Positions 1 through 32,000 of a DNA stretch of 32,000 nucleotides are shown in pieces (positions within the stretch are counted from its first letter, which is position 1; each line of letters starts with the position of its first letter). The notes under the pieces were generated by a model. The model made no database searches. It had not been told where the DNA came from and worked only from the letters and a program-made list of their open reading frames with translations. This DNA is from Mesorhizobium sp. (GTDB lineage Bacteria > Pseudomonadota > Alphaproteobacteria > Rhizobiales > Rhizobiaceae): the NCBI GenBank assembly GCA_027492275.1, contig JAPUFC010000093.1:1-32000 (forward strand). Reading direction: 5' to 3'. Position numbers and translations under genes: made by a program.

Positions 1-143
1 TCGGCTCGGAGTTCGGCAACCGCCATCACCAGTACGAGAAGTTCTACGGCGGCGCATCCTTCATCGTGAAGCAGAACATGCTGCGAAGCTACGACATGGC
101 CCGTGCAACAGGCCTCGTCGACAAGGCCCTCGGCCTGGGCTGA
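1..143 (+). CDS. 3' end of an HpaB-family (4-hydroxyphenylacetate 3-monooxygenase-like) flavin-dependent oxygenase component; 5' part lies outside the window
   Basis: The frame starting at nt 3 reads GSEFGNRHHQYEKFYGGASFIVKQNMLRSYDMARATGLVDKALGLG, with TGA at 141-143. GSEFGxRHxxYExxYxG matches the C-terminal block I recall from HpaB-type oxygenases. A flavin reductase gene starts 5 nt downstream. Confidence 0.6.
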   Translation, partial: GSEFGNRHHQYEKFYGGASFIVKQNMLRSYDMARATGLVDKALGLG

Positions 144-148
144 TCGCG

Positions 149-736
149 ATGGCCCCCTCCCAAGCTCCCGCTCTCGCCGCCGATGACGGTTGCGGCATCG
201 ACGTCGCGGACGGCCGTCACTTGCGCGATGCCTTCGGCCGCTTCGCGACCGGCATCGTCATCGTCACCACCCAATGGGGCGGGGAGCGGATCGGGGCGAC
301 GGTCAGCTCCTTCAACTCGGTGTCGCTGTCGCCGCCGCTGGTCTCCTTTTGCATCGCCCGCAGCGCCCACGCCATCGACGTGTGGGAAAACACGCCTTCC
401 TTCGGCATCAGCGTGCTGGCGCGCGATCAGGCGGAACTGTCGACCCGCTTCGCCCGCAGCCTGTCCGACAAATGGGCGGGCGTCGCGACGCGGCCCGCCG
501 CCCGCGTGCCCGCCCCGCTCATCGACGGCGCCCTGATGTGGCTCGAGTGCCAGGCCTATGCCCGCTACGACGGCGGCGACCACGTCATCCTGCTCGGCCG
601 CGTCGTCGCCGCGACCGTCAACAACCATGTCGCGCAGGAGCCGCTGCTCTTCTACGGCGCCGCCTACAGGCACCTCGCCCCCAAGACGCCGCAGGAGAAA
701 ATCCCCGACAACGCCATGTGGCTCCATGGCTGGTGA
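149..736 (+). CDS. NAD(P)H-flavin reductase (HpaC-like, flavin reductase-like FMN-binding domain)
   Basis: 195 aa ORF. FRDAFGRFATGIVIVTT...GATVSSFNSVSLSPPLVSFCI is the classic flavin_reduct domain signature. It sits directly after an HpaB-like gene. Confidence 0.85.
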   Translation: MAPSQAPALAADDGCGIDVADGRHLRDAFGRFATGIVIVTTQWGGERIGATVSSFNSVSLSPPLVSFCIARSAHAIDVWENTPSFGISVLARDQAELSTRFARSLSDKWAGVATRPAARVPAPLIDGALMWLECQAYARYDGGDHVILLGRVVAATVNNHVAQEPLLFYGAAYRHLAPKTPQEKIPDNAMWLHGW

Positions 737-770
737 GACGAAGCCGGGCCGACCGAGGGAGATCTGCTGA

Positions 771-1229
771 ATGGCCGTGCTGATCGAAGGGACGCAGCGG
801 ATCGAGGCGCCGATCGACAGGGTGTGGGCCGCGATCAACGATCCGGAGGTGCTGCGGCGCTGCATTCCCGGTTGTCTGGAGCTGGAAAAATTGTCCGATC
901 ACGAGATGCGGGGGAAGATCCAGCTTGGCATAGGCCCGATCAAGGCGACCTTCCAGGGCGCCGTCGCGCTGGAGAACATGGTCCCGCCGCACTCCTGCAC
1001 CATCACCGGCGAGGGCAAGGGCGGCATAGCGGGCTTCGCGAAGGGATCGGCGGATGTCCGGCTGTCCGAGGAGGGCGAGGCGGCGACCCTGCTCGCCTAC
1101 TCGGTCAGGACCGAGGTCGGCGGAAAGATCGCCCAGCTTGGCGCGCGGCTGATCGTGTCGACATCGAAGAAACTGGCGGGCGAATTCTTCACGGCGCTCG
1201 GCCGGACCCTGGACGCGGAAGCCGCCTGA
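771..1229 (+). CDS. SRPBCC-fold CoxG-family protein (carbon monoxide dehydrogenase subunit G-like)
   Basis: 152 aa ORF. IEAPIDRVWAAINDPEVLRRCIPGC...GKIQLGIGPIKATFQG...VGGKIAQLGARLI resembles CoxG/SRPBCC proteins. Confidence 0.75.
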   Translation: MAVLIEGTQRIEAPIDRVWAAINDPEVLRRCIPGCLELEKLSDHEMRGKIQLGIGPIKATFQGAVALENMVPPHSCTITGEGKGGIAGFAKGSADVRLSEEGEAATLLAYSVRTEVGGKIAQLGARLIVSTSKKLAGEFFTALGRTLDAEAA

Positions 1230-1265
1230 AACCGTCGTTTTCCGATCCGGGAGACGGGTCGATCA

Positions 1266-1294
1266 TTGACGCGGATGGCGCGATAATTTAATAA
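1266..1294 (+). promoter_or_regulatory. Possible sigma70-type promoter for the Rieske operon
   Basis: TTGACG at 1266-1271, then TTTAAT (1287-1292, 15-nt spacer) or TAATAA (1289-1294, 17-nt spacer). It lies in an AT-rich island unusual for this GC-rich DNA, about 30 nt upstream of a GGAGG ribosome-binding site and ATG 1323. Confidence 0.25.
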
Positions 1295-1322
1295 GGTACA
1301 TTACTATTTTCGGAGGCTGAGT

Positions 1323-1688
1323 ATGTCCGTGCATTTCGTATGCAAGATCGATGAGCTCGCCGAGGGCGATGTTCGCATCTTCGAGGGCGAAGGCCTCGAG
1401 ATCGGCGTGCTTCATCATGGCGGCGGTTACTACGCCTACCAGAACCTCTGCCCGCACCAGGGGGGACCGGCTTGCGAGGGGCTGAAGCTGCCGCAGGTGG
1501 TGGACCGGATCGGCGAGGGCGGCATCTTTCTGGGACAGACGTTCGACGAGGACGACATGCACATCGTCTGCCCCTGGCACGGCTACGAGTATCACCTGAA
1601 GTCGGGCGAACATGTCTGCAATCCGGCGATAAGGCTTCGCAAGTTCAGCGTCGAGGCGAAGGACGGTGGGATCTATGTTGAAATCTGA
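1323..1688 (+). CDS. Small Rieske [2Fe-2S] domain protein (NirD/Rieske-ferredoxin-like)
   Basis: 121 aa. Both Rieske cluster motifs are present: CPHQGG (C-x-H) and CPWHGYEY (C-x-x-H). GGAGG ribosome-binding site upstream. Confidence 0.85.
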   Translation: MSVHFVCKIDELAEGDVRIFEGEGLEIGVLHHGGGYYAYQNLCPHQGGPACEGLKLPQVVDRIGEGGIFLGQTFDEDDMHIVCPWHGYEYHLKSGEHVCNPAIRLRKFSVEAKDGGIYVEI

Positions 1689-2016
1689 GCCGGTCTCCGC
1701 GGACGATCTCGCCTTCGACCTTGCGGTCCTGTGCGAGAAGAGCGTCGAGGCCAACGACCTCTCCGCGATCTCGGAGGCTGCCCTGTCCGGCGCCGTGACG
1801 GCGTTGCTGCGCCTGCTGGCCGCGCGCGCCCAGAACGGCATGACCGTCGACCTCGGCCTCGGCAACAGCCGCCTTTCCGCCACCGATGCGGTCATCGCCT
1901 GCACGGCCTTGCTGGAGAGCGCCTCGATCGAGGTATTCGAGCTTGCCGCGTGGCAGGCGATGACCAGCACGGGATCAGCCAAGCGCACGCGCGCCAGCCA
2001 GACCATGGAGCGTTAG
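1675..2016 (+). CDS. Hypothetical small acidic Ala/Leu-rich protein (no family recognised)
   Basis: ORF with GC-rich third codon positions typical of real genes here. ATG 1675 overlaps the Rieske stop by 14 nt (alternative GTG 1666). It ends 3 nt before the amidohydrolase ATG. No recognisable motif. Confidence 0.5.
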   Translation: MLKSEPVSADDLAFDLAVLCEKSVEANDLSAISEAALSGAVTALLRLLAARAQNGMTVDLGLGNSRLSATDAVIACTALLESASIEVFELAAWQAMTSTGSAKRTRASQTMER

Positions 2017-2019
2017 ACC

Positions 2020-3261
2020 ATGACCTTCACAGCCGGAAGCCATCTTGTAGAGCCATCCCGCGAGAACTTCGACTCCGAGCAGCATCTGGCGCATGCCAGG
2101 CAGCAGGCGGTCCGCCGCGGCTATGAGGATTTCCTCATCGTCGACGTCGATTCCCACCACTACGAAACCGAGGCTTTTCAGGAGATCGCCGAGTATATCG
2201 ACGATCCCGTCCTTCGCCTCGAGGCCAAGTATCAGGGCATGGCGCGGGGCGGCATCACCTCCATCGACGGCTCGTATCAGGAAATGACCGGACGCGTGAC
2301 GCGCTATCCGATGCGCCGCCGCGAGAAGACCCCGCCGGTGATCCACCGCGACATCACGCTGATGCGCCGGTGGATGGACTCCATGGGCGTCGACATGGCC
2401 TGCATGTTTCCCACGCCGATGCTCAACATCGCCACCTGCCCCAGGGTCGACGTCGAGACGGCGCTGGCCCGGGCCTACAATCGCTGGCTTTGCGACAATG
2501 TGCTGTCGCAGGAGCCGCGCCTGACATCGATGTTGTACCTGCCTTTCAACGATCCCGACGCATGCCTGAAGATGGTCGAGGATTTCGGCGATAGGAAGGG
2601 CGTCATCGGCTTCATGGTGACCGCCACCCACTACAAGGCCAACAACGACAACGCCTATATGAAAACCTACGCGGCCTTGCAGGAGCGGAACCTGCCGCTG
2701 GGGTTCCATGCGGCCTATACTTGGGGCGACAAGTCCACGACCCTGATGAACCGCTTCATCTCCGTCCATGCGCTCGGCTTCGTCTGGCACAACATGGTCC
2801 ACATGACGAACTGGCTGGTCAACGGCATGCCGGAACGCTTCCCGAAGCTGAAGACGCTTTGGATCGAAAGCGGGCTCGCCTGGGTGCCCTTCCTGATGCA
2901 GCGCCTGGACAACGAGTTCATGATGCGCAGTTCCGACGCGCCGCTGCTGAAGCGCAAGCCCAGCGACTACATGCGGGAGATGTTCTATACGTCGCAGCCG
3001 ATGGAAATGGTTGACAATCTGGACGCGCTTGAACTGACGTTCAAGATGATGAAGGCCGATTCCCAGCTTCTCTATTCTTCCGACTATCCGCACTGGGACA
3101 TGGACCTGCCGAGCACGATCTACGATCTGCCGTTCCTGCAGGAAGGCGCCAAGCGCGCCATCCTGGGGGGCAATGCGCAATCGCTCTTCGGCCTCGATCC
3201 CGTCTACGCCCCGTGGAAGCTGGCGCGCCGCTCCCAAAAGCAGGACGTTCCCGCTGCTTGA
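2020..3261 (+). CDS. Amidohydrolase_2 (ACMSD/COG2159-type TIM-barrel) metal-dependent hydrolase or non-oxidative decarboxylase
   Basis: 413 aa. It has the N-terminal LIVDVDSHHYE metal-ligand region and the C-terminal LYSSDYPHWD motif characteristic of PF04909-type enzymes. Confidence 0.85.
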   Translation: MTFTAGSHLVEPSRENFDSEQHLAHARQQAVRRGYEDFLIVDVDSHHYETEAFQEIAEYIDDPVLRLEAKYQGMARGGITSIDGSYQEMTGRVTRYPMRRREKTPPVIHRDITLMRRWMDSMGVDMACMFPTPMLNIATCPRVDVETALARAYNRWLCDNVLSQEPRLTSMLYLPFNDPDACLKMVEDFGDRKGVIGFMVTATHYKANNDNAYMKTYAALQERNLPLGFHAAYTWGDKSTTLMNRFISVHALGFVWHNMVHMTNWLVNGMPERFPKLKTLWIESGLAWVPFLMQRLDNEFMMRSSDAPLLKRKPSDYMREMFYTSQPMEMVDNLDALELTFKMMKADSQLLYSSDYPHWDMDLPSTIYDLPFLQEGAKRAILGGNAQSLFGLDPVYAPWKLARRSQKQDVPAA

Positions 3262-3318
3262 CACGGTCCCGCCGGGTGCACCATCCACACGTGTTGGGGG
3301 TGAACGGAAAGGACTGGT

Positions 3319-3798
3319 TTGACCGTGTCGAAGAAAGTGCAGATCGGGCTGGGCAAACGGCTGCGCCTCGCCCACATGGCCTTCAGCAGGGGCCTTCGAC
3401 TGGAACTGGCCAAGGAGAACGTCAGCTTCGGCCAGTTCGTCCATCTCGAGCGATTGTGGGAGGAGGACGGCCTGACCCAGAAGGAACTGTCGAAGCGGGT
3501 GGGGGTCGAAACGGCCTCCTCCACGACCATCCTGCTGGAGCTGGAGGCCAACGGATATGTGCGGCGGGAGCGGAACGCGCAGGATGGACGGGCGATCAAC
3601 GTGTTCCTGACGCCGGCCGGAAGGTCCCTCAGGACGGCGCTCCTGGCCTGCGCGGGCCGCGTCAATGCGCGGGCGCGCGAGGCCTTGTCGGAGGAAGCGG
3701 TCGGATCGCTGATGCTCGCGCTGGAGACGATCGCGGAGACCCTGAACAGGGACTACCCGCAGGCGTCGACGGCCAGCAAGCAGCGGCTGCTCAGCTAG
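3319..3798 (+). CDS. MarR-family transcriptional regulator
   Basis: 159 aa with a TTG start preceded by GGAAAGGA. The winged-helix region is LTQKELSKRVGVETASSTTILLELEANGYVRRERNAQDGRAINVFLTPAGR. Confidence 0.85.
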   Translation: MTVSKKVQIGLGKRLRLAHMAFSRGLRLELAKENVSFGQFVHLERLWEEDGLTQKELSKRVGVETASSTTILLELEANGYVRRERNAQDGRAINVFLTPAGRSLRTALLACAGRVNARAREALSEEAVGSLMLALETIAETLNRDYPQASTASKQRLLS

Positions 3799-3845
3799 CG
3801 GCGGAATTTGATGTTGGGATAATGGGATTTTAGCGGAGGCGGCCT

Positions 3846-5276
3846 GTGCACATCGGCTATCGGGATCTGCGCGAATTCATCGGTCTTGTGGACGGGATCG
3901 GTGATCTCAGAAAGGTTTCCGGGGCATCGCTGGACCGGGAGATCGGAGCGATAACCGAGGTCGCCGCCGGCGATCCCCAGTGTCCGGCATTGCTGTTCGA
4001 CGACATACCCGGCCAGCCGCGTGGAAACCGGGTGTTCACCAATGCCACCGTGAACAGCAGGCGCGCCGCGCTTGCGCTGGGGCTCGACCCCGAGCTTCCC
4101 GCGCTCGACGCGCTGAAGGCGTGGAAGCAGAGGCGTTCCGGGCTGAAGCCGTTGGCTCCCGAGGTCACCAGCGACGTTCCGGTGATGGAGAACACGGTCT
4201 CCGGGAAGGACGTCGACCTGTCCCGCTTCCCGGCTCCCGTCTGGCACAAGCATGACGGCGGCCCCTATATCGGCTCGGGCAGCATCGTGCTGACGCGCGA
4301 CCCCGACACCGGCTGGGTGAATTCCTCGATCTACCGGGTCCAGGTGCATGACCGGAACGTCGTGACCGTGCAGTTCGACCACAATGGCAGGCACGGCGCG
4401 ATGATCGCGCGCAAATACTGGGACAAGGGCGAAGCGTGCCCCATCGTTCTGGTGCATGGGCAGGACCCGTCGCTGTTCATCGCCGGCTTCGAATATCTTC
4501 CGGACGGCGCCTCCGAGCTGGATTTCGCCGGGGCGATACGCGGCGCGCCGGTGGAGGTGTTCAAGGGGCCGCTGACGGGGATGCCCATTCCCGCGCGCGC
4601 CGAGATCGTGATGGAAGGCCGCCTGTTGCCGCTTGGCGAGAAGAGCCTGCCCGAAGGACCGTTCGGCGAGTTCACCGGCTATTACGCCGCCGACCGCCGG
4701 CCGGGGCCGGTCATGGAAATCGACGCCGTCTATCACCGCACCGATCCGATCCTGTTCGGCTCGCCGCCCTTGAAGCCGCCGCGCTTCCACTTCGGCCTGT
4801 CGTTCCGGGCGGCCGGCATCTGGGCCAATCTGGAGGCCGTCGGCGTCACCGACATCGTCGGCACGTGGCAGCACGTGTCGCAGCTCATGACGGTCATCGC
4901 GCTGAAGCAGCGCTATGCTGGGCACGCCAAGCGCGCCGGCCTGATCGCGGCGGCCAACACCTATATGGGGCGCATCGTGGTGCTGGTGGACGACGACGTC
5001 GATCCCACGAATCTCGCGGACGTGATGTGGGCCGTCACCACCCGGGCCGAGCCGTCCGAGGACGTCGACATCGTCCGCAATGCGTGGAGCTCTTCGCTGG
5101 ATCCGCGCATTTCGGCCGAGAATCGCGCGATCGGGCTGACCTCCAATTCCAAGATGATCATCGACGCCTGCATCCCCTTCGACCAGCTTGACGGCTATCC
5201 CAGGACGACGGCGCTGAGCATCGCGGAGAGCAACGAGGTCCGCAAGCGCTGGTCGGGCGTGTTCAGGTCGCGCTGA
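3846..5276 (+). CDS. UbiD-family (prFMN-dependent) aromatic acid decarboxylase
   Basis: 476 aa with a GTG start 6 nt after GGAGG. N-terminal YRDLREFIGLVD, VNSSIYRVQV, and the conserved EGPFGEFTGYY motif. Size is typical of UbiD/VdcC-type enzymes. Confidence 0.9.
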   Translation: MHIGYRDLREFIGLVDGIGDLRKVSGASLDREIGAITEVAAGDPQCPALLFDDIPGQPRGNRVFTNATVNSRRAALALGLDPELPALDALKAWKQRRSGLKPLAPEVTSDVPVMENTVSGKDVDLSRFPAPVWHKHDGGPYIGSGSIVLTRDPDTGWVNSSIYRVQVHDRNVVTVQFDHNGRHGAMIARKYWDKGEACPIVLVHGQDPSLFIAGFEYLPDGASELDFAGAIRGAPVEVFKGPLTGMPIPARAEIVMEGRLLPLGEKSLPEGPFGEFTGYYAADRRPGPVMEIDAVYHRTDPILFGSPPLKPPRFHFGLSFRAAGIWANLEAVGVTDIVGTWQHVSQLMTVIALKQRYAGHAKRAGLIAAANTYMGRIVVLVDDDVDPTNLADVMWAVTTRAEPSEDVDIVRNAWSSSLDPRISAENRAIGLTSNSKMIIDACIPFDQLDGYPRTTALSIAESNEVRKRWSGVFRSR

Positions 5277-5285
5277 CCGGTCCGA

Positions 5286-6224
5286 TCACGGCTCGAAGTA
5301 GGATTTCTCCATCATGCAATGGACGCCCTTGTCGCCGTTGGCGACCTGCGTGATGCGCAGTTCCGCGACGAGGTTCATCAGAGCATAGGCCTGGTAGCGG
5401 TCGAGCGTCGTTCTCGACACGAGAAGGTCGAGCATCGAGCGCAGCGCGATCGTGACGCAATTGTCGAGGTCCGGGTCCGCGGCCATGGTGATGAAGCGCG
5501 TCGGCGTTTCCGCCATCGGCCACGACAGGGTGAAATCGTTGCGCACGCTGAGCCTGAACGTGCCGACCAGGCCGGTCTCGCACGCCATGCCGATCTCGCC
5601 GTCGCTCTGCGCGCCGTGACCGTCGCCGACCGAGAACAGCGCGCCCTCGGCGAAGACCGGCAGATAGAGCGTCGATCCGGCGACCAGTTCCCTGTTGTCG
5701 ATATTGCCGCCGTTCTGGCGCGGGGGGAGGGAGCCGACGACCCCCCAGTTCGCCGGCGGCGCGACGCCCATGACACCGAAGAATGGCGCCAGCGGCACCT
5801 CCTGGCCCCAGGGAAGCCGCCACCGGCGCCGCTCGCGATCCAGGGACAGATGGATCAGGCGGCGTTCCTCGAAATCGAGCGGAAGCGCGCCTACCAGGGG
5901 CTTGATCAGGTGATAGCCCCAGTCCACGAGCGGCTCGACCGCCTCGATGTCGATCTGCAGCACGTCGCCCTTTCTTGCGCCGCGAACGGCCACCGGGCCC
6001 GTCATGATGTGGCCGGGGATCATCTTTTCCGTGACCCTGGCGTGGATGTCCAACTGCGCCTGGGGGACTTTGAAAGGGGCGGCCGGAAGTATCTCGGGTC
6101 CGCCCGACACGGCCGACATGCGGATACGGTCGCCGCTTTCGATCGTCATGCGTGGTTTCAGCGCGGCGCTGAAGTAGCCCCAGTGGACCGTCTCGGGCGA
6201 CGCGTCGAGATGATGGCTGTTCAT
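5286..6224 (-). CDS. Acetamidase/formamidase (FmdA/AmdA) family amidase
   Basis: MNSHHLDASPETVHWGYFSA...GHIMTGPVAVRGARKGDVLQIDI... is typical of the family. I place the start at ATG 6224 (GGGAGA upstream); the ORF track extends it to 6263. Confidence 0.85.
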   Translation of the reverse strand: MNSHHLDASPETVHWGYFSAALKPRMTIESGDRIRMSAVSGGPEILPAAPFKVPQAQLDIHARVTEKMIPGHIMTGPVAVRGARKGDVLQIDIEAVEPLVDWGYHLIKPLVGALPLDFEERRLIHLSLDRERRRWRLPWGQEVPLAPFFGVMGVAPPANWGVVGSLPPRQNGGNIDNRELVAGSTLYLPVFAEGALFSVGDGHGAQSDGEIGMACETGLVGTFRLSVRNDFTLSWPMAETPTRFITMAADPDLDNCVTIALRSMLDLLVSRTTLDRYQAYALMNLVAELRITQVANGDKGVHCMMEKSYFEP

Positions 6225-6270
6225 GCGGTCTCCCGGCTTTGCGGAGGGGGCGTGTCCTTGCATCGGGCGG

Positions 6271-6681
6271 TCAGGGGACGCGCGCGGCGATGACCGTGAT
6301 TTCGACCTTGTAGTCGGGTGCGGCCAGCGCGGCCTCGCTCGTCGCCCGCGCGGGCGCGCAGCCCGGCGCGATCCAGCCTTTCCAGACCGTGTTCATCTCG
6401 TCGAAGGTCGCGATGTCGCTCAGCCAGATGACAGCCTGGAGGACGCGCGAGCGATCGGAGCCGGCCTGCTCCAGCAGCGCATCGATACGGTCGAGGATCG
6501 CCCGCGTTTGCTCCGTGACGCTTGCGCCCGGCGCGCCCACCTGGCCCGAAAGAAAGACCAGGTCGCCGAACACGACCGCCGCGCTGGAACGCTCGCCGGG
6601 CGCGATCCGCCGGATGTCCGCTTCCCGGTTTCCGTCGGCATCCCCGGCTTCGCTGACAGGCGGCACGGCTCGCTCCCCCAA
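6271..6681 (-). CDS. RidA/YjgF/TdcF family reactive-intermediate (enamine/imine) deaminase
   Basis: AVVFGDLVFLSGQVG...TRAILDRIDALLEQAGSDRSRVLQAVIWLSDIATFDEMNTVW...ARATSEAALAAPDYKVEITVIA. The start is either TTG 6681 or GTG 6666 (GGGGGAG ribosome-binding site). Confidence 0.85.
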   Translation of the reverse strand: MGERAVPPVSEAGDADGNREADIRRIAPGERSSAAVVFGDLVFLSGQVGAPGASVTEQTRAILDRIDALLEQAGSDRSRVLQAVIWLSDIATFDEMNTVWKGWIAPGCAPARATSEAALAAPDYKVEITVIAARVP

Positions 6682-6720
6682 AACGCGATCACGCCACGCA
6701 GGATGGCATCAGATTGAAAC

Positions 6721-6749
6721 TTTATAAACAGCTATAAGATGTATGTAAA
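6721..6749 (-). promoter_or_regulatory. Candidate sigma70-type promoter for ridA-formamidase
   Basis: The minus strand reads TTTACA (6749-6744), a 17-nt spacer, then TATAAA (6726-6721), about 40 nt upstream of the RidA start, in an AT-rich island. Confidence 0.35.
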
Positions 6750-6778
6750 TTGTATCGCTGCCCCGATTCTAGAGAGAA

Positions 6779-6802
6779 GGCCGGCAGGGTCGCCTGCCGG
6801 CC
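6779..6802 (-). terminator. Stem-loop terminator after the binding-protein gene
   Basis: Perfect 10-bp GC-rich stem GGCCGGCAGG/CCTGCCGGCC with a 4-nt loop, 29 nt past the stop at 6831. On the minus strand it is followed by a pyrimidine-rich UUCUCUCU tract. Confidence 0.55.
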
Positions 6803-6830
6803 GGAAAGATTCCGCGGGACCGGGAAGCCT

Positions 6831-7799
6831 TTACTTGGCAGGCGTCGTGTAGAGGATGTCGATCACCTGGCGCTGCTCGCTTTCGGAAACGGGCTTGTCG
6901 ATGAACTTGGCGGCGATGGCCTCGCTCACGATCTGGTCGAAACCGCTGAGCGGACCGAAGGCCAGGGCCGACCGGTCGTAGAACTGCAGCGCCTTCTCGG
7001 CGGTCTTGGCGTCGATCTTGTTCATCTCCGCATAGGCCTTCACCGCCTCCGGCTTGTTGGCGTAGGCCCAGTCGATGCACTGGTCGAGCACGCGCATGAA
7101 GGTCGTCGCCGCGTCGCGGTGCTTCGTCAGGAATTCATCGGTGGCAGCGACGACGCGGCTGGTCGTCTCGCGCTGCGACTTGACGATGTCTCCGGTGAAG
7201 AGAACCCGCAACTGCCCTTCCTCGACCTTGCCGAGGAGGGCGGGCGGAATGCCGTAGCCGACATCGATCTGGCGCGTCATCACCAGGGTGTAGGTCGCAT
7301 CCGCGGGGCCGGTCGCCATGCGCTTGAAACCGAGATGTTGCTCCGCCTCGAGGCCGATCAGGATGTTCTCGCTGGGACCGCCCGGACGGGGAAATCCGAT
7401 GGTCTTGTCTTTCAAGTCGGCGACGGTCTTGATGGGGCTGTCCGACGGCACATAGAAGAACGTGTCGTTCTGACCCCGGAATTGCGCGCTGATGATCTTG
7501 AGCTTCGCTCCCTGCCGGAACGCCCCCAGCACGGTCGCGGTGCTCGGCGAATAGGCGATGTCCGCGGCGTGCGAGGCGAGCGCGGTGACGCTGGCGCCGG
7601 GCACGAACGTGACCTCGACGTCGAGGCCGGCTTTGGCGAACTCGCCGCGCTGCTGGCAGAAGGCCGGCTGGGACGTATCCCACAGGCCCGCCCAGGCGGA
7701 TGCCACCCTGATCTTTTGCGGTTGCTGGGCGTTGGCTTGGCCGGCGTGGGCGAAGGCGACGATGCCGGATAAGACGAGCGCAAGACTGATGTGCTTCAT
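6831..7799 (-). CDS. Periplasmic substrate-binding protein, NMT1/THI5-SsuA/TauA/NrtA-like (ABC-type), with signal peptide
   Basis: 322 aa. N-terminal signal MKHISLALVLSGIVAFAHAGQANA. The body (KIRVASAW...DLKDKTIGFPRPGGPSENI...) resembles aliphatic sulfonate/nitrate/taurine-type binding proteins. GGGAGA ribosome-binding site. Confidence 0.8.
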   Translation of the reverse strand: MKHISLALVLSGIVAFAHAGQANAQQPQKIRVASAWAGLWDTSQPAFCQQRGEFAKAGLDVEVTFVPGASVTALASHAADIAYSPSTATVLGAFRQGAKLKIISAQFRGQNDTFFYVPSDSPIKTVADLKDKTIGFPRPGGPSENILIGLEAEQHLGFKRMATGPADATYTLVMTRQIDVGYGIPPALLGKVEEGQLRVLFTGDIVKSQRETTSRVVAATDEFLTKHRDAATTFMRVLDQCIDWAYANKPEAVKAYAEMNKIDAKTAEKALQFYDRSALAFGPLSGFDQIVSEAIAAKFIDKPVSESEQRQVIDILYTTPAK

Positions 7800-7909
7800 G
7801 TTGATCTCCCGTTACGAGCCGGTATTGTTTTGAAAAACAGGAAAGATGGTTTTTGCTACCCTCTGGAGTCGCATCGTTCACCCGGATGCCTCCTGTTGCG
7901 CAGCCGAGA

Positions 7910-7968
7910 TAGCTAAAAAGAAATATCAGTTATTTAGCTACTTGACAATGCAATTTTGTTGCTGCATT
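7910..7968. promoter_or_regulatory. Divergent promoter region with two inverted repeats and a consensus -35 box
   Basis: TAGCTAAA (7910-7917), 15 nt, TTTAGCTA (7933-7940). TTGACA at 7942-7947. AATGCA (7947-7952), 10 nt, TGCATT (7963-7968). Confidence 0.3.
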
Positions 7969-8027
7969 CCCGACGCCATCGGTTGAGACCCACGCAGATG
8001 GCTGCGGCGACGGATGGGAGCGAATCC

Positions 8028-9221
8028 ATGGGAAACCTGCGCGGCAAATACGCGATCGTCGGCATCGGCGAGACCAAGAGCGGAAAGCTGCCGGGCGTCA
8101 GCACGCTGGCGCTCCACACCGAGGCCGTGAAGCGCGCGATGGACGATGCGGGGCTTCGTCCCGACGAGATCGACGGCATGCTGGACAACCAGCCCCTGCA
8201 CGACCCTTTCCGCAACTATTCCATCGTCGTCGCTCATGCGCTGGGGATCAGCCCGACCTACAGCACCGACCTCGCGCTCGGCGGCGCGACACCGGTGCAG
8301 ATGGCCCAGCATGCCGCGATGGCGATCGACGCCGGCCTGGCGACGGCGGTGGCGTGCGTCCACGCCCGCAATTCGGCGTCGCTGCATCTGTTGCCGAAGA
8401 ACGGCGTCGGGTGCACGCGCGCCTATCATGGCGGCGTGCGCGACGGGGCGGATGATTTCGAGGATCCGTTCGGCCTGATGGCCGGTCCCGGCACGCATGC
8501 GTTCCTCGCGTCGCGCCATATGCATGATTTCGGCACGACCTCGGAGGATCTGGGGCAGATCGCGGTCTCGGCGCGCAGGCACGCCAATCTGAACCGAAGC
8601 GCGACCATGTACGCCAAGCCGCTGACGATCGAGGACCACCAGAGGTCGCGCTTCATCTCCGAGCCGCTGCGCCTCCTGGACTGCTCGCTCGTTTCCGACG
8701 GCGGCGGGGCGTTCATCGTCGTGTCCGCCGAGCGGGCGAAGGACCTGAAGAAAAAGCCCGTCTATATCCATGGCATGGGAAACCATCAGCCGTTTTCCAG
8801 CCTGAACGACGCCGAAAGCCTGACGACGCTGGGCGGCAAGGTGTCGTCGGACATGGCCTACCGCATGGCCGGCCTGGGTCCGAAGGACATGGATTTCGCC
8901 GAGCTCTACGACTGCTTCACGATCACCACGCTGATCACGCTGGAGGACTATGGGTTCTGTCCCAAGGGCGAGGGCGGGCGCTGGATCCAGGGCGGCCGGA
9001 TCGAGATAGGCGGCGAGCTGCCGGTCAACACGCATGGCGGTCTGCTGTCCCATGCGCATCTCGAGGGCGTGGCCCACATCACGGAGGCCGTGAAGCAGTT
9101 GCGCGGGGGAGAGGTCGAACCGGAGCGCCAGGTGGCCGATGCGAAGGTCGGCATCGTCAGCGGACATGGTGGCTACGCATCGACCCACACCACCATCATC
9201 CTCAGCAACGAGCAGGCGTAG
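8028..9221 (+). CDS. Thiolase-superfamily protein of the SCP-x/lipid-transfer (Ltp) type, apparently lacking the nucleophilic cysteine
   Basis: Start at ATG 8028, 7 nt after GGGAG; the ORF track extends it to 7956. KYAIVGIGETKSG..., ELYDCFTITTLITLEDYGFCPKGEGG, VNTHGGLLSHAHLEG are typical of SCP2-type thiolases. The nucleophile loop reads DLALGGATPVQM, with no Cys. Confidence 0.85.
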   Translation: MGNLRGKYAIVGIGETKSGKLPGVSTLALHTEAVKRAMDDAGLRPDEIDGMLDNQPLHDPFRNYSIVVAHALGISPTYSTDLALGGATPVQMAQHAAMAIDAGLATAVACVHARNSASLHLLPKNGVGCTRAYHGGVRDGADDFEDPFGLMAGPGTHAFLASRHMHDFGTTSEDLGQIAVSARRHANLNRSATMYAKPLTIEDHQRSRFISEPLRLLDCSLVSDGGGAFIVVSAERAKDLKKKPVYIHGMGNHQPFSSLNDAESLTTLGGKVSSDMAYRMAGLGPKDMDFAELYDCFTITTLITLEDYGFCPKGEGGRWIQGGRIEIGGELPVNTHGGLLSHAHLEGVAHITEAVKQLRGGEVEPERQVADAKVGIVSGHGGYASTHTTIILSNEQA

Positions 9222-9230
9222 GAGGGCGGC

Positions 9231-9659
9231 ATGGACGCTTCGAGCGAGACCGGGTATCGCAAACCCCTTCCGGAGATGGAGCCCGAGGAAAAGCCCTTCT
9301 GGGAAAGCCTCAGGCAGCACCGGATGAAGATCCAGCACTGCGAGGACTGCGGGAAATGGTGTTTCCTGCCGCGCACCATGTGCCCGCACTGCCTGTCGAC
9401 GAAGCTGGAGTGGAAGCCGGTCAGCGGACGGGGCAGGATCTTTGCGACGACGACGCAGCATCATCCCCCGTCGCCGGCTTTCGCCCAGGACGTTCCCTAC
9501 AACATCTCCCTGGTGGAGCTGGACGAGGGCGTGCGCATGATCACCAATGTGATCGGCTGCCCGGTCGAAAGCATCAAGATCGGCATGGCCGTGAACGTGG
9601 TCTATGACGACGTGACCGAGGATGTGACGCTGGCCAAGTTCAGGCCGGCAGGGGTCTAG
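9231..9659 (+). CDS. DUF35 OB-fold/zinc-ribbon protein (thiolase/aldolase partner, BbsA/ChsH2-DUF35-like)
   Basis: 142 aa. Four-Cys ribbon HCEDCGKWCFLPRTMCPHC, followed by an OB-fold-like part (GRIFATTT...ISLVELDEGVRMITNV). It starts 9 nt after the thiolase-like gene. Confidence 0.85.
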   Translation: MDASSETGYRKPLPEMEPEEKPFWESLRQHRMKIQHCEDCGKWCFLPRTMCPHCLSTKLEWKPVSGRGRIFATTTQHHPPSPAFAQDVPYNISLVELDEGVRMITNVIGCPVESIKIGMAVNVVYDDVTEDVTLAKFRPAGV

Positions 9660-9706
9660 TTGCCATCGGCGATCGCGATACGCTCAAAGCACGGGAGGAA
9701 GAGCAA

Positions 9707-10513
9707 GTGGCATCCAGCGCGGATCACGGGGCCGGTTTCGACGAGTTGATCTTCGAGGTCGCGGACGGCGTCGCGGTGATGACGATGAACCGCCCCAAGG
9801 CGCTGAACGCGCGGAACCGCAAGCTCCGTCGCGAACTCATCCGCGCCTGTGAGATCGTCGAGAAGTCGCCGGAGATCGTGGTCGGCGTTCTGACCGGTTC
9901 GGGCGAAAAGTCCTTCAGCGTCGGCCTCGACCTCAAGGAAGCGGCCGACGAGAGCTATGATCCCGTGACGTCGCGCTGGTCGATCGCGGACTCCGACGCC
10001 TCGGCGCTCGAGGCCGTGACCAAGCCGATGATCGCCGCGGTCAACGGCTACGCGCTCGGCGGCGGACTCGAGATCGCCCTGTGCTGCGACATGCGCGTCG
10101 CGGCGGACAATGCGGTGTTCGGATTTCCCGAGGCGTTGCGCGGCATCATGCCCGGAAGCGGCGGCACGCAGCGGCTGCCGCGGATCGTGGGGGTGACGGC
10201 GGCGATGGAGCTGCTGATGACGGGCGAGAGCATTTCGGCCGCGGACGCCGAGAGGATCGGCCTCGTCAGCCAGGTCGTCCCGCCGGCGGCGTTGCGGGAA
10301 ACCGCGATCGGGATGGCGCGACGCATCGCGCGCGGCGCGCCGGCGGCCACGCGCATGATCAAGGAAGCCGTGCTCAAGGGAATGGACATGCCTCTTGCGC
10401 AAGGCCTCGCCGTCGAGCGGGATCTGTCGAACCTGCTCTTTCTGACGCAGGACGCCCAGGAAGGGATGCGCGCTTTCGCCGAAAAGCGGCCTCCGGTCTG
10501 GCGCGGCCGATAG
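9707..10513 (+). CDS. Enoyl-CoA hydratase/isomerase (crotonase family)
   Basis: 268 aa with a GTG start after GGGAGGAAG. Both catalytic-Glu contexts are present: GYALGGGLEIALCCD and FGFPEALRGIMPGSGGTQRLPR. Confidence 0.9.
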   Translation: MASSADHGAGFDELIFEVADGVAVMTMNRPKALNARNRKLRRELIRACEIVEKSPEIVVGVLTGSGEKSFSVGLDLKEAADESYDPVTSRWSIADSDASALEAVTKPMIAAVNGYALGGGLEIALCCDMRVAADNAVFGFPEALRGIMPGSGGTQRLPRIVGVTAAMELLMTGESISAADAERIGLVSQVVPPAALRETAIGMARRIARGAPAATRMIKEAVLKGMDMPLAQGLAVERDLSNLLFLTQDAQEGMRAFAEKRPPVWRGR

Positions 10514-10534
10514 CCGGGGCGACAGGAGAGCGCC

Positions 10535-11728
10535 ATGTCTGCGAGACCGCGGCCCCATTCAGGCACTGCCGACGAAGAGGCGACGGCCGCGCCGCCCCTG
10601 AAGGGCATACGCGTGGTCGAGCTGACGACCGTCGTGACCGGCCCTTATGCCGGCATGATGCTCGCCGACCTCGGGGCCGACGTCGTCAAGGTCGAGCAGC
10701 CCGATGGCGGCGATCCCTTTCGCAGTTTCCAGGGCGGGCATTACGGCGCATATTTCTGCGCCTACAACCGCAACAAGCGCAGCATGACCCTGGATCTGCG
10801 CACGGAGGCCGGAGCTGCGGCGATCCGGGAGCTGATCGCGACGGCGGACGTCCTGCTGGACAACATGCGGCCCGGCGCGCTCGACCGGCTCGGCCTCGGC
10901 GACGCGGATATAAGCAGCCTCAACCCCGGCCTGATCCACTGCTCGATCACCGGCTTCGGTCCCGACGGTCCCTATGGCGCGAAGCCGGCCTACGATGCCG
11001 TCGCCCAGGCGCTCAGCGGCATGTCGAGCATGTTCTTCGATCCCGGCGACCCGCAGGTGTCCGGGCCGACCATCGCCGACAACGTGACCGCCCACAATGC
11101 CTGCCAGGCCGTCCTGGCCGCCCTGCTGGCGCGGGAGCGCGGCCAGCCTGCGCGCCGCATTCAGATCAACATGGTCGATGCCACGATCGCCTTCATGCCC
11201 GACATGTTCGGCGTCTGGTACAAGGACGGGCTCCTGCCGGGCGTCACCTCCCGGGCGCGTTACTCCCAGAGCTTCGCCTTTACTTGCAGCGACGACAAAA
11301 TGATCGCGCTGCATCTGTCGTCGCAGGACAAGTTCTGGAATATCTTCGTGGATGCTATCGAACGGCCGGATCTGTCCGCCGATCCGCGATTCTGCGACCG
11401 CAAGCTGCGCATCCAGAACTACGAAGAGCTCAGGAAGGCGCTGACCCCGATATTCCGGAGTCGCAGCCGGCCGGAATGGCTGGATTTCTTCGCCAGGATC
11501 GACGTGCCGATCGCCCCTGTCTATTCCATGGCCGAAGTCGCCGAGGACGCGCATGTCAAGCATCTTGGCACGTTCGTCACGGTTACGCACCCGCAGGAAG
11601 GGCCGCTGACGACGATCCGCCGTCCCATCTGGTTCGACGGTTCGAGGGACGACCAGCCGATGGCGCCGCCGCCGGCGTTGGGCGAGCACACCGAAGAAAT
11701 ACTGGCCGAGCTGCGGCTGAAGAAGTAG
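10535..11728 (+). CDS. Family III CoA-transferase (CaiB/BaiF/Frc-like)
   Basis: 397 aa. The N-terminal PLKGIRVVELTTVVTGPYAGMMLADLGADVVKVEQPDGGDPFR is the hallmark of family III CoA-transferases. Confidence 0.9.
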   Translation: MSARPRPHSGTADEEATAAPPLKGIRVVELTTVVTGPYAGMMLADLGADVVKVEQPDGGDPFRSFQGGHYGAYFCAYNRNKRSMTLDLRTEAGAAAIRELIATADVLLDNMRPGALDRLGLGDADISSLNPGLIHCSITGFGPDGPYGAKPAYDAVAQALSGMSSMFFDPGDPQVSGPTIADNVTAHNACQAVLAALLARERGQPARRIQINMVDATIAFMPDMFGVWYKDGLLPGVTSRARYSQSFAFTCSDDKMIALHLSSQDKFWNIFVDAIERPDLSADPRFCDRKLRIQNYEELRKALTPIFRSRSRPEWLDFFARIDVPIAPVYSMAEVAEDAHVKHLGTFVTVTHPQEGPLTTIRRPIWFDGSRDDQPMAPPPALGEHTEEILAELRLKK

Positions 11729-11803
11729 TTCGCGCCGGCGGGATGAAGACAGGCCTCGAAACGGGACTTGAGGCGGCGCGAGTCCAACCGATCGCGGTGC
11801 GAT

Positions 11804-12475
11804 CTACAATTGGCGCGGCCTGGCATCGCCGCCGCTCATCCCGCGAACCGTGTCTTCCGATGTTCCGGTGGGGCGCAGCTCGAAGATGTCGGTGACGGAA
11901 GTATAGTCCAGGTAACCCATCCGCGCCAGGGGCCGGATCTTCAGCATATCGATCTTTCCGTCGTCTCCGATGACGTCGTCGTCGATGTGGATTCCCACGA
12001 CGCGCCCGATGACGACGGAGTTGAAGAGCGTCCTGGTGTCGGAAGGCAGGACGATCGTCTGGTAATGCTTGCATTCCAGGCTGATCGGACATTGCTTGAC
12101 GCGGGGCGGCCTCACCAGGCGGCACGGCTCGGCGGTCAATCCGGCTTCCGCCATCTCGTCGACCCCCGATTCCTCGATCATGCTGGTATGGATGATCGCG
12201 TCCCTCAGGGCATAGGTCGCTATGTTGAAGACGAATTCGCCGGAAGACTCCGCATTGGCGACACTGTCGCCCCGGCGTCCGTCCCAGCGCGTGTTGGCCG
12301 AGAACATGACATAGGGCGGGTCCCAGCCCAGGATGTTGCTTTGGCTGAAGGGGGCGAGGTTGACGACATCGTCGCGGTTCACCGTCGAGATCCAGGCGAT
12401 CGGACGGGGCACGACACAGGATTTGAAGGGGTTGAAAGGCAGCCCGTGATTGTTTTTGGCCGGTTCGTAGAACAT
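11804..12475 (-). CDS. Flavin reductase-like FMN-binding domain protein
   Basis: 223 aa. FKSCVVPRPIAWISTVNRDDVVNLAPFSQSNILGWDPPYVMFSAN matches the flavin_reduct family. Confidence 0.8.
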   Translation of the reverse strand: MFYEPAKNNHGLPFNPFKSCVVPRPIAWISTVNRDDVVNLAPFSQSNILGWDPPYVMFSANTRWDGRRGDSVANAESSGEFVFNIATYALRDAIIHTSMIEESGVDEMAEAGLTAEPCRLVRPPRVKQCPISLECKHYQTIVLPSDTRTLFNSVVIGRVVGIHIDDDVIGDDGKIDMLKIRPLARMGYLDYTSVTDIFELRPTGTSEDTVRGMSGGDARPRQL

Positions 12476-12517
12476 GATGCTTGACCCGCTATTTTTGGTT
12501 TGACCTCGCCCGCTGAT

Positions 12518-12568
12518 ACATATTATATGTCAGTTTAATAGCAACAATAAAAAGCTAAAAAACTTAGC
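12518..12568. promoter_or_regulatory. Divergent promoter region with a palindrome and an AGCTAA/TTAGC inverted repeat
   Basis: ACATAT-t-ATATGT perfect palindrome at 12518-12530. GCAACAA at 12541-12547. GCTAA (12554-12558), 5 nt, TTAGC (12564-12568). The whole 12476-12598 gap is strongly AT-rich. Confidence 0.3.
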
Positions 12569-12598
12569 ATTAAACAGGGGCACACGACGGAGGTTGGA

Positions 12599-13657
12599 AT
12601 GGCAGACGAAACCGCATTTTCACTCAACAAGCGCGAATTCCTGACGGGCATGGTGGCGGCCGGCGCCGCGGCCATGGTGCCGGCGGCTGCGTTCGGGGCG
12701 GACGACCGCCTCGTCTTCGCGAATTACGGCGGGTCCTGGGAGCAGGCCATGCGGAAGGCCTGGATGGATCCCTTCACCAAGGAAACCGGTATCCAGGTGG
12801 TCAGCGCGAGCGGCAACACGCTCGGACGCATGCAGGCCATGGTGGAGGCCGGCAAGGTCGAGTGGGACCTCGTCGAGGGCACGCCCGACCTGGCCAGCGT
12901 CGGAATCCAGAAGGGCCTTCTGGAGCCGCTGGACTTCAAGGTGATCGACCGCAGCCTCATGCTCGACAGGCCGGAGTTCCGCTCCGACTACATGGTGCCG
13001 GGCGTCATTCTGGGGCGGCTTCTGGTCGTCAACCAGAAGCTCGGCCCGGTGCCGCCGGAATGGCCCTCGCTGTTCGACGTCGCGCGGTTCCCGGGCAAGA
13101 GGGCGTTCTGGACGAAGGCCGACAGCGGCCTGCTGGAAATCGCCCTGATGGCCGACGGCGTTCCCGCCGACAAGCTTTATCCGCTGGATCTGCCGCGCGC
13201 GTTCAAGAAGCTCGATACGATCAAGAAGGATATACTTTGGTTCGAGACAGTCACCCAGAGCGAGCAGTTCATGCGCGACGGCCAGGCCGTCATGGGCCTG
13301 CTTGCCGACGGCCGCGCCTACAATGTGAAGAACAGCGGCGGCCCGGTCGAGATCCTGCCGGAGGCGTCCATCCTGCTGTGGTCCGTCCTCGTCGTGCCCA
13401 AGGGCGCGCCGAACAAGCAGGCGGCGATGAGGTTCCTCTCCTACATCTACACGGTGAAGGCCCAGACCGCGATCGCCATGGAGTACAATTATGGTCCGAT
13501 CATGCAGAAGGCGATTGACCAACTGCCTCCCGAGCGCGTGGCGCTCATCTCCGGCGGGCCGTCGACGAAGGGGAAGGGCGTCTTCCTGAACAGCGCGTGG
13601 TGGAACGAGAACCTCGAGCGTGTGACCGAACAGTTCCTCAACTGGCGGCTCGGCTGA
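12599..13657 (+). CDS. ABC transporter periplasmic substrate-binding protein, PotD/PotF-like (family 1)
   Basis: 352 aa. Signal-like N-terminus KREFLTGMVAAGAAAMVPAAAFG, then LVFANYGGSWEQAMRKAW. GGAGG ribosome-binding site. First gene of a 4-gene transporter operon. Confidence 0.85.
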   Translation: MADETAFSLNKREFLTGMVAAGAAAMVPAAAFGADDRLVFANYGGSWEQAMRKAWMDPFTKETGIQVVSASGNTLGRMQAMVEAGKVEWDLVEGTPDLASVGIQKGLLEPLDFKVIDRSLMLDRPEFRSDYMVPGVILGRLLVVNQKLGPVPPEWPSLFDVARFPGKRAFWTKADSGLLEIALMADGVPADKLYPLDLPRAFKKLDTIKKDILWFETVTQSEQFMRDGQAVMGLLADGRAYNVKNSGGPVEILPEASILLWSVLVVPKGAPNKQAAMRFLSYIYTVKAQTAIAMEYNYGPIMQKAIDQLPPERVALISGGPSTKGKGVFLNSAWWNENLERVTEQFLNWRLG

Positions 13658-13678
13658 CAGGGCTTTCGGGGGCAAGCC

Positions 13679-14524
13679 ATGCCTTACTCGCGTCACCAGG
13701 GCCTGGTAACGTTCGCGTTTCTTGCGCCTGCGATCATTCTGCTGGTGGCGGTACTGATATGGCCCGTTCTTGATCTTGTCGGCAGAAGCTTTCAAGATCC
13801 GGGCGGGCCGTTCGTTCTCTACGCCCGGCTGCTCGAAGTGCCGATCTATCTTCGGGTTCTCGCCCGGACTCTGCTGTTCAGCGTCGCGACGTCGCTGGTT
13901 TGCCTGGTTCTCGGCTATCCGGTCGCCTACGCGCTTGCGAGGGCCAGGCCGCTGGCGCGGGCGATCATCCTCGTCTGCATCCTCCTGCCGTTCTGGACCA
14001 ACCTTCTGGTGCGCACCTACGGCTGGATCCTGATCCTGAACCCGCAGGGCATCGTCAACACCGTGCTGCTCCAGCTCGGCATCATCTCGGCGCCGCTTGA
14101 TATCGTCTACAATTTCCTGGGAGCGTTGATCGGCATGTCGCAGATCATGCTGCCTTACCTGATCCTCCCGGTCTATTCGGTCATGGTGAAGCTCGACCCG
14201 CAGCTCGCGAACGCGGCGCGTACGCTGGGCGCCGGACCGGTGAGGACATTCGTCAGCATCTACTTCCCGCTGACATTGCCCGGCGTCATGGCGGGCCTGC
14301 TTCTCGTCTTCACCATCAGCCTCGGCTTCTTTGTCATACCGGCGATCCTGGGAGGATCGGGAGGGCTGTTGCTCGCGCAGCTCATCGAGTTCAACGTCAA
14401 CACCTCGTTGAACTGGGGAATGGCGTCGGCGCTGTCCACCACTCTCCTGGCGGCGACGCTGCTTCTGTACATGATCGGCGACCGCTGGTTGAATCTTGGC
14501 GCCATATGGGGGCTGCGTCGATGA
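13679..14524 (+). CDS. ABC transporter permease (PotB-like)
   Basis: 281 aa, multiple hydrophobic spans. EAA-type loop LANAARTLGAGPVRTFVSIYFPLTLPG. Confidence 0.85.
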   Translation: MPYSRHQGLVTFAFLAPAIILLVAVLIWPVLDLVGRSFQDPGGPFVLYARLLEVPIYLRVLARTLLFSVATSLVCLVLGYPVAYALARARPLARAIILVCILLPFWTNLLVRTYGWILILNPQGIVNTVLLQLGIISAPLDIVYNFLGALIGMSQIMLPYLILPVYSVMVKLDPQLANAARTLGAGPVRTFVSIYFPLTLPGVMAGLLLVFTISLGFFVIPAILGGSGGLLLAQLIEFNVNTSLNWGMASALSTTLLAATLLLYMIGDRWLNLGAIWGLRR

Positions 14525-15342
14525 TGCACTCTGGTCTTGCCGGGCGTCTGTTCGGCGCCGTCGTCGTCGCGATCTGTGCTTACCTCATCTTGCCGACTCT
14601 GGTGGTTGTTCCCGTCTCGTTTACGGAGACGAGCTTCATCGTTTTCCCGCCCAAGGGCTTCTCGCTGCGATGGTACGCCGAGTTCCTCAGCGATCCGGCC
14701 TGGCGCAACGCGACGCTGACGAGCATCCTGGTCGCCACGGTCAGCGCGATCTGCGCGACGTCGGTCGGAACCCTGGCCGCGTTCGGGCTCAACCGGCTTT
14801 CCGGCGTGCTGGCGCGCGCCGCGATCTGGCTGCTGCTGCTGCCGATGCTCGTGCCGAGCATCATCCTGGCCGTGGGCTTCTACGGCGTGCTCGCGCGGTT
14901 CGGCATCGTCGGCACCAAGTTCGGGCTTATCGTCACGCACACCGTGCTGGCCATTCCCTTCGTCGTGATCACCGTGTCGGCGACGATCCAGAAGCTGGAC
15001 TGGCGCATCGTCGATGCCGCCCGCAGCCTCGGCGCGGGTCCCGTGACCGCGTTCTGGAAGATCACGGTCCCGGCTATACTTCCGGGAATACTGGCCGGAG
15101 CGACCTTCGCCTTCCTGACGAGCTTCGACGAGATCGTGGTGGCGTTCTTCGTCAGCGGCGTCAACTCGGTCACCCTGCCGGTTCAGATGTGGAACGGCAT
15201 CCGTTTCGAGATCAGCCCGGCGGTGGCGGCTGCGTCCTCGATCCTGCTGGCGCTTTCGCTTGTCGTCGTGTTTTTCGTTTCGGTTATGCGGCGGCGCGAG
15301 GAAACCAATGCGCGCCGGCCGGCGGAAATCGGTCATCTTTGA
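14521..15342 (+). CDS. ABC transporter permease (PotC-like)
   Basis: The start ATG 14521 overlaps the upstream TGA (ATGA); the ORF track extends it to 14506. EAA-type loop IVDAARSLGAGPVTAFWKITVPAILPG. Confidence 0.85.
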   Translation: MMHSGLAGRLFGAVVVAICAYLILPTLVVVPVSFTETSFIVFPPKGFSLRWYAEFLSDPAWRNATLTSILVATVSAICATSVGTLAAFGLNRLSGVLARAAIWLLLLPMLVPSIILAVGFYGVLARFGIVGTKFGLIVTHTVLAIPFVVITVSATIQKLDWRIVDAARSLGAGPVTAFWKITVPAILPGILAGATFAFLTSFDEIVVAFFVSGVNSVTLPVQMWNGIRFEISPAVAAASSILLALSLVVVFFVSVMRRREETNARRPAEIGHL

Positions 15343-15356
15343 GGACATTTGCCGCG

Positions 15357-16445
15357 ATGAAGCTTGGTGCCTCCATCGAAATACAGGGTCTGAAGAAGAC
15401 CTACGGCCCGCTGACCGTTGTCGACCGGATATCCCTGTCGGTCGCGCCGGGCGAGTTCATCTCCCTGCTGGGCTCGAGCGGGTCCGGCAAGACCACGACC
15501 CTGATGATGGTCGCGGGGCTCACCATGCCCGACGCGGGAGAGATCGTCATCGGCGGCCGGGAGATTTCGCGCCTGCCGCCGGAAAAGCGCGCGCTTGGGG
15601 TGGTCTTCCAGAGCTATGCGCTTTTCCCGCACTATACTGTCTTCAACAATGTCGCTTTTCCGCTGAGGCTGCGGAAAGTCGCCGAGGCGGACATCAAGAG
15701 GCAGGTGCAGGAGGTTCTCGACAAGGTCGGCCTTTCGGCCCTGGGCGGCCGGAAGATCGGGCAACTGTCGGGTGGCCAGCAGCAGCGTGTCGCCCTTGCC
15801 CGGGCGATCGTGTTCTCGCCTCCGGTCCTGTTGATGGACGAGCCGCTCGGCGCGCTGGATCGAAAGCTTCGCGACCAGTTGCAGACCGAGATCAAGCGCA
15901 TCCAGCGCGATCTCGGCGTGACGGTGATCTACGTGACGCACGACCAGGAAGAGGCGCTGGCGCTTTCCGATCGCATCGCCGTCATGAAGGACGGCCGCAT
16001 CGACCAGATCGGAACGCCGGATGAAATCTACGAAAAGCCGGGCTCTCCCTTCATCGCCGGCTTTCTCGGCGAGTCGAATTTCATCGATGTCACGCGCGGC
16101 AGGAATGCCGGGGACGATGCCCAGGTGGTCTGCGTCGCCGACCTGGCGAGGAGCTTCGTCGGCCGCCTGGCGAACGACGCCGCGCGCGCGACGGATCTTG
16201 TCGCCGTCATTCGTCCGGAGGCGATCGAGATCGCAGGCGACGGGACCCGGCTCGACAATCAGATAGAAGGCGTCGTCGAGCAGCGTGATTTCATGGGGGC
16301 GACGATCAGGATCGCTGTCCGGTGCAGTCTCGGCAAACTCGTCGTCCGCGTGTCCCGGCTTCATCTGGCGACGAATTGCGCGATCGGTCGCCCGGTTTCC
16401 CTGACCTGGCGTTCGAGGGACATGCTTCTCTTTCCCAGGACGTGA
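15357..16445 (+). CDS. ABC transporter ATP-binding protein (PotA-like)
   Basis: Real start MKLGASIEIQGLKK at 15357, inside the long ORF 14496..16445. Walker A GSSGSGKTT, signature LSGGQQQRVALARA, Walker B LLMDEPLGALD. Confidence 0.9.
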   Translation: MKLGASIEIQGLKKTYGPLTVVDRISLSVAPGEFISLLGSSGSGKTTTLMMVAGLTMPDAGEIVIGGREISRLPPEKRALGVVFQSYALFPHYTVFNNVAFPLRLRKVAEADIKRQVQEVLDKVGLSALGGRKIGQLSGGQQQRVALARAIVFSPPVLLMDEPLGALDRKLRDQLQTEIKRIQRDLGVTVIYVTHDQEEALALSDRIAVMKDGRIDQIGTPDEIYEKPGSPFIAGFLGESNFIDVTRGRNAGDDAQVVCVADLARSFVGRLANDAARATDLVAVIRPEAIEIAGDGTRLDNQIEGVVEQRDFMGATIRIAVRCSLGKLVVRVSRLHLATNCAIGRPVSLTWRSRDMLLFPRT

Positions 16446-16493
16446 GATCGAGACGGCGGCCGAGGAAGCCTGCCGGGGTATGGTCCGATCGCG

Positions 16494-17159
16494 ATGCGTG
16501 GTTGCCTTTCCTGCGTCATCGACGCAAAAGGCATGATCATCGAAACAGGCGTCGGCGAAGAGTTGGGAATGGTGACCGGAGCGAGGCCAAGGAAAACCAG
16601 GGCGGGAGCGGAGCCGCAGGACGGCAAGGAGACATACCGCCCGCCGCTCACCATATCGCATCGTTCTCTGTTGACCAAAGGCAGCGATATCGAGTTTCGC
16701 GAGACGATCTATCTCATGATCGAGATCTTGCGCATCTTCGATTCCTGCAACGCGGTTTTCGGCCGGGCGCTGGGCATCGCCGGCACGCAGTTTTCCGTCC
16801 TCATCGGCGTGGCGTTTCGTCAGGGCGAAGAGGGAATAACGATCAGCAGGCTGGCGAAATACATCCAGCTTTCCTCGACCCAGGTGACGATGGAAGTCAG
16901 CGCCCTCGTTCGCCAAGGCCTTCTCGTGAAACGCGCGGGCACGCACGATCGCCGCAGCGTGCTTGTCATGCTGTCGCCGGCCGGCCAGGACGCGATCGAG
17001 CAGGTCGTGCCCCTCATCCGCAAGGTCAACGACCTTCTGTTCGACGGGGTTTCGCACAAGCAGATGCTGCATCTCAAGGACATGTTCGCGCAGCTTTCGA
17101 AGAACAGCGAGTTCATGTGGGCCGAGATACGGCTCTACGAGCGCGAACACGATCGTTGA
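16494..17159 (+). CDS. MarR-family transcriptional regulator with an N-terminal extension (start uncertain: 16494, 16533 or 16569)
   Basis: FRETIYLMIEILRIFDSCNAVFGRALGIAGTQFSVLIGVA...ITISRLAKYIQLSSTQVTMEVSALVRQGLLVKRAGTHDRRSVLVMLSPAG is a MarR winged helix. Confidence 0.75.
   Translation: MRGCLSCVIDAKGMIIETGVGEELGMVTGARPRKTRAGAEPQDGKETYRPPLTISHRSLLTKGSDIEFRETIYLMIEILRIFDSCNAVFGRALGIAGTQFSVLIGVAFRQGEEGITISRLAKYIQLSSTQVTMEVSALVRQGLLVKRAGTHDRRSVLVMLSPAGQDAIEQVVPLIRKVNDLLFDGVSHKQMLHLKDMFAQLSKNSEFMWAEIRLYEREHDR
16504..16532 (+). promoter_or_regulatory. Bipartite inverted repeat/hairpin at the 5' end of the second MarR gene
   Basis: GCCTTT-cc-TGCGTC-atc-GACGCA-a-AAAGGC, two 6-bp arms. It ends 1 nt before ATG 16533. 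Confidence 0.3.
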
Positions 17160-17213
17160 CGGCTCGGCACGGCGCGCGCGAAGCGCTTCGACCGACCTTG
17201 CGGCTGACGAAAG

Positions 17214-18227
17214 TCATCCGATCGCGTCCGCGGCCCGTCGGGCGAACTTTTCTGCGAGGTCTCCCCTGGTCGCGGCGTCCTGCGCGGCGGCGGTGCCGGC
17301 CCGCGCCCGGTCGGCGATGCCGACGAAGATGACGGCGAAACGGAACAGCGCGAAGGCCACGTGGAAGCGCATCAGCGCCGGCGTCGGCACGGCCGAGGCA
17401 TAGTAGCGCGCCACGAACGCGGCCTGCCCGGGCAGTTTCATCCCGGCGAGATCGAGGCCGAGGATGCCGCCATACTCGTCGGGCGCGGTGTGCCAGGGCA
17501 TGCAGCAGAAGCCGAGGTCGGCCAGCGGATGGCCGAGCGTCGACAGCTCCCAGTCGAGAATGGCGACGACCTCCGCCTTCGTCGGGTGGAACAGAATGTT
17601 GCCGAGGCGAAAATCGCCATGCGCGATCGCCACCCGCCCGTCATCCTCCGGCTGGTTGTCGCGCAGCCAGGCGATGACGCGGTCGAGCGCGGGGATGCGG
17701 GGCGAGGGCGATTCGTCGTACTGCCGCGACCAGCGGGCGATCTGACGCGCGAAGTAGCTGCCGGGCTTGCCGTAGTCGGCGAGACCGATGGCGGCGGGAT
17801 CGACGGCGTGCAGCTTCGCCATCGCGTCGGCCATTGCGAAATAGAGCGGCGCGCGCTCGTCAGGCGCGGCCTGCGCCAGCGAGCACGCGTGGAACACGCG
17901 GCCCTCCACCCGCTCCATCAGGTAGAAGGGCGTGCCGATCAGGGCAGGGTCCTCGTGCAACAGCAGGGCTTTCGGCACCGGCACGCCGGTCTGCTCCAGC
18001 GCCTTGAGAACGCGATACTCGCGCTCGACCGCGTGGGCGCCGGGCAGGATGTCGCCGGCCGGCTTCTTGCGCAGCACCAGGCGGCGCGCTCCGTGGCCGA
18101 CGAAGAAGGTTGGGTTGGACTGCCCGCCGCCGACGCGCTCGATCGACAGCGGCGCGGAACCGAAGCGGTCGTCCAGGAAGCCGCCGAACCGTGCCACCGA
18201 GAATTCGGCGATGGTCTCGTCGCGCAT
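17214..18227 (-). CDS. APH/ChoK-fold phosphotransferase of the ACAD10/11 N-terminal-like (LvaA-like) type
   Basis: 337 aa, starting at MRDETIAEF inside the ORF 17214..19313. IERVGGGQSNPTFFV, VLRKKP, the catalytic HGDFRLGNILF motif and the ILDWELS metal-binding motif are all present. Confidence 0.85.
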   Translation of the reverse strand: MRDETIAEFSVARFGGFLDDRFGSAPLSIERVGGGQSNPTFFVGHGARRLVLRKKPAGDILPGAHAVEREYRVLKALEQTGVPVPKALLLHEDPALIGTPFYLMERVEGRVFHACSLAQAAPDERAPLYFAMADAMAKLHAVDPAAIGLADYGKPGSYFARQIARWSRQYDESPSPRIPALDRVIAWLRDNQPEDDGRVAIAHGDFRLGNILFHPTKAEVVAILDWELSTLGHPLADLGFCCMPWHTAPDEYGGILGLDLAGMKLPGQAAFVARYYASAVPTPALMRFHVAFALFRFAVIFVGIADRARAGTAAAQDAATRGDLAEKFARRAADAIG

Positions 18228-18229
18228 TC

Positions 18230-19843
18230 TCAACCGTCCTGCTTGCGCAATTGCCCGCGCAGCATGAACTTCTGGATCTTGCCGGTCGCGGTCTTCGGGA
18301 TTTCGGCGAAGACGAACAGCGCCGGCACCTTGTAGCCGGCGAGGTGCTGGCGGCAGAAGGCGCGCAGCTCCTCGCCCGTCGCCGAAGCGCCGTCGCGCAG
18401 CTCGATGAAGGCGGCCGGCGTCTCGCCCCATTTGTCGTGCGGCGCCGCGACCACGGCGGCAAGCAGCACGGCCGGATGGCGGTGCAGCACGCCCTCGATT
18501 TCGAGGCTGGAAATGTTCTCGCCGCCGGAAATGATGACGTCCTTGGAACGGTCGCGGATTTCGATGTTGCCGTCGGGGTGGCGGACGGCGAGGTCGCCCG
18601 TGTGGAACATGCCGCCCGCGAACGCCTTTTCCGTCGTCTCCGCATCGCGGGCGTAACCGGCCATCAGCGTGTTGCCCGCCAGCACGATCTCGCCCATGGT
18701 CGTTCCGTCCGCCGGCACGTCGGTCCCGGTCTCGTCGATGACGCGCACGCGGCTGGCGGTGATGTGGCGCACCCCCTGCTTGGCCAGCTCCCTCGCCACC
18801 TCGCCCGCCGGCAGCGCCCGCTCCGCCTCCGTCAGCGCGCGCAGTGTCGCCGGCCCGTAGGATTCGGTCAGGCCGTAGAGATGGGTCAGGTCGAAGCCCA
18901 GTGCGCCGAGCTGCTCGATCAGCGCGGCGGTCGGCGCGGCCCCGCCGGTGGCCACGGCGATGCGTCGCGAGGCATCGCGGCCGGCCCGCGCGGGATGGTT
19001 GAGCATCATGGTGAGCACGACCGGCGCGCAGGACAGATGCGTCACCCCATGCGCCTCGATCGCGGGGAAGATGAGCGCCGGATCCGGCCGGTCGAGGCAG
19101 ACGTGCAGGCCGCCGGCCGCCGTCACCGCCCAGGTGTGGCACCAGCCATTGCAGTGGAACATCGGCAGCGTCCACAGATAGACCGAGCGCGCGGTCAGGC
19201 CGAGCGCCAGCACGTTGCCGAGCGCGTTGAGATAGGCGCCGCGATGATGGTAGACGACGCCCTTGGGCCGGCCGGTGGTTCCCGACGTGTAGTTGACGCA
19301 TATGGGCTGCCACTCGTCGGCGATCGCCGACAGGTCGAGCGCCGCGTCGGTTTCGTCGTCCGCCAGCAGGTCGAGCAGGGAAGCGCCCTGCGCCGCCGCC
19401 GCTTCCCCGCCGACCGGGAGCCGAAGCAGGGCCACGCCGGCGCTCGCCGCCGCCGCGTGCGCCACGGCCAGGCAGCCGTCGTCCGCGATCATGAGCCGGC
19501 TTTGCGAATGGGACAGGATGTAGCCCACCGTATCGGCGTCGAGCCGCGTGTTGATGGTGTTCAGCACCGCGCCGACCATCGGCACGGCGTAATGCGCGGC
19601 CAGCATCTCGGGCCGGTTCGACGCCATGACCGACACCACGTCCCCGGCCGTCACGCCGGCCGAAGTCAGGAACCGCGCCATGCGCGCGACCATCCGGGCG
19701 AAGGCCGCGTAGGTCCAGGTCCGGCCGTTCCAGGCGACGGCCGGGCGCTCGGAATGCACCTCAGCCGACCGGACCAGGAATTCGACCGGGGTCAGCGGCA
19801 CATGGTTGGCGGCGCGCGGCCGCAAATGCTCCTCCACTCGCAT
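18230..19843 (-). CDS. AMP-forming acyl-CoA synthetase (short/medium-chain type)
   Basis: 537 aa, starting at MRVEEHL inside the ORF 18230..20884 (GGAGG ribosome-binding site). YTSGTTGRPKGV, LPMFHCNGW, YGLTESYG, GMFHTGDL and PKTATGKIQK motifs. Confidence 0.9.
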   Translation of the reverse strand: MRVEEHLRPRAANHVPLTPVEFLVRSAEVHSERPAVAWNGRTWTYAAFARMVARMARFLTSAGVTAGDVVSVMASNRPEMLAAHYAVPMVGAVLNTINTRLDADTVGYILSHSQSRLMIADDGCLAVAHAAAASAGVALLRLPVGGEAAAAQGASLLDLLADDETDAALDLSAIADEWQPICVNYTSGTTGRPKGVVYHHRGAYLNALGNVLALGLTARSVYLWTLPMFHCNGWCHTWAVTAAGGLHVCLDRPDPALIFPAIEAHGVTHLSCAPVVLTMMLNHPARAGRDASRRIAVATGGAAPTAALIEQLGALGFDLTHLYGLTESYGPATLRALTEAERALPAGEVARELAKQGVRHITASRVRVIDETGTDVPADGTTMGEIVLAGNTLMAGYARDAETTEKAFAGGMFHTGDLAVRHPDGNIEIRDRSKDVIISGGENISSLEIEGVLHRHPAVLLAAVVAAPHDKWGETPAAFIELRDGASATGEELRAFCRQHLAGYKVPALFVFAEIPKTATGKIQKFMLRGQLRKQDG

Positions 19844-19854
19844 CGTCGCCTCCG

Positions 19855-21057
19855 TCAGGCTGCCTGCCACGTCCAGAAACCATTCTCCTCGGCGTCGAGA
19901 TGGGTGTTCAGCACCATCTTGTGCACCTCGTCCGCCCCGTCGACCAGCCGTGCCTGCCGCGCATAGCGATAGATCCATTCCAGCACCGTGTCCTTGGAAT
20001 AGCCGCGCGCGCCGTTGATCTGGATCGCGGTGTCGGCGGCTTGGTGAAGCAGGTTGGCGACATGCACCTTGGCCATCGACACCTCCTTGCGGGCGAACGA
20101 GCCCTGGTCGAGCGCCCAGGCCGCCTTCATGACCAGCAGCCGGCCGATCTCGATCTTCAAGGCGAGGTCGCCCAGCATCATCTGGATGGACTCCCGGTCC
20201 GCCAGCCGCCTGCCGAAGCCGGTGCGTTCCGCGGCATAGGCGCGCGCGATCTCGACGCAGCGCCTGGACAGGCCGAGCCAGCGCATGCAATGCGTCAGCC
20301 GCGCCGGCCCGAGGCGGATCTGCGTCACCTTGAGCCCGTCTCCCTCCTTCATCAGGACGTTGCCGGCCGGTACTTCGAGCCCGTCGAAGACCAGCTCGCA
20401 ATGGCCTCCGTGCTCCTCCGGGCCCATGATGTCGATGCGCCGCTCGATCGTCCAGCCGGGCTGGTCGCGGTCGAACAGGAAGGCGGTCAGCCCCTTGCGC
20501 GGATCGTCCGAGGTCCTGGCGAGCAGGATGAAGTGCTGCGCTTCCGCAGCGCCGGTGATGAACCATTTGCGGCCGCTGATGACATAGGCGTCGCCGCGCT
20601 TCTCGGCGCGGGTCATCATCATCGACGGGTCGGAGCCGCCGCCCGGCATGGGCTCGGTCATGGCGAAGGCGGAGCGCACCTTGCCCTCCACGATCGGCTT
20701 CAGCCAGCGCGCCTTCTGCGCCTCCGTTCCCACCGCTTCCAGAACCATCATGTTGCCGTCGTCGGGAGCGGCGGAATTGAAGATCACCGGGCCGAAGATG
20801 GAGCGGTTCATGGCCTCGTAGCAGACCGCCATGCCGACCTTGCCGAGCCCCTGGCCGCCCGTTTCCGGCTTGAGCTGCAGGCACCAGAGACCCTCGGCCT
20901 TCGCCTCGGCGCGCAGCCGGTCGGCAAGGTCGAGGCGGATGTTCTCATGCGCGTCGTAGCTGGAGCGGTCCGCCTCGAGGGGAAGCAGCCTGTCCCCGAC
21001 GAAGGCCGCGATGCGCGAGCGGAATTCCTCGATACGCGGGGAGACGGTGAAATCCAT
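19855..21057 (-). CDS. Acyl-CoA dehydrogenase family protein, FadE2/ACAD10-11 C-terminal-like
   Basis: 400 aa, starting at MDFTVSPRIEEF inside the ORF 19855..21843. AFAMTEPMPGGGSDPS, ISGRKWFITGA, RLGPARLTHCMRWLG and LVDGADEVHKMVL match the FadE2-like subgroup as I recall it. Confidence 0.9.
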   Translation of the reverse strand: MDFTVSPRIEEFRSRIAAFVGDRLLPLEADRSSYDAHENIRLDLADRLRAEAKAEGLWCLQLKPETGGQGLGKVGMAVCYEAMNRSIFGPVIFNSAAPDDGNMMVLEAVGTEAQKARWLKPIVEGKVRSAFAMTEPMPGGGSDPSMMMTRAEKRGDAYVISGRKWFITGAAEAQHFILLARTSDDPRKGLTAFLFDRDQPGWTIERRIDIMGPEEHGGHCELVFDGLEVPAGNVLMKEGDGLKVTQIRLGPARLTHCMRWLGLSRRCVEIARAYAAERTGFGRRLADRESIQMMLGDLALKIEIGRLLVMKAAWALDQGSFARKEVSMAKVHVANLLHQAADTAIQINGARGYSKDTVLEWIYRYARQARLVDGADEVHKMVLNTHLDAEENGFWTWQAA

Positions 21058-21080
21058 GCCGGTGTCCTTTCCGCGGCTGT

Positions 21081-21830
21081 TCAGAGGCTCGACACGAGAT
21101 GGCCGCCATCGACCGCCAGCGACGTTCCGGTGATGTAGCGCCCCGCATCGGTCGCCAGCAGGAGCAGCGCGCCGTCGAGGTCGCCGGGCTGGCCGAGCCG
21201 GCGCTGCGGGATGCGGCGCACAAGCGCCTGGCCGGCGTCGCTGTTGAAGAAGTCCCGGTTGAGATCGGTCTCGACATAGCCGGGGCACAGCGCGTTGACC
21301 CTGATGCCGAAGCGCGCCCATTCCAGCGCCAGCGCCTCGGTCAGCCGCACCACGCCGGCCTTCGAGGCGGCATAGCTCGCCACCGATCCGGCCACGCGGT
21401 GGCCGAGGATCGAGGCGACGTTGATGATCGAGCCGCCCCCGCCATCCTTCATGCGCCTCGCGGCGGCCTGCGCGACCAGGAAGACGCCGCGCAGGTTCGT
21501 GTCCACGACGCGGTCCCATCCGGCCGCCGTGATGTCCAGCGCCGGCCTGGCGTCTGTCAGGCCGGCATTGTTGACCACCACGTCGACCCGCACGCCGGCA
21601 CGGTCGAGCGCGGCGAAGGCGTCGTCGACCGACCTTTCGTCGGTCACGTCGAGCGCCACGGCCTCGGCCGCTCCGCCGGCCTCCTCGATGTCGCGCTTCA
21701 GCGCGTGCAGCGCATCGATGCGGCGCGCCGCCAGGACCACGGAGCGACCGCTGGAGGCGAGCGTGCGGGCGAAGTGCGCGCCGAGCCCGGACGAGGCTCC
21801 AGTCACGAGGGCCGAACCCGGCGAATTCAT
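21081..21830 (-). CDS. Short-chain dehydrogenase/reductase (classical SDR)
   Basis: 249 aa. TGASSGLG cofactor motif, NNAG, and the catalytic Ser...YAASK. Confidence 0.9.
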   Translation of the reverse strand: MNSPGSALVTGASSGLGAHFARTLASSGRSVVLAARRIDALHALKRDIEEAGGAAEAVALDVTDERSVDDAFAALDRAGVRVDVVVNNAGLTDARPALDITAAGWDRVVDTNLRGVFLVAQAAARRMKDGGGGSIINVASILGHRVAGSVASYAASKAGVVRLTEALALEWARFGIRVNALCPGYVETDLNRDFFNSDAGQALVRRIPQRRLGQPGDLDGALLLLATDAGRYITGTSLAVDGGHLVSSL

Positions 21831-21849
21831 CCAAGCCTCCCACTTTCCG

Positions 21850-21873
21850 AGCGAGTGTTCGCTTTATTTTATA
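21850..21873 (-). promoter_or_regulatory. Candidate -10 box and overlapping palindromic operator for the SDR-ACAD-ligase-kinase operon
   Basis: The minus strand reads TATAAAAT (21873-21866), immediately followed by the palindrome AGCGA-acac-TCGCT (21863-21850). This lies 20-43 nt upstream of ATG 21830 (GGGAGG ribosome-binding site). Confidence 0.3.
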
Positions 21874-22138
21874 AGCTTTGCCTGCGCAAGAAAAGATTGA
21901 AGGGAGCCAAAGGCGCGGCCACCACCCGGCGGTCGTCTTGCGGGCCGTTCGATCGCGCGCCAGCCGCCGCAGGCCTCGAAGCTTGGAAGCGCCGCGAGGG
22001 GCCTGGCCGCGGACCCGAAGCGCGCGCGAGGCCGGCGATCGGGCTCCTCCGAGTCCACGCTAGTCGCGGCGGCGCGGGCGGGATATTGCAGTTAATCACC
22101 ATTGCCCCGAAAGTCATGACGATCCGCGGGAGACCATC

Positions 22139-25744
<3,606 letters not shown>

Positions 25745-25788
25745 GCTTCGTTACGCCGTCGCGGACGACCGGCCCGACCGGCCGCCAC

Positions 25789-26013
25789 TCATGCCTTGCG
25801 CGATCGTCTCGCGGGCGCGGGCTTGGCCGGCGGCGGCGCGGCGGCGATCTCAGCCTCCCGCGCCAGCCGCATGGCGCGCAGGCGCGCCGTCTTTGCGTCT
25901 CTTTGCGATACCTCACCCTCGATGATGGAGCGCGCGACACGCGTCGTCATCTCGCCCTTGGCCTGAGAGCTTGTCGGTTTTGGCTTGAAAAGGCCTTCCG
26001 GGGCAGCTTTCAT
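25789..26013 (-). CDS. Small basic hypothetical protein (74 aa, Lys/Arg/Ala-rich)
   Basis: Start at MKAAPEGLFKPKP, 7 nt after a strong AAGGAG ribosome-binding site; the ORF track extends it to 26109, across a terminator. It resembles small conserved rhizobial proteins I cannot name. Confidence 0.55.
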   Translation of the reverse strand: MKAAPEGLFKPKPTSSQAKGEMTTRVARSIIEGEVSQRDAKTARLRAMRLAREAEIAAAPPPAKPAPARRSRKA

Positions 26014-26036
26014 GATGGGACTCCTTGTTCGATAAA

Positions 26037-26063
26037 CGAAAAAGGCCGGGACTTCTCCCGACC
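26037..26063 (-). terminator. Rho-independent terminator of cspA
   Basis: On the minus strand, the stem GGUCGGGA/UCCCGGCC (one G-U pair) has a GAAG loop and is followed by UUUUU. It lies 66 nt after the cspA stop. Confidence 0.6.
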
Positions 26064-26128
26064 TTCTCTCAATCGCGTCAATGGCCAGTGCCAGTACATC
26101 CGTGGTCAAAGACCAGAAGCGATAGGTT

Positions 26129-26338
26129 TTATGCGGCCTGGAGGTTCTCGGCCGAGCTCTTGCCGCTACGCTTGTCCTGCACGACCTCGAAGCTGAGCTT
26201 CTGGCCCTCGACCACGCTGCGCATTCCTGCGCGCTCGACGGCCGAGATGTGGACGAACACGTCCTGCCCGCCCGAGTCGGGCTGGATGAAGCCGAAGCCC
26301 TTGGTCGCGTTGAACCACTTGACTGTTCCAGTATTCAT
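26129..26338 (-). CDS. cspA: Cold-shock protein, CspA family
   Basis: 69 aa: [34 protein letters not shown], containing the RNP1 (KGFGFI) and RNP2 (VFVHI) motifs. Confidence 0.95.
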
Positions 26339-26475
26339 GACGATTTCCTTTCAATCGCGCAAAATTAAACGTTCGCAAGCCGAATGCTCGCAACGCGTTC
26401 CTACCGAAATTGAGAGAGAAAATCGTCGAAAGGCAAAGGCCGGTAACAAAATTCGACAAACAAGATCGCCTGCCA

Positions 26476-26504
26476 CATATAGGATACGTTTCGTTCTAAA
26501 GCAA
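26476..26504 (-). promoter_or_regulatory. Candidate cspA promoter, implying a 5' UTR of about 130 nt
   Basis: The minus strand reads TTGCTT (26504-26499), a 17-nt spacer, then TATATG (26481-26476). Confidence 0.3.
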
Positions 26505-26705
26505 GGGATGCGCGATTGTCTTTTTGCCGATCGGGTTTTTCTGCCGTCCGAGCCTTGATCTCGGCCTCTTTAGAGGGCACATGCCGTGCATCGTTCCGGC
26601 ATCGAGGTGCCGCCGGCAGCCCAACGTCCTCGGCCGCTGCTTTTCCGAAATCGATCACTGGCGCGAATCCGAGGGTCGGCGCCTCCATGACGCGAAGGAA
26701 GATGG

Positions 26706-26954
26706 ATGCAGATCATCGTACGCGACAACAATGTCGATCAGGCTCTCAAGGTGCTCAAGCGCAGGCTGCAACGCGAAGGCGTCCTGCGGGAACTGAAGGC
26801 GAGGCGCTTCTACGAAAAGCCGTCCGAACGCCGCGTCCGTGAAAAGGCCGAGGCGGTGAGGCGCGGCCGCAAAGCCGCTCGCCGGCTGGCGCAGAAGGAA
26901 GGCCTGCTGCCGGCGCCCAAGAAGCGCGTCGTCGCCGGCCCGCCCAGGCGCTGA
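26706..26954 (+). CDS. rpsU: 30S ribosomal protein S21
   Basis: 82 aa: [53 protein letters not shown], the typical alphaproteobacterial S21. GAAGGAAG ribosome-binding site. Confidence 0.95.
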
Positions 26955-26979
26955 CGGGCGCCGGCCCCGACCGGCCGTT

Positions 26980-28677
26980 CTATCCGCCGCGATTTCCGTC
27001 CGTCTGTTCCGGGGCCAGGCGCATTTTCGCCGCCAGCGCTTCCTTCAGCGCGGCGACGGCCTGCGCCGACCAGCCCCGGATATCCGCCACGCTGATCCAC
27101 GCATCGACATAGTGCTCGGGCGCGTAGACGTGCCCGTGCCCCATCGGGGTCGTGGTGGCGAAGGCCATGTCCACGGCGAGCTGGAGCATGGTGACCACCG
27201 GATACCAGCCGAGATCCGGCGAGACGTCGGGGCCGCGCGGCGCGGCCATCCAGTCCGGCTGCCGATAGAAATCGCCATAGTCGAAGAAGACGATCGGGTC
27301 GCTGGCGTATTGCAGGTAGACGGACCGCAGCGGCCCCCACGGCCGGGAAGACGGGACGGTCGAACCGTTCTGGTTCATGAAGCGGACGAAGCTGCCGTCG
27401 CGGAATTCCGGCAGCCATTGCGGCGAGCCGGGGTTGCGCGCCCGCGTGATGCCGCGCCAGTTGCGGCTCTCGAAGGGCGGCCCGCTCCACAGCGCCCCGT
27501 CGATCGGATCGGCGAGGATCTCGAACAGCTCGACCGATTTCTCGGAATTCATCGCGCCGAGGCTTAGCCCGTGCAGGTAGAGCGCGGGCCGCGACGCTTT
27601 CGGCAGGGTCGTCCAGTGGCCGTAGACGGCCCGGAACAGCGCCCTTGCCGCCTCCGCCCCGTATTCGGGTTCGGCCAGCAGCGACAGCGGGCTGCTCAGA
27701 TAGGAATACTGCATCGCCACCGATGCGACGTCGCCGTCGGTGAGGTATTCGATCGGCTCGATCGCGGCGGGATCGACCCATCCCGTTCCGGTCGGCGTCA
27801 CGACGATCAGCCTGGACCGGTCGAAGCCGCCCGCGCGCTTCAGTTCGTCGAGCGCGAGCCTGGCGCGCTCTTCGGCGTCGTCGGCCGACGGCAGGCCAAC
27901 ATACACCCGCACGGGCTGGCGGGCCTGCCTGCCGGTCAGGGCAGCGATCTCCGCCGCCGCCGGAACGCCGGCGACGAATTCGCGCCCGGCGCGGCCGAGG
28001 TCGACCCAGTCCACCAGCGAGGCGGCGCTGCCGGTCCTGTCGGCCTCCACGGGCCGGGGGCGTTCCGGTTCGATCAGGGAATTCAGCTCGGCGTAGGATG
28101 AATCCAGAACGCCGAACACCGCTTTGGCCAGGAGGTCGTTGGCGACCGACCAGAACAGCAGCGCCGCCACGAGCACGCCCGCCGCGTTGGCGACGCGTCT
28201 GGGCACATAGGCCTTGCTTTTCGCCGCCGTCCAGCCGGCGACCAGCACGAACAGGCGGCCGAGGCCGAGCAGCAGGGCGAAGGTCGCGACCGCGATGGCG
28301 CACACCGTGACGGCATGCGTGCCGGCGACGCGCTCCATGCCCACCGCGGCGCGCACGGAATTCTGCCACGCCGCCGATTGCCAGAGAAACCAGCCCGCCA
28401 CCCCGAGGCAGGCGACCGCCATGGCGGCGTTGGCCCGGAAACGCCACCGGTTCTGCGGTTCCGGCAGCTCCAGATACGCCCACAGCCAGCGCCAGGACAC
28501 GCCGAACCCGTAGCCGATGGCGAAGCACGCGCCCGCCAGGACGCCCTGCACGGCGGTGCTGCGCGGCACGAGGCTGGGCGTCAGCGACGCGGCGAAGAAC
28601 AGGGTGCCCAGAAAAAGGCCGATGCCGGAAAGCGACGTCGCCGCAGTCCACAGCGATAGGGTCGCCATCCGCCTCAT
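26980..28677 (-). CDS. Membrane-anchored alpha/beta-hydrolase family protein (Abhydrolase_9-like: N-terminal multi-TM domain plus C-terminal hydrolase domain)
   Basis: Start at MRRMATLSLW (28677); the ORF track extends it to 28758. There are about 6 hydrophobic spans in the first ~200 aa, then a hydrolase domain with the nucleophile elbow LHGLSLGA. Confidence 0.8.
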   Translation of the reverse strand: MRRMATLSLWTAATSLSGIGLFLGTLFFAASLTPSLVPRSTAVQGVLAGACFAIGYGFGVSWRWLWAYLELPEPQNRWRFRANAAMAVACLGVAGWFLWQSAAWQNSVRAAVGMERVAGTHAVTVCAIAVATFALLLGLGRLFVLVAGWTAAKSKAYVPRRVANAAGVLVAALLFWSVANDLLAKAVFGVLDSSYAELNSLIEPERPRPVEADRTGSAASLVDWVDLGRAGREFVAGVPAAAEIAALTGRQARQPVRVYVGLPSADDAEERARLALDELKRAGGFDRSRLIVVTPTGTGWVDPAAIEPIEYLTDGDVASVAMQYSYLSSPLSLLAEPEYGAEAARALFRAVYGHWTTLPKASRPALYLHGLSLGAMNSEKSVELFEILADPIDGALWSGPPFESRNWRGITRARNPGSPQWLPEFRDGSFVRFMNQNGSTVPSSRPWGPLRSVYLQYASDPIVFFDYGDFYRQPDWMAAPRGPDVSPDLGWYPVVTMLQLAVDMAFATTTPMGHGHVYAPEHYVDAWISVADIRGWSAQAVAALKEALAAKMRLAPEQTDGNRGG

Positions 28678-28834
28678 GAGATCCGATCCGCAGCCTGTAC
28701 CGTGGCCTTCAACCGCGAAGTCGCATTCCCGGTCGGCGCCCGCACACCATACTTGCATGTGCCACGGCCGTCTTGTCTAATGTGCGTGGTCTGGCAGCGG
28801 CAGCTTCGGCCGGCCGTGCGGTTCGGGGGACGCC

Positions 28835-30286
28835 ATGACGTTTCGGGTCGGCGAGAAGTATCGGCATCTGGTGCATGGCGCCACCTGCGCCTGCCATGGC
28901 GCGCCGGCGCGGCAGCTTTTCGCCCGCGTCGAGGCGGGCCTGTCCAGGCGCTCTGTGCTGAAAGGCATCGCGGCGGCCTTCGCCGCGCCCGCGCTCGCTC
29001 CTTCCGCCTTCGCGCAGCAGCCGTCCAGGCCCGTTCTGCTGACGAACGCGGGAATCTTCGACGGTGTCGCGAGCGCGCTCGTCGCCGGACACGGCGTGCT
29101 GGTGGAAGGTGGCCTCATCAAGGCGCTGGTGCCGGCCGGCGACACGGTCGCCGATGCCGATGTCGTGGACTGCGGCGGACGCACCGTGATGCCGGGCATG
29201 ATCGACGCGCACTGGCATGCGCTTCTGGCCGGCATCTCGCAGATCGCGGCGATGACGGCCGACATCCCCTATGTCCATCTGGTCGCCGCGCAGGAGGCCG
29301 AGCGGACGGTGCTGCGCGGCTTCACCACGGTCCGCGATGTCGGCGGCCCGGCCTTCGCGTTGAAGCGCGCCATCGACGAGGGCCGCGTCGCCGGCCCGCG
29401 CATCTATCCCTCCGGCGCGATGATTTCGCAGACCTCGGGCCATGGCGATTTCCGCATGCGCACGGATGTGCCGCGCTCGCCGCAAAGCAATTTCAGCGTG
29501 GCCGAACGGGCCGGCATCGCGTCGATCGCCGACGGCGAGGCGGAGGTGCTGCGCAGCGTCCGCGAGCAGCTCATGCTGGGCGCCAGCCAGATCAAGATCC
29601 ACGGCGGCGGCGGCGTGTCCTCGTCCTACGATCCCATCGACACGCTGCAATACACGGAAGCCGAGATGCGGGCGGCGGTCGCCGCGGCCTCCGACTGGGG
29701 AACCTATGTCTGCGTGCACACCTACACGCCGCCCGCCATCCACAGGGCTCTCGACTGCGGCATCAGGTCGATCGAGCACGGACAGCTCGCCGACGAGGAC
29801 GCCGCCAGGCACATGGCCGATGCGGGGGCCTGGTGGAGCATCCAGCCCTTCCTGGCCGACGAGGACGCCAACCTGAAACCCGATCCCGAACAGGTCGCCC
29901 AGCAAAGGGCGATCGCCGCCGGAACGGTCAACGCGATCGAGTTCGGCCGCAAATACGGGGTGAAGATGGCGCTCGGCACCGACATCCTGTTCAGCCCGCG
30001 CGGCACGGCGACGCAAGGCCGCCAGCTCGCCAAGTTCGCGCGCTGGTACGACAATGCTGAGGTCCTGCGGATGCTGACCAGCGGCAATGCCGAGCTGCTG
30101 GCGCTGTCGGGACCGCGCGATCCTTATCCGGGCAAGCTCGGGCGGATCGAGGCCGGCGCCTATGCCGATCTGCTGGTGGTCGACGGCAATCCGCTGGAGG
30201 ACATCGCCCTGATCGCCGACCCGGAGCGCACCCTGAAGCTCGTCATGAAGGACGGGCGCATCCACAAGAACACCCTTTCCGCGTGA
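28835..30286 (+). CDS. Amidohydrolase-superfamily metallo-hydrolase (imidazolonepropionase/prolidase-like), probably Tat-exported
   Basis: 483 aa. Twin-arginine motif SRRSVLKG followed by AAAFAAPALAPSAFA. Metal-ligand motif MPGMIDAHWHA. C-terminal ADLLVVDGNPLEDI is typical of the family. Confidence 0.85.
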   Translation: MTFRVGEKYRHLVHGATCACHGAPARQLFARVEAGLSRRSVLKGIAAAFAAPALAPSAFAQQPSRPVLLTNAGIFDGVASALVAGHGVLVEGGLIKALVPAGDTVADADVVDCGGRTVMPGMIDAHWHALLAGISQIAAMTADIPYVHLVAAQEAERTVLRGFTTVRDVGGPAFALKRAIDEGRVAGPRIYPSGAMISQTSGHGDFRMRTDVPRSPQSNFSVAERAGIASIADGEAEVLRSVREQLMLGASQIKIHGGGGVSSSYDPIDTLQYTEAEMRAAVAAASDWGTYVCVHTYTPPAIHRALDCGIRSIEHGQLADEDAARHMADAGAWWSIQPFLADEDANLKPDPEQVAQQRAIAAGTVNAIEFGRKYGVKMALGTDILFSPRGTATQGRQLAKFARWYDNAEVLRMLTSGNAELLALSGPRDPYPGKLGRIEAGAYADLLVVDGNPLEDIALIADPERTLKLVMKDGRIHKNTLSA

Positions 30287-30297
30287 GGACCGTCGAG

Positions 30298-31107
30298 ATG
30301 AGGACCATTGGCGCCACCGTCTTCCTCGCGCTCTCCATGCAGGCCGCGAACGCCGCGGACACGGTGCTGGAGCCGCAGGCCGGTCCCATGCCCGCCGAAC
30401 AGCGGAACTGGGCCTTGCAGGTCACGCCCTATCTGTGGGCGGCCGGTCTGTCCGGCGACATCTCGCCGTTCCGGCGCGCGCCCACGATAGGCGTCGACAA
30501 ATCCTTCTCGGACGTGCTGGACAGCCTGAATTTCGGCGGCTTCGTCAATGTCTGGGGTCGCTACGACCGCTTCGTGTTCTCCGGCGACGCGATGTACGTC
30601 AACACCACGGACGGCCATGCCTTCGGCCCGCTTCCGCCGCTCCCCGTGCCGGTTCCGCCCGGCACGGTGGTGGAGGGCGAGGTCGACACGAAGGAATTCA
30701 TGGCGACGTTGCAGGGCGGATATCGCGTTCTCGATACGCCGGGCTTCAGCCTCGACGCCCTGGCAGGCGTCCGTTTCTGGCGCATCTCCAACGATGTCAC
30801 CGTCAGCGCCCTGGGCATGTCGCGCCGTTACGGCGAAAGTTTCGGCTGGGTCGACCCCGTCATCGGCGCGCGCGCCTTCCTGCAGGTGACGGAGAAGCTC
30901 TCGCTCCAGGCCCAGGCCGATATCGGCGGCTTCGGCGTCGGCGCGGACTCGACCTGGTCGGCGCTGGCGACGCTGAACTACGTGGTGAGCGACCATCTTT
31001 CGATCTCGGGCGGCTACAAGGTGCTCGACGTCGACTACGATCACGACGGCCATGTCTTCGACACGCGCCTCAAAGGCCCGGTGCTCGGCGCGACGTGGAG
31101 GTTCTGA
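30298..31107 (+). CDS. Outer-membrane beta-barrel (porin-family) protein
   Basis: Signal peptide MRTIGATVFLALSMQAANA, alternating beta-strand pattern, C-terminal GATWRF ending in Phe. GAGGA ribosome-binding site 8 nt upstream (alternative GTG 30283). Confidence 0.7.
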   Translation: MRTIGATVFLALSMQAANAADTVLEPQAGPMPAEQRNWALQVTPYLWAAGLSGDISPFRRAPTIGVDKSFSDVLDSLNFGGFVNVWGRYDRFVFSGDAMYVNTTDGHAFGPLPPLPVPVPPGTVVEGEVDTKEFMATLQGGYRVLDTPGFSLDALAGVRFWRISNDVTVSALGMSRRYGESFGWVDPVIGARAFLQVTEKLSLQAQADIGGFGVGADSTWSALATLNYVVSDHLSISGGYKVLDVDYDHDGHVFDTRLKGPVLGATWRF

Positions 31108-31288
31108 ACGCTCTTCGGCGACCTGCGGCCAAAGCCCGTGAGAGGTATCCGGCAGCATGTTCTAATATATCGTCTTGCTATCAATCGGCCTCGAAAATAG
31201 GTTGGTCGGGACCGAAAGCTTTTTGGTCTTGGAGGCCGGCGGGGACTGGCGCAACGGCGCCGACGGCGGAGCCGGGTGAGGGCGGTCC

Positions 31289-32000
31289 ATGGACCTGAAG
31301 CACCTGAAATACTTCGTTGCCGTGGCGGAAGAGCTGCATTTCACGCGGGCCGCCGCCAGGCTCAACATGACCCAGCCGCCCCTGAGCCAGGCGATCGGCC
31401 GGCTCGAGGAGAGCCTTGGCTTCCGGCTTTTCGTGCGCACCCGGCGCAAGGTCCAGCTCACGGATGCGGGCAGGGTGCTGCTGAGGGAAAGCCGGGGGCT
31501 TCTCAGCGGCGCGCAGCATGCGCTCCATCTGGCGTCGAACGCGGCCAGCGGCGATGTCGGCCACGTCAGGATCGCCTTCCCGCCATGGTCGGAAGCCACC
31601 GCGATCTTTGTCGACATCGTCCGGGAATTCGGCAAGCGCTTTCCCGACATCACGGTCGATCTCCACTCGATGCCCTCCCAGGCCGCCGCCACGGCGCTGC
31701 TCGAGGGCCGGGTCGATCTTGCCTTCCTGGCAACGCCGCCGGATCCGCCGCCGGGCATCCTGACCGAGCCGGTCCTGTCGGACTCCATCGCCGTCGCCCT
31801 GCCGGAGGGCCATCCGCTGTCCGGCAACGCCACGATTCCCCTAGGCATGCTGGCGTCGGAGCCGCAGATCGCGGTCGCCGGCGACCGCATGGAACCCTTC
31901 TACCATCTGGTGAAGTTTCTCTGCCGCCAGGCCGGTTTCAGCCTGCAGACCCGACACGCCATCGACCATCCGCAAACGACGCTGGCGCTGGTCTCGGCCG
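31289..32000 (+). CDS. LysR-family transcriptional regulator (3' end outside the window)
   Basis: MDLKHLKYFVAVAEELHFTRAAARLNMTQPPLSQAIGRLEESLGFRLFVRTRRKVQLTDAG is the canonical LysR helix-turn-helix. The ORF is open to the window edge. Confidence 0.85.
   Translation, partial: MDLKHLKYFVAVAEELHFTRAAARLNMTQPPLSQAIGRLEESLGFRLFVRTRRKVQLTDAGRVLLRESRGLLSGAQHALHLASNAASGDVGHVRIAFPPWSEATAIFVDIVREFGKRFPDITVDLHSMPSQAAATALLEGRVDLAFLATPPDPPPGILTEPVLSDSIAVALPEGHPLSGNATIPLGMLASEPQIAVAGDRMEPFYHLVKFLCRQAGFSLQTRHAIDHPQTTLALVSA

Follow-up and report, generated by a model that had tools for sequence, protein, structure and literature searches.

CtSal-CtShy(DUF35), the bile-acid C5 side-chain aldolase of Comamonas testosteroni (PDB 9myr; PMC12329534), and TcLtp2-ChsH2(DUF35), a steroid C3 side-chain aldolase (PDB 6ok1), are built from a thiolase-fold protein and a DUF35 partner; in the former, DUF35, with a C3H1 zinc site, forms the C-terminal domain of a MaoC hydratase. 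A further pair, IpfD-IpfE of the ibuprofen pathway (pIBU218, NZ_CP059320; PMC9195938), consists of a Cys-less thiolase-like protein and a DUF35 protein; its substrate is a CoA thioester and genetics shows that it is required, although IpfD works after a ring dioxygenase and not after a hydratase. Other thiolase-fold/DUF35 complexes keep the nucleophilic Cys and carry out Claisen or thiolytic chemistry. A putative thiolase of Sphaerobacter thermophilus (4u4e), a structural genomics entry whose title gives no function, is known from its structure alone, with no partner or function attached. Finally, CoA activation followed by hydration and retro-aldol cleavage is the dehydrogenase-free logic of both HCHL (2vss), in which a single crotonase performs the last two steps, and the itaconate/mesaconate routes, in which a CoA-transferase and a hydratase are combined with a lyase of the CitE/HpcH type.

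We suggest, with a probability of about 0.62, that four co-oriented genes in a 32,000-nucleotide stretch of Mesorhizobium sp. DNA (the window) form an operon for CoA-dependent, dehydrogenase-free C-C cleavage by a thiolase-fold retro-aldolase and its DUF35 partner. All four genes lie where the sequence-only reading had placed them. The operon and its upstream flank comprise:

6802-6779: strong terminator hairpin, by the binding-protein gene
6831..7799, minus strand: NMT1/SsuA-type periplasmic binding protein (Pfam NMT1; NCBIfam SsuA_fam below cut-off)
7800..8027: divergent intergenic region, with an inverted repeat, TTGACA and GGGAG before the ATG at 8028
7911-7939: inverted repeat AGCTAAA-N15-TTTAGCT, a candidate regulatory element
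7942-7947: TTGACA, in the intergenic region
about 10 nt 5' of the ATG at 8028, plus strand: ribosome-binding site GGGAG, as read from the sequence
8028-9221, plus strand: Cys-less thiolase-like gene, 397 aa (Pfam Thiolase_C_1, 9.8e-53)
9231-9659, plus strand: stand-alone DUF35 gene (Pfam zf-ChsH2 and OB_ChsH2_C)
9707-10513, plus strand: crotonase-type enoyl-CoA hydratase (ECH_1, 2e-74)
10535-11728, plus strand: family III (CaiB/BaiF) CoA-transferase (CoA_transf_3, 1.2e-107)

Gene content, residues, family conservation, neighbourhood and closeness to aldolase complexes were all obtained directly. The product of 8028-9221 has the SCP2-thiolase fold and is the predicted catalytic subunit of the retro-aldolase. 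It had been claimed that the nucleophile position lacks a Cys, and proper alignment bears this out: when the protein is aligned pairwise with two true thiolases (7yvy, 6esq) and with ACAS, an SCP2 thiolase paralogue from the same genome, the nucleophilic Cys falls on Gly86 (LGGATP), which is also the position of CtSal Gly89. The accompanying statement that the first ~115 residues contain no Cys goes slightly too far, as the first one is C110. Judged from the alignments, the loss of the Cys is neither a chance lesion nor a sequencing error, because 119 homologues with identities of 58% or more show little or no variation in the loop D81-L-x-x-G85-G86-A-T-P89 and the active-site motifs Y294-D-C-F and N334-T-H-G-G-L-L-S-x-x-H344-x-E346-G, and because the closest relative, at locus L090, has a protein that is 91% identical. 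The products of the neighbouring genes reach only 69-80% there, which makes the thiolase-like protein the best conserved of the module. The Cys is also absent from 137 of its 140 nearest cluster representatives; far from being rare, pairs of a Cys-less thiolase and DUF35 make up a very large family. No orthologue was found in 150 sampled genomes of the host's own family (Rhizobiaceae).

The sequence-only reading had asked how the protein compares with Ltp2, BbsB and the archaeal and SCP2 thiolases. By sequence and by predicted fold, 4u4e, Ltp2-ChsH2 and Sal-Shy outrank all of those thiolases. The closest solved structures by sequence are 4u4e (3.7e-76), Ltp2 (3.1e-68) and Sal (2.9e-58), with the best true thiolase at 1.8e-46, and the same rank order was obtained with an AF2 model (pLDDT 81, pTM 0.86) whose quality is low in the loop 126-151 and at 341-343, beside His344. 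The best match, 4u4e (fold 3.4e-39; TM 0.82/0.90), is likewise Cys-less (VGGSS) and keeps the thiolase-type histidine, but it reads YDSF for YDCF. With CtSal, to which it is only 33% identical (Foldseek), the protein has in common the SCP2-thiolase fold, the nucleophile-site Gly in an LGGA(T/S) loop, the Tyr-Asp-Cys motif (YDCY in Sal), the backbone oxyanion hole (Gly382, which aligns to Sal Gly391) and the DUF35 partner. In CtSal the aligned counterparts of Tyr294 and Cys296 are Tyr302 and Cys304, and the substitutions Y302F or C304A/S/H abolish CtSal activity (PMC12329534). Cys296 also aligns to the acid/base cysteine of the thiolase HDCF motif, and the histidine of the thiolase GHP motif is kept as His344. 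Ltp2 (Foldseek 1.7e-36) shares the fold, the missing nucleophile, the position of the base Tyr294 and a C4-ribbon DUF35 partner, whereas its YDHF and Tyr344 stand against Cys296 and His344. Thus, of the Ltp2-like repurposed site that had been proposed, the Cys-less aldolase type is supported, but the catalytic set is of the Sal type (Tyr294 plus Cys296) and not the Tyr/Tyr set of Ltp2. IpfD belongs to another clade (37% identity; EG/YDAF/Tyr344). A second pIBU218 set, of alpha/beta-hydrolase, CoA-transferase, ECH, DUF35 and LTP genes, matches the operon in gene content, but its thiolase-like protein is of the Ltp2 type (YDHF/Tyr). The protein belongs to a distinct clade, marked by YDCF and His344-x-Glu346; what is new is this clade, while aldolase chemistry is familiar from bacterial steroid side-chain breakdown.

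The DUF35 protein, a C4 zinc ribbon with an OB fold, is the predicted partner subunit of the aldolase. Its gene follows at a gap of exactly 9 nt, as had been noted, and among 85 related loci 82 likewise have a DUF35 gene next to that of the thiolase-like protein. The ribbon is intact as claimed (C37-x2-C40-x10-C51-x2-C54), with the canonical C4 spacing (PMC12329534). Its best solved matches are 9myr_B (2.5e-30) and 6ok1_B (4.3e-24), so that for both subunits the two solved aldolase-DUF35 complexes give better matches than any complex of a true thiolase; the Cys-keeping complexes have the same pairing with a zinc-ribbon/OB partner but are matched much more weakly by both. Unlike in the Sal system, DUF35 is here a free protein, the hydratase is a crotonase, and the locus has no steroid gene context.

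The two remaining assignments also held. The crotonase carries both catalytic Glu contexts, GGGLEIA and FGFPEA aligning to their 2pbp equivalents, and resembles plain hydratases (2pbp, 1.1e-61; 5zai; EchA8), with HCHL only at ~3e-33; its orthologues accompany the thiolase-like gene at L090 (80%), L005 (64%), L007 (56%) and Binatia loci (51-53%). The YDAVAQA Asp of the family III CoA-transferase aligns to SUGCT 9br6. Its nearest characterised relatives, namely SUGCT (1.3e-56), formyl-CoA transferase and YfdE, act on dicarboxylates, and the NCBIfam succinate-glutarate and succinyl-CoA:mesaconate transferase models match below cut-off. An orthologue is present only at L090 (77%), whereas the CoA-transferases of other loci are 26-37% identical, and therefore the CoA-transfer step appears to be often exchanged. 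Within 6 kb of the pair, ECH was found in 32, CoA-transferase in 28 and ACAD in 26 of 85 loci. A dedicated acyl-CoA dehydrogenase gene is part of the module in the nearest relatives, and therefore the enoyl-CoA substrate is probably made from a saturated acyl-CoA; the present operon either lost this gene or depends on an enzyme from elsewhere.

We infer the complex, its chemistry, the reaction direction and the substrate class as follows. The CoA-transferase would convert a carboxylate into its acyl-CoA, with succinyl-CoA or a similar compound as the probable donor. The crotonase would then hydrate a 2-enoyl-CoA, derived from an unsaturated acid directly or through an acyl-CoA dehydrogenase encoded elsewhere, to a 3-hydroxyacyl-CoA, whose C2-C3 bond would be split by the thiolase-fold protein in complex with its DUF35 partner, giving an aldehyde or ketone and acetyl-CoA (or propionyl-CoA). 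By analogy with CtSal and thiolase structures, Tyr294 would take the 3-OH proton, the backbone amides of Gly86 and Gly382 would form the oxyanion hole that holds the enolate, and Cys296 would give a proton to C2. His344, in place of Sal Gln352 and Ltp2 Tyr344, probably tunes Cys296 and Tyr294. As the nucleophilic Cys is a Gly, no acyl-enzyme could form. The retro-aldol chemistry put forward in the sequence-only reading thus gains support from homology, in the nearest aldolase-DUF35 complexes, and from gene context, in modules from which 3-hydroxyacyl-CoA dehydrogenases are nearly absent.

Several observations speak against an aldolase. The site is not identical to that of Sal, in which Gln161, Gln347 and Gln352 correspond to Gly, Leu339 and His344; His344 and the further invariant His157, His336, Glu346, His350, His380 and His387 could serve other chemistry. 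An acyl-CoA dehydrogenase is missing from the operon, as is an aldehyde dehydrogenase from the whole window. Moreover, the hydratase is a crotonase, while both characterised aldolases follow MaoC-type hydratases that bear DUF35 themselves.

The pair might instead split a 3-oxoacyl-CoA non-covalently, with His344 activating a water to attack the 3-keto group and Cys296 protonating the leaving acetyl-CoA enolate, the keto group coming from the action of a dehydrogenase from elsewhere in the genome. Most of the thiolase catalytic set other than the nucleophile is still present (His344, Cys296, the Gly86/Gly382 amide hole), and the genome carries at least six 3HCDH-type dehydrogenases away from the operon. 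We nevertheless regard this as unlikely: no 3-hydroxyacyl-CoA dehydrogenase was found in the operon or related modules, none of the 3HCDH type in 89 related loci searched with four seed proteins, and neither 3HCDH nor SDR in the six Pfam-annotated contexts of its own subclade, while an SDR lay within 3 kb of the pair in only 7 of 89 loci (one SDR seed, which divergent SDRs may escape). In addition, where thiolases have the His of HDCF, this protein and its homologues invariably have Tyr294, the residue that serves both known aldolases as catalytic base. To our knowledge, no thiolase-fold enzyme performs water-driven 3-oxoacyl-CoA cleavage. That the same YDCF motif occurs in the Trypanosoma brucei SCP2-thiolase-like protein TbSLP (PDB 5ab4-5ab7; PMC12329534), which has no nucleophilic Cys either, raises the idea of a TbSLP-like decarboxylase of malonyl-type or other dicarboxylyl-CoA, for which the CoA-transferase, with its dicarboxylate-using relatives, would supply the substrate and the conserved Arg114 and Arg163 could hold the second carboxylate. 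This is quite improbable, since TbSLP acts on malonyl-CoA at a very low rate, with a kcat of 0.005 per s, CtSal has no such activity, TbSLP was itself proposed to be an aldolase (PMC12329534), this eukaryotic protein is distant (phmmer 6.5e-19; 23-25% identity, Foldseek) and lacks a DUF35 partner, and a decarboxylase would leave no role for the hydratase and acyl-CoA dehydrogenase that are inherited with it.

The missing nucleophile, together with the adaptor role that DUF35 is known to play in PhlABC and in the archaeal complex of thiolase and HMG-CoA synthase, could also point to a non-catalytic scaffold or pseudoenzyme that uses DUF35 to organise the crotonase or some other enzyme. We consider this very improbable, given that residues catalytic in Sal are among those invariant in the 119 homologues, that no member of the module is better conserved, and that Ltp2 and Sal share the Cys loss yet are active enzymes. 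Aldolases are reversible and nothing in the sequence fixes the direction, so the module could be synthetic in vivo, adding acetyl-CoA to an aldehyde or ketone before a dehydration; this seems just as remote, because the surroundings are catabolic (binding proteins and importers, decarboxylases, and MarR/LysR regulators), the relatives come with acyl-CoA and aldehyde dehydrogenases (two of the latter are added at L007, one of the six own-subclade contexts), and no biosynthetic genes lie nearby. A true thiolase of a split beta-oxidation gene set is what the DUF35/thiolase pairing of BbsAB would suggest, and there are weak NCBIfam matches to BbsB (1.8e-36) and BbsA (7.3e-9), far under their cut-offs. 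We give this hardly any credence: the nucleophile is missing, BbsB 7pxp comes far behind the aldolases (1.3e-35; fold rank 22), BbsA matches the DUF35 protein only at 3e-4, and the nearest SDR is in a separate operon on the opposite strand, 9 kb off.

Returning to the retro-aldolase operon, the divergently encoded NMT1/SsuA-type binding protein would probably be an uptake component of the module. At L090 its orthologue (69%) lies directly upstream of the thiolase-like orthologue in the same orientation; NMT1-family genes also occur near the pair in five other loci but are not orthologous (28-30% identity). The inverted repeat occurs once in the window (chance expectation 0.00) and is absent from every related locus searched. 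A true Ltp2-type paralogue (YDHF plus Tyr) is encoded on the same contig, 46 kb from the thiolase-like gene.

The thiolase-like gene is the first of four co-oriented genes, which stand out by their high third-position GC and are separated by gaps of 9, 47 and 21 nt:

8028-9221, + strand: thiolase-like gene (Pfam Thiolase_C_1, 9.8e-53)
9231-9659, + strand: DUF35 gene (Pfam zf-ChsH2 plus OB_ChsH2_C)
9707-10513, + strand: crotonase (Pfam ECH_1)
10535-11728, + strand: family III CoA-transferase (Pfam CoA_transf_3, 1.2e-107 over the full profile)

GGGAG lies just 5' of the ATG at 8028, and no terminator-like site was found in the three gaps, such sites occurring on that strand only within the CoA-transferase gene (11464-11483). 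None of the four proteins reached the curated cut-off of any NCBIfam model. The partner genes bear out the sequence-only reading, which had described a DUF35 protein with an intact CxxC...CxxC ribbon at 9 nt, a crotonase with both catalytic Glu contexts and a family III CoA-transferase. The DUF35 ribbon is of the C4 type (C37-x2-C40-x10-C51-x2-C54), in agreement with the canonical zinc-ribbon pattern as quoted in PMC12329534. Its best solved matches are the DUF35 domains of both known aldolase complexes, 9myr_B (2.5e-30) and 6ok1_B (4.3e-24), against 1.1e-14 for the archaeal thiolase adaptor and 3e-4 for BbsA. The crotonase motifs GGGLEIA and FGFPEA align with the corresponding motifs of 2pbp, so that the two catalytic Glu residues (equivalents of rat Glu144/Glu164) are present, and its top matches are bona fide hydratases. 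In the CoA-transferase, the Asp of YDAVAQA, the presumed catalytic residue by analogy with Frc Asp169, aligns with the YDAVA motif of SUGCT (9br6), and the nearest characterised relatives are enzymes of dicarboxylates.

The thiolase-like protein has the SCP2-thiolase fold, and a phmmer search against all solved structures ranked its relatives as follows:

4u4e, Cys-less "putative thiolase" of Sphaerobacter: 3.7e-76
6ok1, Ltp2-ChsH2(DUF35) steroid aldolase: 3.1e-68
9myr, Sal-Shy(DUF35) bile-acid side-chain aldolase of Comamonas testosteroni: 2.9e-58
7yvy, archaeal thiolase: 1.8e-46
6esq, archaeal thiolase: 1.3e-40
7pxp, BbsB: 1.3e-35

The same order was returned by Foldseek with an AlphaFold2 model (pLDDT 81.3, pTM 0.86; weak at 126-151 and 341-343), which matches 4u4e, 6ok1 and 9myr at TM 0.82-0.90. 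In the phmmer alignments the CxS loop (AACAS) of 7yvy and 6esq lies opposite LGGAT of the query, and the nucleophile position is therefore Gly86, which is also where the nucleophile falls in the canonical SCP2-type thiolase that the source genome encodes on contig 68 (ACAS, HDCF, GHP). Loss of the nucleophilic Cys, as proposed from the sequence alone, is thus upheld by alignment to all three thiolases, although the accompanying statement that the first ~115 residues hold no Cys is not, the first one being C110. Gly86 aligns with Sal Gly89 and is invariant in 119 homologues from the database, with identities of 58-91%. Four motifs are invariant or nearly so in the same set: D81-L-x-x-G-G-A-T-P89, Y294-D-C-F, N334-T-H-G-G-L-L-S-x-x-H344-x-E346-G and S-G-H380-G-G. 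Moreover, the thiolase-like protein is 91% identical to that of the nearest relative, locus L090, whereas its four neighbours are 69-80% identical to theirs, and is therefore the most constrained of the set rather than a decaying gene.

The catalytic residues of Ltp2 are Tyr294 (in YDHF) and Tyr344, and those of Sal are Tyr302 and Cys304 (in YDCY), substitution of either abolishing Sal activity (PMC12329534, the 2025 CtSal study); both enzymes carry Gly at the thiolase nucleophile site (PMC12329534). The query residues correspond to these as follows:

Tyr294: Ltp2 Tyr294 and Sal Tyr302; invariant in the 119 homologues
Cys296: Sal Cys304 and the HDCF cysteine of SCP2-thiolases; invariant in the 119 homologues
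Gly382: Sal Gly391, in the oxyanion hole
His344: the GHP histidine of thiolases; Ltp2 Tyr344 and Sal Gln352 occupy the same site
Leu339: Sal Gln347
a Gly: Sal Gln161

From these equivalences it follows that the query has a Tyr/Cys dyad of the Sal type, with a Tyr base and the Cys acid of a YDC motif, rather than the Tyr/Tyr pair of Ltp2, so that the earlier comparison with Ltp2 needs correcting as regards the active site. Where the query has Cys296 and His344, Ltp2 has His296 of YDHF and the acid Tyr344. The match to Sal is not complete either, as Sal has Gln347 and Gln352 around its Cys and Gln161 in the oxyanion hole, whereas the query has Leu339, His344 and Gly, and the zinc site of the DUF35 domain on the Sal side is C3H1 rather than C4. 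Compared with SCP2- and BbsB-type thiolases, only Cys296 and His344 are kept, the nucleophile being replaced by Gly86 and the His of HDCF by Tyr. The protein thus combines a Sal-type dyad with a retained thiolase His and a clade-specific Glu346. By homology, Tyr294 would deprotonate the 3-OH, the amides of Gly86 and Gly382 would hold the enolate, Cys296 would protonate C2 and His344 may modulate the Tyr/Cys dyad.

The gene neighbourhoods point in the same direction. Among 85 loci retained from a genome scan and from look-ups of the encoding contigs, 82 have a DUF35 gene adjacent to and downstream of the thiolase-like gene, and genes for a crotonase (32/85), a family III CoA-transferase (28/85), an acyl-CoA dehydrogenase (26/85) or a UbiD-family protein (5/85) lie within 6 kb of the pair. 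The closest contexts, with percent identity of the thiolase-like protein, are:

L090, 91%: NMT1 binding protein, thiolase-like, DUF35, crotonase, CoA-transferase; then, on the opposite strand, acyl-CoA dehydrogenase and alpha/beta hydrolase
L005, 78%: thiolase-like, DUF35, acyl-CoA dehydrogenase, crotonase
L091, 76%: the 76% gene and its DUF35 gene at the contig end
L007, 73%: thiolase-like, DUF35, acyl-CoA dehydrogenase, two CoA-transferases, crotonase; further on, two aldehyde dehydrogenases
L092, 71%: thiolase-like and DUF35 with two acyl-CoA dehydrogenases, crotonase, ABC transporter parts, NMT1 and CoA-transferase
L093, 70%: thiolase-like, DUF35, crotonase

The contig of L091 also holds a second, partial pair (thiolase-like, DUF35, acyl-CoA dehydrogenase, two CoA-transferases). 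The crotonase co-travels with the thiolase-like gene (80% identity in L090, 64% in L005, 56% in L007 and 51-53% in Binatia loci), and the acyl-CoA dehydrogenases of the related modules are 51-75% identical to one another; the CoA-transferases outside L090 are merely 26-37% identical and thus freely exchanged. No clear orthologue of the acyl-CoA dehydrogenase of these modules was found in the source genome, where the best match (43-50% identical) lies just right of the window at 32225-33367 of the contig. Neither an SDR nor a 3HCDH dehydrogenase occurs in any of the six Pfam-annotated contexts of the query subclade. Tblastn with four 3HCDH seeds found none in 89 loci, and with one SDR seed, a search of limited sensitivity, an SDR gene within 3 kb in 7 of the 89.

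For a hydratase/retro-aldolase route, one would expect just such a beta-oxidation-like set, with acyl-CoA dehydrogenase, hydratase and "thiolase" but no 3-hydroxyacyl-CoA dehydrogenase; that the "thiolase" is without its nucleophile yet keeps the catalytic residues of Sal makes the agreement even better. Alternatively, the retained His might cleave a 3-oxoacyl-CoA hydrolytically, or the protein might decarboxylate its substrate, an activity weakly seen in the Trypanosoma brucei SCP2-thiolase-like protein TbSLP; it might also serve as a scaffold, or the module might run in the biosynthetic direction. Each of these explanations agrees less well with a protein whose nucleophile is gone and whose Tyr/Cys dyad is invariant, and with a catabolic setting from which the dehydrogenase is missing. 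The same holds for a true Bbs-like thiolase, which was rejected for the missing nucleophile and the weak matches to BbsA and BbsB. Thus, the hydratase/retro-aldolase interpretation is supported, at the level of sequence and gene context, with three corrections: the active site is Sal-type rather than Ltp2-type, the ancestral module includes an acyl-CoA dehydrogenase, and the trait is widespread.

As to the last of these corrections, Cys-less pairs of this kind are far from rare. When 1.84 billion cluster representatives were searched exhaustively with HMMER, 1,099 clusters (50% identity level) matched the query at E <= 1e-30. Cys is absent from the loop in 137 of the 140 nearest full-length representatives, in which the residue after YD varies (Cys in 45 YDCF and 7 YDCY, Ala in 27, Ser in 14, and others). 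A scan of species-representative genomes with two clade motifs gave at least 599 matches, and in all 85 loci the nucleophile column is without Cys, L028 having one a residue later. In a maximum-likelihood tree built from sequences other than the Ltp2, Sal and 4u4e references, the query falls within a supported clade of 23 sequences (SH-aLRT 94; 98 for its 22-sequence core), all with GG, YDCF and H344-x-E346. This clade stands apart from Ltp2-type sequences (YDHF/Tyr), one of them a paralogue encoded on the query's own contig at a distance of 46 kb, from the clade that contains IpfD (YDAF or YDCY plus Tyr), from a YDCF/Gly clade and from several other YDCF/His clades; YDCY-type proteins likewise lie outside it. 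IpfDE, the ibuprofen-pathway pair, was rejected as the closest relative: IpfD of pIBU218 is 37% identical, has the motifs EG/YDAF/Tyr and belongs to another clade, and is therefore no closer than Ltp2. Protein relatives more than 45% identical to the query were absent from 150 sampled genomes of the same taxonomic family, and the module is thus patchy, with its closest relatives in unrelated lineages: identity is 76% in a Pseudorhodoplanes MAG, 73% in a MAG of an actinobacterium and about 60% in MAGs of Binatia and deltaproteobacteria. Plasmids yielded no near-identical DNA or close protein relatives covering the module (best protein match 45% identical).

To our knowledge, the biochemically characterised thiolase-fold aldolases act on steroid side chains only (Ltp2, Sal), and full-text searches found no functional literature on non-steroid members. 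In Ltp2 and Sal, the DUF35 domain is borne on a preceding MaoC-type hydratase amid steroid genes, whereas the operon has a crotonase and a free-standing DUF35 protein. We suggest that the locus represents an uncharacterised clade of predicted thiolase-fold aldolases with these partners, a large relative of Ltp2/Sal in which the same Cys loss is tied to beta-oxidation-type partners (crotonase, acyl-CoA dehydrogenase, CoA-transferase). If so, many "acetyl-CoA acetyltransferase" and "thiolase family protein" annotations in soil, groundwater and freshwater bacteria would be wrong, such genes would mark a dehydrogenase-free shortening of organic acids, and a third active-site solution (Tyr/Cys/His) would be added to the enzyme family. 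Nothing known is overturned, as the chemistry was anticipated by the work on Ltp2 and Sal and similar modules are common. It would be tempting to go further and regard the His344-x-Glu346/YDCF clade as a functional class of its own, made up of acyl-CoA aldolases for non-steroid substrates and acting with the co-inherited crotonase and acyl-CoA dehydrogenase on acids with a non-oxidisable beta-carbon, although we consider this unlikely. Candidate acids would be 3-alkyl-branched, ring-attached acetic or propionic, or substituted dicarboxylic ones, to be cleaved into acetyl-CoA and a ketone or aldehyde. With the thiolase His that it retains, the clade would then offer a third catalytic solution beside those of Ltp2 (Tyr/Tyr) and Sal (Tyr/Cys/Gln), and it could supply genes for orphan activities such as the (1-hydroxycyclohexyl)acetyl-CoA lyase type reaction.

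Some neighbours of the related genes may hint at the kind of substrate. In L093 (864-3543) the thiolase-like gene is immediately preceded by a glutamate-mutase E-like gene (Met_asp_mut_E) and in L005 (7144-8838) by genes for a class II aldolase and a TauD-type dioxygenase, while PF06684 (AA_synth) genes recur in L005 and L007. On pIBU218 (NZ_CP059320), an uncharacterised set at 50938-56123, which is flanked by IS6100 copies and lies some 7 kb from the ipf cluster, has the same gene content as the operon: alpha/beta hydrolase, hypothetical protein, CaiB-type CoA-transferase, crotonase, OB-fold (DUF35) and Ltp2-type "lipid-transfer protein". Term searches of PMC9195938 found no mention of this set.

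Within the window, the operon is surrounded by genes for UbiD-family and amidohydrolase_2 decarboxylase-type proteins, MarR, an FmdA-like amidase, RidA, two importers and a flavin reductase, which describe a catabolic island but give no conserved link to the module. The UbiD-family gene (3846-5276, + strand) lies 2.7 kb upstream; its product is closely related to the solved structure 7pda (8.8e-118) and resembles VdcC and the phenylphosphate carboxylase beta subunit. UbiD-family genes also lie 0.6-4.6 kb from Cys-less thiolase/DUF35 pairs in five unrelated loci (L035, L038, L040, L043 and L022), and four of these five pairs are of the YDCF/Tyr344 type. An NMT1/SsuA-type binding protein (6831-7799, - strand) has no solved homologue by phmmer at E <= 1e-3, and neither a permease nor an ATPase gene adjoins it. 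In L090 the orthologue (69%) is co-oriented with the operon, the gene being inverted in the window; the binding protein was rejected as a universal partner, since the others are 28-30% identical, and NMT1 genes near other pairs may be a hint at the family level only. The flavin reductase (11804-12475) was likewise rejected as a module part, having no detectable similarity to those beside the L005 and L007 modules. No aldehyde dehydrogenase Pfam domain was found in the ORFs scanned in the window, and two long ORFs, 15333-17150 (- strand) and 16322-17332 (+ strand), have no Pfam match at 1e-5. A PotD-type importer (12599-15342) comprises one binding protein and two permeases, with no ATPase gene identified among the ORFs scanned. 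The divergent promoter region contains TTGACA and, next to it, a perfect 7-bp inverted repeat (AGCTAAA-N15-TTTAGCT, 7911-7939), which is absent from all related loci and occurs once in the window (0.00 expected).

The source genome carries three more SCP2-type thiolase-fold genes, so that three different Cys-less active-site types occur in one genome:

L002, G000:C93:52568-56674 (same contig, outside the window): Ltp2-type, without Cys, YDHF plus Tyr344
L004, G000:C71:93265-97368: further SCP2-type thiolase-fold locus
L003, G000:C68:34878-38645: further SCP2-type thiolase-fold locus

The Ltp2-type gene is flanked by genes for an acyl-CoA dehydrogenase and a DUF35 protein, and the latter is followed by one for an MFS transporter. 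Another paralogue encodes a Cys-less YDCT/Tyr protein and adjoins an acyl-CoA synthetase, as does the canonical thiolase on contig 68.

Follow-up and report, generated by a model that had tools for sequence, protein, structure and literature searches.

A run of four minus-strand genes in the Mesorhizobium sequence analysed here (32 kb; hereafter, the window) probably forms a catabolic operon through which a carboxylic acid with a 4-oxo or 4-hydroxy group enters beta-oxidation after phosphorylation and phosphate elimination. A preliminary description of this DNA had proposed that the operon encodes an equivalent of the Lva route for such acids, and the proposal was supported in every part that sequence can test. 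Family and subfamily assignments, catalytic residues and gene linkage come from our sequence analysis, and the chemistry is that described in the literature for Lva, ACAD10/11 and a kinase-ACAD pair of Burkholderia pseudomallei; that the operon carries out this chemistry, and on which substrate, is what we infer.

The genes encode, in order, a classical, LvaD-like SDR (21081..21830; 249 aa; Pfam adh_short_C2, 4e-60), an ACAD-family enzyme (19855..21057; 400 aa; all three ACAD Pfam domains present), an LvaE-like AMP-forming acyl-CoA synthetase (18230..19843; 537 aa; Pfam AMP-binding, 1e-74) and a single-subunit APH-fold kinase (17214..18227; 337 aa; Pfam APH, 1.6e-53). They are tightly packed, with gaps of 23, 11 and 2 nt that match the earlier description exactly, and a Shine-Dalgarno-like purine run lies 5' of all four start codons. 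The NCBI record places the synthetase start 27 nt further upstream, giving a protein of 546 aa and a 16-nt overlap with the ACAD gene instead of the 11-nt gap; homologues in two related clusters (L007 and L008) lead us to favour the 537-aa start. Because third-position GC content is 0.90-0.91 in each of the four frames (compared to 0.68-0.70 region-wide), Pfam E-values across the four genes run from 4e-38 to 1e-74, and the gene order recurs in unrelated genomes, we regard the genes as genuine and chance open reading frames as excluded.

The SDR carries the motifs TGASSGLG, NNAG and YAASK and is 58-60% identical to LvaD of two real lva operons, located on the P. aeruginosa plasmid p12939-PER and a Stutzerimonas stutzeri plasmid, which served as our lva references in place of PP_2791 to PP_2795 themselves; the p12939-PER lva proteins are identical to those of Pseudomonas putida HB3267. 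The SDR and LvaD have the same top NCBIfam match (NF005402), and in a tree with 30 generic SDRs the LvaD-like sequences form one clade in 99/100 bootstraps. Similarly, the synthetase is 49-50% identical to LvaE of the same two operons, in a group with 100/100 bootstrap support, and scores 697.7 bits against NCBIfam NF006020, above the cut-off of 677 that LvaE also passes. Both enzymes thus group with their proposed counterparts from real lva operons, and the SDR is a putative 4-oxoacyl-CoA reductase.

The three kinase motifs reported previously were all located in the kinase gene: GGGQSNPTFF (residues 33-42; window 18102-18131), HGDFRLGN (residues 203-210; 17598-17621) and DWE (residues 225-227; 17547-17555). 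Its closest solved structures are PDB 3dxp (1e-87, 47% identity) and the kinase domain of ACAD11 (2e-65, 38%), while identity to LvaA is only 25-34%. Residues D205, N210, R161, R69/E70 and D225-W-E227 correspond to D220, N225, R176, the alpha-C pair and the DWE motif of ACAD11; R161 is the counterpart of the CoA-contacting R176, and this Arg is invariant in 90/91 sequences. As had been suggested, then, the kinase is assigned to the single-subunit ACAD10/11 type (class I), not to the LvaA-like class, and we consider it a putative 4-hydroxyacyl-CoA kinase.

A different role for this enzyme is raised by a preprint (PMC13596139) that reports phosphorylation of chimyl alcohol by the ACAD10/11 kinase domains of human and C. 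elegans and by several homologues from prokaryotes, with acetyl-CoA stimulating some of these kinases. Its structural comparison lists 3dxp, the best solved match of the window kinase, among the closest structures, and a second structure match of ours, 9o56 (5e-50), may be the crystal structure from that work. The kinase could accordingly phosphorylate a lipid alcohol, either 1-O-alkylglycerol or monoacylglycerol, and its linkage to acyl-CoA enzymes would then reflect lipid salvage. We find this very unlikely, as the kinase gene starts only 2 nt past the synthetase stop codon, and an ACAD with the signature phosphate pocket adjoins the class I kinase on the same strand in 43/61 untruncated kinase loci (70%). 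The near-invariant CoA-contacting Arg also argues against it, as do the neighbours of related genes, which include carboxylate TRAP transporters (directly downstream of clusters L010, L012 and L019), enoyl-CoA hydratases and CoA ligases; no glycerolipid genes were seen among the annotated neighbours of relatives. Moreover, ACAD10/11 phosphorylate only the CoA ester, never the free 4-hydroxy acid. A 4-hydroxyacyl-CoA kinase is therefore the reading we retain.

Among solved structures, the ACAD-family enzyme matches 4hr3 and ACAD11 best (about 227 bits) and is closer to them than to any canonical ACAD; an MCAD-type enzyme scores 180 bits. Equivalents of ACAD11 R626, H634, R637 and D753 are conserved in the alignment: the Arg and HCMR phosphate-binding helix RLGPARLTHCMR (20281..20316, minus strand) aligns with R626-R637, and the predicted catalytic Asp, in the motif VDGADEVH (19921..19944, minus strand), aligns with D753 and replaces the usual ACAD Glu. 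Mutating the HCMR motif, its upstream Arg or the catalytic Asp abolishes ACAD11 activity (PMC12440821). Canonical ACAD paralogues encoded at the same loci (n=12), to which the window enzyme is ~25% identical, lack equivalents of these residues and use Glu as the base. With the catalytic Asp and the Arg/His/Arg pocket both in place, the enzyme fits the phospho-eliminating type proposed for it and is a putative 4-phosphoacyl-CoA phosphate-eliminating enzyme.

These features also weigh against another reading, in which a beta-oxidation cluster of the ordinary sort lies by chance beside a kinase for aminoglycoside resistance or for some other small molecule. The names in public annotation are generic ("phosphotransferase family protein", "acyl-CoA dehydrogenase family protein") and the kinase does belong to Pfam family APH; however, it scores 43.6 bits with the NCBIfam APH(3') model, whose cut-off is 205, the ACAD has an Asp base instead of Glu together with an HCMR pocket absent from canonical ACADs, and synteny is kept across orders. 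This explanation is contradicted on all three counts, and we give it almost no credence.

In our trees, all of them neighbour-joining and built from a modest sample, the window ACAD falls in a subfamily of its own (S2; 100% bootstrap), sister to the LvaC subfamily (S3; 43-44% identity to LvaC) and apart from the ACAD10/11 subfamily (S1; 36% to ACAD11). S1, S2 and S3 jointly split from canonical ACADs in 86-95% of bootstraps. S2 also differs next to the pocket, with APDDGNMM in place of APDTGNME and THCMRW in place of HHCMR. Membership in the ACAD10/11 or Lva clades, which had been expected of both enzymes, thus holds for the kinase (ACAD10/11 type); the ACAD is outside the canonical enzymes, as anticipated, but in neither S1 nor S3.

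In the pathway that we propose, the LvaE-like synthetase would first form the CoA thioester, and the LvaD-like SDR would reduce a 4-oxoacyl-CoA to the 4-hydroxyacyl-CoA, a step skipped for a 4-hydroxy acid. The ACAD10/11-type kinase would then phosphorylate the 4-hydroxyl with ATP, and the FAD-containing ACAD-family enzyme, using its Asp base and Arg/His/Arg phosphate pocket, would run a redox-neutral cycle that eliminates the phosphate and yields a 2-enoyl-CoA. Gene context in relatives agrees with such a route: besides the TRAP carboxylate transporters noted above, a CoA ligase, reductase and crotonase accompany an S1 cluster in Methylobacterium aquaticum. Because the SDR and synthetase group with LvaD and LvaE, our leading guess for the substrate is a short-chain acid of the levulinate or 4-hydroxyvalerate type.

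The same chemistry might instead serve another class of gamma-functionalised acids, such as longer oxylipin-derived 4-oxo or 4-hydroxy acids or opened gamma-lactones, to which the S2 ACAD and a dedicated SDR would be suited; the SDR, rather than just admitting keto acids, might act via the ketone to invert or epimerise the 4-hydroxyl. Consistent with this, S2 is a separate clade with its own motif variants; Methylobacterium aquaticum MA-22A has both S2 and S1, and Pseudosulfitobacter pseudonitzschiae has S2 together with an S3-like enzyme. That some genomes keep S2 beside S1 or S3 speaks against the subfamilies being interchangeable, and the substrate may therefore differ from levulinate. In addition, the R-4-hydroxy isomer is the one preferred by the ACAD10 kinase (PMC11342911), the Roseovarius cluster has an alkenal/one-reductase-family gene upstream of it, and many carriers are roseobacters associated with diatoms. 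Nevertheless, the grouping of the SDR with LvaD and of the synthetase with LvaE is firm, the substrates of LvaE are C4-C6 acids (Rand 2017, quoted in PMC6692424), and the sequence indicates no particular alternative. We therefore regard a different substrate class as unlikely, though the least unlikely of the alternatives, and keep acids of the levulinate or 4-hydroxyvalerate type as the leading guess.

The SDR-ACAD-(ACS)-kinase order is present in 16/83 sampled genomes and in 16/18 S2 clusters. Beyond Rhizobiales, the arrangement is found in Rhodobacteraceae and in one beta-proteobacterial MAG, and other carriers include Bosea, Microvirga and Lichenihabitans; S2 ACADs are plasmid-borne in Chelatococcus, Azospirillum and Paracoccus. 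Thus, the view of the operon as a distinct rhizobial variant stands as to its arrangement, but as the gene order recurs across these groups, it is not specifically rhizobial. The SDR is missing from S2 clusters L011, L016, L094, L096 and that of Chelatococcus pTAD1, so the reduction step appears to be optional.

An SBP_bac_1/8 (PotD-like) ABC transporter and a MarR gene do adjoin the operon, as noted before; they are transcribed towards the kinase gene from the opposite strand and are not conserved beside related clusters. They are probably unrelated to the operon, to which none of the transporter or regulator genes in the window could be linked. The intergenic leader (21831..22138, minus strand), the presumed promoter region, is shared with a divergent, frameshifted oxoprolinase-like gene. 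It contains no match to the sigma-70 or sigma-54 consensus, and the window holds no sigma-54 promoter or activator. Among relatives, no part of the leader is conserved except a palindrome, CGAACACTCGCTCG (21848..21861), 18 nt upstream of the SDR start codon, which occurs once in the window. The CGAACACTCGCTCG motif also lies upstream of the first gene in all four S2 clusters with a divergent TetR gene (L008, L012, L019 and L026), and likewise in Azospirillum B510. It is a likely operator for a TetR-type repressor encoded outside the window.

Compared to the lva operon (Pseudomonas putida-group lvaRABCDEFG; Rand et al. 2017), the window operon is predicted to encode the same four enzyme activities, and its ACAD shares with LvaC the Asp base and the RL.PARLTHCMRWLG helix, although the two belong to S2 and S3, respectively. 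The differences listed earlier (gene order, LvaB, sigma-54 activator) were all upheld in the window. The lva order is kinase-LvaB-ACAD-SDR-ACS rather than SDR-ACAD-ACS-kinase, and LvaA is a kinase of another class, with the motifs SGGAIQENW and HRDYRTGN where the window kinase has GGQSNPT and HGDFRLGN. LvaB, which is Pfam DUF6285 and bears the RefSeq gene name lvaB in the p12939-PER reference operon, has no counterpart in the window; its absence is accounted for by replacement of the two-part LvaA/LvaB kinase with a single-subunit kinase of a different class. Also without equivalents in the window operon are the PrpR-like sigma-54 regulator, the sigma-54 promoter and the DUF485/ActP transporter of lva. 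According to Habe 2019 (PMC6692424), homologues of lvaABCD in Alpha-, Beta- and Gammaproteobacteria had already been pointed out by Rand 2017, which makes the operon less novel than the preliminary description implies.

Mammalian ACAD10 and ACAD11, kinase-ACAD fusions that catabolise 4-hydroxy acids (Rashan 2025; Paquay 2024), share the kinase class, with all named catalytic and CoA-contact residues conserved. They were said to fuse the same kinase and ACAD subtype, which is borne out for the kinase but not for the ACAD (S2 here, S1 in ACAD10/11). In the window, kinase and ACAD are encoded by separate genes with the synthetase gene between them, an SDR and a synthetase are added, and there is no HAD domain. 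Unfused kinase and ACAD from Burkholderia pseudomallei (Q63VL0 and Q63VL1) substitute for the matching ACAD10 domains in vitro (PMC11342911; Paquay 2024), and Q63VL0, like the window kinase, is unfused and class I. In the sampled Burkholderia/Paraburkholderia loci, which contain relatives of these two proteins rather than the proteins themselves, kinases 48% identical to that of the window each adjoin a signature ACAD; however, the order is (histidine phosphatase)-kinase-ACAD, the ACAD is S1 (36% identical to the window's), and neither an SDR nor an LvaE-like synthetase is conserved. Canonical ACADs (MCAD, SCAD) and APH(3') kinases have folds and Pfam families in common with the window enzymes, but the canonical ACADs use a Glu base, whereas the window ACAD has an Asp base and an added phosphate pocket. 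The LvaD/LvaE-type SDR and synthetase, an S2 ACAD closer to LvaC than to ACAD11 and an ACAD10/11-type kinase together support an origin as an Lva-like module in which LvaA/LvaB has been exchanged for the kinase class that mammals fuse to the ACAD in ACAD10/11. Most likely, then, the operon is not a new kind of system but a reshuffled form of a route known from Pseudomonas and mammals.

Four genes are packed on the minus strand of the window in the order SDR (21081-21830, 249 aa), ACAD (19855-21057, 400 aa), acyl-CoA synthetase (18230-19843, 537 aa) and APH-type kinase (17214-18227, 337 aa), and their coordinates confirm the spacing of 23, 11 and 2 nt noted in the preliminary description. Each start is preceded by a ribosome-binding-like purine run, GC3 is 0.90-0.91 in every one of the four reading frames, and the products match Pfam families at E values of 4e-38 to 1e-74 (adh_short for the SDR, three ACAD domains, AMP-binding and AMP-binding_C for the synthetase, and APH for the kinase). 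The NCBI record places the synthetase start 27 nt further 5', creating a 16-nt overlap with the ACAD gene; homologues favor the shorter form. As flanking genes vary between genomes carrying related clusters, the cluster acts as a self-contained unit.

PDB sequence matches place both key enzymes, the kinase and the ACAD, at 1e-65 or better. For the kinase (Pfam APH, 1.6e-53), the best solved relatives are 3dxp (1e-87, 47% identity) and the kinase domain of mouse ACAD11 (2e-65, 38%). The motifs previously quoted for it (GGGQSNPTFF, HGDFRLGN and DWE) are all present, and its catalytic residues D205 and N210 (HGDxxxxN), its metal motif D225-W-E227, the stretch G34-T40 (GGQSNPT) and R161 are each kept in at least 82 of 91 family members. 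Residue roles in ACAD10/11-type kinases have been described (Rashan et al., PMC12440821; PMC13596139): the catalytic D220 and N225 of ACAD11 and its CoA-contacting R176 (in the numbering of Rashan et al., which equals the PDB chain index plus one) correspond to D205, N210 and R161 of the window kinase. The Arg-Glu pair of helix alpha-C is R69/E70 here and is near-invariant over the 91 relatives; its arginine is numbered R86 in PMC12440821, a number not reconciled with that of the chain. The family comprises 1,486 clusters (50% identity) at an E value of 1e-30 or better. Scored against APH_3p, the curated NCBIfam model for aminoglycoside resistance, the kinase reached 43.6 bits and did not pass the cut-off of 205. 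Fold, closest solved relatives and motif residues all bear out its earlier placement in the ACAD10/11 type, as a class I (single-subunit) kinase, with predicted ATP-dependent activity on 4-hydroxyacyl-CoA rather than on the free acid.

The ACAD has 4hr3 and ACAD11 as its best solved relatives (~227 bits, compared to 180 bits for the best ordinary ACAD). Its LVDGADEVH motif aligns with LADGPDEVH of ACAD11, in which an Asp (D753) replaces the Glu base of ACADs, and residues 248-259, RLGPARLTHCMR, contain the HCMR motif and upstream Arg that correspond to ACAD11 R626, H634 and R637. All four residues are essential in ACAD11 (Rashan et al., PMC12440821). In an alignment of the ACADs from 83 kinase-containing loci and twelve ordinary paralogues from the same loci, equivalents of R626, H634, R637 and D753 were present in every kinase-linked ACAD; the 12 paralogues had none of the four and retained the Glu base. 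An ordinary beta-oxidation cluster accompanied by a resistance kinase is excluded by these residue tests.

Neighbor-joining trees divided the ACADs with this phosphate-pocket signature into three subfamilies, each monophyletic with 100/100 bootstraps: S1, with ACAD11, 4hr3 and the Burkholderia type (motifs APDTGNME, GRLGPGRIHHCMR and ADGPDEVH); S2, with the window ACAD (APDDGNMM, RLGPARLTHCMRW and VDGADEVH); and S3, with LvaC of the Pseudomonas levulinate operon, lva (APDEGNIH, RLAPARLTHCMRW and YDGPSEVH). Where S1 enzymes have FNCxAPDTGNME, GRLGPGRIHHCMR and ADGPDEVH, the window ACAD has FNSAAPDDGNMM, RLGPARLTHCMRW and VDGADEVH, and it falls outside S1 with 36% identity to both mouse ACAD11 and a Burkholderia S1 enzyme, compared to ~60% or more within S1. 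S2 and S3 group together with 76-81% bootstrap support, and S1, S2 and S3 jointly separate from ordinary ACADs with 86-95%. The enzyme had been proposed to be of the ACAD10/11 or Lva kind; its Asp base, HCMR pocket and linkage to a kinase gene in the same operon uphold the kinship, but its clade is S2, neither S1 nor S3.

We examined the context of class I kinases at 83 loci, comprising 80 from a genome scan across many orders and three found earlier. A signature ACAD was adjacent at 51/83 loci (43/61 when only untruncated loci are counted): S1 at 29, 7 of which are preceded by a histidine phosphatase, S2 at 18 and S3 at 4. An S1 ACAD lay elsewhere in the locus in 6 cases, and 26 loci, 14 of them truncated, had no signature ACAD. 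The 18 S2 clusters are arranged as SDR-ACAD-kinase (10), SDR-ACAD-ACS-kinase as in the window (6) or ACAD-kinase (2). Among the carriers are Rhizobiaceae, Arvimicrobium, Allorhizobium, Bosea, Microvirga, Lichenihabitans, several Rhodobacteraceae, Amaricoccus and a beta-proteobacterial MAG; the occurrence in Rhodobacteraceae and the MAG shows that the arrangement is not confined to rhizobia, as the earlier term "rhizobial variant" might suggest. S2 ACADs are also found, always with generic annotation, on plasmids of Mesorhizobium, Chelatococcus, Methylobacterium, Sulfitobacter, Azospirillum and Paracoccus. At three loci (Azospirillum B510, L094 and L096), S2 occurs with an LvaA-type (class II) kinase and DUF6285. 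Two subfamilies can share a genome: in Methylobacterium aquaticum MA-22A, S2 and S1 occupy separate replicons (loci L092 and L093; plasmids 1p and 2p), and in Pseudosulfitobacter pseudonitzschiae S2 lies on a ~290-kb plasmid, with an S3-like gene on another plasmid of ~210 kb. The M. aquaticum S1 operon runs ADP-forming CoA ligase, MDR reductase, ACAD, kinase, crotonase. The kinase tree was expected to split by type of partner ACAD but does not, and a functional clade of its own for the S2-linked kinases was therefore rejected; the tree tracks taxonomy, which indicates that the parts recombine freely.

Regulation and transport vary among the relatives. A TRAP (DctQMP) transporter lies directly downstream in three synthetase-containing relatives, and a divergent TetR gene is present in four relatives (51-68% identity among themselves); upstream of the cluster on Chelatococcus pTAD1 are, instead, a sigma-54 regulator, a sensor kinase and a TAXI-TRAP transporter. 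Aligning the upstream DNA over relatives revealed no general conservation, and direct inspection brought out a short palindrome alone, CGA(A/G)C(A/G)nn(C/T)GCTCG, upstream of the first gene in 4/4 TetR-linked clusters (loci L008, L012, L019 and L026) and in Azospirillum B510. The window has a single copy, CGAACACTCGCTCG (21848-21861), 18 nt 5' of the SDR start. Its 32 kb encode no such TetR, so the regulator is either located elsewhere or lost. The PotD-type importer and MarR gene reported as adjacent do adjoin the operon; they are convergent with it on the opposite strand and missing from every related cluster, and we rejected them as parts of the system. At the S2 cluster of Roseovarius gahaiensis (L012), the stretch beyond the TetR gene contains, at 2191-3309 (+), a gene of the NADP-dependent alkenal/one oxidoreductase family (ADH_N_2 and ADH_zinc_N domains), a single case that hints at substrates of the enone or 4-oxo-2-enoate type.

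Several other genes surround the operon in the window. The divergent neighbor (22139-25744, +) is a broken-looking fused hydantoinase/oxoprolinase (A+B) gene for which the NCBI record has no gene. It has no in-frame start from the stop at 22140-22142 to the ATG at 22350; deletion of a single G in the G5 run (22154-22158) would bring TTG 22139 into frame and restore an oxoprolinase-like terminus, and the Hydantoinase_B match switches frame after ~25274. This is either a pseudogene or the product of homopolymer errors in the metagenome-assembled genome that contains the window. Between it and an Abhydrolase_9 membrane protein, a lower-GC stretch (0.60) contains genes for a cold-shock protein (CSD; 26129-26338, -) and ribosomal protein S21 (26706-26954, +). 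Neighbors of acyl-CoA or aromatic type, with no evident operon link, lie at 8028-11728 (+), 11804-12475 (-), 2-736 (+) and 3834-5276 (+). A cluster among the neighbors encodes an SCP2-type thiolase-like protein, a DUF35 protein (zf-ChsH2/OB), an enoyl-CoA hydratase and a family III CoA-transferase; other neighbors are two flavin reductases, a UbiD-family decarboxylase, CoxG, amidohydrolases and a formamidase-like gene.

In LvaC and ACAD10/11, the Asp deprotonates C2, hydride passes to FAD and phosphate is eliminated, after which FADH2 re-reduces the product to a 2-enoyl-CoA with no net redox change (PMC11342911, PMC12440821). As the residues are conserved, this chemistry is the best reading for the window ACAD. 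The proposed pathway would begin with the synthetase, followed by the SDR (4-oxo to 4-hydroxy), the kinase and finally the ACAD. Family assignment, residues and linkage are shown directly by the sequences; activity and substrate are predictions. Because the SDR and synthetase group with LvaD and LvaE, our leading guess is short-chain 4-oxo or 4-hydroxy acids, e.g., levulinate. PDB matches of the SDR and synthetase gave no substrate clue. The substrate may differ from the levulinate type, since some genomes carry S2 together with S1 or S3.

A 2025-26 preprint (PMC13596139) describes alkylglycerol kinase activity of ACAD10-type kinase domains, including prokaryotic ones, and the window kinase might by analogy act on ether lipids rather than on acyl-CoA. 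We regard this as very improbable, given that the kinase gene lies at translational-coupling distance from a CoA ligase gene and shares its operon with a phosphate-pocket ACAD, that carboxylate transporters lie beside relatives, and that the CoA-contact Arg is invariant. The operon context argues against an alkylglycerol role here and is compatible with a side activity. It also provides independent genomic evidence on whether ACAD10-type kinases use 4-hydroxyacyl-CoA or ether-lipid alcohols.

A broader and rather speculative proposal is that bacteria draw on a mix-and-match toolkit for gamma-phospho-elimination, in which two kinase classes combine with three ACAD subfamilies and the S2 form, paired with its own SDR where the kinase is of class I, would be a functionally separate pathway for another substrate class. 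As part of the same tentative scheme, the kinase would be either of the single-subunit ACAD10/11 type or, with LvaB/DUF6285 as its partner, of the LvaA type, and the SDR, synthetase, histidine phosphatase and various transporters would be optional. Genomes keeping two or three forms together would fit this scheme; if it were true, the conserved operon context would favor acyl-CoA phosphorylation, not ether-lipid phosphorylation, as the ancestral job of ACAD10-type kinases.

Earlier publications cover the gamma-phospho-elimination chemistry, the two kinase classes and the existence of unfused pairs in bacteria. Rand 2017, whose content is taken here second-hand from PMC6692424, PMC12440821 and PMC11342911, reportedly noted lvaABCD homologues in Alphaproteobacteria (as quoted in PMC6692424). 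In the literature searched, three elements appear to be undescribed: the hybrid operon in which an ACAD10/11-type kinase, lacking LvaB, joins an SDR, a synthetase and an ACAD that are Lva-like, the status of S2 as a distinct ACAD clade, and the identity of LvaB with DUF6285. None of these findings overturns current understanding. They offer a specific, testable role for genes annotated "phosphotransferase family protein," "acyl-CoA dehydrogenase family protein" and "SDR," which are widespread in soil and marine Alphaproteobacteria.

For direct comparison, tblastn of PLSDB plasmids yielded two complete lva operons; DUF6285-based searches returned Azospirillum-type loci and one other type (kinase-DUF6285-ACS-ACAD(S2)) and no Pseudomonas operon, and tblastn with an S1 ACAD on plasmids found no Pseudomonas lva operon. 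In Stutzerimonas stutzeri (NZ_CP078510.1; L100), PrpR is divergent from APH-DUF6285-histidine phosphatase-ACAD-SDR-ACS-DUF485-ActP. Pseudomonas aeruginosa p12939-PER (L101) has this layout minus the phosphatase; its lva proteins are identical to those of P. putida HB3267 and P. plecoglossicida, and RefSeq names its small gene "lvaB, 4-hydroxypentanoyl-CoA kinase subunit." In all contexts examined, DUF6285 (PF19802) comes directly after a class II kinase, and in none of them is it found with a class I kinase (instances at L101 6591-6947, L100 7887-8246 and Azospirillum B510 [L091] 8255-8623, and in loci L094, L096, L097 and L099); LvaB corresponds to this Pfam family. A literature search on DUF6285 or PP_2792 returned nothing relevant and no paper mentioning DUF6285. 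Genes of the histidine phosphatase family are frequent neighbors of the kinase gene: they lie in the S. stutzeri operon (L100 8243-9004), in Azospirillum B510, where an IS21 element splits the gene (L091 8620-8943 plus 11406-11960), 5' of the kinase at seven Burkholderia-type S1 loci (L071, L075, L079, L043, L065, L042 and L081; 7/83), and beside the kinase in P. citronellolis (Habe 2019, PMC6692424). The enzyme may be a non-homologous counterpart of the ACAD10 HAD phosphatase domain. The P. putida ACAD Q88K54, labeled LvaC in the Paquay 2024 supplement (PMC11342911), is listed there with a motif of the S1 type and as 56-62% identical to ACAD10/11, whereas the ACADs of the retrieved lva operons (L100 9001-10173 and L101 7001-8173) are S3, with 33% identity to mouse ACAD11; one may be a different P. 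putida protein.

Set against these operons, the window lacks several parts. The reported absence of an LvaB-like ORF holds, with no DUF6285 match in the window and a best tblastn E value of 0.085, as does that of a sigma54 activator, there being no PrpR-like LvaR among the window genes. Nor did we find a histidine phosphatase in the window or a DUF485/ActP transporter (LvaFG) among its genes, and scans for sigma-54 and sigma-70 promoters gave no match near the operon. The SDR is 58-60% identical to LvaD and the synthetase 49-50% identical to LvaE, with both synthetases passing NCBIfam NF006020. LvaD-like SDRs (24 sequences, including that of the window) separate from 30 generic SDRs with 99% bootstrap support, and 12 LvaE-like synthetases separate from 12 generic ones with 100%. 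The ACAD has 43-44% identity to LvaC and lies in S2, the sister clade of S3. The kinase has 30-34% local and 25% global identity to LvaA: LvaA-type kinases form the class II clade (100% bootstrap separation) and have SGGAIQENW, HRDYRTGN and DWEF without an R161 equivalent, while the window kinase has GGQSNPT, HGDFRLGN and DWELST. Since this kinase should work without an LvaB partner, the operon could make it simpler to engineer strains for levulinate or gamma-valerolactone use. Judged by homology, the window operon would set an Lva-like SDR, synthetase and ACAD alongside a mammalian-type kinase, and the Pseudomonas levulinate and mammalian ACAD10/11 pathways appear to have interchangeable parts.
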